Positions 1 through 64,000 are shown, numbered from the stretch's first letter. The stretch: DNA of 64,000 bases from Candidatus Nomurabacteria bacterium (GCA_020632135.1 JACKGC010000001.1:308241-372240); one strand, 5' to 3'. Program-made: numbers and translations. Notes: generated by a model not told the origin, from the letters alone.

Positions 1-2
1 GG

Positions 3-356
3 TGGCACTACTTTCGCGCCTGGAGTGAACTCTTTCACGTCTGGCTTAATCTACTCTGGTTCACTATCCACTTCTTCTCCATCCCACAACTCATGCGTAC
101 GTGGTTTTCACCTTGGAAGCGAATTGTTGAAGAACGTGGAAATAAATGGAACCTAGAAGATCTTGCTGGATTCATTATCATTGGCCTTATCTCACGCTTA
201 CTCGGATTCATCATGCGCACGGTCATTATTATGATCGGCTTGGTGTGCCTGTTTCTCGTTGTCAGCAGCGGCTTGTTATTCTTCGTATTCTGGTTCGGCG
301 CACCCTTTGTCATCATCGCCCTTCTTGGCGTCGGCATCACGTTACTTACCGCATAA
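3..356 (+). CDS. Hypothetical membrane protein, 5' end truncated by the window edge
   Basis: The frame is open from position 3. The C-terminal part is strongly hydrophobic (FIIIGLISRLLGFIM..IIMIGLVCLFLVVSSGLLFFVFWFGAPFVIIALLGVGITLL). It stops 5 nt before the next gene. Confidence 0.4.
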   Translation, partial: WHYFRAWSELFHVWLNLLWFTIHFFSIPQLMRTWFSPWKRIVEERGNKWNLEDLAGFIIIGLISRLLGFIMRTVIIMIGLVCLFLVVSSGLLFFVFWFGAPFVIIALLGVGITLLTA

Positions 357-361
357 AACAT

Positions 362-2800
362 ATGGAAACACTCAACGACAGCATCAAAGAGTACGCCCCC
401 GCTATCCGGCTTGATCGTGCCATCAGTCGCCCAGCCCTGAGTCTTACTCGCACCGCAAGCCTGACTGGGGCAATTCTTTGTGGTGCGGGCGCCTTGGCTA
501 CCCACTATTACCTAGACGGGCAATTCACCACTCCACTCCTTGGCGGCACACTTATTTTTAGTGCTCTGTGGCTTGAGCAACTGCTCATTTTTTCATACCA
601 TAACAGCTACTACTTCCGTAACCTCAATTCACTCATTGGCCTCGAGGATGAGCCCGTCACTGGTGCGACTTACGATGTGGCTGAGGTCGTACTTGATAAT
701 CGTGATGACGTCACAAGCGCGTTTTGCACCTCCACCTTTGGTACCGAAGCGCTGCTCCGCTCCGGCATCCCCGAAGCTGCCGTTAACACATTCTTAACCA
801 GCCCACGACAAAAGATCACCGCTGACATGGTCGTGTTGCCAGAAGGGGAGATCTTTAGTGTGATCGGCCTCGGAAAGTACCTCCTCACGCACGATCTAGA
901 GTTCAAGACCATGTGCAAAGAAGCGGGCGTCCGCGAAGACATCTTCCTGGGAGCACTACGCTGGATCGTCGGTACCCACCATCAGTACAAACGCCGGCTC
1001 CGCTGGTGGAGTAAAGATAACCTTTCTCGCACAAAAGGTATTGGCCGTGAATGGGCTTACGGTACCGCCTACCTCTTACAAAAATTCGCGCGCGACATCC
1101 GCACGAGTGCAGTGTTCTCCACTCTTACCAATAACACTCCCTTTGCCGCTGAGAAAGTGACGGAGATAGAGTCAGCTCTTGCGCGCAGCAAAGCCTCGAA
1201 CGTGCTCATTATTGGTGAAGCCGGTGTCGGGAAGGTCGATCTCGTACTAGAAGTTGCTCAGCGCGTGCACACCGGTAAATCTCTCGATGCCATTTCTGGT
1301 AAGCAATTCGTCGTACTCGATACCAACCGACTCTTTTCCGTCCATGCTGAAAAGCAAGACTTGGAATTGACCCTTCTAAGCATGCTCGACCAAGCTGTCG
1401 AAGCCGGTAATACCATCATCGTGATCGAAAACCTTAGCGTCTTCGTACGTGAAGCAGAAGCGATGGGTGTCTTCATTCCTGAACTACTTGATGAGTACCT
1501 GGCAATACCAGAGCTGCAGATCATCGCCACCGACACCCCCGGTGCCTACCACACCTACCTCGAAACACTCGGTGCCTTTACCCGGCGCTTTGCCGAGGTG
1601 CTTATTGACAGCCCTGACCTCTTCGCTACCACCCGGGTGCTTGAGGGTATCGCGCTAACTCACGAAAAGAAGCAGCGGGTCATCTTTACCTATGGTAGCC
1701 TCCACGCCATCAGCACTGCCGCCGACCGCTACATCGTTGAGGGAGTAATGCCCGATAAAGCGATCGCACTCCTTATTGATGTGGCCACAAAGGCACAGCA
1801 AGTAAAGACGTCACTCATTACGGAAGATTTTGTATACGAGACCGTAAGTGAGAGGACCGGTGTCCCCGCTGGACCGATCCAGGAATCCGAACGTGACCTA
1901 CTGTTGCATCTGGAGGATAAACTCCACCAACAAGTGATCGGGCAGCAAGCAGCGCTCAGTGCCATCGCGCGCACCATGCGCCGCGCTCGCGCGGGGATCC
2001 AAACCGCCGACAAGCCAATTGGCTCCTTTCTGTTCCTAGGCCCAACTGGCGTAGGAAAAACCGAAACCGCTAAGGCACTCGCCAAGATCTTCTTCGGCGG
2101 GGAAGATAAGCTTGAGCGACTCGATATGTCTGAGTACAGCGGGGAAGCAGCGCTTGAGCACCTCATCGGATCCGAAGAACAAGCCGGAGTCCTGCCAAAC
2201 ATCCTCCGTGAACATCCGTACTGCGTACTTTTACTCGATGAATTCGAGAAAGCGACCCAGTCGATTCATGATCTTTTCCTACAAGTACTTGATGAGGGTG
2301 TTTTTACTGACGGGCGTGGCGGCAAAGTAAACGCACGCAACACCATAATCATTGCCACCTCCAACGCCGGCAGTACACTCATCTTACGTACCGTGAAGCA
2401 GCGCAAAGAGCTCACACACCTGACTCAAGAGATCATCGATCATATTGTACGCGAAGGCATATATCGGCCGGAGCTGATCAACCGATTTGATAGCACCATC
2501 ATTTTTGAACCACTCACCGTAGGGGAACAGACTGAAGTGGCGAGCTTGATGCTCGGCAGTCTATACGAGCGGATCAAAGAACGTGGCTATGAATTAACCG
2601 TTGGTCGTGACCTACTCGATGTGCTGGTGGAGAAGGGATACAATCCTGAGTTTGGCGCTCGACCTATGCAGCGAGTTCTCCAAGACCTAGTGGAAGAAAA
2701 GGTGGCGAAGAAGATCATTGCCGGACATGTCCAAAAAGGTGACACCATTACTCTGACCAAAGGTGATTTTACTGCAGCAGAGCTGGCGGTGGGGGAGTAG
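362..2800 (+). CDS. Clp/Hsp100-family double AAA+ ATPase (ClpB/ClpC-like) with an atypical N-terminus
   Basis: The D2 module is canonical: Walker A GPTGVGKT, Walker B LLLDEFEKA, LQVLDEG..TD, IIATSNAG and sensor-2 GARPMQR. The D1 module has GEAGVGKV and IIVIENL in place of the DE Walker B. Start chosen at METLNDS (362), in frame with the track ORF 146..2800. Confidence 0.8.
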   Translation: METLNDSIKEYAPAIRLDRAISRPALSLTRTASLTGAILCGAGALATHYYLDGQFTTPLLGGTLIFSALWLEQLLIFSYHNSYYFRNLNSLIGLEDEPVTGATYDVAEVVLDNRDDVTSAFCTSTFGTEALLRSGIPEAAVNTFLTSPRQKITADMVVLPEGEIFSVIGLGKYLLTHDLEFKTMCKEAGVREDIFLGALRWIVGTHHQYKRRLRWWSKDNLSRTKGIGREWAYGTAYLLQKFARDIRTSAVFSTLTNNTPFAAEKVTEIESALARSKASNVLIIGEAGVGKVDLVLEVAQRVHTGKSLDAISGKQFVVLDTNRLFSVHAEKQDLELTLLSMLDQAVEAGNTIIVIENLSVFVREAEAMGVFIPELLDEYLAIPELQIIATDTPGAYHTYLETLGAFTRRFAEVLIDSPDLFATTRVLEGIALTHEKKQRVIFTYGSLHAISTAADRYIVEGVMPDKAIALLIDVATKAQQVKTSLITEDFVYETVSERTGVPAGPIQESERDLLLHLEDKLHQQVIGQQAALSAIARTMRRARAGIQTADKPIGSFLFLGPTGVGKTETAKALAKIFFGGEDKLERLDMSEYSGEAALEHLIGSEEQAGVLPNILREHPYCVLLLDEFEKATQSIHDLFLQVLDEGVFTDGRGGKVNARNTIIIATSNAGSTLILRTVKQRKELTHLTQEIIDHIVREGIYRPELINRFDSTIIFEPLTVGEQTEVASLMLGSLYERIKERGYELTVGRDLLDVLVEKGYNPEFGARPMQRVLQDLVEEKVAKKIIAGHVQKGDTITLTKGDFTAAELAVGE

Positions 2801-2820
2801 TGTGTAGTTGGACCATAAAA

Positions 2821-2861
2821 GGAAAGCCGCCGCGGGCCCTTCGGGCCCGCGGCGGCTTTCC
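2821..2861. terminator. Bidirectional intrinsic-terminator hairpin
   Basis: Perfect 18-bp GC-rich stem ggaaagccgccgcgggcc / ggcccgcggcggctttcc with a cttcg loop. It lies between convergent genes. Confidence 0.8.
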
Positions 2862-2882
2862 TTTTACTCACACGTACGTAGC

Positions 2883-5462
2883 CTACTCTTTTTCAATCAC
2901 CACTGACTCCTTTGGTGAACGCTCCAAGAGCGCTGTTCCAATAAAGAGCAGACCAATACCGAGGAACGTAACGATCCGCCAGACCGTTTCCATTACCCAC
3001 ACATCGACGAGACCAAGACGCAAGACCACCGCTGCCAGGAGCAGGACACCAACTCGCTTGTAGACCGCATTCTCTTGAGTCCGTCCAATGCTGTATGCAA
3101 CCAGTCCGACCACCGTGTAGACAAAGAGCGCAATTGTTACCGCCACAGCATCGAACACAAACACTGTTTGGCTCATCACCCACACGAGACAGAATACTAA
3201 GATACCCGCAACGCCGTAGAGGATATTGGCGGCTTGCTGTAGCACCTCAACTGCTTCCGCAGCCACATTTCGACGATAGTGCAGCAGCGACGTACCCAAG
3301 ACAAAGAGCACCGTAATGGCTGCATACACCCCGACCGCATCAATACTTAGAAGGCCATCGTGCCAGCCCGTGAAGGGAAGTGAATCAATCAGCATGATAA
3401 TTGGGACAACCAGGGCAGCGAGCATCGCTACTACGCGCCCAACACTCATCCGTGCCAGCATGAGCACACTCACCACCACGTACGTAACAAAGAGGAAACT
3501 CACTGCCGACACCACTCGCTCTTCATCTCCTGAGAGCAGGGCCGACCAGACCGTACTCAAGAACATAAAACCGTACCCAAGGAATACCCACGCGAGCGCA
3601 TACGAAATAGTTTGCATAACACCCTCGTGCGCATGACCGCGCGCTCGCATCCAGTAGACACAGCCCACACTCGCCACTGTTACCGAGAAGAGTACGCTCG
3701 CAAAGAACGACTGGTGCCAAATACCTGAGCGCCACGCGCTCTCCGTCAGTGCCGACAACGCCAGGAAGGTCGGCACGATCAAACTAAAACTTGCCCCGAT
3801 TAGCCAATTGGCCCTTGGCACCACCGTGGTGAGATAGCCGATGATGATCACAGCTACACCAAGCGTCAGGAAGGTATCGGTAAAGACGGGTTCCCAGCCG
3901 CCGCGCAGCGCATACGCTATCACCGAACAGGTACCGATCACAAAGCCATACCACACCACCAAATGCGTCGCCGCGATCGAACGCAACCAGTTGATATCCT
4001 GCCAAGCCGGCTGTCGGAGTACATACACCACTGCTACACCTAAGCTCAAAATTACACTGAGTACACCAAGTGCCTCTCTGTGTAACACACCCCCTTGCCA
4101 GGCACTACTCGCGAGATCATTCGATCCCAGAAGTAGTGGGATCACAAAGAGCAGCGCACCGACCATCACGGTGCGCTGTACGGTTGCAAGCTTCAGTGCT
4201 AAGACGTAGATCGCTAAGACCTCGATCGCATAGGCAATGGTCAACACAAAGCCGTCGAATAATTCTGCCGTACCAAGGAGGATACACGCCAAACTAAAGA
4301 CCGCATACAGTGAAACGGCATCCGCATGTGCGTTTCGTTGATACAGTATATAGCCCACGAGCGCTGTGATAGTAGCAGCCACAAACAGCGCTAAAGCTGG
4401 GAAGAGTGCTACTGCCATAGCGTAACCAATGAACTGTAGCGACACCACCACGAGTGTCACTACATCAAGTACCACCGGGCGCTCGGTACGCATGATGCTG
4501 ACGGTCGTACTTGCAAAGAATAGGATCGAGAAGATGATGACAAAGAACCAAGTGGTCAGGTCGCTCAGTACTGATTCCTGATAGATCAAGAATACGTGTT
4601 GCGCTGTTCCAAACGAAAGGAGTAGTGCAACCGAACGCCACGCAGTAAAGAAGACCACCATGAGAAAACCTGCAGAGAGCAAAAAGAGGTAGGAGAGGAG
4701 CAGTATTTCTGATGGATCAACCTGCTTGATCAAGAATGGCACCAGAAGACCTGCAAGGGCTGCAGTGGTAGCGAGCCATTCGGTCTTGGTCTTGACTGCC
4801 ACCAACACCGTGTACGCGATACTGCCTACCATCAATAGAAAGGCAAGTGGAGCAGCGAGAATCGGTACCGTAAATGCAAACTGCGATGCTACCACCGTGC
4901 CCAAGAACACGGCGGTGCCAAGCGTGGTCAAGACCACATACTGAGTACCCTCAGTGGTACGACGCCAATACCCGACAACATAAACAGCCACCGCCAATAA
5001 GAGACCAAGCACAATACGCATGAACGGCGCGATCCAATTTTGCTCGATAGCGTAACTCACAAACCACACTGCACCCAAGAAAAAAATGATCGAACCAACC
5101 TTGATAAGGGTCTGTTCCCGAAACCATGTATATAAGAAGAACTCACTTGGTTCGGACATGACAGGAGTATATGCCGGTGGAGCAGTCGGGATCGGTCGCA
5201 ATTGCCCCCAGTTTACCGACTCCTCTGGTGGGTTAGACGTATCCGGTTCAGTTTCTGACCGTGGCAGTACTGACATCTCGGTCTCTGACTCAGGAGCTAC
5301 TGCGGGCTCAACAGCCGTCAGTACCGACTGCGTTACTGATACTGTCGAACGCTTATGCTTGGAAAGTTGCGCTACTTCTTGTTCTAAATTGGTTACCCGT
5401 TTACTGAGTGTCACTAACAGGTACACAGCATATACAAAAAACAAAAAACTGATAAATCCCAT
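2883..5462 (-). CDS. Large polytopic membrane protein (DUF2339-like architecture)
   Basis: 859 aa. It has an N-terminal TM, then a short coiled coil (VTNLEQEVAQL), a Pro/Glu-rich linker and more than 20 hydrophobic segments. The family assignment is from memory of the architecture only. Confidence 0.55.
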   Translation of the reverse strand: MGFISFLFFVYAVYLLVTLSKRVTNLEQEVAQLSKHKRSTVSVTQSVLTAVEPAVAPESETEMSVLPRSETEPDTSNPPEESVNWGQLRPIPTAPPAYTPVMSEPSEFFLYTWFREQTLIKVGSIIFFLGAVWFVSYAIEQNWIAPFMRIVLGLLLAVAVYVVGYWRRTTEGTQYVVLTTLGTAVFLGTVVASQFAFTVPILAAPLAFLLMVGSIAYTVLVAVKTKTEWLATTAALAGLLVPFLIKQVDPSEILLLSYLFLLSAGFLMVVFFTAWRSVALLLSFGTAQHVFLIYQESVLSDLTTWFFVIIFSILFFASTTVSIMRTERPVVLDVVTLVVVSLQFIGYAMAVALFPALALFVAATITALVGYILYQRNAHADAVSLYAVFSLACILLGTAELFDGFVLTIAYAIEVLAIYVLALKLATVQRTVMVGALLFVIPLLLGSNDLASSAWQGGVLHREALGVLSVILSLGVAVVYVLRQPAWQDINWLRSIAATHLVVWYGFVIGTCSVIAYALRGGWEPVFTDTFLTLGVAVIIIGYLTTVVPRANWLIGASFSLIVPTFLALSALTESAWRSGIWHQSFFASVLFSVTVASVGCVYWMRARGHAHEGVMQTISYALAWVFLGYGFMFLSTVWSALLSGDEERVVSAVSFLFVTYVVVSVLMLARMSVGRVVAMLAALVVPIIMLIDSLPFTGWHDGLLSIDAVGVYAAITVLFVLGTSLLHYRRNVAAEAVEVLQQAANILYGVAGILVFCLVWVMSQTVFVFDAVAVTIALFVYTVVGLVAYSIGRTQENAVYKRVGVLLLAAVVLRLGLVDVWVMETVWRIVTFLGIGLLFIGTALLERSPKESVVIEKE

Positions 5463-5858
5463 ACAAAATTACTAATTACAAACTAAACTAATATATGTAG
5501 TATGACAGATACTTGCTGTACTACGGAGAGAGAAGTGCACAGATGGAAAATACTGGTGTCACACCCTGCTGTTCTTTTGGTTGGACTCAGCCTGCGGTCA
5601 AACCTAGACCAAATGGTCGGACCGCCATAGTAGATAAAATAAAAAGACCCGTAGGTCCCTATTTTGAATTTCTGAAAGAGGTGACCGTCGGGTCTAGTGA
5701 ATATTTGTGCAGCAATTGCTGCGAAAGAACGATGAATGTACTGGGTACTACCCATAGTGTACTCCATTGATGTACGCAAGCAATCGGGTTATACACAGTC
5801 CTTAAAAACCTTTAATCAAGCCAGATTGGCCAAGCCCTGCACTCTGACATACAATAGT

Positions 5859-6764
5859 ATGTATATGCAAGCAAAAAATATCGTAATCACTGTATTAGTA
5901 CTCGCGCTCGTGGGAGTGGTCATTTTTCTATTCCTTGGCATGAGCAGCGAGACTATCGTTGTAAATGAAGAAACGCCAGACACCACACCGGTAGAGGAAC
6001 GCCTCCCAGTCGAGCCAGATGGTGGGATCGGTGATGGAGCTGAACCGTTGCCCGAAGTCATAGAAACTGCTCGCGGTAGCGAGACGCTCCTTGGTACGTC
6101 TGTCGAAGGTACCGAAATCCGCGCCTACCACTTTGGCAACGGAACCCAAGAGATCGTGCTGATCGGTGGTGTCCACGGTAGCTACTCACCAAATACCAGT
6201 GCTCTCGGCGATGAGTTCGTGAGCTATTTCACCGAGAATGAGTCAGATATTCCGGAGAATGTGCTGTTGACCATTATCCCTAATCTCAATCCGGATGGAA
6301 CTGCAGCTGGTGGGACAGCCGGACGCTTCAACACCAACGACGTAGACCTCAATCGCAACTTTGATTGTGAGTGGAGCGCCACTGGAGTGTGGCGACAACA
6401 AGAAGTCAGTGGGGGTAGCGCACCATTCTCAGAACCAGAAGCCGCTGCCTTGCGTGACTACATCTTGCACTACGAACCAGCCGCAGCGGTAGTGTGGTTT
6501 AGTGCTGAGGGTAAAGTGTATCCTTCAGCTTGTGCTGGCACCCCAAGCAATGCTTCAGTCGAGCTCGCTGCCACCTTTGCGAGTGCCGCTGGCTACCCAG
6601 CTGAAGCTGAGTTTGATGCCTACGCCATCACTGGCGACATGGTGAACTGGATGGCAAAAGAAAAGATCCCCGCCATCAGTGTGCTCCTCAGCGACCACCA
6701 AAGCACTGAGTGGAGCAAGAATCTCGCCGGTGTCAAAGCTATTCTTAACACCTACGCTGAGTAA
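5859..6764 (+). CDS. M14 carboxypeptidase-like protein, probably a catalytically inactive paralog
   Basis: N-terminal TM anchor, then the M14 framework motifs GGVHG, NLNPDG and DLNRNF. The positions aligned to the zinc and catalytic residues of the downstream paralog are substituted. Start at the internal ATG 5859 before the TM segment. Confidence 0.6.
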   Translation: MYMQAKNIVITVLVLALVGVVIFLFLGMSSETIVVNEETPDTTPVEERLPVEPDGGIGDGAEPLPEVIETARGSETLLGTSVEGTEIRAYHFGNGTQEIVLIGGVHGSYSPNTSALGDEFVSYFTENESDIPENVLLTIIPNLNPDGTAAGGTAGRFNTNDVDLNRNFDCEWSATGVWRQQEVSGGSAPFSEPEAAALRDYILHYEPAAAVVWFSAEGKVYPSACAGTPSNASVELAATFASAAGYPAEAEFDAYAITGDMVNWMAKEKIPAISVLLSDHQSTEWSKNLAGVKAILNTYAE

Positions 6765-7660
6765 TGAATCGTTCGCTTGCCGTCTTCGCCGCGATCGCGC
6801 TGCTGTTAGCGATCGGCGCTGCCTTCCTGGTTTGGGATGAACCGACAGCGGATGTCGTACCTGTGGCACTCGAGCCAACCGAGCTCATCACTGAAACGGA
6901 CGCCCCGACTTCAACCAAAACTCGTATTGGTAGTTCAGTGGAAGGACGAGTCATTGAGGCCCACACCTTTGGTACCGGAGAGACCAATATTCTCTTGGTA
7001 GGTGGCATCCATGGCGGATATGAATGGAACAGTAGTGCGCTGGCGTACGAAATGATTGACTACCTAAAGAAAGATTCCAGCATGATTCCCGAGAATATCA
7101 CCGTGCACATCATTCCCAATCTCAACCCGGACGGACTCTTCGCCGCCACCGGCATTGAAGGAAAATTTGCTGGTAGTGATATCACAGACTACAGCATGCA
7201 CACCACGGGGCTAGGTCGCATGAATGCACATGAGGTTGACCTTAACCGGAACTTTGACTGTAACTGGTCACCAGAGAGTAGTTGGCGCAGCCAGCCCGTA
7301 AGCGGCGGCACCGTGGTCTTCTCTGAACCTGAAGCTATCGCGCTGCGTGACTACGTGGCTTTGCACCCTCCTGCGGCGGCCATCTTCTGGCACAGTATGG
7401 CTGACAATGTGTATGGTAGTAGCTGTGATGGCACACTTGCGCCAGAAACAAAAACCTTGGTTGACACCTACGCAACTGCTAGTGGGTACGGTGCCGTACC
7501 ACTCTTTACCGCGTATGCGGTCACTGGGGCAGCCGAAGATTGGCTTGCCAAACTTGGCGTACCCGCCGTCACAGTAGAACTTGGTTCACGAACGAGTAGC
7601 GAGTGGAGTAAGAACATGGCAGGCACTGCAGCGGTGCTGCAGTTGTATGGAGGGCAATGA
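6764..7660 (+). CDS. M14-family zinc carboxypeptidase-like protein (gamma-D-glutamyl-DAP peptidase-like)
   Basis: Signal/TM N-terminus. Motifs GGIHGGYEWN, NLNPDG, DLNRNFD, FWHSM and TVELG. The start overlaps the upstream stop (TAATG). Confidence 0.7.
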   Translation: MNRSLAVFAAIALLLAIGAAFLVWDEPTADVVPVALEPTELITETDAPTSTKTRIGSSVEGRVIEAHTFGTGETNILLVGGIHGGYEWNSSALAYEMIDYLKKDSSMIPENITVHIIPNLNPDGLFAATGIEGKFAGSDITDYSMHTTGLGRMNAHEVDLNRNFDCNWSPESSWRSQPVSGGTVVFSEPEAIALRDYVALHPPAAAIFWHSMADNVYGSSCDGTLAPETKTLVDTYATASGYGAVPLFTAYAVTGAAEDWLAKLGVPAVTVELGSRTSSEWSKNMAGTAAVLQLYGGQ

Positions 7661-7680
7661 TTTGAAGAGGATGGTTTAAA

Positions 7681-7716
7681 AACAGCGGCCGGCCCCTTCG
7701 GGGCCGGCCGCTGTTT
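7681..7716 (+). terminator. Intrinsic terminator hairpin
   Basis: aacagcggccggcccc ttcg ggggccggccgctgtt: a perfect 16-bp stem with a UUCG loop, flanked by an A run and a T run. Confidence 0.8.
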
Positions 7717-7759
7717 TTAGTGCTACAATACTCTCATTACTCACGCTCATTTTATATCC

Positions 7760-8785
7760 ATGCCAGCTTTTTTCCACAATCGAATCATACAGATCATCGG
7801 CGCAGTTATTGGCGCCACGCTTTTACTCCTTATCCTCGCAGCGGTTTTCCTAGCCTCGTTGAATGATGCTAGAGACAGTACATATCGTGGAGAAAGTATG
7901 ATGTACGCACCAAGCGTATCGATGGATAGTGCAAACATGGTCGGTGGCTTTGGCGCTGATGGTGACGACATGATGATGAAAGAAATGGAGTCTTCGTATT
8001 ACCCCATGCCGATCCCCACTCCAGACAGCTACACTGCTGGACTCGAGACCTACGAGACTACGAGCTACGCCGTGACCGCAAAGACGAAAGATTTTGACGA
8101 TGTCTGTGATTCACTCACAGCACTCAAGGCCCAGACCGACATACACTTCAAGTCACTCAATGCGTCAACCAACAATTGCTATGCTACCTTTTACGCAGAG
8201 GAGGCAGCGGTGGAGGAAGTACTCGCCACGTTCACTCAGTATCGGAACATCGAAGTATCACGCGACACTTCATCAGTCACCCGACACAAACAGCGACTCG
8301 AAGGTCAGACATCGATCATGCAGCAGCAACTAGCACGTACGGAAAAGTCACTCGCTGCTGCCGAGGCACAGCTCGAGCGACTCAACGCACTCTTTACGTC
8401 GAGTAACGAGGTCACTAAACTCTCCGCGGAGGTGACTAATAGCCTGCGCTACATCGACCAGCTGACGCAACGAAAAATTAGCTACATCAGCCAACTCAAT
8501 AATCTCTATCAGCAAGCTGCTGATCTTGAAGAACGGATCAATGTCGTCCAGTTTGATGTGAGCATCAGTCGCGCTAACCCGATCTCAGTTGGGAAATACG
8601 ACCGACAGTGGGACAATGCATGGGAAGAACTTAAAGAACAGTACACTGAAACCCTCATCGGACTCACCGCTATGCTTGGCATCTTCCTCTTGTGGCTGGT
8701 ACGCCTTGTGGTCTACGCCCTGATCGTGATCGTTATCGTACGAGGCCTCTGGAAGTTCGTACAAGTACTTTGGAGTAGGTGGTAA
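7760..8785 (+). CDS. Membrane-anchored coiled-coil protein (DUF4349-like)
   Basis: N-terminal TM, a central region with heptad-like segments (QQQLARTEKSLAAAEAQLERL) and a C-terminal double TM (LTAMLGIFLLWLVRLVVYALIVIVIV). The family call is tentative. Confidence 0.45.
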   Translation: MPAFFHNRIIQIIGAVIGATLLLLILAAVFLASLNDARDSTYRGESMMYAPSVSMDSANMVGGFGADGDDMMMKEMESSYYPMPIPTPDSYTAGLETYETTSYAVTAKTKDFDDVCDSLTALKAQTDIHFKSLNASTNNCYATFYAEEAAVEEVLATFTQYRNIEVSRDTSSVTRHKQRLEGQTSIMQQQLARTEKSLAAAEAQLERLNALFTSSNEVTKLSAEVTNSLRYIDQLTQRKISYISQLNNLYQQAADLEERINVVQFDVSISRANPISVGKYDRQWDNAWEELKEQYTETLIGLTAMLGIFLLWLVRLVVYALIVIVIVRGLWKFVQVLWSRW

Positions 8786-8840
8786 CCAAACATGTGCTAG
8801 ATGAAAAATACGGCGACCCTTCGGGCCACCGTATTTTTCA

Positions 8841-8869
8841 TTGACACCACCAATCTACGTATGTAGTAT
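8841..8869 (+). promoter_or_regulatory. Sigma70-type promoter (TTGACA-N17-TAGTAT)
   Basis: TTGACA at 8841-8846 and TAGTAT at 8864-8869 with a 17-nt spacer, followed by GGAGG at 8886-8890 and the ATG at 8897. Confidence 0.6.
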
Positions 8870-8896
8870 GCCCACAGCTCAAGGCGGAGGACTTAC

Positions 8897-9118
8897 ATGA
8901 TCACTCTCAACGCATGGTGGGCTGGCCATCGACTGAAGCAGCTGTCGATCGAAGAAACTTCGCTCGGAGAAACCATCACAGCCCTGCAACAAGATCTTAA
9001 TAGTGACATTCTTCAAATCACCACCTGCGGTGTCATCATGATACCAAGTACACTCTGTGTTGATGTTGTACATGAAGACATTTTGGTGCAGCAGCACAAC
9101 CTCAATCGACGAAACTAA
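8897..9118 (+). CDS. Small hypothetical protein (73 aa)
   Basis: It has its own consensus promoter, a strong SD (GGAGG 6 nt before the ATG) and a downstream hairpin. I recognise no family. Confidence 0.5.
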   Translation: MITLNAWWAGHRLKQLSIEETSLGETITALQQDLNSDILQITTCGVIMIPSTLCVDVVHEDILVQQHNLNRRN

Positions 9119-9125
9119 TACAATG

Positions 9126-9150
9126 GCGCGCTTCCCTTTAAGAAGCGCGC
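9126..9150. terminator. Bidirectional terminator hairpin
   Basis: gcgcgcttc / gaagcgcgc, a 9-bp stem between convergent genes. Confidence 0.6.
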
Positions 9151-9154
9151 TGTT

Positions 9155-10069
9155 TTACTTACTATGAAACTTCTTATGTACCTCACGCAAGTGTTTGTCG
9201 GTGACATGTGTGTACACCTGCGTGGTGTTGATACTTGCATGACCAAGAAGCGCCTGCACGCTGCGGATGTCGGCACCATTCTGCAGGAGATCAGTCGCAA
9301 AGCTGTGGCGAATTACGTGCGGTGTCACCTTGCGCGTGATACCCGCAGCCGCGGCGTACTTCTTGATAAGTCGTTGCACGGCACGCGGTTGAAGGCGAAG
9401 ATCACCGCCGTCATTTTGTTTCCGCCCATACCGCACGAACATCGCGTCATCCATATCTTTGCGGTGCTTTAGATATTCTTGGAGTGTGGAGCGTGCAGTA
9501 TCAGAAAGAAACACCACCCGCACTTTGTCACCTTTTCCGCGCACCGAAAATTCATCGCGACTCATATCAACATCATCGATCGAGAGGGAACAGAGCTCAG
9601 AGATACGAAGGCCAGTCGAGAAGAGTAGCTCAAGGATCGCACTGTCTCTTTTACCTTCAAGCGTTTTCGTATCCGGTGCTTTCATGAGTCGCTTCAGCTC
9701 TGCCGAAGAAATAAGATCGAGTGAACGCTCAGGTACTTTCGCCAGCTCGATCCGCTCGGGCGAGAGCGCTTCGATATCGCGCTTACGAAGGTACTTGAGA
9801 AATGCCCGCAGCGCAATGAGGTAGTAGTTTTGCGTGCGGCGTTTCATGGGTTCGCGTCGGCTGCCGACCTTCGTGCCCGGCTGACGATTGAGATGGAGGC
9901 GAAACTCACGCACTTGTTCCTCAGTGAGGTCGCTTGGTTTTTTGACTTTTGCAAAATCAAAAAACCGGCCGAGGTACCGATCATAGTTCTCCACCGTCTT
10001 CACTGACCTACCCCGTTCAATTTCGAGGTACTCCAAAAATTGGGATTTCAGTTTCACCAAGTCGTGCAT
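9155..10069 (-). CDS. Tyrosine site-specific recombinase, XerC/XerD family
   Basis: The C-terminal catalytic region is HVIRHSFATDLLQNGADIRSVQALLGHASINTTQVYTHV (R..H-R-H..Y pattern). An N-terminal SAM-like domain is also present. Confidence 0.85.
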   Translation of the reverse strand: MHDLVKLKSQFLEYLEIERGRSVKTVENYDRYLGRFFDFAKVKKPSDLTEEQVREFRLHLNRQPGTKVGSRREPMKRRTQNYYLIALRAFLKYLRKRDIEALSPERIELAKVPERSLDLISSAELKRLMKAPDTKTLEGKRDSAILELLFSTGLRISELCSLSIDDVDMSRDEFSVRGKGDKVRVVFLSDTARSTLQEYLKHRKDMDDAMFVRYGRKQNDGGDLRLQPRAVQRLIKKYAAAAGITRKVTPHVIRHSFATDLLQNGADIRSVQALLGHASINTTQVYTHVTDKHLREVHKKFHSK

Positions 10070-10192
10070 AGAACCAGTATAGCAATTCTGCGAAATGTTT
10101 TGTGCAGTTGGAGAACAGCATTTACAAACATACTCAATAAGAGTATAAAAACTACAGCATCTCGTACCTTACGCTACACTAGGAGCACCCTA

Positions 10193-10663
10193 ATGGCTGA
10201 AAGTAAAATCAGACCTAACTTATTTGCTGAGTTTGTCGAAGCACAAACCCTGCAGCCATACACCATCGTTCCGTCTGAGACAGTGCGGCAACTAACTGCC
10301 TGGATGGAAAACTACTACACCAACGGCCCACCTGACATTCGAAAGTGTGTCGAGACTTGGAAAAAGTTAGCCAATGCTTGCCAAAAATTTGACGACTTTG
10401 CCCATGTCGTAGAAACCATGAAAGATAAGGAGAGCGGGAACGAGAATCTCAAAGAATACAATTTCTTGAGTCGATACGCTGAACTGGCAAACTCTGACGA
10501 ACAGGTCTTCTTAGTGTTGCTGCACTTCTCTGCCTACCACCGCTTTTCTAAAGATGGGTACATCCGTCTTATATACACAATCGTTAGAGAAAAAGCAGTC
10601 ACTGTAATGGAGCAGAACACGAAGCTGATCCGGCCTATGCTCCACGCTTTCGGTTGCGCTTAA
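10193..10663 (+). CDS. Hypothetical protein (156 aa)
   Basis: Promoter TTTACA-N17-TATAAA (10121-10149) and SD AGGAG (10181-10185). The terminator is identical to that of the next gene. Start at the internal ATG 10193. Confidence 0.5.
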   Translation: MAESKIRPNLFAEFVEAQTLQPYTIVPSETVRQLTAWMENYYTNGPPDIRKCVETWKKLANACQKFDDFAHVVETMKDKESGNENLKEYNFLSRYAELANSDEQVFLVLLHFSAYHRFSKDGYIRLIYTIVREKAVTVMEQNTKLIRPMLHAFGCA

Positions 10664-10683
10664 CGTTCATCAAGACGGACCAT

Positions 10684-10717
10684 TTGCCACTCCCGCCCCG
10701 GCGGGAGTTTGTTTTAC
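10684..10717 (+). terminator. Terminator hairpin, copy 1 of an exact 34-nt repeat
   Basis: ttgccactcccgccccggcgggagtttgttttac, with stem ctcccgcc/ggcgggag followed by a T-rich tract. It is identical to 11080-11113. Confidence 0.75.
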
Positions 10718-10812
10718 TGACATGTTACACGGGAGGGGAGAACGTACAAAACATTGACATTGCCAAGAGAAATCTGTACTAATAGCTTTGGACTAATACT
10801 CAGGAGATTGAG

Positions 10813-11079
10813 ATGGCGACTATTGAAAGTTTGCTCAAATGGCAAAATGATCGAACGGAAGCGGTGAGAAAAGCAAAATCTGCTTCCATCCTTCTAAAAT
10901 CAGACCAAATACCATTCGACAGAATAATGGACGTGGTTTGGACAATGGAAATTGACCCTATAAAAGTGCTCGATCTAGTAGAAGAGGGTTGGCAGCTACT
11001 TCATATTGACACTGGAGACGAACTAGATGAAATGAATCCAGGTCCGATTCTTTATTTCGCCAAGCTACAAGAAGCTTGA
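10813..11079 (+). CDS. Small hypothetical acidic protein (88 aa)
   Basis: Promoter TTGACA-N17-TACTAA (10754-10782), SD AGGAG (10802-10806) and an identical 34-nt terminator immediately downstream. Confidence 0.5.
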   Translation: MATIESLLKWQNDRTEAVRKAKSASILLKSDQIPFDRIMDVVWTMEIDPIKVLDLVEEGWQLLHIDTGDELDEMNPGPILYFAKLQEA

Positions 11080-11113
11080 TTGCCACTCCCGCCCCGGCGG
11101 GAGTTTGTTTTAC
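11080..11113 (+). terminator. Terminator hairpin, copy 2 of the exact 34-nt repeat
   Basis: Identical in sequence to 10684-10717. Confidence 0.75.
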
Positions 11114-11120
11114 ACCTCTG

Positions 11121-11269
11121 TGAAACCAACCTCACTTTGGCGAGAGCATCCGCAGGCGCTGAGCCAGTCTTTCATTCCCTTAAAATTAAATAGGATGAAA
11201 GTCAGCGCTGAGGACGAAGTGAGATTCTGCTGAGAATCTCACGGTCGAGACAAGGTGAGGATGGTTTCA
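11121..11269. repeat. Intergenic foldback element E1 (multi-hairpin, closed by a 15-bp outer stem)
   Basis: Outer stem tgaaaccaacctcac (11121-11135) / gtgaggatggtttca (11255-11269) pairs 14/15. Inner hairpins include gtgagattc/gaatctcac. It carries the boxes GCATCCGCAGGCG and GAGGACG..GATTCT, which are shared with other elements. Confidence 0.6.
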
Positions 11270-11421
11270 TACACGGCTCAAAACGACTTGATTTTTACTC
11301 AAAATATGCTATTATCCTCCCAACCTAATTACAGGTTATTTATTCCGAATCGATGGTGCCACCGATGTTGCAAAACATATGAGTGGATCCACACGATCGA
11401 TTTCGTAACACAAAATACACT

Positions 11422-11688
11422 ATGCTATCAAAGCGAGTTAAAGAGAATGAAGTAAAGAAGACCCAGCGTCACGACAAGGACACCGGTTCACCTGAAGCGC
11501 AGGTTGCCCTCCTTACTCGTCAGATCGAAGAACTTTCTGCTCACCTACGTAAGCACAAGAAGGACTTCCACTCACGTCGCGGACTCCTTCAGATGGTGGC
11601 CAACCGCCGCAAGCATCTGAAGTATCTTCAGAAGAAAGATGAGAAGGCGTATGCTGCACTCATCAAGAAGCTTGGCCTCAAGGGTTAA
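11422..11688 (+). CDS. rpsO: 30S ribosomal protein S15
   Basis: [48 protein letters not shown] is typical of S15. Start at the internal ATG 11422 (88 aa). Confidence 0.9.
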
Positions 11689-11695
11689 TGCAAGA

Positions 11696-11730
11696 CAAAA
11701 ACTCGCACCATACTCTGGAGCGAGTTTTTG
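11696..11730 (+). terminator. rpsO terminator-like hairpin
   Basis: aaaaactcgc / gcgagttttt, a 10-bp stem with a 13-nt loop followed by a T run. Confidence 0.5.
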
Positions 11731-11764
11731 TTTTGCGGTATAGTGAAACGGAACTTCTGGTCTC

Positions 11765-11846
11765 GCTCATGCTTCCGTATTTGCGAGACTCAGCGGTTTC
11801 GGCTTCGCCTGCAAATGCTTCGCTACACAAACACGGAAGCATGAGC
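11765..11846. repeat. Intergenic foldback element E2
   Basis: Perfect 14-bp stem gctcatgcttccgt / acggaagcatgagc around a 54-nt interior. The reverse complement of the interior carries GCATTTGCAGGCG...GCTGAG, similar to E1. Confidence 0.6.
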
Positions 11847-11896
11847 TAGCGATGAACACTACACACAGAATCTTTTGAATTTTGTGTAGCGTTAAA

Positions 11897-11986
11897 AGGA
11901 GGGTGAAAGTCGCTGCGTAGGGAAACATCCGGAGCGACAATACCCGGAGCGAGGACGTTGATTCTCGCAGCGACTTTCACCCTCCT
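11897..11986. repeat. Intergenic foldback element A (21-bp perfect stem, 48-nt conserved loop)
   Basis: Stem aggagggtgaaagtcgctgcg (11897-11917) / cgcagcgactttcaccctcct (11966-11986). The loop tagggaaacatccggagcgacaatacccggagcgaggacgttgattct is 44/48 identical to the loop at 56086-56133. Confidence 0.75.
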
Positions 11987-12031
11987 AAAAATTTTCATAA
12001 TAGAAAACTTACAAAATTAATTTCCAAATTT

Positions 12032-12637
12032 ATGGGAGTAATCCGACACCCCGACCAACGCGTCGCGGTAATCATTGATACGCAGAATCTGTATCACAGT
12101 GCAAAAAATTTATACAAGTCGAAAGTAAACTTCGCAGAAGTTGTCAAAGCTGCCGTGCAAAATCGCAAACTCATCCGCGCCACTTCGTATGTGGTAAACA
12201 CGGAAGGCGGGGAAGAGAGCGCATTCTTTGAAGCGCTCGAGAAGGTCGGTATTGAGATCAAAACCAAAGACCTTCAGATCTTCTATGGCGGAGCCAAGAA
12301 GGCCGACTGGGACATCGGGATGGCGGTCGACGCCATTAAGATGGCCCCGAAGATGGATGCGATCATCTTTGCGACCGGCGATGGCGACTTCATTCCAGCA
12401 GTTGAGTACATCAAGAGTCTCGGCTGTCAGGTAGAGGCAATCACCTTTGGTCGGTCAGCTTCATCAGGACTCCGTGCGGCCGTCGATGACTTTATTGACC
12501 TCGATAGCGACCCAAAGAAATTCTTGATCGGCTATCGGCCAAGTCGGCGCCCTACCACACGCAATCGCGTCACCCGTGGTAGCAACAAAACCAGCAACAC
12601 GAAAGTCGTCGGTGCAGATACGGATGGACTGTTGTAA
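12032..12637 (+). CDS. NYN-domain (LabA-like) predicted RNase
   Basis: VAVIIDTQNLYHSAK...DWDIGMAVDAIKMA..DAIIFATGDGDFIPAVEYIK.LGCQVEAITF matches the NYN/LabA pattern. The C-terminal tail is basic. Confidence 0.75.
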   Translation: MGVIRHPDQRVAVIIDTQNLYHSAKNLYKSKVNFAEVVKAAVQNRKLIRATSYVVNTEGGEESAFFEALEKVGIEIKTKDLQIFYGGAKKADWDIGMAVDAIKMAPKMDAIIFATGDGDFIPAVEYIKSLGCQVEAITFGRSASSGLRAAVDDFIDLDSDPKKFLIGYRPSRRPTTRNRVTRGSNKTSNTKVVGADTDGLL

Positions 12638-12644
12638 GGAGGGA

Positions 12645-12685
12645 GAGAAAGCGGGGCGCCCACGAAGTGGGCGCCCCGCTTTCTC
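12645..12685 (+). terminator. Intrinsic terminator hairpin
   Basis: gagaaagcggggcgccca / tgggcgccccgctttctc, a perfect 18-bp stem with a 5-nt loop. Confidence 0.75.
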
Positions 12686-12805
12686 CTCTCTAGCACTTCA
12701 TTGCAGAGTTTGCTATCGTTGCCTTGTTATACATCGGAGTTGTGCACGACCGGATATTTGATCATTCAAATGTCTCATCGTGCACATCTTGTTAAAATTA
12801 CGTTA

Positions 12806-14923
12806 ATGAAATCGCAATCTTTTTCATTGGATCTTGCAGGAAAGACCCTCACCGCAGAGTTCTCAGACCTTACATCTCAAGCAAATGGTTCAGTCCTCCT
12901 TACATACGGCGAGACTGCCATCCTCGTCACTGCAGTCATGGGAGAGCAGGAGGTGCCCATGCACTATTTTCCCCTATCAGTCGAATTCGAAGAGAAATTC
13001 TACGCTGCTGGCGCCATCCTTGGCAGTCGCTTCCAGCGCCGCGAAGGTCGCCCGAGCGACGAAGCAGTACTCTCTGCCCGCATCGTCGATCGCACGATTC
13101 GTCCACTCTTTAACCAGCACATTCGCCAAGAGGTGCAGGTGGTAGTCTCGGTGCTGGCGATCGGCGAGGATGACCCGGACGTCCTTGGCGTCATCGGCGC
13201 ATCATTAGCGCTCGCGGTATCTGATATCCCCTGGCGTGGGCCGGTTGGTGCAGTGCGCATTGGTCGCAACAAGGAAACAAACCAAATTGTCATCAACCCC
13301 ACGTATGCTGAACGCTCAGAAGGACTGCTTGATTTTGAAGTGTTAGCCTGCGGTAAAGATAGCACCATTAACATGATCGAAACGGCTGCTCATGAAGTGT
13401 CGGAAGACGACATTGTGTCAGTACTGAGTGCAGCGACCACCATCCACCAACAGCTCGAGAGTTGGCAAATAGGAATCGTCGCTGCAGTTGGAAAAGAGAA
13501 ACAAACCGAACCAATACGTGACATCCCTGAAGCACTTACCAAACTCTTTGCCGACAACTTCAAAACCAAACTCTCAGAAACCCTCTTTTCAAACCGAGCC
13601 GGGAAATCTCACATCTATGAGCTCAAACATGAGTTCCTCATGGCCGTCAAAGATCGTGAGATCGACACCGCTATTGCTGGTGACTTTTTTGAAGGCGAAG
13701 TCGACAAAGAGTTGCACCGAGGCGCACTCCAAGAAGGTAAGCGCGCCGACGGTCGCGGCATGGATGAGGTGCGCGAACTGTTCGCGAAGGCAGGAGGTAT
13801 CTCACCTGTTCTCCACGGCTCCGGTATTTTCTATCGCGGAGGTACGCACATCTTCTCAGCTCTTACCCTAGGTGGCCCTGAAGCCGCACAGATCATCGAC
13901 ACCATTGAAACTGCTGATACCAAAAAGCGCTTCATGCACCACTACAACTTCCCACCATTTTCGGTCGGAGAGACGGGTCGCGTGGGCGGCTTTAATCGCC
14001 GTATGATCGGCCACGGTGCGCTTGCAGAAAAAGCCTTGGCACCAGTTATTCCTTCTCAAGTGGAATTCCCATACACGATACGCCTCGTTTCTGAAACGCT
14101 CTCTAGTAACGGCTCAAGCTCAATGGGATCAGTCTGCGGATCCACCATTGCCCTGATGGACGGCGGTGTGCCAATTACTCGTCCCGTCGCCGGCATCGCT
14201 TCAGGGGTGATGATCGATGGTGAGCAATATACACTCTTAACCGACATCCAAGGTCCTGAAGATGAATTTGGGGATATGGATTTTAAGGTCGCTGGGACGA
14301 CTGAAGGGGTGACAGCGATCCAAATGGATGTAAAAGTCGACGGTATTCCACTACATATATTAGAAGGTGCTCTCGAAAAGGCTCGTCTTGCGCGTTTGGA
14401 AATTCTCGCAGTAATCACTGCAGAGATCGCCACGCCTCGCAGCAATATCTCCTCGCGCGCGCCAGAGATCATCGTCGTACAGATCCTACCTGAGCAGATC
14501 GGGCTCGTTATCGGCGGAGGTGGTAAAACAATCAACAGTATCAAGGACGACACTGGTGTTGAAGAGATCACCATCGAAGAAGATGGCACCGTCTTTATCA
14601 CAGGAAAAAATGGTACTGCCCAAGCTGCAGTCGACCGGATCCGTGCCCTCACCAAGATCTACGAGGTAGGAGAACGACTCAATGTCACCGTCACCCGGTT
14701 GGCTACTTTTGGAGCCTTTGCCAAACTCGATGCTTTCAATGAGGGACTGATCCATATTTCAGAGATCGCTCCATTCCGGATCGAGACAATGGACGGCATC
14801 CTGAAGGAAGGGGAGGTTGTACCAGTCATCATTTCTAAAGTGGAAGATGGCAAGATCGGCCTCTCGATCAAGCAGGCTGACCCCGATTTTGCAAAAAAAC
14901 GCGGTTTAGAACCTAAAAAATAA
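12806..14923 (+). CDS. pnp: Polynucleotide phosphorylase
   Basis: Two RNase PH-like domains, a KH domain (GGGGKTINSI) and an S1 domain (ATFGAFAKL...GLIHISE). The start is uncertain (12806 preferred, 12770 possible). Confidence 0.9.
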   Translation: MKSQSFSLDLAGKTLTAEFSDLTSQANGSVLLTYGETAILVTAVMGEQEVPMHYFPLSVEFEEKFYAAGAILGSRFQRREGRPSDEAVLSARIVDRTIRPLFNQHIRQEVQVVVSVLAIGEDDPDVLGVIGASLALAVSDIPWRGPVGAVRIGRNKETNQIVINPTYAERSEGLLDFEVLACGKDSTINMIETAAHEVSEDDIVSVLSAATTIHQQLESWQIGIVAAVGKEKQTEPIRDIPEALTKLFADNFKTKLSETLFSNRAGKSHIYELKHEFLMAVKDREIDTAIAGDFFEGEVDKELHRGALQEGKRADGRGMDEVRELFAKAGGISPVLHGSGIFYRGGTHIFSALTLGGPEAAQIIDTIETADTKKRFMHHYNFPPFSVGETGRVGGFNRRMIGHGALAEKALAPVIPSQVEFPYTIRLVSETLSSNGSSSMGSVCGSTIALMDGGVPITRPVAGIASGVMIDGEQYTLLTDIQGPEDEFGDMDFKVAGTTEGVTAIQMDVKVDGIPLHILEGALEKARLARLEILAVITAEIATPRSNISSRAPEIIVVQILPEQIGLVIGGGGKTINSIKDDTGVEEITIEEDGTVFITGKNGTAQAAVDRIRALTKIYEVGERLNVTVTRLATFGAFAKLDAFNEGLIHISEIAPFRIETMDGILKEGEVVPVIISKVEDGKIGLSIKQADPDFAKKRGLEPKK

Positions 14924-14991
14924 CACTTTCGGTACACAAGGTAGTGAAAAACTCAGCCTTAGCCGACTAGAATCATGCGATACTAGTAGCA

Positions 14992-16806
14992 ATGGCCAGT
15001 TCACTCCATAAAGCTCCAACTCGTCTGCGTACGTACGCCAGCGACCTTGAAGCTGAACGAGCACGTCAGGGTAAACCGTCTAAGGCTACTCCTATACCTG
15101 CGCACGCGAGTGCACCAACACCAGAACCAATTGTTAAAAAACCGAAGTCGCTTCCAGGCCCGGCGATCAAAGTAGAATCGAAAGGACACTCAATCAAACC
15201 GGAATCAAAACGCAAGATCGAAGCGGCACCCCGTAAACACATCCCGATCCCTAGGATTGCTGCTGATGAATCAGTGCTTAAGCCGAAAGTGACCGCGCCA
15301 CCACCAAAGAAAATCGGTACGATCCCGGCTTTTCATGAACTAGAAAAGAAAGTCTCCAAGACACAAGAACATATCGTTGCAGAAGAGAGTAAGCAACCGA
15401 TCACTCCACGTCGAAAAAAGAAAGACAAAAAAGCTCGTCCACACCGACCAAACATCGGTTATGATGCAACGGTCATCACTGAAAAAAAGACCAATCGATT
15501 TAAACTGATACCGGCAATCATCGATGCGATCGTCGCGTGGGCAAAGTCTCTAAAACTCAAACACAAGAAAAAGAAAGCACCACAATATGTGGTCCCTGAA
15601 ACCCATCGCCGGAAGGGGGTGATCGAGCGTGCCACCACCAAGACCGGTTCGATCTTTACTGCTGACAACGAGACACTCAAGGAGCAGATCCGGCGGCGGC
15701 GGCAGAAGACCGATGCCCAAGCAAATGCTGAGACCACCTGGTCACCATTTACTGAAACAGTCTACCCACTTCTTGAAGCTCCAGAAGAGATACGTACTGA
15801 CCCGCAAAATGTTGCTGTTGAGTATAAGAAGATTGGCCAAACTCCAGCACCGGTGGTACCAGCGCCGATACCGACCAGCCCTGCACCTGCCCCCGAAGCA
15901 GTACCAGTACCTGAGCCGGCTCCAACTCCAACTCTCGAACCGATCACTACCGACCCTGTCACCGGCCTGACTGACGAAGAACGTTGGAGTCAGTCAGACA
16001 CTGAGCCACAAGCCACGGAGCCAACACTGACTCCTGAGATCGTCAGTTCAGAGCCGGCTCCAGTAGCACCAACACCACAGCCGCTTCCGGCCACTGCGGC
16101 GATCGCACCGATGCGCGGCAGTGGTATCAGCCGACTACAAAACGATACCAACACCCTCACCGTTATTCTCTTAGCGAGCGTACTTGGTGTCGTCGCAGTG
16201 ATCTTCGCCGGCTACCTACTCGTCAAACAATTTAGCGGTCCCGCCACTACCAACACACCCGTTGTAACAGTGACCACCAATCCGATCTTTGCAAACACAA
16301 CTGTAACAAGCGTCCCAATTGGTGCCAATCATATGAATGTGTTGCCAGTCATTATCAAGCAGGCAGTCTCTTCAAGTTCAGCTGGTATTGTGGAATTCAC
16401 CATTGTATCTGGGGTAGGTGATGAGCTCAGTGCACCATATCTATTTGACCTCCTTAGCTTCAAGACTGTCCCTATCTTTAAACAGTCTCTCACCATCATG
16501 CGTTTTGTCAGCGTCAATCATGGTACACCAGCCATCGCGGTACAGTTTGTCGACACAGATACTGTGCGCGGGGGATTCCTCAATTGGGAGGCAACCATGG
16601 CTAGAGACTTGCGCGCACTCTACGACATCCCAGCCGACATGACACTCGACTTCATAGATGACACTATCGCAGGTAAAGATGTGCGTGTCTTACGTGTCGA
16701 TGGTCGTAGCTGGCTGGTGTACGGCATCATTGGAGATAACACCGCTCTAATCGCACCAAATACCGCCACCTTCTCACAAGTCGTGGAACTTGGCTTACGC
16801 GAGTAG
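14992..16806 (+). CDS. Hypothetical single-pass membrane protein with a long Lys/Pro-rich N-terminal region
   Basis: 604 aa. It has an N-terminal RLRTYASDLE motif, about 390 aa of low complexity, one TM (LTVILLASVLGVVAVIFAGYLLV) and a C-terminal domain of about 190 aa. Confidence 0.55.
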   Translation: MASSLHKAPTRLRTYASDLEAERARQGKPSKATPIPAHASAPTPEPIVKKPKSLPGPAIKVESKGHSIKPESKRKIEAAPRKHIPIPRIAADESVLKPKVTAPPPKKIGTIPAFHELEKKVSKTQEHIVAEESKQPITPRRKKKDKKARPHRPNIGYDATVITEKKTNRFKLIPAIIDAIVAWAKSLKLKHKKKKAPQYVVPETHRRKGVIERATTKTGSIFTADNETLKEQIRRRRQKTDAQANAETTWSPFTETVYPLLEAPEEIRTDPQNVAVEYKKIGQTPAPVVPAPIPTSPAPAPEAVPVPEPAPTPTLEPITTDPVTGLTDEERWSQSDTEPQATEPTLTPEIVSSEPAPVAPTPQPLPATAAIAPMRGSGISRLQNDTNTLTVILLASVLGVVAVIFAGYLLVKQFSGPATTNTPVVTVTTNPIFANTTVTSVPIGANHMNVLPVIIKQAVSSSSAGIVEFTIVSGVGDELSAPYLFDLLSFKTVPIFKQSLTIMRFVSVNHGTPAIAVQFVDTDTVRGGFLNWEATMARDLRALYDIPADMTLDFIDDTIAGKDVRVLRVDGRSWLVYGIIGDNTALIAPNTATFSQVVELGLRE

Positions 16807-16821
16807 GGTATACTGCACCAT

Positions 16822-17193
16822 ATGCAACAAGAAGTACTGAAGGTTCGTCTCGAGACAGAACTGGCAAATCTAACCACTGACTTAAAAAAGATCGCTACTC
16901 TACACCCAAGCACCGGTGATTGGGTGGCTCGCTTTAGCACTGATGAAATCGGAAACGCTGATGAAAATGTGGTAGCAGACACCACGGAAGACTGGGATAC
17001 CAACCGAGCGCTCCTGGCTCAACTTGAAATTCGCTACCGTAATATCACACGCGCCCTCGACAAATTCAATGAAGGCACCTATGGTGTGTGTGAAATCAGC
17101 GGAGAACCAATTGAGCCTGAGCGGCTAGACGCCAACCCCGCCGCCCGCACAAACCTTGCCAATCGAGATCGCGAAGCCGAACTGCCACTGTAG
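16822..17193 (+). CDS. DksA/TraR-family protein with a degenerate zinc finger
   Basis: The C-terminal GTYGVCEISGEPIEPERLDANPAART matches the DksA/TraR C4 finger region, but only 1 of 4 Cys is retained. A coiled-coil region lies upstream. Confidence 0.6.
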   Translation: MQQEVLKVRLETELANLTTDLKKIATLHPSTGDWVARFSTDEIGNADENVVADTTEDWDTNRALLAQLEIRYRNITRALDKFNEGTYGVCEISGEPIEPERLDANPAARTNLANRDREAELPL

Positions 17194-17199
17194 TCACCC

Positions 17200-18714
17200 A
17201 TGTCGATCGCCCGAGTACATACCATCCAACCAGAGGTACTTCGTGGTACCGTCGTGACCATTGAGGCAGATATTTCACGCGGATTGCACGCATTCTCACT
17301 GGTTGGTTTAGCTGGCAAAGCTGTCGATGAAGCGAAGGATCGGGTTGGTAGTGCCATTAAGCACACAGGGTACGCCTCACCAAAGACCAAGAACCAAAAG
17401 GTAGTAGTGTCGCTCTCTCCAGCTGATATTAAAAAGGAAGGTCCACTCTTTGATCTCCCAATCGCCATTGCATACCTTGAAGCAGCGGGGGAGATCACTG
17501 TCAATGACGTCAGTCGAGCATACATTGGCGAGCTCGGTCTTGACGGTACGCTGCGCCCCGTGCGTGGCATTCTCAATTCTATTCTTACCGCTCAAGCACA
17601 TGGTTTCACAGAAGTGATCATTCCAGTCTCTAACGCAGAAGAAGCAGCCTTGGTGGAGGGAATCACCGTTCGGCCAGCAAAAACTTTGGCTGAGGTCATC
17701 GCCCACATTGCTCCAGACGAGACCATACCAGACACACTGCCCATCCAACCGCCAACCGTTATCGGCGATGGCTGGTTTGAAAGTAGTGTAAGCCTGGAAG
17801 ACATCAAGGGGCAGGAGAGCGCCAAGCGGGGACTACTCATCGCGGCGGCAGGACGACATAATGTTATGTTGGTCGGGCCACCTGGCACCGGCAAGACCAT
17901 GCTCGCGCGAGCACTCCGCTCACTCCTGCCACCGCTTTCGCGCGAAGAGGCTTTAGCTGTGACCGCCATTCACTCGCTAGCAGGTAATGGGGTATCGATC
18001 AGTACCCGGCCACCATTTCGTAGCCCACACCATACCGCCAGCCACACGAGCCTGGTTGGTGGTGGCGCTCACCCAAAACCTGGTGAGATCACACTCGCGC
18101 ACCATGGCGTACTCTTTATGGACGAATTCCCTGAGTTTGACCGCCGTTCACTTGATGCGCTACGTCAACCACTTGAAGACAGGGTCGTGAGTATCTCGCG
18201 GGTACAAGGGAGTGCAGAGTTTCCAGCTGATTTCATCCTCGTGGCTGCCCTCAATCCCTACCGAGGAAGTGAAGACGGTACCAGTGACCTTGCCCGCGCT
18301 ATGCAAGAAACCTACAAAAACAAAGTATCCGGGCCGATCCTTGATCGCATCGACCTCTGGCTTGAGGTCCCGCACGTCCCATATGACACGCTCACAACGC
18401 TCACCAAACAAGACGGCGAGACTGACCACGCGCGCGAACTGATCATGCAAGCTCGCCAAATACAAACAGGGCGGTTTGTACAAACAACAACCAATACCAA
18501 CTCTGGCATGACCGCTCGTGACATTGAAAATTACATTACCCTCACTGATGAAGTAAAAGACCTCCTTAAGACTTCCAGCCAAAAACTCAACCTCTCCCCG
18601 CGCAGCTACCACCGACTCATTAAAGTAGCCCGCACTATTGCAGACCTCGATCAGAGCGAAGAGATCGCAGTGCCGCACGTGCTCGAGGCATTGCAATACC
18701 GGGTGAGTTTGTAG
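17200..18714 (+). CDS. comM: YifB/ComM-family Mg-chelatase-like AAA+ ATPase
   Basis: N-terminal Lon-protease-like domain, Walker A GPPGTGKTML, Walker B VLFMDEFPEF, and C-terminal SPRSYHRLIKVARTIADL. Confidence 0.85.
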   Translation: MSIARVHTIQPEVLRGTVVTIEADISRGLHAFSLVGLAGKAVDEAKDRVGSAIKHTGYASPKTKNQKVVVSLSPADIKKEGPLFDLPIAIAYLEAAGEITVNDVSRAYIGELGLDGTLRPVRGILNSILTAQAHGFTEVIIPVSNAEEAALVEGITVRPAKTLAEVIAHIAPDETIPDTLPIQPPTVIGDGWFESSVSLEDIKGQESAKRGLLIAAAGRHNVMLVGPPGTGKTMLARALRSLLPPLSREEALAVTAIHSLAGNGVSISTRPPFRSPHHTASHTSLVGGGAHPKPGEITLAHHGVLFMDEFPEFDRRSLDALRQPLEDRVVSISRVQGSAEFPADFILVAALNPYRGSEDGTSDLARAMQETYKNKVSGPILDRIDLWLEVPHVPYDTLTTLTKQDGETDHARELIMQARQIQTGRFVQTTTNTNSGMTARDIENYITLTDEVKDLLKTSSQKLNLSPRSYHRLIKVARTIADLDQSEEIAVPHVLEALQYRVSL

Positions 18715-18739
18715 TATCTTCTCTCCGGAGGTGATGATT

Positions 18740-18874
18740 ATGCATGATCCCGTTCCCGCTCTTTCTCGCGCGTACATTGATGCAAAATTTGCTGGTGGTT
18801 GGCGTTTCTGGCTGTGGTGCTGTAAGGACCGCTGGCAGAGACTCAAACTCGGCATGAAATACATCGTTTCATAA
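18740..18874 (+). CDS. Possible small Trp-rich basic protein (44 aa)
   Basis: GGAGGTG lies 6-12 nt upstream of the ATG. The ORF MHDPVPALSRAYIDAKFAGGWRFWLWCCKDRWQRLKLGMKYIVS ends 3 nt before a strong terminator. It is below the ORF-track cutoff. Confidence 0.35.
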   Translation: MHDPVPALSRAYIDAKFAGGWRFWLWCCKDRWQRLKLGMKYIVS

Positions 18875-18876
18875 CG

Positions 18877-18905
18877 AATCGGCGGGCCCGCAGGGCCCGC
18901 CGATT
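18877..18905 (+). terminator. Intrinsic terminator hairpin
   Basis: aatcggcgggccc / gggcccgccgatt stem followed by ttttt. Confidence 0.8.
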
Positions 18906-18990
18906 TTTCTTAGTACACTCAATACTTCAGCCGCCATCTACTGCTTAGTCATGTCACTAAACTCCACTCTTTAGCGACAGAACAAGGAAC

Positions 18991-19018
18991 AAAAAAGCAG
19001 CCTAGGTGGACAGGCTGC
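18991..19018 (-). terminator. Terminator of the LysM/M23 gene
   Basis: On the minus strand, the stem gcagcct/aggctgc is followed by tttttt. Confidence 0.6.
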
Positions 19019-19060
19019 TTCAGTTGGTGCTGCTTGTTGCACAATGACAATGGTATGCAC

Positions 19061-20065
19061 CTAGAATGGGTTTGAGCCGCCACGGACCTCAAAATGGAGG
19101 TGGGTTCCGGTAGACTTGCCCGTACTACCCATACCGCCAATCACTTCACCTTGTGAGACCCACGCTCCAACCCCAACGTCGTTGCGCATAAGATGAGCGT
19201 AGAGGGTTTGTGTACCATTAGCGTGACGTACCACAATGTACTGACCATACCCACCATTCCAGCCTGAGCTCTTTGAGACAATTACTTCACCAGAAGCTGC
19301 TGCCCGGATCGGCGATCCATATCCAGCGGCGAGGTCAACTGCGTTGTAGCCGTGGATTCCTTGCGTACGTACCGCGCCTGGCGCCGGGTGAGAGAAACCA
19401 GCCGTAGACGCTCCACCGCCTCCTGAGACTCGTACCGGCGAAGCCGCTGATGCTCGTACCGATACAGTATGCATTGCACCACCCGGAATGATGAGTGTAT
19501 CACCCACTGAAAGCTCTTCGGCAGAAGCTAATTGATTATAAGAAAGGATCTCTTCTACATCGCCTTCGTATTTCTTGGCGATCGAGCCGATGGTATCACC
19601 ACTTTTGACCACGTGTCGTACACCAGCAATCGGCAAAATAACTAGCGTATCTCCTGGTTGGATGGCAGTGGCGCGTGAAATATCGTTGGCCCACATGATG
19701 GTATTTGAGGTCACGCCGAACATTTCCGCGATCTGTGAGAGGGAATCGCCTTCACGCACTGTGTAGACCCGAATCTCACCCATACCAGTCTTTTGTTCTG
19801 CGATCTCATCTTCACCAACCGGGCCAGTAGACACCAGCGCATTCTCATCTACGATCACTTCAGCGCCACCGCGGGCACCCATCGGATTTGGGTTTTGAAG
19901 TGCGGTCAAAAGGGGAACATCGGTCGCTGACACGGCTCCCATCTGCACTTCTGGTGTTACCACCGCCTCTGCCTTAGTGAAAAATTTACTAAAAAAACCA
20001 GCGTGTACCGAAAGTGGCAACGAGATGATCACACTAAGGAGAATAAATTCACTTGCGACACGCAC
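19061..20065 (-). CDS. Secreted LysM-repeat M23 peptidase (peptidoglycan hydrolase)
   Basis: Signal peptide, two LysM repeats (GDSLSQIAEMFGV.., GDTIGSIAKKYEG..) and M23 motifs (GYGQYIVVRHANG..LYAHL, GSTGKSTGTHLHFE). GTG start. Confidence 0.85.
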   Translation of the reverse strand: MRVASEFILLSVIISLPLSVHAGFFSKFFTKAEAVVTPEVQMGAVSATDVPLLTALQNPNPMGARGGAEVIVDENALVSTGPVGEDEIAEQKTGMGEIRVYTVREGDSLSQIAEMFGVTSNTIMWANDISRATAIQPGDTLVILPIAGVRHVVKSGDTIGSIAKKYEGDVEEILSYNQLASAEELSVGDTLIIPGGAMHTVSVRASAASPVRVSGGGGASTAGFSHPAPGAVRTQGIHGYNAVDLAAGYGSPIRAAASGEVIVSKSSGWNGGYGQYIVVRHANGTQTLYAHLMRNDVGVGAWVSQGEVIGGMGSTGKSTGTHLHFEVRGGSNPF

Positions 20066-20437
20066 TGGTGTTGCAAGACCTCTGCTCGTATATATAGACT
20101 GATGACTGGATATACCAGCAATGTCATCAGTGTCTTGGTTGTAAGGTTTAATAGGCTGTTGTTTTGGTCTCGCCGCCGTCCTCTCAATTACGTCCGTGCT
20201 TGCTTGAAATGAAAAAGAGCAGGGTTATTGCTCGATCTCGCACCAACATCTTTGGTACGCAAGCTATTGTACAGAAGCCGACAGGGAAGGCAATTGACGA
20301 AATGCACTTTTTCAGCAGACTTCAAAAAGTCTCGTCTTGGCTTTATGTAGAGCCATATTATGTGTATTGACAGATTTGTATTTATGTTATTTTACTTTCT
20401 CCAAGCCATTGTTGGTGGTGTGGTATGATGACCCGAC

Positions 20438-22399
20438 ATGACCGAAAAACTTCCGTACACTGAGGGACTTAACGAGCCACAGGAAGAAGCAGTTTTGTAT
20501 GTTGATGGGCCACTCATGGTCCTCGCTGGTGCGGGCTCAGGCAAGACACGCGTCATCACCCACCGGATCGTCCATATCATTCACCAAGGAATTGCACCGC
20601 ACAACATTCTCGCAGTCACCTTCACCAATAAAGCGGCTAAAGAAATGCGCGAGCGAGTGGTCAACCTCACACAGAAATACTTTCCGTCTGATCGTGCAGT
20701 TATCGACAGCTATCCAGTCGTTACCACGTTCCATGCGCTCGGTGTACGCCTCCTGCGCGAGTTTCACGAACATATGGGACTCCGCCGGCATTTCACGATC
20801 TATGATCGCAGCGACAGCCAGAAAGCAGTGAAACAAGCGATCGAGCACGCCGGGTACAACCCAAAGGAATTTGAACCCCGCAAGATCCTCGGTATGATCT
20901 CGCGCGCGAAAGGCGACGCGATGACACCACTTGAGTACAAAGACGCCGCCAATTCCTACCCCGAACAAGTCACCGCCGAAGTGTGGGAGAAGTATGAAGA
21001 AACCCTCCGCGCTGAACACGCGCTCGACTTCGACGACCTTCTCGCCAAAACCCTCAAGCTCCTGAAAGAAAACAAGAACGTCCGCGAAACCCTCCAGCAG
21101 CGCTACAAATATATTCATATTGATGAGTTCCAGGACACCAACAAAGTACAAATGCGCATTGCGGAGCTCCTCGTCGGCCCGGAGCAAAATATCTGCGTGG
21201 TAGGGGACATCGACCAAAATATTTACTCTTGGCGCGGCGCCGATATCAAGAACGTTTTGCAGTTTGAGCGCCATTTCCCGCGCGTCCATACCATTCTGCT
21301 TGAAGAAAACTACCGCAGTACCCAGACCATCATCGCGGCCAGTAATGACGTCATCAAGAAAAACCAAAACCGCGTTGAGAAGAATGTCTTTACTAACAAC
21401 CACGAGGGAGAGAAGTTGGCGCTCTATGCCGGCATGACGGGCACCGATGAAGCCGAGTACGTCGCCCTCACCGCCAAGGGATTGATCGCTGATGGTGCTG
21501 ACCCGGCTTCAATCGCCGTGCTCTACCGTACCAACTTCCAGTCACGTTCACTCGAAGAAGCGTTCATTAATATGGATGTGCCGTACCAGCTCCTTGGCAC
21601 CAAGTTCTTCGAACGAAAAGAAGTGAAAGATGTGCTCTCGTATCTTCGCCTAGCACTCAATCCTGGCAGCAACGCTGACCTTACGCGTGTGATCAACGAG
21701 CCAGCCCGCGGGATTGGGAAGGTCACGATGCTGAAAGTAGTAGAAGGGAAGCAGGGCGAACTGAATGCTGGCGCCGCTGCAAAAGTGAAAGTTTTTGACG
21801 ATATCATGCTGGATATTGCGAAGGTGGCGAAAGAAAAATCGTTATCCGACACTATTAAATTCATCATGGAACGAAGTGGTATTGAGAGTCACTATCGTGA
21901 AGAAGGGACCGAAGAAGCGCTCGAACGCATCGAAAACCTGCGCGAGCTGGTAACCCTCGCGAGCCGCTTTAATGACCTCCCGCCAGAGGAAGCAGTGGAA
22001 CAATTCATCGAAAACGCAGCGCTGCAGAGCGACCAGGACGAAATGAAAGAGAAGGAAGAGCAAAACGCCGTGCGCCTCATGACCATCCATGCCTCGAAGG
22101 GACTGGAGTTTCCGTACGTATTCATCACCGGCCTTGAGCAAGGTCTCTTCCCGCACGAACGTCTCGACGACGGCCGGATCGACAATGAGGAAGAACGGCG
22201 GCTCTTTTACGTCGCCCTTACCCGCGCTGAGAAAAAAGTTTTCCTAACCTACGCCCACCTGCGTACGATCTTCGGCAGCCAGCGGGTCAATGTGCCTTCA
22301 GAATTCCTCAACGACATCAGCCGCGAACACGTCGAGCAAGCTGAGCCAGAGGGCAGGGGACACAATTCGGGCTACGAGACAACGATCTATTTAGATTAA
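20438..22399 (+). CDS. pcrA: UvrD/PcrA-family ATP-dependent DNA helicase
   Basis: AGAGSGKTRV (motif I), HIDEFQDTN (motif II), ENYRST, TIHASKGLEF and YVALTRA. Confidence 0.9.
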   Translation: MTEKLPYTEGLNEPQEEAVLYVDGPLMVLAGAGSGKTRVITHRIVHIIHQGIAPHNILAVTFTNKAAKEMRERVVNLTQKYFPSDRAVIDSYPVVTTFHALGVRLLREFHEHMGLRRHFTIYDRSDSQKAVKQAIEHAGYNPKEFEPRKILGMISRAKGDAMTPLEYKDAANSYPEQVTAEVWEKYEETLRAEHALDFDDLLAKTLKLLKENKNVRETLQQRYKYIHIDEFQDTNKVQMRIAELLVGPEQNICVVGDIDQNIYSWRGADIKNVLQFERHFPRVHTILLEENYRSTQTIIAASNDVIKKNQNRVEKNVFTNNHEGEKLALYAGMTGTDEAEYVALTAKGLIADGADPASIAVLYRTNFQSRSLEEAFINMDVPYQLLGTKFFERKEVKDVLSYLRLALNPGSNADLTRVINEPARGIGKVTMLKVVEGKQGELNAGAAAKVKVFDDIMLDIAKVAKEKSLSDTIKFIMERSGIESHYREEGTEEALERIENLRELVTLASRFNDLPPEEAVEQFIENAALQSDQDEMKEKEEQNAVRLMTIHASKGLEFPYVFITGLEQGLFPHERLDDGRIDNEEERRLFYVALTRAEKKVFLTYAHLRTIFGSQRVNVPSEFLNDISREHVEQAEPEGRGHNSGYETTIYLD

Positions 22400-22505
22400 A
22401 AAATCTTTAAAAAACAGCGGTGTGAGGACGTCGAGTCTCTGGTATTGACAGCTACCTGTTCTCTACTTGGTTGTATAATTCGCGCTGTTGTTCTATTGTG
22501 CTGGA

Positions 22506-23312
22506 ATGTCGGGAAGGTTTGAACACAAAAAATCCCTCGGGCAGCATTTTTTGAATAGCGACTACGTGCCGAAGTTGATGTGTGAGGCGGCGGGGGATAT
22601 TGCCGGGAAGACAGTGCTCGAGATCGGCCCAGGGACAGGGATTTTAACGCATGAGATTTTAGCGCGCGGCGCGAAGGTGGTAGCGATCGAGGCGGATGCG
22701 CGGGCGATCTCGTCACTTGAAGAAACCTTTGCTGACGAAATCGCCCGCGGAGTACTCACCATCTTCCATCACGACGCCCGTGACCTATCTGACCTACCCC
22801 GATTTGGCCTTGAGGAACATAGCTATATCGCCATATCTAACATTCCATACTACCTCTCTGGCAGCCTCTTCCGTAGCCTTCTCGACACCGATTGCCAACC
22901 GTCTGACCTCGTATTTCTCGTGCAAAAAGAGGTTGCAGAACGTATCGCCCGAGACAAGAAAGAGTCACTCCTCTCACTTTCAATCAAGGCTTTTGGCACC
23001 CCTTCATATATTAGTACTGTTAAAAAAGGTCACTTTACCCCACCACCAAAAGTAGATTCCGCTATCGTAAAGGTGGGTGATATTAACCATGTACGGTTAT
23101 CAGGTCTCGATCCTGCTCAGTTTTTTCACCTCCTTCACCTCGGCTTTGGCCAAAAGCGCAAACAACTGCTCGGCAATCTTTCGCAGCAGTACAATCGTGA
23201 TGCACTTACGGCGCTTTTTACTAGCCTCTCACTCGACACAACCATCCGCGCAGAAGACGTGCCACTTACCCAGTGGGTAGACCTGACCAAAACTATCACA
23301 TTGCTCAAATAG
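22506..23312 (+). CDS. rsmA: 16S rRNA (adenine1518/1519-N6)-dimethyltransferase
   Basis: LGQHFL, the EIGPGTGILT SAM-binding motif and NIPYY. Start at the internal ATG 22506. Confidence 0.85.
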   Translation: MSGRFEHKKSLGQHFLNSDYVPKLMCEAAGDIAGKTVLEIGPGTGILTHEILARGAKVVAIEADARAISSLEETFADEIARGVLTIFHHDARDLSDLPRFGLEEHSYIAISNIPYYLSGSLFRSLLDTDCQPSDLVFLVQKEVAERIARDKKESLLSLSIKAFGTPSYISTVKKGHFTPPPKVDSAIVKVGDINHVRLSGLDPAQFFHLLHLGFGQKRKQLLGNLSQQYNRDALTALFTSLSLDTTIRAEDVPLTQWVDLTKTITLLK

Positions 23313-23388
23313 GGGAAGATATCACCATACACAACCTGTGTGCAAATAGATACCCGAAGACTCAGGTATGCTGTTATACTTACATTGT

Positions 23389-24282
23389 ATGCAGGGGCAG
23401 TTAAACCCGAAGATAGTTGGTGCTAGCATCATTGGTTTCGCATTAGTTAGTGGCGCGTTTGTTTTAAGTGACTTTGGGGTGAAGCCCGTGCCGGTCCAAC
23501 AAACCGCCCACATCCCCAACTCCGCTCTCCAGCGCACTCCTATTGCGGTGACCGACTCCGATGATAACGGTATTGAAGACTGGCGTGATGAATTTATCAC
23601 CACCGACCCGGTCATACTCAATAAAGCCCCTGTCGACTATACCCCTCCAGATACCCTCACTGGCCAAATGAGTATTGATTTCATGGAGAATATCATCCGA
23701 TCTAAGGGCTATGGTCCGTTTGGGCGAACAGAGGCCGAAGTGATCGACAATACCATCGAGCAGCTACAACTTAAGTCAGTTAATGACAAGATCTACGACA
23801 CGCCAGACATCACCATCATGGAAATATGGGACAACAACGACCTCGTCAATTACGCCAACACACTGGCTGCTACCATCTACCGTCACAACGTCCCTAATAT
23901 GGATGGGGAATTGGAGATCCTCTACGACGTGGTACAAAATGGCAAGAAGGAACGACTCGCAGAGTTGCGCACCATCGCCGAAGTGTATGAGAAGTATCGT
24001 GATGACACACTCCTTATCCCTGTACCAGACTTCTTGGTTAAGCAGCACCTCGACCTTATTAATACCTACAACGCTATGTATCATGACATCAGCAGCATGA
24101 CCCTTGCGTTAGAAGACCCGGCCGTCTCGCTCTTACGTCTCAAGCGGTACGAGGACGACGCGAGCGGTCTATCATTGGCCCTCACGAATATGTACTTCGC
24201 ACTTGAGCCGTACGCGAATTTAATAACCATTGATGACCCAGCCGCATTATTCGTTATTTTTAGCCCTGATTTTCAATTATAA
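23389..24282 (+). CDS. Membrane-anchored hypothetical protein (T4SS-like cluster gene 1)
   Basis: N-terminal TM (IVGASIIGFALVSGAFVL), then an acidic DSDDNGIEDWRDEF motif of Ca-binding type. No family recognised. It is the first gene of a tightly packed same-strand array. Confidence 0.5.
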   Translation: MQGQLNPKIVGASIIGFALVSGAFVLSDFGVKPVPVQQTAHIPNSALQRTPIAVTDSDDNGIEDWRDEFITTDPVILNKAPVDYTPPDTLTGQMSIDFMENIIRSKGYGPFGRTEAEVIDNTIEQLQLKSVNDKIYDTPDITIMEIWDNNDLVNYANTLAATIYRHNVPNMDGELEILYDVVQNGKKERLAELRTIAEVYEKYRDDTLLIPVPDFLVKQHLDLINTYNAMYHDISSMTLALEDPAVSLLRLKRYEDDASGLSLALTNMYFALEPYANLITIDDPAALFVIFSPDFQL

Positions 24283-24292
24283 CCCCTAGCTT

Positions 24293-25729
24293 ATGGATAC
24301 GTTCTTCACCCACCTCAAGAAAGGCATCGTCGCAACTACCTTCATGATCTTTGCGTTTGCGATGACTTACGTCCCGCAAGACTGGAACCAAGTGAAGGAA
24401 GCACACGCTGGCGGGGCAGGTGGTGGTGCGCTTGAAGTGACACAGCTGGGACAGTGGGCTTCAGATAAAGTGTTCCAAGCTGCCTCGATCGCCCAAGAGA
24501 CCATCACCGCCATTGCTACTAATAGTATTTGGATCAAAGAATATGTACTTGACGGCATCGCCTGGGCGATCGCAAAGGCTATCATTTCCAACCTGTTGTC
24601 ATCACTGATCGATTGGATCAATTCTGGTTTTCAAGGGAGCCCGGCGTTTATCCAAAATCTGGAACTCTTCCTGCGTGACCAAGCTGATATTGCAATTGGG
24701 CAGTACCTCGATGAACTCGGTGGCATTGGTTCCTTTCTCTGTGAGCCCTTCCGGCTTGATGTTCAGGTGGCAGTAGCACTTCAGTATGAGCGCACTCGCG
24801 TCGACCAACCAACCCGTGATTGTACTCTCACTGGCATCATCGATAATATTGACGGGTTTCTTTCTGGGACCGCTGATTCCTTTGATGAAGGTGGTTGGAA
24901 TGACTGGTTTGACGTCACTTCGGCTCCAGAAGTGTACACTCCTTATGGACAGATCTTGTCCGCGCAAACCGGGGCTGAGATTCGCATCTTAGGGGAAAAG
25001 GGTCGTGAAGCCGCCAAGCTGGAGTGGGGTGACGGGTTTCTTTCTGGTGAGATCTGCGAGCTCGTTGGTGGAGCAGACACTACCAAAGAGGAGTGTTTCA
25101 TCTCCAAGCCAGGCAAGATCATCGAAGAGGCACTCTCATTCAACCTTGATTCAGGTCGACAGTCACTGATCACAGCTGATGAAATTGATGAAGTTGTTTC
25201 TGCTCTTATTTCACAACTAGCCAATACGGTTATTACCGGTGCCGCCGGTCTTTTAGGCCTATCTGGTGGTACAGGGTATACGTACACTGGATTTAATGCT
25301 GGGTCATACCTGGACGCGGTCAACCAAGAAGCAATTGAAAGTCTCGGGGGGCAGACAGGAGGAAACAATTCTGGCACTTCATTACAAACCATGCAAACGT
25401 CACTTGCTACACAAACCTCTCTTCAAGATAGCGCTCTTCAATACCGATCCCAATTAGAAGCAAAGCAAGCATTGGGTACCCTATCAGCAGCGCAAACTAG
25501 TCAGGTCAACAGTGCTCTGACTGAAATAAATACGGTAGTTAACAATACTGACCAAGACATCAGCACGATCAGTAATCTCATCACTCAATACAATGCTGCA
25601 ACTGGCAATACCGCTCAGCAAGCAATCATTATTACTGAATTCGATAGTCTCACCCTCTATAGTCAAGGTCAGGTAAACAATTTAACTGCTGGTTGGAGCT
25701 CACTACTCTCATCACTACCGAATAGTTAA
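24293..25729 (+). CDS. Secreted or membrane-anchored hypothetical protein (cluster gene 2)
   Basis: N-terminal TM (IVATTFMIFAFAMTYV), 4 Cys and a Ser/Thr/Gln/Asn-rich C-terminus. It lies 10 nt after gene 1. Confidence 0.5.
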   Translation: MDTFFTHLKKGIVATTFMIFAFAMTYVPQDWNQVKEAHAGGAGGGALEVTQLGQWASDKVFQAASIAQETITAIATNSIWIKEYVLDGIAWAIAKAIISNLLSSLIDWINSGFQGSPAFIQNLELFLRDQADIAIGQYLDELGGIGSFLCEPFRLDVQVAVALQYERTRVDQPTRDCTLTGIIDNIDGFLSGTADSFDEGGWNDWFDVTSAPEVYTPYGQILSAQTGAEIRILGEKGREAAKLEWGDGFLSGEICELVGGADTTKEECFISKPGKIIEEALSFNLDSGRQSLITADEIDEVVSALISQLANTVITGAAGLLGLSGGTGYTYTGFNAGSYLDAVNQEAIESLGGQTGGNNSGTSLQTMQTSLATQTSLQDSALQYRSQLEAKQALGTLSAAQTSQVNSALTEINTVVNNTDQDISTISNLITQYNAATGNTAQQAIIITEFDSLTLYSQGQVNNLTAGWSSLLSSLPNS

Positions 25730-25741
25730 TAAACCATTGTA

Positions 25742-27994
25742 ATGTCACAGCTGAAAAGAAAATTTCCACTACTCCTGACCATACTGCTTTTTGCTGTGCC
25801 ACTACTAACCCTAGCTGAGGGACCCGGCACGTTCGATAACATCCTCTGGAATATCGTCAACTCGGTATTTGGTACTTTAGCTGGTCTCGCCGGCCTACTC
25901 TTGAATTCCGGTATCAATACGTACGTTATCGGATTTGGTGACCAAGTCTTCAATAATGGTATTGATCTGGTGATCAACAACCTCTGGACGGCGGTTCGAG
26001 ACATCTTCAACCTCACCTTCATCTTTGGTTTGGTCTATATCGGTATCAAGATGATCCTGGATAGCGATAACTCCAATACCCGCCGCTGGCTCGTCAGCCT
26101 CATTCTGGCCGCACTCCTAGTAAACTTCAGTCTCTTCATCACTAAGGTAGTAGTTGATTTCACTAACATCCTTGCCAGCCAAATCGCCATTAATGGCTTT
26201 AATACCGCGGCTGATGGAGAAGTACTCGTCTCAGAAACTTTCATGAGGTCACTTGGCATTACCAAGACCTGGGGCGGCATGAGCGGCTTTAGTTCGACCC
26301 AAGATGGAGGTGTATATGCGTACATTTTTGGCTCAATGATCCTCTTCATTATCATGGCCTTTGTGTTCGCCGCTGGTGGTATCTTACTTATCATTAGATA
26401 TGTGGTCTTGATCTTTTACATGATCCTCTCACCTCTCATGTTTCTGGGGTGGGTGTTCCCACAGATGCAAGGCTTTAGCTCGCGCTACTGGCGCAATTTC
26501 CTCAGTCGCGCTTTCGTTGCTCCAGTCTATCTTCTGTTGCTGTACTGCTCTGCTTTTGTGGTCAGTAGTATGTACAACGGCAGGTCGCCGGATTACGCAG
26601 CTGCCCTCAATGCTGATGGTGGTTCAGGTGTACTTAGTAGTTTCGAGAACACCATTCCTACGTTTATTATTGCGAGTGTATTCTTGATCGCATCTATTGT
26701 GATCGCCCAAAAAATGGGTGCTGAAGGCGCTTCCACAGCAGTCAACATCGGTCGAAATCTTACCAACAAAGCGCGTCAGGGTGCCATAAAATACACCGGC
26801 AGGGCAGTGGGTGGTGCCACTGCTGGCGCTGCTGCTGCTGGCATGCGCAGGACTGTGGGTCGCCGAGCATACAACCTTACTCAAGATGCTGGCTTCAAGG
26901 AGCGAGCCGGGAATAGTCTACTTGGTAAAATGGCCTTTAAGGCTGCCCAGAAGACTGCCAGCTCAAGCTTTGATGTACGCCAGGCGGGCGGGCTTGGCAA
27001 GGCCACTGGGCTTGGTACTGGTGCCGCCGGTGGCTATGCAAAAACTGTGAGCACCAAAGCTAAGGAGGCTGACCAGTTTGCTAAAGACATTCACGTTGAT
27101 CAAGATAAAAATAGTCCTGAGTACATCGCGAAGGTGAATGAAAAAGAAAAGGAGTTAAAACAAAATGTTAGGACAGAACAACTTGTCCTAGCTGCTCAAA
27201 AACAAGCTCTCGAAGAAACAACCAATAAAACTTCAACTCAAATTGCTGAGAATATTACTGAGGCCACTAAAGAACTCGCAGAAGCCCAAAAAGCTCTCAA
27301 GGAAGCACAGGCCAACAAACAAAACTTCACTAAAGATGAAATGGCTGGTTTTGAAGCCGATGTTAAGGTGAAAGCTGGTACTGTAACTGGTCTGAAATAC
27401 TCTCAGGATGTTCTGAAGCGAAAAGAAGCAGTTCATAACTCTAAGGCAACAGAGGCTCAAAAGAAGGATCAGCTAGCTGCAATTAATAATGAATTTGTTG
27501 CTACAGGGCAATCATTTGATAATCAAATTGATCAACTTGGAAAGAAGATTGAAGGCAACAAAGCTCGCGCCAGTGCAGCAGCCCAAGTTGAGTACGCCAA
27601 TGAGTTGGCATACATGGATCAACTTAAGAGCACGGAAGATTTCTGGAATCGTGTAGGATCGATCGCCACTGGCGGCTTTATAGGCAACCAGTATGCAACC
27701 GGGGCTGTTGGCCTAGTAGGTGGAGCTGGCACCGCTTATGCGGTAGGGGCAGGTGGAGCTGGCTTGATGATGGGAGCTGGTGCGGTGGAAGCTCAGGCTG
27801 ACCTAGCCCGTCGCCAGCGTGAATCCTTAGAGCGAACATATGGCGCAGATGGTTCGAAAATGGCAAACACGAAGCAGCAACAAGCATACTTTAAGGCTCA
27901 GGCTGAGGCACGACAAGCAGTGCTTAATGAGGGTGCAACACCGAGCCCTGCTGCGCCCGCACCAACCCTAGAATCTAATACTCCAGAATCATGA
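25742..27994 (+). CDS. VirB6/TrbL-like polytopic membrane protein with a long coiled-coil and Gly-rich C-terminal extension
   Basis: Signal peptide plus at least 6 TM segments in the first ~330 aa. About 400 aa of K/E/A/Q-rich coiled coil and G/A-rich sequence follow. The family is assigned from topology and synteny with VirB4. Confidence 0.5.
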   Translation: MSQLKRKFPLLLTILLFAVPLLTLAEGPGTFDNILWNIVNSVFGTLAGLAGLLLNSGINTYVIGFGDQVFNNGIDLVINNLWTAVRDIFNLTFIFGLVYIGIKMILDSDNSNTRRWLVSLILAALLVNFSLFITKVVVDFTNILASQIAINGFNTAADGEVLVSETFMRSLGITKTWGGMSGFSSTQDGGVYAYIFGSMILFIIMAFVFAAGGILLIIRYVVLIFYMILSPLMFLGWVFPQMQGFSSRYWRNFLSRAFVAPVYLLLLYCSAFVVSSMYNGRSPDYAAALNADGGSGVLSSFENTIPTFIIASVFLIASIVIAQKMGAEGASTAVNIGRNLTNKARQGAIKYTGRAVGGATAGAAAAGMRRTVGRRAYNLTQDAGFKERAGNSLLGKMAFKAAQKTASSSFDVRQAGGLGKATGLGTGAAGGYAKTVSTKAKEADQFAKDIHVDQDKNSPEYIAKVNEKEKELKQNVRTEQLVLAAQKQALEETTNKTSTQIAENITEATKELAEAQKALKEAQANKQNFTKDEMAGFEADVKVKAGTVTGLKYSQDVLKRKEAVHNSKATEAQKKDQLAAINNEFVATGQSFDNQIDQLGKKIEGNKARASAAAQVEYANELAYMDQLKSTEDFWNRVGSIATGGFIGNQYATGAVGLVGGAGTAYAVGAGGAGLMMGAGAVEAQADLARRQRESLERTYGADGSKMANTKQQQAYFKAQAEARQAVLNEGATPSPAAPAPTLESNTPES

Positions 27995-28554
27995 TCGAGC
28001 AACAAGACATTAACAACATCATTTCGATCTTTGAGCCTTCCTACGCGGCGTTTGTTACCAGTGACTTCGCTACTCAGACCGCCAAGATCTTAGGTCGGAA
28101 ACACCAATTTTCACCCGAGCAAACCGAAGCACTACAAGACGGTATCACCCTATACTTACTCGCTGTGTATAGTAAAGAGAACCTAACGGCTCACCTTTCT
28201 CAAGCCTGCCAGATGTCGCTTGAGGACGCTACTATGCTCATCGATGCCGTACTTTCGGTGCTGCCACCAAACTTCGAGGATCTCCAGTCACAGACCTACG
28301 AATTTTTACAAACACCACCACAACCAACCCCAGCACCGGCACCAGTTGAGAATCCATCAGTCCCAAAGACCTTAGCAGCCGATATCGCCGAAACCGAGGC
28401 GGCCCTGAAGGCGGTGCCACACATGCGCACCATGGCTAAAGACATCGCCGCTGCGCAAGGCATTGAGCTGGTCCACACAAGTGCCTCACAAGAAGACATC
28501 TTGAAAGGCACTAAGGGAGTCGATGACGGTCCTCGGTGGGGTAGTGTGGAATAA
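27991..28554 (+). CDS. Hypothetical soluble protein (cluster gene 4)
   Basis: ATGA start/stop overlap with gene 3. It has a Pro-rich linker and the motif HMRTMAKDIAAA. Confidence 0.5.
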   Translation: MIEQQDINNIISIFEPSYAAFVTSDFATQTAKILGRKHQFSPEQTEALQDGITLYLLAVYSKENLTAHLSQACQMSLEDATMLIDAVLSVLPPNFEDLQSQTYEFLQTPPQPTPAPAPVENPSVPKTLAADIAETEAALKAVPHMRTMAKDIAAAQGIELVHTSASQEDILKGTKGVDDGPRWGSVE

Positions 28555-28619
28555 TTGCCTGGGGATAGTTGGATAGCTGACCAACATTTTACCAACACCA
28601 CCATGTATAATGGTGGTGT

Positions 28620-29051
28620 ATGCGTTTTGAGGTACCACAGTTCATTGAAGTAGAGGATAAGATCTTTGGGCCATTAACCTGGCGCCAATTTCTCTACCTC
28701 GGCGGTGGTATCGGTATGTCGGTGGTCATGTTCATTACCCTCGGTTTCTTTGCCTTTCTTCTTATTGGGCTTCCAATTGCACTCCTCTCGGGAGCATTAG
28801 CCTTCTATCCGGTGAATGGTCGTTCATTCGATCATTTTCTTGAGTCAGTGATCAACTATACATTTAAACAACGACTCTACCTTTGGAAGCAAAAAGCAGA
28901 CATTGTACATAAAAACGAGACTCCCGAAGAGACCCGTCCAACCCGTCCCTACGTAACACCACCAACCCCGAGCAGGGAACAAGCACCCCAAAACGGCGTT
29001 ACCTCTATGGCGCGCCGCCTGGAATTACAAGCTCTTCAAAAGACCGAATAA
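28620..29051 (+). CDS. PrgI-family (VirB3-like) T4SS membrane protein
   Basis: The N-terminal VPQFIEVEDKIFGPLTWRQFLYLGGG followed by two TM helices is the PrgI-family pattern. It sits directly upstream of the VirB4-like genes. Confidence 0.65.
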   Translation: MRFEVPQFIEVEDKIFGPLTWRQFLYLGGGIGMSVVMFITLGFFAFLLIGLPIALLSGALAFYPVNGRSFDHFLESVINYTFKQRLYLWKQKADIVHKNETPEETRPTRPYVTPPTPSREQAPQNGVTSMARRLELQALQKTE

Positions 29052-29052
29052 C

Positions 29053-29688
29053 ATGGCAAACACCCAAGCAGCAACGCAGGACTTTGTTACGATCCGCGAC
29101 ATCAAAGACAATGTTGTCATTCAAAAGAATGGGCAAATGTGCATGGTACTACTCGCCTCATCGATCAACTTTGCATTGAAATCACTTGATGAGCAAAAAG
29201 CGGTCCTTTTGCAGTTCCAACAATTCCTTAATACACTCGATTTCACTCTGCAGGTGTACGTGCAGTCACGCCGACTCAATATTGAGCCGTATCTTTCACT
29301 CCTCGCTGGCATGGAAGTAAACCAAGACAACGACCTGATGCGCACTCAGTTGCGGGAGTACATCGAATTCATCCGCACTTTCACTGAAGATGTTGACGTG
29401 ATGAGTAAGAGTTTTTTTGTGGTCATTCCGTACACCCCCGCCAAGATCAACCTCACTAAAGGCCTCACCAACCTCTTCACTCCTGGACAAGGCCAGTCTA
29501 ACCTTCCGACTGAGACTGCTTTTGAAGAACACCGGATCCAGCTTGAGCAACGTGTTGGGATGGTTTCGGAAGGCTTGGCCCGGGTGGGTGTACGTACCAT
29601 CACCTTGCAGAAGGATGATTTGGTGGAACTCTTTTACCATTTATACAATCCAGGTGACCCAACCGGTGCAGCGCCACTGCAGCAATAG
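29053..29688 (+). CDS. Hypothetical protein resembling a stand-alone VirB4-type N-terminal domain (cluster gene 6)
   Basis: It has no Walker motifs. The pattern IRDIKDNVVIQKNGQMCMVLLASSINFALKSLDEQ...FQQFLNTL...LQVYVQSRRLNIEPY parallels the N-terminal region of VirB4/PrgJ-type ATPases. It starts 1 nt after the prgI-like stop. Confidence 0.4.
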   Translation: MANTQAATQDFVTIRDIKDNVVIQKNGQMCMVLLASSINFALKSLDEQKAVLLQFQQFLNTLDFTLQVYVQSRRLNIEPYLSLLAGMEVNQDNDLMRTQLREYIEFIRTFTEDVDVMSKSFFVVIPYTPAKINLTKGLTNLFTPGQGQSNLPTETAFEEHRIQLEQRVGMVSEGLARVGVRTITLQKDDLVELFYHLYNPGDPTGAAPLQQ

Positions 29689-29706
29689 GTATAATGTAAT
29701 TTCACT

Positions 29707-31506
29707 ATGGGACTCTTCGACTCACTAAAACCACAACCAACCAATACTGCTGCTGGCCCAAAGCCAAGCGACCAACTACTGACCCTCACCGACGTGATCG
29801 CGCCGTCAGCTGTTAATATCAACCCTCGCAGCATCAATGTGAGCGGTGTCAATGCCAGAGTGTACTACGCTGTCTCGTATCCTCGCTTCCTTAATGACGG
29901 CTGGATCGAACCAGTGCTCAACCTTCCCAAGGAACTCGATGTCTCGATCTTCGTTCACCCGATCGACACAGCTGAAACCCTCAAGAAGTTCCAAAAGAAA
30001 GTAGCTGAGGTACAAAGTCAGATCAACCTAAAGGCTGAGAAAGGGGAAGTGCGTGACCCACAACTTGAGGCAGCCTACCGCAACCTCGAAGAGCTGCGCG
30101 ATAAACTCCAGCAAGCTGAAGAGAAGCTCTTTAACGTTGGATTTTATCTTGCCGTCTACGGTGAAAATGAAAACGATATCACCAAGATCGAAAATGAGAT
30201 CCGGGGCATCCTTGACGCCCGGCTGATCGCCATGAAACCGGCTCTCTTTCAACAAGAGCAAGGTCTGCGGAGTGTACTTCCACTCGCGACCGACGAGCTA
30301 CTCGTCCATAGTAAATTCAACTCAGAGCCACTTTCAAGCTTTTTTCCATTTACCTCATTCGACCTCACTTCAGACACAGGTATCCTCTACGGCATCAACC
30401 GCCACAACTCTTCGCTGGTGCTCTTTGACCGCTACAGTCTCACCAACTACAACTCAGTGACTTTCGCCACCTCTGGGGCAGGTAAGTCATATACTTTAAA
30501 GCTTGAGATTCTTCGTTCGTTGATGTTTGGCACCGAAGTGATCGTCCTCGACCCGGAGCGAGAGTATGAATTCTTAGCTGACGCAACCGGCGGCCGCTTT
30601 TTCAATATTTCACTCTCGTCCAACCACCACGTTAACCCCTTCGACCTGCCGCCACCCGCTGAAGACGAAGACCCGCGTGACGTGCTCCGCACGCACGTGA
30701 TCGAGCTAGTTGGCCTCTTCCGCCTTATGCTTGGTGGTCTCACCGCTGAAGAGGAAACTCTCATCGACCTCGCCATCCAAGAGACCTATGCTCTTAAAGA
30801 CATCACAGGTGACGTAGACTTCGCAGAAATGGAGCCTCCACTCTTGGCCGACTTCGAGATGGTGCTCGCTGGTATGGACGGCAGTGCCTCACTCATTACC
30901 CGCTTGCAGAAGTATACTTCTGGTACCTGGTCTGGCTTCATGAATCAACCAACCAACGTTGATATCAACCAAAAATTCGTGGTGTTCTCTCTTCGTGACA
31001 TGGAAGATGAGCTGAAGACCATTGCGATGTACATCATCACTAACTTCATTTGGGGCTCAATTCGTCGCCGACTCGCTAAGCGCCTGATGGTAATTGACGA
31101 GGCGTGGTGGATGATGAAATCTGAAGACACCGCCTCATTCCTTTTTAGTCTCGCCAAACGTGGTCGTAAGTACTATCTCGGTATTGGTACTATTACCCAG
31201 GACGTGGATGACTTCCTGCGTTCACCATACGGTGTCCCAATGATCACCAACTCTTCCATTCAGCTTCTCATGAAACAATCGCCAACCGCGATCGATAACA
31301 TCCAAAAAACCTTTAACCTTACCGATGAAGAAAAGTTCCTTCTACTGGAATCTAATGTAGGGGAGGGGATCTTCTTCGCTGGCCTCAAACATGTCGCTAT
31401 TAAGATCATCGCTTCCTACACCGAAGACCAGATCATCACCTCAGACCCTTCTCAACTCCTCCAAATAAAACAAGCTCGCCAAGAGCTCCAGGCCTCACGC
31501 GTATAG
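29707..31506 (+). CDS. VirB4/TraC-type type IV secretion ATPase
   Basis: Walker A TSGAGKSYTLK, Walker B RLMVIDEAWWMM, GIGTITQDVDDF, and an N-terminal VirB4-type domain (YYAVSYPRFLNDGWIEPVL). Confidence 0.8.
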   Translation: MGLFDSLKPQPTNTAAGPKPSDQLLTLTDVIAPSAVNINPRSINVSGVNARVYYAVSYPRFLNDGWIEPVLNLPKELDVSIFVHPIDTAETLKKFQKKVAEVQSQINLKAEKGEVRDPQLEAAYRNLEELRDKLQQAEEKLFNVGFYLAVYGENENDITKIENEIRGILDARLIAMKPALFQQEQGLRSVLPLATDELLVHSKFNSEPLSSFFPFTSFDLTSDTGILYGINRHNSSLVLFDRYSLTNYNSVTFATSGAGKSYTLKLEILRSLMFGTEVIVLDPEREYEFLADATGGRFFNISLSSNHHVNPFDLPPPAEDEDPRDVLRTHVIELVGLFRLMLGGLTAEEETLIDLAIQETYALKDITGDVDFAEMEPPLLADFEMVLAGMDGSASLITRLQKYTSGTWSGFMNQPTNVDINQKFVVFSLRDMEDELKTIAMYIITNFIWGSIRRRLAKRLMVIDEAWWMMKSEDTASFLFSLAKRGRKYYLGIGTITQDVDDFLRSPYGVPMITNSSIQLLMKQSPTAIDNIQKTFNLTDEEKFLLLESNVGEGIFFAGLKHVAIKIIASYTEDQIITSDPSQLLQIKQARQELQASRV

Positions 31507-31520
31507 TATACTTTTAGTAT

Positions 31521-32429
31521 ATGGCGGTGACAGCAACCGAAGGACAAACCCCCGAGCGCGGCGCACACCGCGCTCGCTCACGTGTTACTACTGACCAAAC
31601 CAGGCGTATCACCAGCTCTGACCGGTCTGGTTTTGGGAAGCGAAGCGTGACGCGTAATGTGCGCACCTCGTTAATGCCAGGCAATCCAAACAACACGCGT
31701 GATAGTTACCACAAGACCACCAGTGAGGAATTTAATGAAACGTATGCGCAGCAAGGCCTCCAGCCGAGCAACGTAGCAGCAAATACCCCTACTGCACCTG
31801 CCCCACCTGACCAAACTACTCGCCAGGCGTCCGTTGCATATAGTTCCACCCCGGTCGCAGCAGGTGGGGGAAGTATCAAGATCAAACGTCCTGAACGTGC
31901 GTCAGTCGCCTCCAAAACGGCAGCTCGAGCACGCGCTACCGCAGTTAACATTTGGATCTGGGCCTCGGCTGGGTTTATATGGTCAGTGTTTCAGCTACCG
32001 TTTACGATCGCCAGCTTAGTGTTTTTGGGACTCGCGTCATTTATTGACCTCCTCACAGGTATGGCGGAAGGCTCTGCAGAGGATGGGTTTTTTATAGAGA
32101 TCTTAAAAGACATGGTTGGTATTGGACTTGATATAGCGGGAGCTGTGGTTGACGCAATGTACACACTGTTTGAGATCGACCTTAGTATCCTTAATCCGTC
32201 CAATATTTTTGCTGCCTTGTGGGTGTTTTTGATTGGATACGCGTTTATACTTTTGTTGTTGATCTACCTCGGGTACCTCTTTGCGGGTCTCAAACCGCTG
32301 TCAGGAAAAGCGGCGGGTCTTAAAAAGGGAATGCTCATTCTCGCGATCATTGGCTACAGTATCCCGCTTCTCAACCTCTTCCCCTGGTTTATTCCGTGGA
32401 CTATCGCTGTGTGGCGCTACCCAAAGTAG
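31521..32429 (+). CDS. Hypothetical membrane protein with a basic, disordered N-terminus and 4-5 C-terminal TMs (cluster gene 8)
   Basis: The C-terminal half is strongly hydrophobic (VNIWIWASAGFIWSVFQLPFTIASLVFLGLASF.., ALWVFLIGYAFILLLLIYLGYLF..). The start codon is uncertain. Confidence 0.45.
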   Translation: MAVTATEGQTPERGAHRARSRVTTDQTRRITSSDRSGFGKRSVTRNVRTSLMPGNPNNTRDSYHKTTSEEFNETYAQQGLQPSNVAANTPTAPAPPDQTTRQASVAYSSTPVAAGGGSIKIKRPERASVASKTAARARATAVNIWIWASAGFIWSVFQLPFTIASLVFLGLASFIDLLTGMAEGSAEDGFFIEILKDMVGIGLDIAGAVVDAMYTLFEIDLSILNPSNIFAALWVFLIGYAFILLLLIYLGYLFAGLKPLSGKAAGLKKGMLILAIIGYSIPLLNLFPWFIPWTIAVWRYPK

Positions 32430-32565
32430 GGGAAAGTGACACTCACTCCTTATTCACACGTAATCTACAGTTTTTCAACACTGTTTCGTGAATGTTGTGC
32501 ACGAATTTCACACATTGGTGGGGTTTTCTCCGATGTCTTGGTCTTGGTCTGGTATTATTAGCAGT

Positions 32566-33537
32566 ATGAGGATTTTAACTATTGCACTGGTTTTATGTTT
32601 TGGATTTTCAGCCCATTTTGCCACGGCTCAATTCGACCAATTCACCAGCTCATTCACCAACACTGAAGTGGGTATTCACTTAATGCCACCACTGCCACAA
32701 CCAGGCCAGAGTGTGACTGCCACTTTGAGTGACTACCGTAGTGGTAGTGTTGGCTCGTCAATCGAATGGTCACTCAATGGCGAGGTGCTTGAAACTTCCC
32801 AGAACCAACGCGAGATCACCTTCACCGCTGGAGCAGATGGTCAAAGCCAACTCCTTGAGGTATTAGCAACAAACAACACTGGTGCTACTGAGTTATTTCA
32901 GAAAGTGATCACCCCACACTATCTCGACATCATCATCGAGCCACAAACCCGTGTCCCTGACTTCTACCACGGCCGTTCACTCCCCAGTATTGGGAGTCTT
33001 GTAAATGCTACAGCTTTGGTAAGTGGTGAGTACCTCAACGCGCCAGACCTAGTATATACCTGGCGGGTGGGGCAGGAGGTGATTGAGGGCGGTCCGGTGA
33101 GTGGTCGCAACAAAGTAACTTTCACCACTCCACGCGGAAAGAATTTTACCCTTTCACTCCAGGTAGCCAAACGAGACGGGACCATTATCGCCAATCGTTC
33201 GCTTGCAGTGCCCTCAGTAGCACCAGAGCTGGTCTTTTATGAGGTTAACACCCTTCATGGTATGAGTAAGGTTGCCATCAATAACTCATTGGCGCTTATC
33301 GGTAACAGCGTCGCGGTACGGGCTGAGCCATACTATCTAGATTCCCGTATCTACAACAACCCAATGGTAGCGCAGTGGAAGGTAGCTGGTGTAACCACCG
33401 AAACAGCCAACAACCCATACGAAGCTACTATTGAACGTACTGGCGCTAGTGGTAGCCGCACCTCACTCCAGTTCCATGTCCGCGATACCAAACAAGTATT
33501 ACAAGGTGCACAAGGCACGATCCAGGTAAGTTTCTAA
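32566..33537 (+). CDS. Secreted protein with about three tandem beta-sandwich-like repeats (cluster gene 9)
   Basis: Signal peptide MRILTIALVLCFGFSAHFATAQ, then three segments of ~100 aa with a recurring pattern (Y.W.V/L.G...; ..F....G....L.L.V). Start at the internal ATG 32566. Confidence 0.5.
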   Translation: MRILTIALVLCFGFSAHFATAQFDQFTSSFTNTEVGIHLMPPLPQPGQSVTATLSDYRSGSVGSSIEWSLNGEVLETSQNQREITFTAGADGQSQLLEVLATNNTGATELFQKVITPHYLDIIIEPQTRVPDFYHGRSLPSIGSLVNATALVSGEYLNAPDLVYTWRVGQEVIEGGPVSGRNKVTFTTPRGKNFTLSLQVAKRDGTIIANRSLAVPSVAPELVFYEVNTLHGMSKVAINNSLALIGNSVAVRAEPYYLDSRIYNNPMVAQWKVAGVTTETANNPYEATIERTGASGSRTSLQFHVRDTKQVLQGAQGTIQVSF

Positions 33538-33544
33538 GTATTGT

Positions 33545-34741
33545 ATGAACCGCACACTCTTCATAATCATTGGCGCCGTCCTTATTGTGGTCTTAGTTGC
33601 GGTGTGGGTCTACGTGTTGTTTTTCAGCAACAGCCCGACTAGCAACACTCCTGAATTTGCCGATCTTGATATGGGTGTAAATACTGATACTGTTGTCATT
33701 CCTGAGCCCACCATCACCACCGAGCCAACAGTGGATGTTACTGGTCCTGAGCAAATCCGCCAACTCACCACCAAGAAGGTAGTGGGATATCAAGAGGTGC
33801 GTTTCTCAACCACTTCAGCTCCGCTCGCATACTACGTGGAGTCAGGCACCGGCCACCTCTACTCGATCGACCTAAGGAGTGGGGCGGAGAAGAAGATCTC
33901 AGGCACCACCATCCCCAATACCCGCCATGCTGCTATCACTCCAAATGGTGCCTACGTAATGCTACAGTCTGGTAGCGGGCGTAGCGCTGAGTTCATTGTG
34001 GGGCAGATAAGCACCACTAGCCCGAGCCTGACCACCGGCACTATCGCAGAGGACATATCAGACTTTACCGCCGCCGCCGACAACACCTTCCTCTACGCAG
34101 TGCAAACCAATAGCGGCACTATCGCCAAGCGCTACTACCCGATCAGTGACACCAGTGAGACCCTCTTTACTGTGCCGTTCCGAGAAGCCATCATTGACTG
34201 GGGCCTCGCAGCAACCGATACACACTACGTATACCCGAAAGCAAACAGCCAACTTGAAGGATATCTCTACGCAGTTGAGAATGGGGAACTGCGCCGTTTG
34301 CCAGCGAGTGGATATGGATTGACTGCGAAAGGTACTGATACTGGTGTACTCTTTACCACCCTAACGAGCACCAACTACCAGAGTTATATTCATAACGTAC
34401 CCTCAAGCACAGTAAGTACTGCTGCTTTGTTTATACTCCCTGAGAAGTGTGTTAGCTCAGTACAATTAACAGACCTCCTTATCTGCGGCGGTAATCTACT
34501 AAGTGACACTTCGCGCCAAAGTCTTGATCAGTGGTATAAGGGTGTAACCACATACGAGGATGGCCTTTGGGAGATAGACACCATCACCGGAACTGCTTCA
34601 TACCTCATGGACATCACTAGTGCCACTGGCCGCAATGTTGATATACACTCTCTTCTGACCGGCTACGAAGACCGCTATCTCTACTTTATTAACAAAGCCG
34701 ATAGTTCACTTTGGTTGTTTGACCGTAACCCTACTAATTAA
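33545..34741 (+). CDS. Membrane-anchored protein, possibly TolB-type beta-propeller-like (cluster gene 10)
   Basis: N-terminal TM (LFIIIGAVLIVVLVAVWVYVLFF). It has PD40-like segments (GHLYSIDLRSGAEKKIS...ITPNGAYVMLQSGSG). Confidence 0.45.
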   Translation: MNRTLFIIIGAVLIVVLVAVWVYVLFFSNSPTSNTPEFADLDMGVNTDTVVIPEPTITTEPTVDVTGPEQIRQLTTKKVVGYQEVRFSTTSAPLAYYVESGTGHLYSIDLRSGAEKKISGTTIPNTRHAAITPNGAYVMLQSGSGRSAEFIVGQISTTSPSLTTGTIAEDISDFTAAADNTFLYAVQTNSGTIAKRYYPISDTSETLFTVPFREAIIDWGLAATDTHYVYPKANSQLEGYLYAVENGELRRLPASGYGLTAKGTDTGVLFTTLTSTNYQSYIHNVPSSTVSTAALFILPEKCVSSVQLTDLLICGGNLLSDTSRQSLDQWYKGVTTYEDGLWEIDTITGTASYLMDITSATGRNVDIHSLLTGYEDRYLYFINKADSSLWLFDRNPTN

Positions 34742-34747
34742 TCCAGT

Positions 34748-35527
34748 ATGAAAACACTTAAACTCCTCATCCCACACACCATCATCCTGGCGCTGCTCCT
34801 CCTGCCATTCTTAGCCGCTGCCCAAAATACCTATAAGCCACTAGTGGGTATTCCTGGGGTAAGTGGCGACCCTTCCACCCAAGGCTTCGATAGCTACATC
34901 AACGCCCTCTACGCGCTCTCAATCAGCATCGCGGCACTTCTTGCGGTCATCAAGATCGTGATCGCTGGTGTGAAGTGGATGATGACCGATATTGTTACCT
35001 CAAAAGGGGAAGCAAAAAAGGACATCCAAGCGTCACTAATTGGTTTGGTGATCGTGATAGCAGCCGTCCTTATCCTCACCGTCATCAACCCAAATCTGGT
35101 AAACGTGAATTTAAATATGCAGAAGATCGGTGTGACTGAGCAAGGAGGAGGAGGTGGAGGCTCTGGTTCAACACCAGTGTTAGATATGAATTATGTGGAG
35201 CAAGGTCAAACAACTGGCAATCTTGATACCGCAACCCTTTCCTCATCTGCCCCAACTGGTCAAGTGGAGGCTTTCTTTAAATGGTGCCACCAGCAAGGAA
35301 GAACACCTAAAAATATTGGAGGGGAGTGGCGCTGTATAGATTATGACAACCTGGAGAAAACAGTTATTTCTCAAGCTTATTGTTTAGATTCGTTGGGTGC
35401 ACAGTGTGATGTGGTTCGAAACACCCTTAAAACTAATTGCGAGGGTACCAAGAATGGTGTGTTCTTTGATGGGGAAATCGATAGTAATGGTTATAGAACA
35501 TATACTTGTATTCAGGATAGGTTTTAA
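34748..35527 (+). CDS. T4SS pilin-like (VirB2/TrbC-type) protein fused to a C-terminal Cys-rich domain
   Basis: Signal peptide ending AAAQ, then two hydrophobic helices separated by KGEAKKD (ALYALSISIAALLAVIKIVIAGVKWMM...IQASLIGLVIVIAAVLILTVI). A GGGGGGSGS linker and a ~105-aa domain with 6 Cys follow. Confidence 0.6.
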   Translation: MKTLKLLIPHTIILALLLLPFLAAAQNTYKPLVGIPGVSGDPSTQGFDSYINALYALSISIAALLAVIKIVIAGVKWMMTDIVTSKGEAKKDIQASLIGLVIVIAAVLILTVINPNLVNVNLNMQKIGVTEQGGGGGGSGSTPVLDMNYVEQGQTTGNLDTATLSSSAPTGQVEAFFKWCHQQGRTPKNIGGEWRCIDYDNLEKTVISQAYCLDSLGAQCDVVRNTLKTNCEGTKNGVFFDGEIDSNGYRTYTCIQDRF

Positions 35528-35530
35528 TTT

Positions 35531-35561
35531 AAAAAAACACCACACTCTGTGTGGTGTTTTT
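35531..35561. terminator. Bidirectional terminator hairpin
   Basis: aaaaaa acaccacac tct gtgtggtgt tttt, between the pilin gene (+) and yidC (-). Confidence 0.75.
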
Positions 35562-35577
35562 AAATTAGTCACTAATA

Positions 35578-36303
35578 CTACCGATGCTTCCGCACAAAGT
35601 ACTCCTGCGCGATAGTGGTGAGGTTGCTCACTAGGAAGTAGAGCGCGATCGCGGCGGAAATAGACCAAGCCACGAAAGTGATCAGCACGGGCATCACATA
35701 CTTCATCTGGGTGTGCATGTTGCGCATAAAGTCAGCTTTAAGATCAGGCGCTGCTCCCTCTTCCTTTGGCGGAGGAGTAGGCATGGTGAGATTGACATGG
35801 ATGAATTGCGTAATACCGGCCCCTAGTGCCAACACAACGCTTCGCTCAGTAATATCCACCAACCCAATGAAGTGCATTGTCACATCCACGGGGGCCGCAA
35901 TGAAAGGGTAGAGTACCTCGAGGTTTATATCTGGCAGTGGCACCCCACCTCCCTTATAGACCGCCAAGTAGAGCGCAATAATGATCGGGATCTGGAGAAA
36001 TAATAGAAAGATACTCGCGAGTGGATTCATTCCTGCATCGCGGTACACTTCCATCATCGCTTGAGCTTGCTGCTGTTTATCATCCTTGTACTTCTCTTTG
36101 ATCTCCTTAAGTTTTGGCTCGATCTCCCGCATGGTCTTTTGCGTTTTAACCGCTTTGATCGAAAGGGGAAGGAGAATGGTCTTTACTAAAAGGACGGTAG
36201 CAATGATCGCCAACCCTACATCGCCGCCTGGAATGATATCAATAAAAAATACCAGTGCGTTGTAGACTGGATCAAAGAAAAACGTATGCCAAATGTAACT
36301 CAT
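35578..36303 (-). CDS. yidC: Membrane protein insertase YidC (short form)
   Basis: GLAIIATVLLVKTILLPLSIK...MREIEPKLKEIKEKYKDD...MMEVYRDAGMNP, with five TM segments. It sits in the conserved position next to rnpA. Confidence 0.85.
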   Translation of the reverse strand: MSYIWHTFFFDPVYNALVFFIDIIPGGDVGLAIIATVLLVKTILLPLSIKAVKTQKTMREIEPKLKEIKEKYKDDKQQQAQAMMEVYRDAGMNPLASIFLLFLQIPIIIALYLAVYKGGGVPLPDINLEVLYPFIAAPVDVTMHFIGLVDITERSVVLALGAGITQFIHVNLTMPTPPPKEEGAAPDLKADFMRNMHTQMKYVMPVLITFVAWSISAAIALYFLVSNLTTIAQEYFVRKHR

Positions 36304-36315
36304 AGTGCTGTCATT

Positions 36316-36648
36316 CTACGTACTTTTCACCACTTCAGCAACCGCCGCTTCTATTACAGCTTGTGCCTCATGTCGTGAGAGTTGCACAAATGTTGGCTTT
36401 GCGAGTACGATCAACACTCCTTGAAACTTCAGTTCATCGAGTTGGCGGCGGAGCACAGCGTAGATACGCCGCCGAAGCAGGTTTCGCTTCACTGCACTCT
36501 TTGCCACCTTCTTACCTACCACCACCGCCACTTTTCTGGTTGGGTAGGGGGTAGTGATGAGGGTGAGGTATGTAGTGTGGTGGCGCACACCTTGTTTAAA
36601 AAAAGCGTCAAATGCAACTTGTGAGAGACGTTCTGACTTCTTAAACAT
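36316..36648 (-). CDS. rnpA: RNase P protein component
   Basis: FKKSERL start and the RNR motif KSAVKRNLLRRRI. Start at the internal ATG 36648, so the upstream hairpin is intergenic. Confidence 0.8.
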   Translation of the reverse strand: MFKKSERLSQVAFDAFFKQGVRHHTTYLTLITTPYPTRKVAVVVGKKVAKSAVKRNLLRRRIYAVLRRQLDELKFQGVLIVLAKPTFVQLSRHEAQAVIEAAVAEVVKST

Positions 36649-36674
36649 AGCGGCACTATAGCATTTAGGTAGGT

Positions 36675-36716
36675 AAAACAAAACCACCAAGCTAGATGGC
36701 TTGGTGGTTTTGTTTT
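36675..36716 (-). terminator. Hairpin between rpmH and rnpA (attenuator or terminator)
   Basis: Perfect 18-bp stem aaaacaaaaccaccaagc / gcttggtggttttgtttt with a 6-nt loop. Confidence 0.6.
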
Positions 36717-36722
36717 AGGGTA

Positions 36723-36872
36723 TTAGCCAGCCTTCTTCACTGTCAGCTGCGCACGGCCCTTGCGACGACGCGCTTGGAGGACTTTGCGCCCAGCAGCTGA
36801 TGCAGATCGCACCAAAAAGCCGTGGGTTGTGGCACGCTTTCGCTTACTTGGTTGGTAGGTTCGTTTTGACAT
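36723..36872 (-). CDS. rpmH: 50S ribosomal protein L34
   Basis: The minus-strand translation is [49 protein letters not shown] (49 aa), below the ORF-track cutoff. This is the canonical L34 sequence and position. Confidence 0.9.
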
Positions 36873-37218
36873 ACGTGGAATTTAATACCTGGGAACTATA
36901 CAGGAATATCTAAATAATTCAATAGGGGGAGAGCTTTGGACTCAGGCTGGGTGTAGGGTACCGACTACTCATCGGCAATACGCTCACTATTCTTAAAGAA
37001 GTGATTCGAACACACCCTGGTGTTTACCTACCAGTTTGAGCATCCAAGCCCCACAAAGGTTCAAAGTACGCCAGTTTAAGAGAAATGCACTTGTTCACAC
37101 TTTATACACAGTTGCATTCTCGGTTTTAAAAATGGAGTTGGAAATTCATTCTTTTCTGAAAAAGTTTACAGTTCTTTCGAGGGAGGTATAATGCTACTCA
37201 CGTACCGACTTAGTCACC
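36873..37218. other. rpmH-dnaA intergenic region: dnaA promoter and candidate oriC part 1
   Basis: DnaA-box-like TTATACACA (37102-37110) and TTGTTCACA (37091-37099). AT-rich stretch at 37120-37170. TATAAT at 37188-37193. Confidence 0.5.
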
Positions 37219-38604
37219 ATGAATTCCATCTCACACTCAGCTTCATCAAACAGCATCGTCCATACGGAACAAGTTGATGTAAAACAACTCTGGGATGATG
37301 CATTAGTGAAGATAGAACTCTCGATCACCACTGCCAACTTCAAAACATGGTTTCGCGACACCTACATCGTCTCACTTGAAGATGGTACCGCCACTATTGG
37401 CGTACCAAGTGTATTTGTGAAGGACTGGCTCCAGGATAAATTCCAGACCATGATCTTAAAGACTCTCCGCGACCTCACCCCACACGTGCGTAGTGTTGAG
37501 TATATGGTCGCCCAGCGTAATGAACGCAAACAGGAATCAACCAAGAACCAAACCGTCAACGCCGCACTCCCACTAGAGGATTACTACATTAATAAAAGTG
37601 ACAATCTTAATCCTAAGTACTCCTTCGATACGTTTGTGGTTGGCCCATACAACGCCCTTGCACACGCAGCAGCTAAGACTGTGAGTGAAAAACCAGGTAT
37701 CACGTACAATCCACTCTTTATCTACGGTAAGACCGGTCATGGTAAGACACACCTCATCCAAGCAGTGGGGAACCAGATCAAAAAGACTGGCAAGAAAGTG
37801 TTCTACGTCACAAGTGAGCGTTTTGCAGTGGACTACTTCAATGCACTCCAAAGTGGTAGTGCTAACAGCTTCAAAGATCGCTATCGTCAATATGATGTGC
37901 TCATCATGGACGATGTACAGTTCTTAGCTACCAAAGAGAAGACTCAAGAAGAACTCTTTCACCTCTTCAATGCCCTCCACGACAACAACAAGCAAATTGT
38001 CTTCTCGAGTGATCAACACCCAGCACTTTTAAATGGTATGGAGGAGCGATTACAGTCACGGTTTGCACAAGGAATGATCGTTGATCTACCAGCACCAGAC
38101 TTAGAATCACGCGCCGCAATTCTGCGCGCGAAAGCAGCACAGAATAGCATTACTCTCAATGAAGATGTGGTGCAACACCTCGCACAGAGTATTGAAGGAA
38201 ACGTTCGTGAACTTGAGGGAGCACTTAACACCATCATGTGTCAGTCACAACTCCTTGGCCGCGCCCTTTCGATCGATGAAGTGCGCACCATCATTAAAAA
38301 CAGCTCACGTCCACGTAAGACCCTTGCTATCACCGATGTGGTTGAAAAGGTGGCTCGCTACTACGACATTGATCAGGCAAGTATTTACGAAAAAACCCGT
38401 CGGAAAGAGGTGGTGAAACCGCGCCAGATCATTATGTACATCCTGCGCGAGGATTTCCAAGTATCATACCCAGCTATTGGTAAAAAATTGGGTGGTCGTG
38501 ACCACACCACCGTTATCCACTCGTGTGAGAAGATCAAAGAGGAATTAAAGAACAGTGGGGAACTCGAGGAGGAGATCACACAAGTCCGACTCCTTCTGAA
38601 ATAA
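37219..38604 (+). CDS. dnaA: Chromosomal replication initiator DnaA
   Basis: Walker A GKTGHGKTHL, Walker B LIMDDVQF, sensor VRELEGAL, and a C-terminal DNA-binding region ending GGRDHTTVIHSCEKI. Confidence 0.95.
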   Translation: MNSISHSASSNSIVHTEQVDVKQLWDDALVKIELSITTANFKTWFRDTYIVSLEDGTATIGVPSVFVKDWLQDKFQTMILKTLRDLTPHVRSVEYMVAQRNERKQESTKNQTVNAALPLEDYYINKSDNLNPKYSFDTFVVGPYNALAHAAAKTVSEKPGITYNPLFIYGKTGHGKTHLIQAVGNQIKKTGKKVFYVTSERFAVDYFNALQSGSANSFKDRYRQYDVLIMDDVQFLATKEKTQEELFHLFNALHDNNKQIVFSSDQHPALLNGMEERLQSRFAQGMIVDLPAPDLESRAAILRAKAAQNSITLNEDVVQHLAQSIEGNVRELEGALNTIMCQSQLLGRALSIDEVRTIIKNSSRPRKTLAITDVVEKVARYYDIDQASIYEKTRRKEVVKPRQIIMYILREDFQVSYPAIGKKLGGRDHTTVIHSCEKIKEELKNSGELEEEITQVRLLLK

Positions 38605-38627
38605 ACACCGCCAGAGCGGTGTTTTTT
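38603..38627 (+). terminator. dnaA terminator hairpin
   Basis: aaacaccgc caga gcggtgttt followed by ttt. Confidence 0.7.
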
Positions 38628-38928
38628 AAAGTTTTTTTGTTTGTGGAAAAGATCGGGGAGAGAAGTGTACAAGGCTAGAACATCCCGTTTATGTGTCTCC
38701 AACAACCGCTTGGTAGGGTATGGATAAAGCTGATTTTTATACACAATTACAGTTGTATTGTACTCAGTGTAAATAAGTTTCCCCAACCATACCCACATAA
38801 CTCCCAACCTAACTCACACTAACCGCACAAATACACACATAAATTTTCATTGTAGTACGCCATAGATTCGACTTTTGCACACTTCCACAGCACTAATAAT
38901 AGAGAGTAAAATAGATTACAATATAGAT
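38628..38928. other. dnaA-dnaN intergenic region: candidate oriC part 2
   Basis: Boxes within 1 mismatch of TTATCCACA or its complement: TGTGGAAAA (38642-38650), TATGGATAA (38719-38727) and TTATACACA (38737-38745). An AT-rich tract lies at 38890-38928. Confidence 0.55.
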
Positions 38929-40023
38929 ATGGAGATAACTATTCCACATGATAAGTTGGTTGAAGCACTCGAACTCATTGGACGCATTAGCACTAAACAT
39001 GTCACACTTCCGATACTACAGTGTATTCGTTTAGAAGCGAAAGGGACCAGTATCACCCTTCAGGCAACCAACTTAGAGATCAGTATGGAAGTGCTACTCA
39101 CTGGTACTGTAGTAGAAGAGGGGGTGGTAGCAGTTCCAGGTCAGATCTTCCTGCAGAGTATTCAGTTTGTTGCACAAAAAGATATTACTTTACGTACCGA
39201 GGATCAAGTTCTACTTCTTGAAACTTCGCATACCAATACTTCGATAAAGACATTCACCACTGATGAGTTTCCCACCCTTAAACAGCTTCAAGGTGAGGAA
39301 CTTAAACTCCAAGGAGCGATGTTTGCGAATGGTATTAAAGCGGTGGCATTTGCAGCCTCACAAACCTCAATTAAACCTGAGCTTGGGAGTGTGTTTATAC
39401 AGCAAAAGAAGGAACACTCTCTCACATTTGTGGCAACTGATTCGTTCCGTTTAATGGAGAAGACGGTCTCACAAAAAGGGTTAGTGTTCGATCAGTCGAT
39501 CATGATCCCACAAAAGAATGCCATTGAGTTAGCGCGGGTATGTGACACTGTGCGAGAGGACCCTGTGTTGGTGATGAGTGAGAATCAATGCGCTTTACGG
39601 TTCCCAACTGGTGTATATGTCTCATCACGACTAGTGGCTGGTAGTTTTCCAGATTACGTGCAGATCATTCCAAAAGAGTTTGTGACCCATGTAACAGTCC
39701 TAAAAGATGACCTTCTCCGCTCATTTAAGAAGACAAATATCTTTTTGAATAAGTTTCGTCAAGTCTCACTGATGGTGACCGACAAAAACCTTACCATATC
39801 ATCACAGAATAACGAGGTGGGGCACACAACCGATACAGTGCGAGCTCAGGTTGAAGGGGAAGAGTTGTCACTTAATTTCAATCAACAGTACATAATGGAC
39901 CCACTCACTCACGTGAATGATGATTCGGTGAAAATGAGTTTTGCTGGAATTGGCCGAGCGATGATCATACAAGGAGTGGCAGATAAGAGTTTGCGTTACT
40001 TAGTAATGCCAATGAATAAGTAA
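38929..40023 (+). CDS. dnaN: DNA polymerase III beta sliding clamp
   Basis: 365 aa with a three-domain clamp pattern (LELIGRISTKHVTLPILQCIRLEA...FVATDSFRL...MPMNK), in the position after dnaA. Start at the internal ATG 38929. Confidence 0.9.
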   Translation: MEITIPHDKLVEALELIGRISTKHVTLPILQCIRLEAKGTSITLQATNLEISMEVLLTGTVVEEGVVAVPGQIFLQSIQFVAQKDITLRTEDQVLLLETSHTNTSIKTFTTDEFPTLKQLQGEELKLQGAMFANGIKAVAFAASQTSIKPELGSVFIQQKKEHSLTFVATDSFRLMEKTVSQKGLVFDQSIMIPQKNAIELARVCDTVREDPVLVMSENQCALRFPTGVYVSSRLVAGSFPDYVQIIPKEFVTHVTVLKDDLLRSFKKTNIFLNKFRQVSLMVTDKNLTISSQNNEVGHTTDTVRAQVEGEELSLNFNQQYIMDPLTHVNDDSVKMSFAGIGRAMIIQGVADKSLRYLVMPMNK

Positions 40024-40025
40024 GT

Positions 40026-40322
40026 ATGGAGCCCTACTCCACACCACAAGCAATGAAGCGGGTGGGAGACTTATTTGAGAAGTACAAGACCAAACTTAAA
40101 GCACCGCAAGCTTCAGTTGAGAAGGAGTGTGTGCTGGTTATTAATACCATCACTGGGTTTACGCTGACACAGGACCAGCTCACCTATACGGTCAGTACAC
40201 GCACACTAGCCCTTAAAATACCAAGTCTTCTGAAGTCAGAATTACGATTTCATCATGAAGCGATCTTACGGGAATTAGAAAACCGTCTTGGGAAAGACGG
40301 TTGTCCAAAAGTGATCTTATAG
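40026..40322 (+). CDS. DUF721/DciA-like small protein
   Basis: 98 aa, immediately after dnaN. The C-terminal pattern LALKIPSLLKSELRFHHEAILRELENRLG...KVI resembles DUF721. This is a tentative call. Confidence 0.4.
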   Translation: MEPYSTPQAMKRVGDLFEKYKTKLKAPQASVEKECVLVINTITGFTLTQDQLTYTVSTRTLALKIPSLLKSELRFHHEAILRELENRLGKDGCPKVIL

Positions 40323-42605
40323 TTAGTTGCGAGAGCGACGAGATGAACGGTCTTCCTCCTCGGCGGTGTCTGACTCAGTTGTGTCTGTAGTGTCTGCTTG
40401 GAGGAGGAGGCCGAAAGTCTCCTCATTCCATTTCTGGACACCATATTCCCAGTTCTCATATTGTGGGTCATTAGCGGGGTTTGCTGGGTAGCCACCAAGT
40501 GGGTCGTTACGGTCGACGTAGTGAAGGATAGAGTGGATATTGTTGTAGATGGTGGCAATATCGATAGTTGGAGAGTTTTCAGTATCTTCATCACTCACAT
40601 CATCAGTGTTTGTTTGCGACTTCATTGCTTCCAGTAAGAGGGCGGTGTCGATATACTCGCCACGAATGATCGGTTTCACCCCACTAGTGTTTATTTGTGG
40701 TTGTTGGAATGATTCTTCTGGTAGTTTCTCTAGTGCAACATCCATGAATTCACGCCACATTGGAGTGGTAATGAGGCCTGAGAGACCTCCTCCCATCGCG
40801 TCATTGTCATTGTTACCACACCACGCCCCCACTGCAATATTTGGCGCGTACCCCATGATCCATGCGTCACGGAGGTTGTTGGTACTACCAGATTTTGCTG
40901 CTACGTCTCGGTTTGGGAAGTTGATAAGGGAATTAGAGCCCCATAGTGGGGTGCGAGCGACATTGTCTGAGAGTACATCGCTGATCATGTACGCCACATT
41001 ATCTTCAAGAACTCGGTTAGTTTCAATCGAAGATTCTTCAATAATGTTTCCTCGACTATCTTCGATCCTAAGGATGGTGCGGGGTTGTGCGCGCACGCCA
41101 CCATTGGCGAATACACCATATGCATATGTCATATCAAGAAGTCGCACTTCACCGCCACCAAGTACAAGAGTAAGGCCATAACGATCTGGGTCGTTGAGGG
41201 TAGTGAGTCCCATATCGGCGGCGAACTTAAGAGTATCTTTCAAACCAGCTAGGTAGAGGGTCTTTACTGCTGGAATATTAAGTGATTGTGCGAGCGCATT
41301 TCGCATACTGATTGGCCCAACAAATTTAAAGTTGTAATTTTGTGGAGCGTAACAAGGTGATTCCGAACTGGGGTCCCATGGGTCACATTGTGGTGAAAAC
41401 TGAGTGGCGACATCAAAGAGTACAGTGGCTGGCAGGTAGCCTTTTCGGAAGGCGTTGGCGTATACAAATGGTTTAATTGAAGAACCAGGCTGGCGTTTAG
41501 CAAGAGTAACATTGAAGTTGCCGTCAATATCTTCACTAAAGTAATCTTTAGAACCAACCATCACTAACAGATCACCACTCTTTGGGTCAGTTGCTACCAA
41601 GCCAGCATTTGAAGCGTTGAAACGCTCAGTGTTTGAGGCGGCTTTCTGCGCCACGATCCGCTCTGCTTCCTTCTGGAGTTCCCAATCTAGGGTAGTGATA
41701 ATACGTAAGCCTTGCTCAGCCATTGCTTCTTCACCATACCGTTCAGCAAGCTGCTCCACCACATACATCACAAAATGTGGGGCGCGAATACCAGTCACTG
41801 CTTGGGGTTGAAATTCCACTTCCTCTATCATTGCTGCGTCGTACTCATCAGTGGTAATGAAGCCGTTAAGGCGCATACGGTCGAGCACAAGCTGTTGGCG
41901 AGTATCGAGTGCAGCACGGTTGCTGCCGTATGGTGAGTAGTAGGTTGGTGCCTGCGGAATAGCCGCAAGATACGCTGCTTCAGCCAATGTGATCTCACTT
42001 GCACCCTTGTTAAAGAAGGCACGGGAGGCTTCTTCAATTCCATAAATAGTGCCGCCATATGGAGATTCATTAAGATAGATCTCCAGTATGTCTTCTTTTT
42101 CTAGCACTCGCTCAAGTTTGATTGAAAGGATTGCTTCTTTAACTTTGCGACTCAGTTTTTTATCACGATCTAACACGGAGTTTTTAATTACTTGCTGAGT
42201 GATGGTTGAGCCACCTTGGCCACCCAATAAGTTACCTTGGCTGAAATTAGACACTGCTGCACGGATGATGGCCATAAAATCGATACCAATGTGGTTGTAA
42301 AACTGGTCATCCTCGATCGCAACTGTGGCGTTTTTGATATGACGAGACATTTCCTCAAACGGAATGATGGTCCGGCGCACGTCTTGGTGGAGGTCATAGA
42401 GAAGTACCTCCCCTGTTCGGTCGAATATCTTGGTGGATTGTAAGACGCGGCGCTCCTCAAACGCGGAAAGGTCGGGGATCTCAAGAGTGGAAATCCATAC
42501 CAAGATCGTTGCGCCGAGGATGATAAAAGCAGCAAACCCAAAAATGAGCAGGTCGATCAGCATTTCCTTCCAGTTCTTGGTAAACCACTTACGGATCTTC
42601 ATCAT
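40323..42605 (-). CDS. Bifunctional penicillin-binding protein 1A (GT51 glycosyltransferase and transpeptidase)
   Basis: N-terminal TM. GT51 motifs EDDQFYNHIGID and GGSTITQQ. Transpeptidase motifs SSIKP (SxxK) and KSGST (KTG-like). The C-terminal tail is acidic. Confidence 0.9.
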   Translation of the reverse strand: MMKIRKWFTKNWKEMLIDLLIFGFAAFIILGATILVWISTLEIPDLSAFEERRVLQSTKIFDRTGEVLLYDLHQDVRRTIIPFEEMSRHIKNATVAIEDDQFYNHIGIDFMAIIRAAVSNFSQGNLLGGQGGSTITQQVIKNSVLDRDKKLSRKVKEAILSIKLERVLEKEDILEIYLNESPYGGTIYGIEEASRAFFNKGASEITLAEAAYLAAIPQAPTYYSPYGSNRAALDTRQQLVLDRMRLNGFITTDEYDAAMIEEVEFQPQAVTGIRAPHFVMYVVEQLAERYGEEAMAEQGLRIITTLDWELQKEAERIVAQKAASNTERFNASNAGLVATDPKSGDLLVMVGSKDYFSEDIDGNFNVTLAKRQPGSSIKPFVYANAFRKGYLPATVLFDVATQFSPQCDPWDPSSESPCYAPQNYNFKFVGPISMRNALAQSLNIPAVKTLYLAGLKDTLKFAADMGLTTLNDPDRYGLTLVLGGGEVRLLDMTYAYGVFANGGVRAQPRTILRIEDSRGNIIEESSIETNRVLEDNVAYMISDVLSDNVARTPLWGSNSLINFPNRDVAAKSGSTNNLRDAWIMGYAPNIAVGAWCGNNDNDAMGGGLSGLITTPMWREFMDVALEKLPEESFQQPQINTSGVKPIIRGEYIDTALLLEAMKSQTNTDDVSDEDTENSPTIDIATIYNNIHSILHYVDRNDPLGGYPANPANDPQYENWEYGVQKWNEETFGLLLQADTTDTTESDTAEEEDRSSRRSRN

Positions 42606-42683
42606 AATGTATAGTTATATAGCCAATGGTAGCACGAGTTGTCTAGACAATTTACTACGAATGTGTGATAGAGTTGTTTCACT

Positions 42684-43922
42684 ATGAGTCTTGCAAATGA
42701 GTTAGAAAAAAGAGGCTTTATTCACCAGATCTCTGGGCCATCCCTGGCCGAGATCGTTGATGGAGAGCAGCGTACCATATATCACGGGATCGACCCAACT
42801 GCAGATTCTGCCCACGCGGGAAATATGGTGCTTTGGATGTTGTTGCGGCATTTAGCACAAGCTGGACATAAGATCATTTTCTTAGTTGGAGGAGGTACTG
42901 GCATGATTGGTGATCCAAAGCCTGATACGGAACGAGAACTGAAAGAACCAACGGCAGTGGCGGAAAATGTGACTAAACTAAAAAACCAAGCAGAGCGATT
43001 TTTTACTGGTTATGATATTGAATTTGTGGACAACCTTCAGTGGCTTGGGGAGTTGAAACTCATCGACTTTTTGCGTGATATTGGTAAACACTACACTGTC
43101 AACGAACTCATTAAGAAGGACGCAATTGCAACCAGACTCACGAGCGATACAGGCTTGTCGTATACAGAGTTCGCCTACCCGCTTCTGCAGGGCTATGACT
43201 ATCTACAACTCTTCGAGACAAAAGGTTGCACTATTCAGGTAGGCGGCTCTGACCAGTGGGGAAATATCATCTCAGGAGTAGAGCTGGTGCGTCGTAAGGT
43301 CCAAGCAGAGGTGTATGCGATCACCACCCCGCTGATCGTCGATAAAAGTACTGGAAAGAAGTTTGGTAAGAGTGAGGGTAATGCAGTGTGGTTGGACCCA
43401 GAAAAGACCTCTCCGTATCAGTTCTATCAGTTTTGGCTCAATGTGAGTGATGATAGTGTGATCGAGCATTTGAAACGGTTTACTTTTTTACCACTAGTTG
43501 AGATCGATCAGATCGCACAAAACCATGAAATGGAGCCGGGAGCACGTGTCGCTCAAAAAGCACTCGCGTTTGCAGTGACAACACTTGTGCATGGTACTGA
43601 AGCGGCTGAGGCAAGTCTGAAAGTCTCAAACATACTATTTGGTGGCGAGATCACCGAACTAACCCTAGAGGAACAAAACGTATTGCAAGCGAACGCTCCA
43701 ACCACAGTTGTGATGCTTGATACTGACATAGTGAGTGTGTTGGTAGAGTCTGGGTTGGCGACCAGTAAGAGAGAGGCGCGCACTTTCCTTGAAGCGGGAG
43801 CGGTATCGCTTGGTGGGCAAAAAGCCACTTTAGAAACAGTACTTACAGAAGCGCTGTTTACAAATCGTATCGCGATCCTAAAACGTGGGAAGAAGCAGTT
43901 GTGTGTGTTGACACTGAAGTAA
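42684..43922 (+). CDS. tyrS: Tyrosyl-tRNA synthetase
   Basis: Class I motifs (GIDPTADSAHAGN, KFGKS), GGSDQWGNI and a C-terminal S4-like domain. Confidence 0.9.
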   Translation: MSLANELEKRGFIHQISGPSLAEIVDGEQRTIYHGIDPTADSAHAGNMVLWMLLRHLAQAGHKIIFLVGGGTGMIGDPKPDTERELKEPTAVAENVTKLKNQAERFFTGYDIEFVDNLQWLGELKLIDFLRDIGKHYTVNELIKKDAIATRLTSDTGLSYTEFAYPLLQGYDYLQLFETKGCTIQVGGSDQWGNIISGVELVRRKVQAEVYAITTPLIVDKSTGKKFGKSEGNAVWLDPEKTSPYQFYQFWLNVSDDSVIEHLKRFTFLPLVEIDQIAQNHEMEPGARVAQKALAFAVTTLVHGTEAAEASLKVSNILFGGEITELTLEEQNVLQANAPTTVVMLDTDIVSVLVESGLATSKREARTFLEAGAVSLGGQKATLETVLTEALFTNRIAILKRGKKQLCVLTLK

Positions 43923-43924
43923 GA

Positions 43925-43967
43925 GAATGAAAAAGGCCGGAAGCGAAGCTTCCGGCCTTTTTCATTC
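43925..43967. terminator. Bidirectional terminator hairpin
   Basis: Perfect 20-bp stem gaatgaaaaaggccggaagc / gcttccggcctttttcattc with a 3-nt loop. Confidence 0.8.
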
Positions 43968-44227
43968 TACATCTCATCTATATCATCAAAACTATCGAAA
44001 TCTACATCTTCAGCATCAGCCTCAAGTTCGTCATCGTCATCGTCCTCCTCTTCCTCCACTTCTTCATCCTCCTCGCTTTCATTAATATGCCCAAATCCTT
44101 CTACTTCATCATCAGAATCAACATTGCTGTCACCTACCTCATCAAGGAGATCATCATCCAAAGATGCGTCTTCATCGTCCGGATTTTCTTCCAACTCTTC
44201 TTCATCGTCAGTTCGAAAGTAGATCAT
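43967..44227 (-). CDS. Small, extremely acidic protein (86 aa)
   Basis: More than half of the residues are D or E (e.g. EEDEEVEEEEDDDDDELEADAEDVDFDSFDDIDEM). A TATAAT lies upstream and a terminator downstream. Confidence 0.45.
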   Translation of the reverse strand: MIYFRTDDEEELEENPDDEDASLDDDLLDEVGDSNVDSDDEVEGFGHINESEEDEEVEEEEDDDDDELEADAEDVDFDSFDDIDEM

Positions 44228-44305
44228 AGGTACTGGATTATAAAATGATTTGTATCAAAATAGCGCACCATACAGAATAATTCAATAGTGCATCAGTCGC
44301 AGATT

Positions 44306-44785
44306 TTACTGGTTCCTGCCGTAATGTGCAAGGCACGTTATGCCGACTGCGATGGCATCATATTCATCATCCAGCGCTTTTAGCGGTACATTTGGTACCA
44401 GACGTTGTACCATATCGATGACCGCGTTTTTATCACTTTTACCATAGCCAGTAACAGCTATTTTTATCTCCTGTGGGCCAAATTCATACACACGACAGTT
44501 GTGAGTTTGAGCTAAGTACATGAGGATGCCACGTGCCTGCGCTACTCCCATAGCCGTTTTTTGGTTTTTATTGAAAAAGAGGGTTTCGATAGCAAGGGTA
44601 TCGGGGGAGTGGGTAGTGAGGAGCGCCTCAAAGTGATCTCCGATCACTTTGAGGCGCTCCGATAACGGAGCAGTCTTATCTGTTTCTATGCAATCAGAAT
44701 ACAGCAGGTGTTCACTGCCGTTCTTAAATTCCATGATTGCGACACCAAGTCGGTCGTAGCCTGGGTCTACTGCTAGTACACGCAT
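44306..44785 (-). CDS. ruvC: Holliday junction resolvase RuvC
   Basis: MRVLAVDPGYDRLGVAIME at the N-terminus and the ...DDEYDAIAVGI catalytic acidic residues. Confidence 0.85.
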   Translation of the reverse strand: MRVLAVDPGYDRLGVAIMEFKNGSEHLLYSDCIETDKTAPLSERLKVIGDHFEALLTTHSPDTLAIETLFFNKNQKTAMGVAQARGILMYLAQTHNCRVYEFGPQEIKIAVTGYGKSDKNAVIDMVQRLVPNVPLKALDDEYDAIAVGITCLAHYGRNQ

Positions 44786-44843
44786 ATGTTAAGTATAGCT
44801 AGAGCAGCGGAAAATAAAAGTATCCGATACGGAGGTTGATGTC

Positions 44844-45017
44844 GTAAAACTAAACCGCTTCTGCTCAGCCGAGTGCTCCGTGCCGAGATAGCTATGGTCG
44901 CCTGCACAACGCAAAAAGCCAAAATTGCATTCGCTCAAACAGTGACTTTTTGTTGTTCCGGCTCCCTAGCTATCTACCATCTCTCCGTAAGACTTCACAG
45001 AAGTGGTTTGGTTTTAC
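44844..45017. repeat. Intergenic foldback element E5 (20-bp closing stem, ~134-nt interior)
   Basis: Stem gtaaaactaaaccgcttctg / cagaagtggtttggttttac has 18 Watson-Crick pairs plus 2 pairs that are G-U only in a plus-strand RNA. There is an inner stem agatagcta/tagctatct. The interior carries tatggtcgcctgc, the complement of the GCAGGCGACCATA box. Confidence 0.6.
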
Positions 45018-45559
45018 TCCTCCTCTGGCGTATCAGCAGCGGTGTACACATTCGTCACATCGTCGTTGTCTTCCAGAGCTTCGATGAAGGTGGCGAGCTT
45101 TTCGCCGGTCTCGTCATCAAGTTCCATGGGGGTGTTTGGGGTGTACCCGTCAGCGGTCTTGGTAAAGGCCCATGAAGCAGAGCCTGGTGTACCAAGCTCC
45201 AGTCCAGCTTTTGAGAAGATGTGGCGGATCTCTGGTGCGGTACGGTTGTTGTTGTCGGTCACGGCTTGAATGAGCAGAGCAATACCACCCGGACCATATC
45301 CTTCATACATCACTTCTTCCAGAGCGGCGCCTCCGCCGCCGCTCCCTTTCGCGAGCGCCTTTTCAATATTGTCTTTTGGCATTGAGTCTCTTTTCGCTCG
45401 TTCTACTGCCGCAAGTACACCAGCTGAACTAACGTCACCACCAGCTTGTTTTACAGCGATGGTAATGAGGGCAGAGTGTTTGGAAAATATCTTACTCTTC
45501 ACCGCATCTGTTGCAGCTTTTTTATGTTTGATCTTTGACCATTTGTTATGTCCTGACAT
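45014..45559 (-). CDS. yebC: YebC/PmpR-family transcriptional regulator (short form)
   Basis: MSGHNKWSKIKHKKAATDAVKSKIFSK...YEGYGPGGIALL is the typical YebC N-terminus. Confidence 0.8.
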   Translation of the reverse strand: MSGHNKWSKIKHKKAATDAVKSKIFSKHSALITIAVKQAGGDVSSAGVLAAVERAKRDSMPKDNIEKALAKGSGGGGAALEEVMYEGYGPGGIALLIQAVTDNNNRTAPEIRHIFSKAGLELGTPGSASWAFTKTADGYTPNTPMELDDETGEKLATFIEALEDNDDVTNVYTAADTPEEE

Positions 45560-45561
45560 AC

Positions 45562-46545
45562 TTATTCATTACTAATACTAATATGACCATATGCATCGGG
45601 GCTGGCGGTGCGGCCGCGCGGGGTGCGCTCAAGGAGGCCGTGGCGGATGAGATAGGGTTCTATAACGTCCTCTATAGTGGAGGGTTCTTCACCGGTGGCG
45701 GCTGCGATAGTATTGAGTCCAACCGGGCCACCGTTAAATTTATGAATGATCACTTCCAGTACAGCCCGGTCGGGTTTACCTAAGCCAAGTGAATCAATCT
45801 CTAGGAGATCAAACGTTTTTTCTACAATTGCATTGGTCAACTCACCTCCTTCAAGTTGCGCGAGGTCTCGACAGCGCTTGAGCAGGTAGTTAGCGGTGCG
45901 CGGTGTTGCTCGACAGCGTTTGGCGATCTTTGCAACAAGTTCTTGCGTTGGTGACATGCCAAGCAGCTCGGCTGACCGGGTAAGGATGGTCGCGATTTCA
46001 TCATCACTATAAAACTCAAGCCGGAAGGTTCCGCCCGAGAAGCGACTACGGAGTGGTGAGGAGAGTAGGGAAATTCGGGTGGTGGCGGCGACCATGGTAA
46101 AGGGTGGCAACTCAAGCTGCACTGTGCGGGCTGACGGTCCTTTGCCGATGATTATATCAAGTACCCCTGACTCCATAGCAGGGTAGAGCACCTCCTCAAT
46201 GCTCTTACTAAGGCGATGGATCTCATCAATGAAGAGCACATCACCAGGGGAGAGGTTGGTAAGGATGGCCGCTAAGTCACCTACTCGCTCAATTGCTGGG
46301 CCAGAAGTGATCTTCATGTTCGTGCCGAGGGTCTTTGAGACCAAGTTGGCGAGAGTGGTTTTTCCGAGTCCTGGTGGACCATAAAGCAGAATGTGCTCGG
46401 CAGCATGACCACGTTCTTTTGCGGCAGTTAAAAGAATACGTAAGTTTTCTTTGATCTTTTCTTGCCCAACATACTCTTCCCAGGTTTGTGGTCGAAGGGT
46501 ACGGTCGAGGTTGCTGGCGTCGTCGCGGGTGATGTTATTGGCCAT
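45562..46545 (-). CDS. ruvB: Holliday junction branch migration ATPase RuvB
   Basis: [12 protein letters not shown], Walker [12 protein letters not shown], Walker [10 protein letters not shown] and a C-terminal winged helix. Confidence 0.95.
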
Positions 46546-46691
46546 AGGTATGGCTAGTATAGCAAAATATACGCTGTAAAAGCATCAGTTGAACTTCAAG
46601 CAAGTGCTATCTCTCACACTAAACGTGGCCTTTTTTAAGGCAGGGTGCTCGATATCTTACTCACTTCAAACCCAAAAGCACGGTAAAGGTG

Positions 46692-46719
46692 TTGACAAAA
46701 TTTTAAAGTATGCTAGTAT
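46692..46719 (+). promoter_or_regulatory. Sigma70-type promoter (TTGACA-N16-TAGTAT) with no downstream long ORF
   Basis: TTGACA at 46692-46697 and TAGTAT at 46714-46719. It points at the foldback element and the terminator at 47013-47043. Confidence 0.55.
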
Positions 46720-46776
46720 ATCTAACAATTGATGTTCTCCATCACACCAATGTGGGTGTGTGTTTATTTTGAGGCA

Positions 46777-46924
46777 ATTCCAGACGATAACTCTCTAAGC
46801 AACTTTGTATGCGTTGCGAGGGGTTCTATGGCACTCACCACTGAGTGAGAGCGCTGTATACTTACTTAGCGCGGCATGCGACTTTCAATGCGGAAGCTTT
46901 GCTTAGAGAGTTATATTCTGGAAT
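46777..46924. repeat. Intergenic foldback element E6 (26-bp closing stem with a 2-nt internal mismatch)
   Basis: Stem attccagacgataactctctaagcaa / ttgcttagagagttatattctggaat around a 96-nt interior containing ctcac..gtgag and gcgct..agcgc hairpins. Confidence 0.6.
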
Positions 46925-47012
46925 GAGCGTTGATGAGCTGACAGTAGCATAAAAAAAGCCACTGCGCTCTTGACCGAAAAACATTTCACTCTTGAAACTC
47001 AATAAAAAGTAA

Positions 47013-47043
47013 AAAGCGGCGGGCCCTTCGGGCCCGCCGCTTT
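47013..47043. terminator. Bidirectional terminator hairpin
   Basis: aaagcggcgggccc ttcg ggcccgccgcttt. Confidence 0.8.
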
Positions 47044-47044
47044 A

Positions 47045-48817
47045 TTACACCACGTGTTTTAGAAAATCATCATCACTCACTATATCTGAACCGGGTACAT
47101 TTTGTTGTACAGGTAAAGTGGGGTTGGTGGCAAGGTGGTAGGGGAGTTCAATTACTCGCTCGAGCTCTTTCATTGATGTCATACCATGGAGAACTTTTTC
47201 AATCCCGTCTTCTAGCATGGTCGGAATACCCTGTGGTCTGGCTGCTTCAAGAATAACATGCTCACGCGGGTCGCGGATCACCACCTCTTCGACTGCTTCA
47301 TCCATAATGATTCCTTCAAAGATACCCACTCGTCCTTTAAAGCCGGTGCCACCACATACAGGGCAACCAACCGGGCGATAGAGGGTGATGCTTGGTGGTA
47401 CAGGTACTGGGTGTGGGTGTTTTGACATGATGTACTGAATGAGTTGCGCATCTTCAGATGTGGCCGCTTCAGGTGCTTTACAATCCTCACATAACACACG
47501 CACCAGGCGTTGACCCATGATGATATTGATAGCGGTACCCATTACTCGCGGGTCGATCCCGAGGTCAATGAGGCGCGGGAAGCCACCAACCGCGCTATTG
47601 GTGTGGAGAGTGGAGAACACTAGGTGACCTGTTTGGGCAGCATGGATAGCGGTCTCAGCAACTTCTCGATCACGGATCTCACCGATCATGATCACATCAG
47701 GGTCCTGGCGAAGAATGGCACGCAGGCCCGAAGCAAAGGTGTAGTCATCTCCAGTCTGAGTTTGGACGATCCCCTCGAGTTTGTATTCTACCGGATTCTC
47801 GATAGTGATGATCTTAACTCCTTCATGATGCACTTGCTGTAGGTACGCATAGAGAGCGGTGGTTTTACCAGAACCTGTTGGGCCAGTAGTGATCACTAGC
47901 CCGTTTGGTTTTTTAAGTTCCCGCAAGAGCGCAGCTTCAATATGCTTATTCAACTTAATACGATCGAGTGAGAAACTCGCAACCGTTGGGTCCAAAAGAC
48001 GCATTACGATCGACTCACCGAGCGCACCTGGGATGACTGAAGATCGCACCTCTACCTCGCGCTCACCAGTGTTGAAGGTGAAGCGACCATCTTGCGCCTC
48101 AGCGCGGGAATTGAGAACCATACCCGAAAGTAGTTTCAAACGAGAGATCATCCGGTTGAAAATATATGACTCAAGGTCAGCGACATCGTGGAGTACACCA
48201 TCAAAACGGTACCGGAGGCGGATACCGCTATCTTCTGGTTCGATGTGGATGTCTGATGCGCCTAAGGCGAGCCCGCCAGCAAAGATCAATTCAAGGGTTT
48301 CTGAGATACGACGTGACTTATTGGCGGTGCGAATATCCATCAGGATGCGTGGCACATCTTCCACCTGCTTGATCTCAGTGGTGAGGCGCTGGATGTCGGC
48401 AGCGCTGATCTCAAATACCCCCTTCTTCTCAGCGGTGGAGGAGGTTACATCAGCGTAGCGTTTCCAGGCATACTCAAGGCTGGCTTGAGAACACATGTAT
48501 ACGAGCAGGGTATAGCGGCGACCTTCGAGGGTTTGCAACAACGCTTGCGTCTTTGGGTTACTTGGATTCTTTGCTGCCACAGAAAGAGTATTGCGATGGA
48601 GCTCAAAACCAACTATCTCTGCTTCTTTGGCTTTTTCTTCTGGGATCGCCGCGATCGCTTCAGGGTTGATGGTGTACCCTTGTAAATTTATGTACTCAAA
48701 ACCTAATTTTGGAGCAGTCATTTGAATGACCTGCTCTTCTTCACGAGCGCGCAGATCAGCAATGCGAGTGTCTGAGCGACTGTCATCGAACGTAACCATA
48801 TATGCAAATGATAGCAT
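47045..48817 (-). CDS. GspE/PilB-family type II secretion / type IV pilus assembly ATPase
   Basis: Walker A GPTGSGKTT, GEIRD, HLVFSTLHTN and a tetracysteine motif (CEDC...CPVCGGTGFKGR). The start may be 48799. Confidence 0.85.
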   Translation of the reverse strand: MLSFAYMVTFDDSRSDTRIADLRAREEEQVIQMTAPKLGFEYINLQGYTINPEAIAAIPEEKAKEAEIVGFELHRNTLSVAAKNPSNPKTQALLQTLEGRRYTLLVYMCSQASLEYAWKRYADVTSSTAEKKGVFEISAADIQRLTTEIKQVEDVPRILMDIRTANKSRRISETLELIFAGGLALGASDIHIEPEDSGIRLRYRFDGVLHDVADLESYIFNRMISRLKLLSGMVLNSRAEAQDGRFTFNTGEREVEVRSSVIPGALGESIVMRLLDPTVASFSLDRIKLNKHIEAALLRELKKPNGLVITTGPTGSGKTTALYAYLQQVHHEGVKIITIENPVEYKLEGIVQTQTGDDYTFASGLRAILRQDPDVIMIGEIRDREVAETAIHAAQTGHLVFSTLHTNSAVGGFPRLIDLGIDPRVMGTAINIIMGQRLVRVLCEDCKAPEAATSEDAQLIQYIMSKHPHPVPVPPSITLYRPVGCPVCGGTGFKGRVGIFEGIIMDEAVEEVVIRDPREHVILEAARPQGIPTMLEDGIEKVLHGMTSMKELERVIELPYHLATNPTLPVQQNVPGSDIVSDDDFLKHVV

Positions 48818-48869
48818 GTGCTTTTTTCATTTCCGGCCATTTGTGTATAATCGCTGTACTACCTGATCT

Positions 48870-49328
48870 ATGACTCAAACCACATACACTGTAGCGCAAC
48901 CCACAGACTTTCTACCGATCGTTAAGGAGATCCTTGGTTATCCTTATGTCACTACCGGCCAGGCAGTGGTGATCGCGCTTATGGGGGATTTAGGGGCTGG
49001 AAAGACCACCTTCACACAACAACTAGGAGCAGTGTTAGGAGTAAGTGGATCTATTACTAGTCCTACCTTCACGATCATGAAACAGTATCCACTTACTCAT
49101 GCGCAATTCGACACATTAGTTCACATTGATGCGTATCGGTTTGAGTCTGAGTCTGAAGCGGTGCCGCTTCGACTCACAGAGATATTTGAAACTCCTCGTA
49201 CGATCGTGTGTTTAGAGTGGCCGGAACGCATCGCTACAGTAGTGTCTGATACGGCTATAAAAATGAATATTGAGGTGGGCCCAAATAATGATCGTATTGT
49301 GACCATTGACTGGCCAACTGGGAAGTAG
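48870..49328 (+). CDS. tsaE: tRNA t6A37 biosynthesis ATPase TsaE
   Basis: GDLGAGKTTFTQ, SPTFTIMKQY and HIDAYR. Confidence 0.85.
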   Translation: MTQTTYTVAQPTDFLPIVKEILGYPYVTTGQAVVIALMGDLGAGKTTFTQQLGAVLGVSGSITSPTFTIMKQYPLTHAQFDTLVHIDAYRFESESEAVPLRLTEIFETPRTIVCLEWPERIATVVSDTAIKMNIEVGPNNDRIVTIDWPTGK

Positions 49329-49360
49329 TGCTGCCAATCCAAAACCCGTATACTACCCTC

Positions 49361-51748
49361 ATGGCAAAGAAAGACACTCCGACTTTGGTACTACTTGATG
49401 CACACGCGATCTTGCACCGTGCATACCATGCGCTCCCAGACTTTTCTTCACCAACTGGTGAACCAACCGGTGCGCTTTACGGTGTAACCACAATGTTACT
49501 GAGGATAATCGAAGAATTTAAACCGCAGTACATAGCCGCGTGTTACGACCTTCCTGAAGCAACTTATCGCCATGAAGCGTACGATGGTTACAAAGCTGGT
49601 CGTAAAAAAACTGACGAAGCGTTGGTGCAGCAGATCGACCGCTCGCGCGACATTTTTAAAGTCTTCGGGATTCCTATTTTTGAGAAGCCAGGTTTTGAGG
49701 CCGATGATATACTCGGCACCATTGCGCATCTTACTGCGAACGATAAAGATTTGCGCGTTATCATCGCCTCCGGCGATATGGACACAATGCAGTGTGTCGA
49801 TAAAAAACGCGTACAGGTGTTTACTCTTAAAAAAGGTATTAAGGATACGATCCTCTATGATGAAGCGGCAGTGAAGGAGCGGTTTGGTTTTGGTCCGCAG
49901 CTAGTGCCTGACTATAAGGGTCTGCGTGGTGATGCCTCCGACAATATCCCGGGTATTGCAGGGATAGGTGAAAAAACTGCCACAACACTCATCACCACCT
50001 TTGGCACGATCGAGCAGCTCTATAACAAACTTGCCGCGAAGAATGGTGAAGAAAAATTCGCTGCAGTTGGTATCAAACCGCGCATCGTTGGCCTGCTTAA
50101 GGAAGGAAAAGAGGATGCGGAATTTTCTAAGATGCTCGCCACGATTCGGGTGGATGCCCTAGAGAAGTTTGATGTACATGAAACTGAATGGAAGAAAAAT
50201 GCTGACACTGATGAGATCATTAAGCTCTTCAGCGAACTCGGTTTCCGGGCAGTGACCGACCGAGTGAAGAAACTGTTTGACATGGAACTGGTCGATACGG
50301 CCGCGATCGCGGCGTCTGTTAGTGATGAAGCATTAGAAGAAGGAAAAATTCTACTGTGGCTGCTTGAGAGTGAGCGCACCAATGCATCATTTGATGACAT
50401 TCTTGATTACGGAAAGTCGTTTCTCCAAGCGACTGATTGGAGTGAGACGGTGAAGTTGTTGCACCGGCGGGTGCACGATCAGGGACTAGAAAAGATATTT
50501 GTTGAGATCGAGCAACCATTGATCCCAGTCCTGGCGAAAATGAAACAGCTTGGGATCTTGCTCGATACAAAGTATTTAGAAAAGCTGTCCAAACAATTCC
50601 ATAAAGAATTAACTGGACTCGAAAAGAACATATATAAGTACGCAGAAAGCGAGTTCAACATTAATTCACCCAAGCAGCTTGGTGAGGTGCTCTTTGATAC
50701 ACTTGGTCTCAAGCCAAAAAATGCGAAGAAAACCACCGGCGGGCAGCGTTCGACCAAAGAGTCAGAGCTTGAGAAATTGCGTGATGAGCATCCGATCATT
50801 GCAGAGATCTTGCGGTACCGTGAGCTGCAGAAGCTGGTCTCGACCTACGTCGATAACTTGCCAAAACTGGTGGGGGAGGATGGACGGCTACACTCAACAT
50901 TGCTCCAGACTGGCGCCGCGACCGGCCGCATGGCGAGCAAGGATCCGAATTTACAGAACATTCCGATCCGTACTGAAGAAGGGAGGCTCGTTCGCGGCGC
51001 CTTTATCGCCGAAGCTGGTTACCAGCTAGTGGCGATCGACTACTCGCAGATCGAGCTCCGCATCGCTGCTATCCTCTCTGAGGATCCGCAGATGATCGAG
51101 ATCTTCAAGCGAGGTGAAGACGTGCACGCGGGTGTGGCTTCACGGGTGTTTGGGGTGCCGGAAGCGGAAGTGACAGCTGACATGCGCCGCAAGGCCAAGG
51201 TGATCAACTTTGGCATTCTCTATGGCATGGGGGTTAATGCGCTCCGAACTAATCTCGGCGAAGGAACGCCGCGCGAAGAAGCACAAGAATTCTTAAATGC
51301 GTATTTCAACACCTTCACGCGTCTAGCTGAGTACCTTGAAGACACCAAAACCTTCGCACGGCAGCATGGCTACACCGAGACACTCATTGGGCGCCGTCGA
51401 AAATTCCCAGGCATTACTTCTTCTGTGCCGTTTATCCGTGCGCAGGCCGAACGGATGGCTATTAACGCCCCGATCCAAGGAACGGCAGCTGACTGTATGC
51501 GTCTCGCAATGCTGCACGTGCACAATTATATTGAAGAACTCAAAAACCCCGACGACGTGCGTATGTTACTCCAGGTCCACGACGAACTCGTCTTTGAGAT
51601 TAAAACTGAAGTACTGAAGGAAAGCGTGCAGAAGATCATCGAAATCATGGAAGGGGTGCTTTCAGAGAAGGAGAGTCATGGAGTACCACTGATTGCTGAG
51701 GCAAAGGTGGGGGAGAATTGGGATAGTATGCGTCCACTACAAAAATGA
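49361..51748 (+). CDS. polA: DNA polymerase I
   Basis: 5' nuclease domain (LLDAHAILHRAYHA, GDASDNIPGI). Pol motif A (DYSQIELR), motif B (RRKAKVINFGILYGMG) and motif C (QVHDELVFE). Confidence 0.9.
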   Translation: MAKKDTPTLVLLDAHAILHRAYHALPDFSSPTGEPTGALYGVTTMLLRIIEEFKPQYIAACYDLPEATYRHEAYDGYKAGRKKTDEALVQQIDRSRDIFKVFGIPIFEKPGFEADDILGTIAHLTANDKDLRVIIASGDMDTMQCVDKKRVQVFTLKKGIKDTILYDEAAVKERFGFGPQLVPDYKGLRGDASDNIPGIAGIGEKTATTLITTFGTIEQLYNKLAAKNGEEKFAAVGIKPRIVGLLKEGKEDAEFSKMLATIRVDALEKFDVHETEWKKNADTDEIIKLFSELGFRAVTDRVKKLFDMELVDTAAIAASVSDEALEEGKILLWLLESERTNASFDDILDYGKSFLQATDWSETVKLLHRRVHDQGLEKIFVEIEQPLIPVLAKMKQLGILLDTKYLEKLSKQFHKELTGLEKNIYKYAESEFNINSPKQLGEVLFDTLGLKPKNAKKTTGGQRSTKESELEKLRDEHPIIAEILRYRELQKLVSTYVDNLPKLVGEDGRLHSTLLQTGAATGRMASKDPNLQNIPIRTEEGRLVRGAFIAEAGYQLVAIDYSQIELRIAAILSEDPQMIEIFKRGEDVHAGVASRVFGVPEAEVTADMRRKAKVINFGILYGMGVNALRTNLGEGTPREEAQEFLNAYFNTFTRLAEYLEDTKTFARQHGYTETLIGRRRKFPGITSSVPFIRAQAERMAINAPIQGTAADCMRLAMLHVHNYIEELKNPDDVRMLLQVHDELVFEIKTEVLKESVQKIIEIMEGVLSEKESHGVPLIAEAKVGENWDSMRPLQK

Positions 51749-51752
51749 TCTT

Positions 51753-52454
51753 ATGTACGTAGTATTTTTTGGAACAGATCGAGGTGGTGTGCGCGATGCA
51801 GCTACTTCATATATAGAAAAGAATCTGCCAGCAGACGCTACGCTTACCACTATTGACGCTGCGGAGTATCAGCCCAGTCAGCTATCTGACGCACTCGGCG
51901 CATCGTCACTCTTTGGCGGAGAGGAGTGGTTTGTGATCGATACACCCTCCAATAATAGTGAGTGCGACGAAGAGGTGAAAGGTGCACTTGCCGACATGGC
52001 AGAGTCATCGAATACATTCATCGTGCTTGAGAGTGCACTGCTTGCTGCATCTAAAAAAACGTATGCCAAACACGCGACAAATATGCAAGAATGTACAGCT
52101 GAAAAAGCAGACCGCTTCAATTCTTTCGCACTTGCTGAGGCATTGGCAGGGAAAGATAAACGGAAACTCTGGGTGTTACTTCAAGAAGCTAAATTGAGTG
52201 GTATGCGTGAAGAGGAAATTGTTGGGATGCTCTGGTGGCAACTCAAGGCACTACGCTTGGCGCAAACTACCAGAAGTGCGGCTGAAGCTGGCATGAAAGA
52301 TTTTCCCTACAACAAAGCCAAGCGTGCACTGGTACAATTTGCTCCAGGTGAGGTGGAGCGGATCACACAGTCTCTCTTAGAGCTGTATCATGACGGTCAT
52401 GCTGGGGTGCGAGAGATGGACTTGGCGTTGGAGGAGTGGGTGTTGCGGGTGTAG
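51753..52454 (+). CDS. holA: DNA polymerase III delta subunit-like (short)
   Basis: 233 aa. It starts 5 nt after the polA stop. The pattern ...FIVLES.....KLWVLLQEAKLSGMREEEIVGMLWWQLKALRLA resembles HolA domains. This is a tentative call. Confidence 0.45.
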   Translation: MYVVFFGTDRGGVRDAATSYIEKNLPADATLTTIDAAEYQPSQLSDALGASSLFGGEEWFVIDTPSNNSECDEEVKGALADMAESSNTFIVLESALLAASKKTYAKHATNMQECTAEKADRFNSFALAEALAGKDKRKLWVLLQEAKLSGMREEEIVGMLWWQLKALRLAQTTRSAAEAGMKDFPYNKAKRALVQFAPGEVERITQSLLELYHDGHAGVREMDLALEEWVLRV

Positions 52455-52458
52455 TAGA

Positions 52459-52514
52459 GGTGGGCGGACAAATAAAAAAACGGCGGATGCCGTTTTTTTA
52501 TTTGTCCGCCCACC
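52459..52514. terminator. Perfect 26-bp palindrome (bidirectional terminator) incorporating the 3' end of tRNA-Lys
   Basis: ggtgggcggacaaataaaaaaacggc ggat gccgtttttttatttgtccgcccacc. The right arm overlaps the tRNA acceptor 3' strand. Confidence 0.75.
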
Positions 52515-52577
52515 AGGGCTCGAACCTGGGACCCTCAGCTTAAAAGGCTGCTGCTCTACCGACTGAGCTATGGGCGG
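52505..52577 (-). tRNA. tRNA-Lys (anticodon UUU)
   Basis: Manual cloverleaf: acceptor CCGCCCA/TGGGCGG, D arm GCTC-AGTCGGTA-GAGC, anticodon loop CTTTTAA, T arm CCAGG-TTCGAGC-CCTGG, discriminator A. CCA is not encoded. Confidence 0.85.
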
Positions 52578-52616
52578 ATGTTTGTACTTTGCATATTTTC
52601 AGTGTTCCACATGTTT

Positions 52617-52697
52617 GTCCGCAGCCATTTAAGGCTTAAAAGGCGTTCGACAGTCTCCCAGACTGTCTCACCTCCACAGACTGAGCTATGGGCGGAG
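52617..52697 (-). pseudogene. Decayed tRNA-Lys-like copy
   Basis: The first 17 nt (CCGCCCATAGCTCAGTC) are identical to tRNA-Lys. It shares GCCTTTTAAGC and a GCGGACAAA 3' end. An inserted hairpin (GACAGTCT GGG AGACTGTC) is present, and there is no canonical T arm or 7-bp acceptor. Confidence 0.55.
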
Positions 52698-52785
52698 TTT
52701 GCGAAAAGCAAAGTGGCAAAACTATAACACGGGAACTGGACAAATCAAACCCGTCGACTCATGAAGAGAATGGTAGGCTAGGGGC

Positions 52786-53247
52786 GTGAAATATATTATC
52801 CTCGAAAACATTCGTAGTGCGTACAATGTCGGAGCGATCTTTCGGACGGCTGACGGGGCGGGTGTGTCCAAAATATTTCTGATCGGGTACACACCCGCCC
52901 CGATCGACCGCTTTGGGCGTCCTCAACCAGAAATTAAAAAAACGTCACTTGGTGCGAGTGAAACTATTGTGTGGGAGCACTGTACTGATGTCGCAAGTGT
53001 GATCGAGAAATTGCAAGCAGAGGGTGTACTGGTGGTAGCGGTAGAGCAAACACCCACTGCAGTTTCTTTAACCAACCTTTCAGTGCCAGATAGTGTGGCG
53101 TACATAGTTGGTAATGAGGTTGACGGAGTGAGCGAAATTACCCTGAGTGCGGTTGATAAAGTAGTGGAGATCCCTATGTTTGGCAGTAAAGAGTCACTTA
53201 ATGTATCGGTGGCAGCGGGAATTGTTTTGTATCATGGTTTGGTATAA
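52786..53247 (+). CDS. SpoU/TrmH-family RNA 2'-O-methyltransferase
   Basis: Motifs NVGAIFRTADGAG, VGNEVDGVS and IPMFGSKESLNVSVAAGIVLY. GTG start. Confidence 0.8.
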   Translation: MKYIILENIRSAYNVGAIFRTADGAGVSKIFLIGYTPAPIDRFGRPQPEIKKTSLGASETIVWEHCTDVASVIEKLQAEGVLVVAVEQTPTAVSLTNLSVPDSVAYIVGNEVDGVSEITLSAVDKVVEIPMFGSKESLNVSVAAGIVLYHGLV

Positions 53248-54733
53248 GCACAGGTGTGTACAGTGGTTACTTTGTGGTGGATTACTAGGAGTCGGGTTTT
53301 TATTGCCGCAGTTTTGGATCCTTGGATTCACTGGTGTGGCGTACTGTATCTATCTCCTTGAGCAGCCAGCGAGTGTACGAAGTAAAGCGTTTGGCGTGTG
53401 GTTGGCGTGGGTAGTAAAGTCTGGTTGTGCGGTGTGGTGGATGTGGTCCGTGTACCCGATCGAGTGGCTCCCTGCCTCTCTTGGACAGATACAAATGCTT
53501 TTGATCGGATTTTCATGGCTTATGACAGCAGTAAGTCTCGGGGCGGGAGCGCTCGTGCTTGTGTCCGGGAGAGTTGGATTTACGGCTTTGGGTAAATTAC
53601 CAAAATGGTCATACCACTTCTTGATCTATCCACTACTATGGGTCATTGGTGAAATGGTGGGGTCGCTACTGTTTTCAATATTTTTCTATGGTCCAGGCGG
53701 TACCATCGGCACAGACTTTAGTTTTGGGTACGTCGGGTACCTCATTGCTCAACACCAGTGGTTCATACAGGTGGCACAACTCGCTGGTGTGTACGGGCTC
53801 TCTATCCTCATAGTGGTACTAGCTGGCGGAGTAGTGTGGTGGATGCAAACTAACACAGTGAAACCCTCGTGGCTCGTGGCTATAGGGTTGTCTTTGTACC
53901 TGACGGGATTCGTTGCGTGGCCAACACCAACAGTTTCACCTGTAAATAATGGATATGAAGTGGCGTTTATTGAGACTAGTTTTGAATCGCGCATGTTCTT
54001 GAGTGAGGATGGGGTGCGGGCACAACGGATGGCCCTTGAGGACGCCATGAATGCGGCGTTGGCATCAGGAGCAACATACATCATCCTGCCTGAGGATAGT
54101 CGCTACTTCGACCAAAGTCGCTCGCCCAGTGCGACTCGGCTACTGTTTGCGTTGCGACACGATGACCCAGAAGTAGTGATCGTTGATAGTGCGCGCGCGG
54201 TTGTGGGTGGTCAGACTGTCCAGCAGGCATTTGTATACAATGGTCCACAAGAGACGGTCGATCGTTTTCATAAACGCTACCTTGTTCCACAGGGGGAATA
54301 TATTTCAAGCATTTATATAAAACTATTTGAGCTTTTTGGCATGCATGATTCACTCAAATATCTTGGACAAGACATCTCATATGAAGTGGGGCCATGGACC
54401 AACCAAAGTACTGGCGCAAAGAATATCCCCGCCATCCTATTTTGCTTTGAGAGTTTTGCACCCAAAGGTATGAAAGTACTACAGGCAGAGCGTCCTGACA
54501 TGCCGTTTACGGTCCATATCGCATCTCATGCTTGGTTCCATGAACCTAATTCACTCTGGTCACAAATGGAAGCGATGCTGAAGGTGCAGGTCATCTGGAC
54601 GCAGCAGTATTTGGTGAGCGTTGGTAATATGGTGGAGAGTAACATATACACTCCACAAGGTCAGGTGCTTGATGGAGAAGTGTTTGAAACGGGGGAGCAG
54701 TGGCAGGTAAAACTGACTACACTTCCTCGCTAG
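53234..54733 (+). CDS. lnt: Apolipoprotein N-acyltransferase-like (polytopic N-domain plus CN-hydrolase domain)
   Basis: About 7 TM segments, then nitrilase-superfamily triad contexts IILPEDS (E), HKRYLVPQGEY (K) and LFCFESF (C). The start is uncertain. Confidence 0.65.
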   Translation: MVWYKHRCVQWLLCGGLLGVGFLLPQFWILGFTGVAYCIYLLEQPASVRSKAFGVWLAWVVKSGCAVWWMWSVYPIEWLPASLGQIQMLLIGFSWLMTAVSLGAGALVLVSGRVGFTALGKLPKWSYHFLIYPLLWVIGEMVGSLLFSIFFYGPGGTIGTDFSFGYVGYLIAQHQWFIQVAQLAGVYGLSILIVVLAGGVVWWMQTNTVKPSWLVAIGLSLYLTGFVAWPTPTVSPVNNGYEVAFIETSFESRMFLSEDGVRAQRMALEDAMNAALASGATYIILPEDSRYFDQSRSPSATRLLFALRHDDPEVVIVDSARAVVGGQTVQQAFVYNGPQETVDRFHKRYLVPQGEYISSIYIKLFELFGMHDSLKYLGQDISYEVGPWTNQSTGAKNIPAILFCFESFAPKGMKVLQAERPDMPFTVHIASHAWFHEPNSLWSQMEAMLKVQVIWTQQYLVSVGNMVESNIYTPQGQVLDGEVFETGEQWQVKLTTLPR

Positions 54734-56018
54734 ATGTGCTTGGTATCGAGAGTTCTTGCAATAAGGTTGTTACCGTGGCGGCATCACTCCAGGGGGTCTT
54801 GGTTCCTTGTGGACCCATAATGTATGGATCGGTCCCTTTGCCTGAAATGAGTACGTACCCGTCTTCACTGCAGTGGGCAATTGCGCTTCTGATAGCCTCA
54901 GTACGATCCATGATCACCCTAACCGGCGCCTCTTCACTCATCCCTTTTTGCATATCGTGAACGATCTTCATCGGATCTTCATCGTATGGATCCTCATTAG
55001 TGAGAATGATCTGGTCGCAGAACTTCTCGGCAATCGCACCCATTTCTGGTCGCTTCCAAGTGTCACGTCCACCGCCAGTATTGCCGAGTACACAGACTTT
55101 GTATTTATCTGGAAACGCCTCATAGAGCTTGGTGAGCGAGTCCGGTGTGTGAGCGTAATCAACCACTGCAGTGATGCGTTTGGTAGCGTCGACGGGGGAC
55201 TCAAAGGTTTCAACTCTACCCTTAAGCGGCGGGAGCTCATGTAACGCTTTTTGGATCGTGGTGAGTGGAATATCAAGCGCACGCGCCATCGTGATCGCAG
55301 CGAGGGTGTTGTAGACATTAAAGAGTCCTATTAGAGGCACGCGCATGGTTGTGTTACCAAAAATAAGACTAATGCTGTCTTTGTGTAGTGAGTAGAGGGT
55401 GAGGTCTTTTAGGGAGTAGGGGAGTTTCTGTTCGACGGAGAAGTCAAGAAATGCGGGGCCATGCTCATTGTCGATGTTGGCTACTAGATAGCGAGGTCGC
55501 TTCGGCGAATCCGCTACCGCCTGAGCAATGGAAAGCTTCGCAGCTTTGTACTTCTCGAATGAGCCATGTGACTCAATGTGCTCAGGGGCGAGGTTGGTGA
55601 AGATGAGCGCATCGATGTCGATGAAGCGGTGGCGAAACTGTTTCGCTCCTTCAGAGGTCATTTCGATGACGGCGTGGGTACAGCCAGCATGTACTGCATC
55701 GCGCAAAAATTTTTGCACAAAAAAACGTCCCGGCATGGTCATTTTAAAGAGGTTGCGCTCGGTGTGACCGTCGATCGAGAATTGAATGGTGGAGAGGGTC
55801 GCGACTTTATGTCCGCCAGCACGCAGGAGTTGGCCAAGGATCTCGGTGGTTGATGACTTACCCTTGGTTCCTGTTACGCCGATGACCATGATGTCACGTG
55901 AGGGGTGACGATAGCGCAGCGCACCAAGTAGCGCCAAGAGGAAGTGATAAGGGGGTTGTAAGCGGCAGAAGATACTTCTTGGAATGATCTTCTTAAGTAG
56001 CTGTCGTACGGTATCCAT
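54717..56018 (-). CDS. murE: Mur ligase family protein (MurE-like)
   Basis: VIGVTGTKGKSST (P-loop), IEMTSEG, FTNLAPEHIESHGSFEKYKAAK, GNTGGGRDTWKRPEMG and TNEDPYDEDP in place of the DNPR motif. Start at the internal ATG 56018. Confidence 0.65.
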   Translation of the reverse strand: MDTVRQLLKKIIPRSIFCRLQPPYHFLLALLGALRYRHPSRDIMVIGVTGTKGKSSTTEILGQLLRAGGHKVATLSTIQFSIDGHTERNLFKMTMPGRFFVQKFLRDAVHAGCTHAVIEMTSEGAKQFRHRFIDIDALIFTNLAPEHIESHGSFEKYKAAKLSIAQAVADSPKRPRYLVANIDNEHGPAFLDFSVEQKLPYSLKDLTLYSLHKDSISLIFGNTTMRVPLIGLFNVYNTLAAITMARALDIPLTTIQKALHELPPLKGRVETFESPVDATKRITAVVDYAHTPDSLTKLYEAFPDKYKVCVLGNTGGGRDTWKRPEMGAIAEKFCDQIILTNEDPYDEDPMKIVHDMQKGMSEEAPVRVIMDRTEAIRSAIAHCSEDGYVLISGKGTDPYIMGPQGTKTPWSDAATVTTLLQELSIPSTSSEEV

Positions 56019-56069
56019 ATAAAATAAGTATAAGCTGAATTGTATTTTGCTGCACGTGTATGGTGAAAG

Positions 56070-56149
56070 AGGTGGTGCACTACAGTAGCGAAACATCCGC
56101 AGCGACCATACCCGGAGCGAGGACGTTGAGTCTCTGTAGTACACCACCT
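56070..56149. repeat. Intergenic foldback element B (16-bp stem, 48-nt conserved loop)
   Basis: Stem aggtggtgcactacag / ctgtagtacaccacct has one C-A pair, which is G-U on the minus strand. The loop tagcgaaacatccgcagcgaccatacccggagcgaggacgttgagtct is 44/48 identical to the loop of element A. Confidence 0.75.
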
Positions 56150-56165
56150 ATTTGCGGTAGTAACT

Positions 56166-56741
56166 CTACTGCATCTGCTTCAGGGCGTGGGTGACGAGTG
56201 AGTTTACGGTTGAGCTTTCATCTGCGATCTCAAGGATTGTTTCCCGGGCGGTGGTCATATCGTAACCTAAAGCAACTAATGCATCGATCGCGTCAGTCTG
56301 CACAGCGGTGAGGGCGTCGGTGCTGGCGCTGGCTGCGGCGGGAATATGCTCGAGTTTACTGTGTAAGTACTGGGTGATATTCTCAGCGGTCTTTTTACCG
56401 ATACCAGAGAGTTTGTGCAGGTACACCCCATCATTCTTCTGCGCTGCCTCCGCCAGGAGGGAGGGAGTGGCGTGGCAGAGTATCTGCAGTGCCGATTTCG
56501 GTCCTACCTTGGGTACGCCGAGTAAGAGTTCAAACATCGCAAGTTCGGTCTGGTGAGGGAAGCCATAGAGGTCAAGCGCGGTTTCGCGCACGGCAAGGTA
56601 GGTGTGGAGGGTGACCGTACTGCCTTCGGTAAAGTGGTTTTGAAGGGTGGGGCAGTTCACCAGGTAGCCAACGCCGCGTACGTTCACTACTAGCCAATTC
56701 TCGCCAATGTCATCGATCGTTCCCGTGAGGCTTCGTATCAT
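56166..56741 (-). CDS. ruvA: Holliday junction DNA helicase subunit RuvA
   Basis: MIRSLTGTI...VVNVRGVGYLV OB fold, HhH motifs (LLGVPKVGPKSAL, LSGIGKKTAE) and C-terminal domain III. Confidence 0.9.
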   Translation of the reverse strand: MIRSLTGTIDDIGENWLVVNVRGVGYLVNCPTLQNHFTEGSTVTLHTYLAVRETALDLYGFPHQTELAMFELLLGVPKVGPKSALQILCHATPSLLAEAAQKNDGVYLHKLSGIGKKTAENITQYLHSKLEHIPAAASASTDALTAVQTDAIDALVALGYDMTTARETILEIADESSTVNSLVTHALKQMQ

Positions 56742-56781
56742 AGTGTATGCATTGTACCTGAGATACGCTTCCTATCCAAAG

Positions 56782-56879
56782 CAATCAACCATAGGCCTGT
56801 TTTTCGCACACTCCGCTGTTGCGGACTCTCTCGAGCACGTAACCCCCGCGGATGCTCAAAACAGGCCTATGGTTGATTG
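56782..56879. repeat. Intergenic foldback element Y (22-bp perfect stem, 54-nt interior)
   Basis: Stem caatcaaccataggcctgtttt / aaaacaggcctatggttgattg. The reverse complement of the interior shares TCCGCGGGG and CGGAGYGTGYGA with element X. Confidence 0.7.
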
Positions 56880-56947
56880 ATTGACCAAAACCCTTGCCTT
56901 TTTGGGCTTCCTACGGTACAGTAGGCCCACTCAAATTTATAGTAAAT

Positions 56948-57217
56948 ATGCCAATCACTAAAGGAGCAGCCAAGGCCCATCGTCAGTCAGAGCGCAAGAA
57001 GGTGTTCAACATCCGTCGTAAGAGCGCAATGAAGGACGCTGAGAAGGCCATCGCAAAGGCAGTAGCCGCTGGAGATGAGAAGAAGGCAAAAGAACTTCTT
57101 CCAACCGCGTACAAAGCGATTGACAAGGCAGCCAAGCGTGGTGTCATCAAAGACAACACTGCGGCACGCAAGAAGTCTCGCATCACTGCCCGCGTGAAGA
57201 TCACCGCGAAGAAATAA
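56948..57217 (+). CDS. rpsT: 30S ribosomal protein S20
   Basis: MPITKGAAKAHRQSERKKVFNIRRKSAMK... is the typical S20 N-terminus (89 aa). Start at the internal ATG 56948. Confidence 0.9.
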   Translation: MPITKGAAKAHRQSERKKVFNIRRKSAMKDAEKAIAKAVAAGDEKKAKELLPTAYKAIDKAAKRGVIKDNTAARKKSRITARVKITAKK

Positions 57218-57250
57218 ATAAAACCGCCCATCAAATGGGCGGTTTTATTT
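57216..57250. terminator. Bidirectional terminator hairpin
   Basis: aaataaaaccgccca tcaaa tgggcggttttattt, a perfect 15-bp stem. Confidence 0.8.
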
Positions 57251-57266
57251 ATTCTTCAATAATAGG

Positions 57267-58049
57267 TTACCGATTACGTCCTTGGCCACCGCCCCAGCCG
57301 CGACTGCCGCTTCCATTTTGCATATTTCCCCCAGGGTCACCGTTTCCGGTTTCTTGTGTGCTTTCAAGAATCGCTTTGTATTCTTCGGCAGTGATGTATT
57401 GTGCCTCGTATGATTCACTGCGCATCGTGAGTTGCTTGGTGAAGGAGCGGAGGTGATTGCGAGAACCACGGCTGAGATTGTCATAGACGAACAAGATGTC
57501 TTCATTGTCTGTTTCCACTATAAGGTCTTGCAAGTCTGCAATGTCGAGGTCTTCTACAGTTGCGCCGACGGTGAGTGCAGCGACTTCAGATGCGCTACCT
57601 TGGGCGACCAGGTCATTGTAGTGTTGCTGCAGTGTTTCGTTCTTAAAGACACCAATAGTGTCGTCGGTCACTGGGTCAGTGATGTTGTATTTCTCAAAGA
57701 GGTCACGCACCGCTTCAGTGTGAGTTTGTTCACTTTGGGCAATGTTGTTAAAGATCTTCAGACCCCACTGTTCATAGAGGGTTTGGTACACGTCACGCGC
57801 CAATTTTTCTTCCTCGCGCATCAGAAGAAGGCCGTTAGTCTCAGCTTCTGAGAGTGTTTGAGTTGGTAATGTTTCAATCCTGGGGCGCAGAGAGATAAAA
57901 TCATCAGCGGCTGGATTTTCACTCATGAAACGTTCACGAGCTTGGTTGGTCACTGCAGGTACGTCTGGCGTATCTTCTTGGAGTGCGTTGCCGGCGGCGA
58001 AGCCACCAAGGAGTGCAATGAGAGCTGCGATAATGGTGATGGTGTTCAT
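57267..58049 (-). CDS. Secreted DUF2202 (ferritin-like) protein with a Gly-rich tail
   Basis: Signal peptide. LLLMREEEKLARDVYQTLYEQWGLKIFNNIAQSEQTHTEAV matches the DUF2202 signature. The C-terminus is GNGDPGGNMQNGSGSRGWGGGQGRNR. Confidence 0.7.
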   Translation of the reverse strand: MNTITIIAALIALLGGFAAGNALQEDTPDVPAVTNQARERFMSENPAADDFISLRPRIETLPTQTLSEAETNGLLLMREEEKLARDVYQTLYEQWGLKIFNNIAQSEQTHTEAVRDLFEKYNITDPVTDDTIGVFKNETLQQHYNDLVAQGSASEVAALTVGATVEDLDIADLQDLIVETDNEDILFVYDNLSRGSRNHLRSFTKQLTMRSESYEAQYITAEEYKAILESTQETGNGDPGGNMQNGSGSRGWGGGQGRNR

Positions 58050-58071
58050 AGTATTTCTTAGGTCAAGCTAA

Positions 58072-58335
58072 TTAATCACTGGCGAGTACCTTTAAGGCTT
58101 CTTCGATCTGTGCCTCACGTTCGCCTTTTGGTAGGGCTTGGCAAGAGTGAATGTGTTGGAGTACAAACTGCTCGCTGGTGCGCTTGAGCGCCGAGCGCGC
58201 AGCCTTGATCTGGGAAATGAACGATTTGCAGTCACACACTTCACCTGCTTCGAGAGTGTGTCGAAGTGCACGTACTTGTCCTTCGGCTCGGCTGAGTCGA
58301 TCGATCAGAGCTTTTGTGTCAGATGGATTGGTCAT
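58072..58335 (-). CDS. csoR: CsoR/RcnR-family metal-sensing transcriptional repressor
   Basis: 87 aa. RLSRAEGQVRAL, with a Cys in EVCDC and the HIHSC motif, gives the C-H-C ligand pattern of Cu(I)-sensing CsoR. Confidence 0.8.
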   Translation of the reverse strand: MTNPSDTKALIDRLSRAEGQVRALRHTLEAGEVCDCKSFISQIKAARSALKRTSEQFVLQHIHSCQALPKGEREAQIEEALKVLASD

Positions 58336-58385
58336 AATTAAGATATAGAATTGGTACTCATGATACCAGAATGAGGGAGAAGGAG

Positions 58386-58415
58386 TTGACAGGCATATAC
58401 CCCCTGGGGTATATT
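58386..58415 (+). promoter_or_regulatory. Promoter of the MFP-RND operon (TTGACA-N18-TATATT)
   Basis: TTGACA at 58386-58391 and TATATT at 58410-58415. The ATG at 58423 lies 7 nt after the -10 element, so the mRNA is likely leaderless. Confidence 0.6.
58395..58414. promoter_or_regulatory. Candidate CsoR operator (perfect palindrome ATATACCCC-CT-GGGGTATAT)
   Basis: Two 9-bp arms with a 2-bp spacer, of the G/C-tract inverted-repeat type known for CsoR operators. It lies between the -35 and -10 elements of the efflux promoter and is divergent from csoR. Confidence 0.65.
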
Positions 58416-58422
58416 ACCACTC

Positions 58423-60021
58423 ATGAAAATTTACACAAGTACTACCTTGAAGCAGTGGGTGGCTGTGGTCGTCGGGGTGGCAGTCGCCGTTTTGGTGCTA
58501 GGTGGATTTTCTGGTGCGTTGGGGCAGGGGTCGGAAGTTACCGAGCAATCGGTGGACAGATCTAAAAGAGTGTCACTTTCTACAAGTAGTATTCCAGTAC
58601 GAGTATCGGGAGTGGTAGAGGCAGCGCAAAGTACCATTGTGTATGCGCAAACAGCTGGAGTGGTGACCGACTTGTTGGTTCGTGAAGGAGGTGAGGTGGC
58701 AGCTGGTACGGTCTTGGTGCGCCAAGCTCTGCCAGTAGCAGAAGCGCGGCTGGTGTTTTCGGCCGCCGAGCGGGAACTTAGTGGGCTCGAACAGTCATTA
58801 CAAACTGAGTTGCGAAGTGGGGGAGCTTTGCAAGCTGAGCACCGATCCCGATCGGCGGCCGACATCGCGAGTTTGCGCGCAGTGAGTACTGACACGCGTG
58901 TCACAGAAGCGGTTACTGCCCTTACAACGACAGCGGCAGAGAGTACGCTCTCGATCATTGGGTCGATCAACTACATCAATAATCACCGCTATCTTTTTTC
59001 AGCTACCGGTCTGGAATTGTACGAAGCTGTAGTGGCTGACTTGTATGGCTCAGTGCCAGATTATTTTCAAAGTGGGGTGGTTAATGGGAATGCTGGTGTG
59101 GTGGATCTGCAGTCAGTATTGCAAGCAGTGCAAACCACGGAAGATCCAGTTGCGTTAGAAACGTTCACGTTTTTACTCGAAGGTCAGCTGGCTGCACTTA
59201 CCGCTTTGTACGAGACCGCTGAGTCAGACGTGTTTGATCGACAAGCTTCGTACGTTGACTCGGCACTACAGTCTGAGTACCTCACCATGCGTGAGTCGGT
59301 GTTACTGACCGCAGCAGCACTCCAAACTAGTCGCACTGCATATCAGCAGGAGCTTGATGGTGTATTGGAGGATGAGGTATTGCAAAACACCACTGTAACG
59401 GTGAGTGCGATTGATGCGGAACTGGCATCTCTACAGGCGCAGTATGCTGCGCGGCTCGCTGCGCAGTCAGATCGAGTGGCTGCAGCTGGGGTGGCTGTGG
59501 TAGCGGCCGAGCTATCGCTCGGCCGCCTAACCGCCCCCTTCTCAGGCGTGGTCTCAAAGGTCTTCGTTGATGAAGGTGAGTATGTGGTGCCTGGCACACC
59601 ACTCCTGTCGCTTGTTGGTGCAGGCGCGCGTGAGTTTGAAGCGACAGTGCCGGCTTACTTGCTGCCACATGTGGCAGTTGGTCAGGCGTTTGTGGTCGAT
59701 AGTGTGGTAATGGGGTATGTCGATCGGTTTAGTACTATTTCTACGGGTGGTAGTGGGACAGTAATCATAGCGTTGTCAGGTGATGGACTGCCGCTAGTTG
59801 GCAGCAGTCTCACTGGTTCACTGCTTGTATCGGCCCAAGACGGAGTGTATCGAGTCCCGCGTTCGCACGTGCACTATGATGCTGATGGGTTGTATGTGCA
59901 GTATGTTGATGGTACGAGCGCGCGGGCACAAGTGCTCTACGACGCAGGTCAGGAGTTGTTTATCACGGTCACTAAGATGAATACTGCTTCTCTCGTGCCA
60001 GCGGTAAGTATCGCGCTGTAG
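58423..60021 (+). CDS. Efflux RND periplasmic adaptor (HlyD/MFP family)
   Basis: N-terminal TM, a long alpha-helical hairpin region, and the lipoyl/beta-barrel motif LTAPFSGVVSKVFVDEGEYVVPGTPLLSL. Confidence 0.75.
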   Translation: MKIYTSTTLKQWVAVVVGVAVAVLVLGGFSGALGQGSEVTEQSVDRSKRVSLSTSSIPVRVSGVVEAAQSTIVYAQTAGVVTDLLVREGGEVAAGTVLVRQALPVAEARLVFSAAERELSGLEQSLQTELRSGGALQAEHRSRSAADIASLRAVSTDTRVTEAVTALTTTAAESTLSIIGSINYINNHRYLFSATGLELYEAVVADLYGSVPDYFQSGVVNGNAGVVDLQSVLQAVQTTEDPVALETFTFLLEGQLAALTALYETAESDVFDRQASYVDSALQSEYLTMRESVLLTAAALQTSRTAYQQELDGVLEDEVLQNTTVTVSAIDAELASLQAQYAARLAAQSDRVAAAGVAVVAAELSLGRLTAPFSGVVSKVFVDEGEYVVPGTPLLSLVGAGAREFEATVPAYLLPHVAVGQAFVVDSVVMGYVDRFSTISTGGSGTVIIALSGDGLPLVGSSLTGSLLVSAQDGVYRVPRSHVHYDADGLYVQYVDGTSARAQVLYDAGQELFITVTKMNTASLVPAVSIAL

Positions 60022-60023
60022 GT

Positions 60024-63000
60024 ATGTCTCGTCGTGATGTAAATATTGCTGGACGCATCAGTCACTTCTTTGCGGTCAATCGGCCACTTTCAATGTTGGT
60101 ATTGGTGGTGTCTCTTTTATTTGGACTCACCTCATTCTTTTTAACTCCGAAACAGTACAATCCAGAGATCACCCGCCCCGCGTTTACGGTCACGATCGAG
60201 TACGCAGGTGCAACCACTGCTGCAGCCCTTGATCGAGTGGTGTATGAGCTGGTCGAAAAGATCGACACAGTGCCGGGGGTTGATGATATCTATACACAAG
60301 TGACTGATGGTGCCACCATCAACACCACCGTTATTTTTGAAGTCGGATATGATGCCACCCGTGCGAAAGTCGATCTCCTTTCACAACTTGAACAGCACAG
60401 TTACCTAGCGCGCGGCAATATCAACCCACCACACGTACTCGAGATAAACCCTGAAACTATTCCGATCTTGCAGGTCGTCTTTGGTTCCGCTGAGCTCACA
60501 CTCCCTGAGTTGCGTTCGAAGGTCATTGCGCTTTCGCACCAACTCGGTGTGGTAGTTGATGTGAGCGAGCTCCAGGTATACGGGGGGTATCAACCTTCGT
60601 TAGTGGTGGAAGTTGATCTAGATGCGCTGGTACACCAACAGGTGTCGTTTACTGATTTGACCAGTGCCCTGCGGGCGAGTCAGGTGCGAATGGTGAGCGA
60701 CATGGTGCGTAGCGAGCCGTACCAAATTGAAGTGGTATACGATGCGCTCGCGACCACTCCTGCTGAGTTCGGTGAGTTGATCGTTGCGCCCGGCGTTGCG
60801 CTCCGCGATGTGGCGGTAGTGTACGAAGGGTACGCTGGGTCACGCTCGTATGTGTTTCATGAGAGCGACGCCGGGCGCGGGGAAGTAGTGCTGCTGTCTG
60901 TGGCAAAGGTTGAGGGTGCGAGTGCACCGGTAGTAGCTGATACATTTCTGCGTGCGCTCGACCACAGTCTCTCACAAAGTGAGTATGACCAACTCACCTA
61001 CACAGTGGTGAGTAACGATGGCACTACGGCTGAGGTAGAGATCTTTGGGTTGACCCAGAATCTGCTGACTTCAATCGCAATTGTGGCGCTGGTGTTGCTG
61101 CTCTTCCTTTCCACTCGAGCAGCGCTAGTGGTGCTGGTTGCGATCCCGGTGACATTGTTGCTGGTCTTTGGGCTTGGGTTGCTCTTCGATCAAACTATCA
61201 ACCGCATTACGCTCTTTGCGCTCATTTTGTCACTCGGGTTACTGGTCGACTCAGCGATCGTGGCGACGGAGAATATCTACTCTCATCTTAAGCGCTGGCA
61301 GTTTGAGCCAAACGAACAGACTAAAGAGCGGGTAATTGCGACTGCAGTTGATGAGATAGGGGTCGGGCTTTTGCTTTCAACCATAACTTCAGTCATTGTG
61401 TTTCTCCCTATGAATTTCATAACCGGCATGATGGGGCCGTATATGGGTCCAATTGCATTCTTTGTACCAGCCGCGCTCATTATTTCTTTCTTGGTAGCAA
61501 TCGTGGTGACGCCATTTATTGCGAGCCACTTGTTACACGTTGCCGATACGCCAAATCGACTGACACAGACCTTCTCTCAACTGATGGATCGACTCATAAG
61601 GATGTATACGAGTACATTGCGTAAGATCCTCTACCGTGAGCGATTGCAGCGAATCGTTTTACGCAGCGCACTGTTCGTGTTTTTGGTATCGCTCATGTTG
61701 CCCATGGTGGGTCTGGTGCATTTCCAGATGTTGCCGCGCGCTGATCGAGATCAGTTTTATGCGTATGTTGATCTGCCAGTCGGAACTGACCGAGAGAGTA
61801 CCAAGGATGTGGCGGGCGCAGTCTCGACCAGGCTACTCGCTGATCGTGATGTGGTGTCAGTACAACAGTTTATAGCGACACCACCGATCCTTGATTTTAA
61901 CGGCATGTTCAAAGGAGCTGAGGCGCGAAGCGGTGCGCACCAGGCGACGCTTCGGGTGAACCTGGTCCCGGCAGGAGAGCGGAGTCGTAGCTCCACTGAC
62001 ATTGCCACAGCGGTGCGCGCCGCGGTTAGTACTGCTATGCCTGATGTTGCGCCAGCGGTGCGTTTGATTGAAGAACCGCCCGGGCCACCAGTACGAGCGA
62101 CATTGGTGGCAAAGGTGTCTGCAAATGAGGAAGTAACACAGCGCACAGCAGCTAGCGACCTCAAAACAGTTTTATCTGAAATTGCTGGAGTGGTCGATGT
62201 GTATCAGAGTGATGATGCGCGAGTTGGTCGTGTTCGGTATGAATTTGACTACGTCGCTGCGCAGGCACTGGGGGTCTCGCCTGAGCAGGTGGCGACGGTA
62301 CTTGGTGTTATGGGTGGTTCCTATGAGGTGGGTGAGTTGCTGGGTGCTACTGAGGTAGAGTACACACCTCTGATGCTGAAGGTACCAAGTTCTTTCACCA
62401 CGTCGCCAAATTTCATTGATGCTCTTACCGTAACGGGTGTGAGTGGAGAGTCGGTACCATTGCGGTCAGTGCTCACGCTTGCGTATGAAGCGCGGCCCTC
62501 AGCAGTGTATCTCGAGGATGCTCAGGAACTGTCGTACGTTACTGCTGAGATTGAGGAACGTTCAGTCGTATACGTGATGATCGAGCTCATGCGACACATC
62601 ATTGCGGGCGAGCTTGATGGGTACGTGGTGACTAGTTGGAATTTGTGGGGAATGGAACTTATGTCACCTGAAGGAAATGTAGTTGCTCTCACCTGGGGAG
62701 GGGAGTGGGAAATGACCTTAGAAAACTTTCGCGATCTAGGGATCGCGATGGGAGTGGCGCTCTGTATGGTGTATGCACTGCTAGTGGCACAATATAAGAA
62801 ATTCAGTACCCCAGCGTACATTCTAGTAACGGTGCCACTGGGTCTAGTTGGAATTCTGTGGGGGTTCTTCTTGCTTGATGTCGGCTTCAATATCTATCTC
62901 ACCGCCACTGCGCTCATCGGCTTTATTGCGCTCATTGGTATTGTCGTTAATAACGCCATCATCTACCTAGAGTACGTGGAGCAAGCCAAGGCCGCAGGCG

Positions 63001-63221
63001 CGAGCTATCGCGAGGCGCTCATCCAGGCCGGGGAGGCGCGCCTGCGACCGATCCTTCTCACCTCGCTCACAACAGTTCTTGGCTCACTTACGATCGCGGG
63101 TGATCCGGTCTGGTCGGGCTTGGCGTGGGCGATCGTGTTCGGTCTGTCACTGTCGACCGTACTCACGCTGGTGATTTATCCGACGCTCCTCGTGCGGTTT
63201 GTTGGAGGAGAAAGTAATTAG
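60024..63221 (+). CDS. RND-family efflux transporter permease (AcrB/CusA/CzcA-like)
   Basis: 1065 aa with a 12-TM, two-large-loop architecture. It includes the conserved LGLLVDSAIVATENI and IGIVVNNAIIYLEY segments. Confidence 0.85.
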   Translation: MSRRDVNIAGRISHFFAVNRPLSMLVLVVSLLFGLTSFFLTPKQYNPEITRPAFTVTIEYAGATTAAALDRVVYELVEKIDTVPGVDDIYTQVTDGATINTTVIFEVGYDATRAKVDLLSQLEQHSYLARGNINPPHVLEINPETIPILQVVFGSAELTLPELRSKVIALSHQLGVVVDVSELQVYGGYQPSLVVEVDLDALVHQQVSFTDLTSALRASQVRMVSDMVRSEPYQIEVVYDALATTPAEFGELIVAPGVALRDVAVVYEGYAGSRSYVFHESDAGRGEVVLLSVAKVEGASAPVVADTFLRALDHSLSQSEYDQLTYTVVSNDGTTAEVEIFGLTQNLLTSIAIVALVLLLFLSTRAALVVLVAIPVTLLLVFGLGLLFDQTINRITLFALILSLGLLVDSAIVATENIYSHLKRWQFEPNEQTKERVIATAVDEIGVGLLLSTITSVIVFLPMNFITGMMGPYMGPIAFFVPAALIISFLVAIVVTPFIASHLLHVADTPNRLTQTFSQLMDRLIRMYTSTLRKILYRERLQRIVLRSALFVFLVSLMLPMVGLVHFQMLPRADRDQFYAYVDLPVGTDRESTKDVAGAVSTRLLADRDVVSVQQFIATPPILDFNGMFKGAEARSGAHQATLRVNLVPAGERSRSSTDIATAVRAAVSTAMPDVAPAVRLIEEPPGPPVRATLVAKVSANEEVTQRTAASDLKTVLSEIAGVVDVYQSDDARVGRVRYEFDYVAAQALGVSPEQVATVLGVMGGSYEVGELLGATEVEYTPLMLKVPSSFTTSPNFIDALTVTGVSGESVPLRSVLTLAYEARPSAVYLEDAQELSYVTAEIEERSVVYVMIELMRHIIAGELDGYVVTSWNLWGMELMSPEGNVVALTWGGEWEMTLENFRDLGIAMGVALCMVYALLVAQYKKFSTPAYILVTVPLGLVGILWGFFLLDVGFNIYLTATALIGFIALIGIVVNNAIIYLEYVEQAKAAGASYREALIQAGEARLRPILLTSLTTVLGSLTIAGDPVWSGLAWAIVFGLSLSTVLTLVIYPTLLVRFVGGESN

Positions 63222-63231
63222 TAAAAAGATC

Positions 63232-63320
63232 CATCCGTACCTGATGATGAGCGTCCGCGGGGACGGAGTGCTAAAGCTGCGCTGTGAACATCGGAGCGTG
63301 TGAAGAATCAGGTACGGATG
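63232..63320. repeat. Intergenic foldback element X (14-bp perfect stem, extendable to 19; 61-nt interior)
   Basis: Stem catccgtacctgat / atcaggtacggatg. The interior gatgagcgtccgcggggacggagtgctaaagctgcgctgtgaacatcggagcgtgtgaaga shares boxes with Y (reverse complement) and with A/B (GAACATCGGAGCG). Confidence 0.7.
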
Positions 63321-63584
63321 AATCTGAATAATTTAAAAACTATGTTTACCTTAACTACAAAAGATCTTTCAGAAACAGTCACTCTTAAGAATCTGCCGAC
63401 ACTACGTCAGACTTTCTTTGTCGGCTCAGTCGTTATCATGCTTGGGTATGTGCTCGAGGATGTCTACCCAATTACCCACTACTTGCCGTTGTTACCAGCG
63501 ATCGGCCTGATGGTCTCGGCGCTGACGGGCTTTTGTCCCATGGCGTACTTCTTGCAGAAGCTGCCATGGAACAAGGTGGAATAG
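63318..63584 (+). CDS. DUF2892 (YgaP-like) small membrane protein
   Basis: Two TM helices and the C-terminal motif LTGFCPMAYFL typical of DUF2892. The start is uncertain (63318 or 63342). Confidence 0.6.
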   Translation: MNLNNLKTMFTLTTKDLSETVTLKNLPTLRQTFFVGSVVIMLGYVLEDVYPITHYLPLLPAIGLMVSALTGFCPMAYFLQKLPWNKVE

Positions 63585-63615
63585 AAAGAGCGCGGCCTTT
63601 GGCCGCGCTCTTTCT
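63583..63615. terminator. Bidirectional terminator hairpin
   Basis: agaaagagcgcggcc ttt ggccgcgctctttct, a perfect 15-bp stem. Confidence 0.8.
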
Positions 63616-63901
63616 ATAGTTTCGCAAATCGTCCGATCAATTTACTCATTTTATTACCCCGCCCAGTGAGGCCATAGTAGTGCACACGAGAATCATGTGG
63701 GCACGAAATACGCTTGATCAGTTTCTCTGCCTCCAGTTCGTGAAGGCGACTCGAGAGGGTCGCGGTGTTAATGGTGAGTGATTCTTGCAGGTCTGAAAAA
63801 CCGCGCGGCTTGTCGGCAAGAGCGTGCAAAATCACTAACATATGTCGCTTACTAAGGAATGTAAGGATCTTAGTGGCAGGGCAGACAGCACCTTTTTTCA
63901 T
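63614..63901 (-). CDS. HxlR-family winged-helix transcriptional regulator
   Basis: CPATKILTFLSKRHMLVILHAL...RGFSDLQESL.INTATLSSRLHELEAEKLIKR......VHYYGLTGRG. The start may be 63967. Confidence 0.7.
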   Translation of the reverse strand: MKKGAVCPATKILTFLSKRHMLVILHALADKPRGFSDLQESLTINTATLSSRLHELEAEKLIKRISCPHDSRVHYYGLTGRGNKMSKLIGRFAKL

Positions 63902-64000
63902 ACAACGGAGTATAGCACGGATCAGCAAAGTCACTTTAGGTTTTAAAGTGGTATGCGATTTCGGCACTACTGCTTCTCAAGCAGTTTTTTGAGTACATCA

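Follow-up and report, generated by a model that had tools for sequence, protein, structure and literature searches.

Two foldback elements, X and Y, found in a 64,000-nucleotide stretch of the Candidatus Nomurabacteria bacterium genome (GCA_020632135.1 JACKGC010000001.1:308241-372240; hereafter, the window) are related to each other, and the relationship is real, not a product of chance. Both belong to a family of hairpin elements of approximately 100 bases with a conserved interior. This family is apparently undescribed and, according to the sequence searches, seems to be restricted to the Patescibacteria (CPR), with copies in several classes of the group. We interpret X and Y, with about even confidence, as non-autonomous, dispersed foldbacks of the MITE/ERIC-like type, which would be mobile now or have been so recently and whose core would be recognised in the single-stranded form. 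CPR genomes are tiny and streamlined and are thought to carry few repeats, and to our knowledge their non-coding elements have hardly been characterised.

Element Y (56782-56879, motif on the minus strand) scores 86.2 bits as an X/Y-family copy with the covariance model R1. It has a perfect 22-bp stem (56782-56803/56858-56879) around an interior of 54 nt. On the minus strand, it consists of the 5' arm (56879-56858), the 5' box GAGCATCCGCGGGG (56857-56844), a variable apex (56843-56816), the 3' box CGGAGTGTGCGA (56815-56804), and the 3' arm (56803-56782). Element X (63227-63325, plus strand; 88.1 bits with R1) has a perfect stem of 14 bp (63232-63245/63307-63320), which extends to 19 bp (63227-63245/63307-63325) around an interior of 61 nt. 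Its parts are the 5' arm (63227-63245), GAT (63246-63248), the 5' box GAGCGTCCGCGGGG (63249-63262), the apex (63263-63286), the 3' box AACATCGGAGCGTGTGA (63287-63303), AGA (63304-63306), and the 3' arm (63307-63325). The stem lengths of 22 bp for Y and 14 bp, extendable to 19 bp, for X that were given in the first-pass annotation were borne out, with one mismatch included in the 19 bp. Minimum free energies of the folds were -58.8 kcal/mol (z -8.3) for Y and -47.3 kcal/mol (z -5.9) for X.

A search of the whole window found exact matches of GAGCRTCCGCGGGG solely at 63249-63262 (+) and 56844-56857 (-), and those of CGGAGYGTGYGA solely at 63292-63303 (+) and 56804-56815 (-). The order of the boxes is identical in X and Y, with the first box abutting the 5' arm and the second one abutting the 3' arm of the same strand. 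When the X interior was compared with the reverse-complemented Y interior by local alignment, only 3 of 2000 shuffles were as good, whereas the local alignment of the two interiors in the same orientation was not significant against the shuffle control. The first-pass annotation had claimed boxes shared between X and the reverse complement of Y and had proposed shuffling as a control; the exact matches and the shuffles support the claim, and chance expectation does not refute it. The GTGCT box named there is indeed present but is merely semi-conserved across the family. Similarly, the stems of X and Y are unrelated, as had been stated, yet the family has a consensus of the stem helix (P1), and copies from the same spacer of related genomes share the proximal part of the stem. 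The sequence UGAUGA is confined to X.

Foldbacks with a perfect stem of at least 14 bp and an interior of 25-130 nt occur five times in the window, against 0.03 expected, and all five are intergenic. Beyond them, the window contains element B, a larger imperfect foldback (11108-11282), and a degenerate X/Y copy (36984-37088). The earlier description of a foldback population lying on both strands and never within a coding sequence agrees with this census. In addition, a hairpin at 52459-52514 that takes in the 3' end of tRNA-Lys is a long perfect palindrome elsewhere in the window. Such richness of the genome in long perfect hairpins, as well as the location of X only 6 nt past a stop codon, would fit a chance likeness of two ordinary terminator hairpins. 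This explanation is extremely improbable: the exact 14-mer and 12-mer boxes are limited to X and Y within the window, the number of foldbacks far exceeds that expected, Y is located between divergent promoters, and the 12 nt after the elements of the family contain on average 3.7 T against 3.1 in the background. It is refuted by the copies retrieved with the sequence pattern (approximately 35 further ones, with a core of constant length), by their model scores, and by the covariation of P1, all described below.

Y is located between rpsT (S20, plus strand) and ruvA (minus strand), amid the -35 boxes of their divergent promoters. The ruvA promoter-like sequence TGGATA-16-TACAAT (56778-56751, minus strand) begins directly after the 3' arm of Y; on the other side of the element is the rpsT promoter, identified by eye as TTGCCT-17-TACAGT and kept in relatives. 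X starts 6 nt past the stop codon (63221) of an acrB-like (AcrB-type) gene, and its last base lies 17 nt ahead of the start (63342) that homology supports for a YgaP-like/DUF2892 gene. It had been proposed that the right arm of X covers the candidate start codon of the latter gene, ATG 63318. This was not borne out, since the alignment with the orthologue in the related locus L060 begins at Met 63342, which lies outside the right arm of X; judging from this homology, ATG 63318 is probably not the real start. The chromosomal origin region falls within the window: rnpA-rpmH is followed by divergent dnaA-dnaN, and DnaA boxes occur at positions 37102 and 38737. Both X and Y lie to one side of this region, in opposite orientations. 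The RuvA protein shows 100% identity to an NCBI entry under the name "Candidatus Nomurabacteria bacterium". The window is syntenic with the metagenome-assembled genome (MAG) H41-bin044_1, with approximately 66-76% nucleotide identity over long aligned stretches.

The distribution of the family was assessed by scanning 185,579 species genomes with the two-box pattern GAGCRTCCGCGGGGN{15,45}CGGAGYGTG. As a result, 30 genome loci were found, 21 of them in 10 CPR/Patescibacteria MAGs, whose names include Parcubacteria, Paceibacteria/Paceibacterota, Nomurabacteria, Saccharibacteria, and "Patescibacteria group". In these 21 loci, the match spans 52-53 nt and invariably lies within a long stem of its own. 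The nine remaining matches were in non-CPR genomes (high-GC Actinobacteria and others); they lack a long stem and either score 14-24 bits or are not reported by the family model, with which genuine CPR copies score 59-105 bits, and they are therefore chance matches. A metagenome scan, in which the inner helix P2 was left free, detected more copies in Hainich groundwater and three JGI samples. Overall, approximately 35 further copies were obtained, each within its own long stem and with a core of constant length (51-53 nt). At least 11 copies are present on five contigs of H41-bin044_1 and six in the MAG lewisrun bin.41, and the distribution over CPR species is patchy. The reading of the foldbacks as repeat elements, suggested in the first-pass annotation, is the best-supported one, and the family extends across CPR classes instead of being private to this genome.

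Database searches returned no known counterpart. At the gathering threshold, Rfam 15 found only tRNA-Lys in the window; at E<=10, the Y, X, and A regions gave sub-threshold hairpin-shaped miRNA/snoRNA noise. IMG/VR contained nothing matching either of the two core patterns besides one chance coding match (L037). A role of the arms as guides or spacers was considered too: those of X, Y, A, and B had no second match in the window or the fetched loci, nor had the arms of Y and A one in IMG/VR, which together represent a small search space. A literature search for CPR repeats, RNA motifs, and the core sequences yielded no relevant paper.

On the motif strand, the copies share the order P1, tandem G.A/A.G, 3-bp helix, 3-nt bulge, P2, internal loop, and apex. 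The length of P1 is 13-30 bp. The tandem purine pairs are G1.A15' and A2.G14'; the 3-bp helix consists of G3-Y13', C4-G12', and R5-U11' and includes two G.U pairs; the bulge, G-Y-G, is on the 3' strand. P2 is UCCG/CGGA, and the internal loop is formed by CGGGG in the 5' strand and (A)ACAU in the 3' strand. The apex of approximately 25 nt is loosely conserved, with semi-conserved GUGCYU. The core also contains the palindrome CCGCGG. A structured apical hairpin, P3, was considered and rejected: individual copies can pair in this region, but the energies are no better than those of shuffles (mean z +0.4). X shows weak C/D snoRNA-like Rfam matches. A K-turn or box C/D structure was rejected as well, as there is no asymmetric 3-nt loop by the G.A pairs and the covarying pairs 3-13' and 5-11' place the bulge 3 bp away.

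In 37 distinct copies, 94.3% of P1 positions are paired, against 36-52% when the partner strand is slid, and P1 cells changed on both sides number 214, compared with 59 +/- 7 in shuffles. Inside the core, A occurs at position 3 exclusively opposite U at 13', position 5 alternates between G and A with an invariable U as partner, and C7 -> U retains a wobble with G. The core G.U pairs alternate solely with G-C or A-U. In the L062 copy, GA/GA is replaced by GC/GC, which form Watson-Crick pairs. P2 variants from the metagenome scan that left this helix free comprise the wobble changes C7 -> U and some broken variants, and a double change was seen only in the degenerate window copy (36984-37088). 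P2 hardly varies, which suggests that the sequence itself is read and not the pairing alone.

Mismatches in P1 are strongly biased towards one strand. On the motif strand, G.U exceeds A.C by 27 to 2 when 24 copies are counted without gaps and by 49 to 9 in 37 copies; in copies antisense to both neighbours, the ratio is 6:0. The two core G.U pairs would read A.C on the opposite strand. Neither symmetric mutation nor a cruciform can explain this excess together with the core G.U pairs. On these counts, the motif strand is under selection to fold, either in the form of RNA or in that of single-stranded DNA.

One reading of the core is catalytic. An invariant core among variable helices, multiple copies, and indifference to context are typical of self-cleaving ribozyme classes, and twister and hammerhead ribozymes travel with repeat elements. 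The present elements display the same combination, with an invariant loop-and-bulge core, and are absent from Rfam 15. Nevertheless, a new small self-cleaving or otherwise catalytic RNA travelling with the repeat is very unlikely: no pseudoknot or tertiary contact is supported, the apex is not significantly structured (the mean z of +0.4 given above), the L062 copy has Watson-Crick pairs in place of the tandem G.A, and this reading meets the same transcription problem as that of a host-functional RNA (see below).

Other foldbacks of the window form a related family, A/B. Element A (11897-11986, plus strand; 108.6 bits) has a 21-bp perfect stem and the interior TAGGGAAACATCCGGAGCGACAATACCCGGAGCGAGGACGTTGATTCT. 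Element B (56066-56153, plus strand; 95.8 bits) is located between the stop codon of ruvA (56166) and the promoter of a mur-ligase gene, TTCACC-17-TACAAT (56067-56039, minus strand), and both genes run antisense to its motif strand. A diverged A/B copy (11762-11849, motif on the minus strand; 52.8 bits, E 2e-10 with the model R2) is separated from A by 47 nt and is oppositely oriented. A, B, an H41 copy (L031), and one in L058 share GAAACAUYC..AGCGACMAURCCCGRAGCGAGGACGUUGA within unrelated stems. The fold of A/B, with G.A/A.G, AAC/GUU, an A x C mismatch, and UCC/GGA, repeats the inner plan of X/Y. A third core class was found in L061, with GA, ACAC/GUGU, a CAC bulge, and UUCC/GGAG, and GAGCG-like boxes recur in every class. 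X/Y and A/B are thus (at least two) sister families with one shared inner architecture: a tandem G.A, a 3-bp helix, a bulge or mismatch, and a UCC/GGA helix.

The first-pass annotation had described the foldbacks as a mosaic of a few short boxes. Boxes do recur, but sister families built on one structural plan describe the elements better. The likeness between X and A/B noted there, AACATC(C)GGAGCG, is modest at the string level (25 of 2000 shuffles); in structure, the two occurrences take non-equivalent positions. The larger imperfect foldback (11108-11282, no strand assigned), located upstream of rpsO, contains GAGCATCCGCAGGC and GAGGACGAAGTGAGATTCT; it gave no match with either covariance model (R1, R2) and is possibly related to both families. 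A likeness of A/B to 5S rRNA or the sarcin-ricin loop, seen by eye, was rejected after an Rfam scan of A without a 5S match, Rfam having no separate model of the sarcin-ricin loop.

Copies of the X/Y family are always intergenic and have no fixed orientation. Among 37 copies, eight are in tandem sense, five in tandem antisense, eight between convergent genes, ten between divergent genes, and six in unknown contexts. Many copies occupy an entire spacer, 5-25 nt from a stop codon. Clustering of the ORFs of 21 loci revealed no recurrent neighbouring protein family, only synteny. The alignment of copies showed no conservation outside the hairpin, which indicates an element without its own promoter.

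Copies from the same genome share the apex sequence and proximal arms, although their flanks are unrelated, as are the intergenic sites. The consensus arm TATCCCYTCATTACATATTTT is common to the H41 copies and copies in some other genomes. The arms of X, Y, and the six lewisrun bin.41 copies are unrelated, and arm changes are compensatory rather than consensus-preserving. Pairing often runs past the arm consensus into unique flanks, for instance over 8 bp (L012) or 6 bp (L016). In at least ten copies, the element is flanked by TA...TA; since TA is self-complementary, these could be two more stem pairs. The orthologous spacers of the window and H41 are too diverged to define element ends or a target duplication.

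Several known types of intergenic hairpin were compared with these contexts and rejected. An intrinsic terminator does not agree with the slight T enrichment after the hairpin (3.7 vs. 3.1 per 12 nt) and with the 10 of 37 copies located between divergent genes. Some X/Y copies do sit in a terminator position. A riboswitch or another 5'-UTR regulator is incompatible with the occurrence of copies in all four contexts, with the reversed orientation at orthologous sites, and with the location of Y upstream of the ruvA -35 box. The integron attC site has the opposite design, as in X/Y the base is variable and the centre conserved, and the neighbours of X/Y copies are core genes.

The same data bear on the possibility that the family is a host-functional structured RNA, that is, a multicopy RNA acting in cis or in trans, whose core docks a CPR protein (a ribonuclease, a helicase, or an RNP component being candidates) and whose long P1 is merely a clamp. 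Approximately 25 near-invariant nucleotides in loops and short helices amid freely covarying helices are what such an RNA would show, as are G.U pairs conserved on one strand (with mismatches of 49 G.U against 9 A.C) and an inner architecture that recurs in the A/B family and the third class of L061. Moreover, the core at rpsT-ruvA persists over a range of 80-91% RuvA identity, with the spacer around it unalignable. However, neither a promoter nor anything else is conserved outside the hairpin, the orientation is random, and the five tandem-antisense copies still have G.U rather than A.C. As they lie upstream of both promoters of a divergent pair, Y and its orthologues are not expected to be transcribed in full. 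The element is absent or replaced at the same spacer in close relatives, so no single copy is essential, and the family is patchily distributed across CPR species. On balance, we consider a host-functional RNA somewhat unlikely, but it is the strongest competitor of the mobile-foldback interpretation.

Comparison of orthologous spacers showed extensive turnover. In the rpsT-ruvA spacer, X/Y-type copies in the same orientation are present in the window, L058 (RuvA identity 91%), L063 (80%), and L065 (82%); L059 (which has just a small hairpin), L060, and L062 lack the element, and another foldback class is found in L061 and L064. The proximal arms of the four copies (aggcctgtttt, aagcttgttgt, gggcttgtttc, and aggcttatttc) are homologous, with compensated changes, and the distal arms are unrelated. 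The boxes of the window and L065 copies are approximately 87-88% identical, although the neighbouring spacer is unalignable. The ruvA-mur spacer contains A/B-type elements in the window (B) and L058, an antisense X/Y-type element in L062, other classes in L061 and L064, and none in L065. Between acrB and ygaP, X in the window is co-oriented with both genes, whereas L060 has an antisense X/Y-type copy with unrelated arms, and L061 has a plain terminator. At two sites of H41 copies, the window has a plain bidirectional terminator (35525-35567) and no element (23313-23367), respectively.

The rpmH-dnaA spacer provides an example of decay. The degenerate window copy (36984-37088, minus strand; 20 bits, E 0.086), which adjoins a DnaA box, is the positional orthologue of an intact H41-bin044_1 copy (L016 4469-4571). 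Its P2 changed from UCCG/CGGA to UUUG/CAGG with the pairing kept, and the proximal P1 was lost. A different type of change was observed for B and its L058 counterpart. Their interiors are identical at 45 of 48 positions after reverse-complementing and at 27 of 52 otherwise, and both flanks and the proximal arms align colinearly. The B interior is therefore turned round in place relative to L058. Taken together, the spacer alignments show that elements are gained, lost, replaced, and reversed on the time scale separating genera.

Reversal of the core in place would also fit a DNA-level site, at which a recombinase, regulator, or nucleoid protein binds the folded strand or a cruciform; such a site could serve, for example, in recombination or inversion, or as an insulator that absorbs supercoils between promoters. 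Both Y and B adjoin -35 hexamers, 10 of 37 copies are between divergent genes, long perfect stems suit cruciform extrusion, and the core includes the palindrome CCGCGG. But a cruciform treats both strands alike, and the mismatches and core G.U pairs favour one of them; many copies are in 3' regions or between convergent genes and not near promoters; and no candidate binding protein is known. Such a site is quite improbable as the explanation of the family.

The interpretation as a mobile foldback is the preferred one. Multiple copies at unrelated sites, lineage-specific apex types, a near-identical core with patchy distribution, and spacer turnover indicate an element that is or formerly was mobile. 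The strand-specific fold, independent of context, and the lack of a promoter fit mobilisation through a single-stranded intermediate. The element would spread via such an intermediate of the motif strand, most probably as single-stranded DNA, although RNA is possible. The conserved irregular helix would be the recognition site of an enzyme acting in trans, and selection would act along the lineages of active copies. Copies would persist chiefly where intergenic DNA is palindromic, at its apex or centre and frequently in the position of a terminator; pairing of the flanks, copies at terminator sites, and the presence of other long palindromes fit survival or targeting at palindrome centres. This placement may reflect targeting or may be the sole insertion site tolerated by a compact genome.

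Hairpin-templated repair and recombination between arms are generic processes. In the case of a mobile foldback, the locus-specific distal arms would be kept perfect or extended by hairpin-templated (template-switch) repair, and the inverted arms would allow the core to flip in place. Once inserted, the element would merely add a very stable hairpin to any transcript crossing it.

Some observations count against mobility. We identified no gene for a transposase or another mobilising function. Conservation is highest in the interior and not at the termini, unlike in DNA-transposon MITEs. The persistence of the rpsT-ruvA copy in four genomes looks like selection in place and hence like a function for the host, although it could alternatively result from gene conversion between copies or from repeated insertion at the same site. 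Provided that the mismatches date from after insertion, a purely selfish element would be predicted to show G.U and A.C equally often. The weak overall terminator signature of the arms is a further point against this interpretation.

In their behaviour, the closest analogues of the X/Y family seem to be hairpin MITEs of the ERIC, Correia, and bcr1 types. Repeats of these types are about 100-150 bp long. Like ERIC/IRU, the Neisseria Correia elements (NEMIS), and Bacillus bcr1, X/Y copies are multicopy, non-coding, intergenic, inserted in either orientation, and form a long hairpin; frequent TA at both ends, compensated substitutions, and presence/absence among relatives are shared too. The family has the general features of MITEs, being short, non-coding, multicopy, and dispersed between genes. 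The main difference is that in X/Y the interior is near-invariant and the arms vary, while in ERIC, Correia, and bcr1 the terminal inverted repeats are conserved. X/Y also differs from them in its RNA-like core (tandem G.A, G.U, and a bulge) and its occurrence only in Patescibacteria.

Similarity with REP/REPIN sequences mobilised by RAYT (Y1 HUH) proteins and with the ends of IS200/IS605 elements consists in intergenic palindromes of which one specific strand folds. REPs are palindromes of 20-40 nt with a GTAG-type head and conserved stems, and REPINs are doublets of REPs. X/Y elements, in contrast, have variable stems and a conserved interior, and neither a head nor a doublet structure. No RAYT gene was found among the ORFs scanned. 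REP/RAYT-style mobilisation in trans through single-stranded DNA would explain the strand-specific G.T tolerance in any context.

Insertion at or near pre-existing intergenic hairpins is a property of IS1397/ISKpn1, which target BIME loops, and of group IIC introns, which insert at terminator hairpins. Insertion into a loop, as in IS1397/ISKpn1, would give a unique host stem around a conserved insert. These elements are autonomous and have a length of approximately 1 kb or more; for X/Y, apex targeting is suggested by the palindromic flanks and terminator-like positions. If true, the insertion of single-stranded DNA into the apices of host hairpins (e.g., terminators) would explain the unique perfect stem of each copy. 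Flips in place and the perfecting of imperfect palindromes are also known from hairpin-loop inversions between close relatives in non-coding plastid DNA and from template switching at quasipalindromes. These are generic processes that produce no element family, and they explain the flips and the perfect, locus-specific distal arms but not the conserved core.

Another system with CPR among its hosts is TIGR-Tas, whose units, each with two variable spacers of 8-12 nt, form tandem arrays beside a Nop-domain gene, tas (PMC12045711). Like X/Y, it has variable palindromic stems, short interior motifs, and G-A beside the stem (PMC12045711). X/Y copies are, in contrast, single and dispersed, and their interior is invariant.

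The core of approximately 55 nt is near-invariant from Saccharibacteria- to Nomurabacteria-named organisms and must be recognised by something, be it an enzyme that mobilises the element or a host protein that binds RNA or DNA, and the element offers a handle for finding this partner. Taken jointly, the options of a functional CPR nucleic-acid module, that is, a protein-binding or catalytic RNA or the cis-site of a system moving single-stranded DNA, are rather unlikely. In practical terms, perfect foldbacks of approximately 100 bp can break or mislead the assembly of CPR MAGs and can mislead the calling of gene starts (as with ATG 63318) and terminator prediction. Copies reach a density of a dozen or more per half-megabase. 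With a conserved interior, locus-specific arms, and reversal or replacement at orthologous sites, the family represents a tractable case for studying the birth, extension, and turnover of hairpin repeats.

Two potential start codons of the YgaP-like gene, GTG 63300, which opens the longest ORF, and ATG 63318, lie inside the hairpin of X, a copy of the X/Y family in the acrB-ygaP spacer. Homology supports the downstream ATG 63342 as the probable start of this gene. No Shine-Dalgarno sequence is visible for either the YgaP-like gene or ruvA. The ruvA ATG is located only approximately 9 nt past the end of the promoter -10 element, which suggests that its mRNA is leaderless or near-leaderless.

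Positions 36316-40023 of the window make up the chromosomal origin region, where rnpA (36316-36690) and rpmH (36723-36872), both on the minus strand, are divergent from dnaA (37219-38604) and dnaN (38875-40023) on the plus strand. Perfect DnaA boxes (TTATACACA) were found at 37102-37110 and 38737-38745, the first of which is directly adjoined by a degenerate X/Y-type copy. Clustering of copies was noted on the 26-kb contig JBDLTL010000014.1, with X/Y-type copies at L027 6721-6977 and L029 7584-7686; two copies on this contig are in opposite orientation with ~50 nt between them, and a third is also present. This arrangement is similar to that at 11762-11986 and 56066-56879 in the window.

Other foldbacks were also detected. 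The one in the region 46720-46930 has perfect 16-bp arms (46787-46802 and 46899-46914) enclosing a 96-nt interior with further hairpins, and is preceded by a promoter-like TTGACA...TAGTAT sequence at ~46692-46725. It has no Rfam match, belongs to neither the X/Y family nor its sister A/B family, and may represent a small RNA gene in its own right. An imperfect foldback of ~175 nt with several inner hairpins (11108-11282) lies upstream of rpsO (S15). It combines an X/Y-like 5' box (GAGCATCCGCAGGC) with an A/B-like GAGGACG..TGAGATTCT; possible identities are a composite element and an S15 leader.

The 3' end of tRNA-Lys (52504-52577, minus strand) falls within a perfect 26-bp palindrome (52459-52484 / 52489-52514), one arm of which thus repeats the tRNA acceptor end in inverted orientation; the same arrangement occurs in the relative L061 (~14938-15038). 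In addition, an 18-nt direct repeat of the 5' part of this tRNA (GACTGAGCTATGGGCGGA) is located ~100 nt upstream (52679-52696) and could be a remnant of duplication or of integration.

Further foldback classes were found in the relatives L061 and L064 at the same spacers as Y (X/Y family) and B (A/B family), namely, rpsT-ruvA (L061 ~9860-9960; L064 ~7830-7920) and ruvA-mur (L061 ~10680-10790; L064 ~8590-8680). In one class, stems that reach 29 bp enclose the interior AGCGCUrCGCG...UUUUAGGGGAAU; another is characterized by GA-ACAC-UUCC...GGAG-CAC-GUGU-GA, and the third by UUGAGUUCGC...GUGAGCGACAGG. Both the rpsT-ruvA and the ruvA-mur spacer are hot spots where an entire guild of hairpin elements is accommodated.
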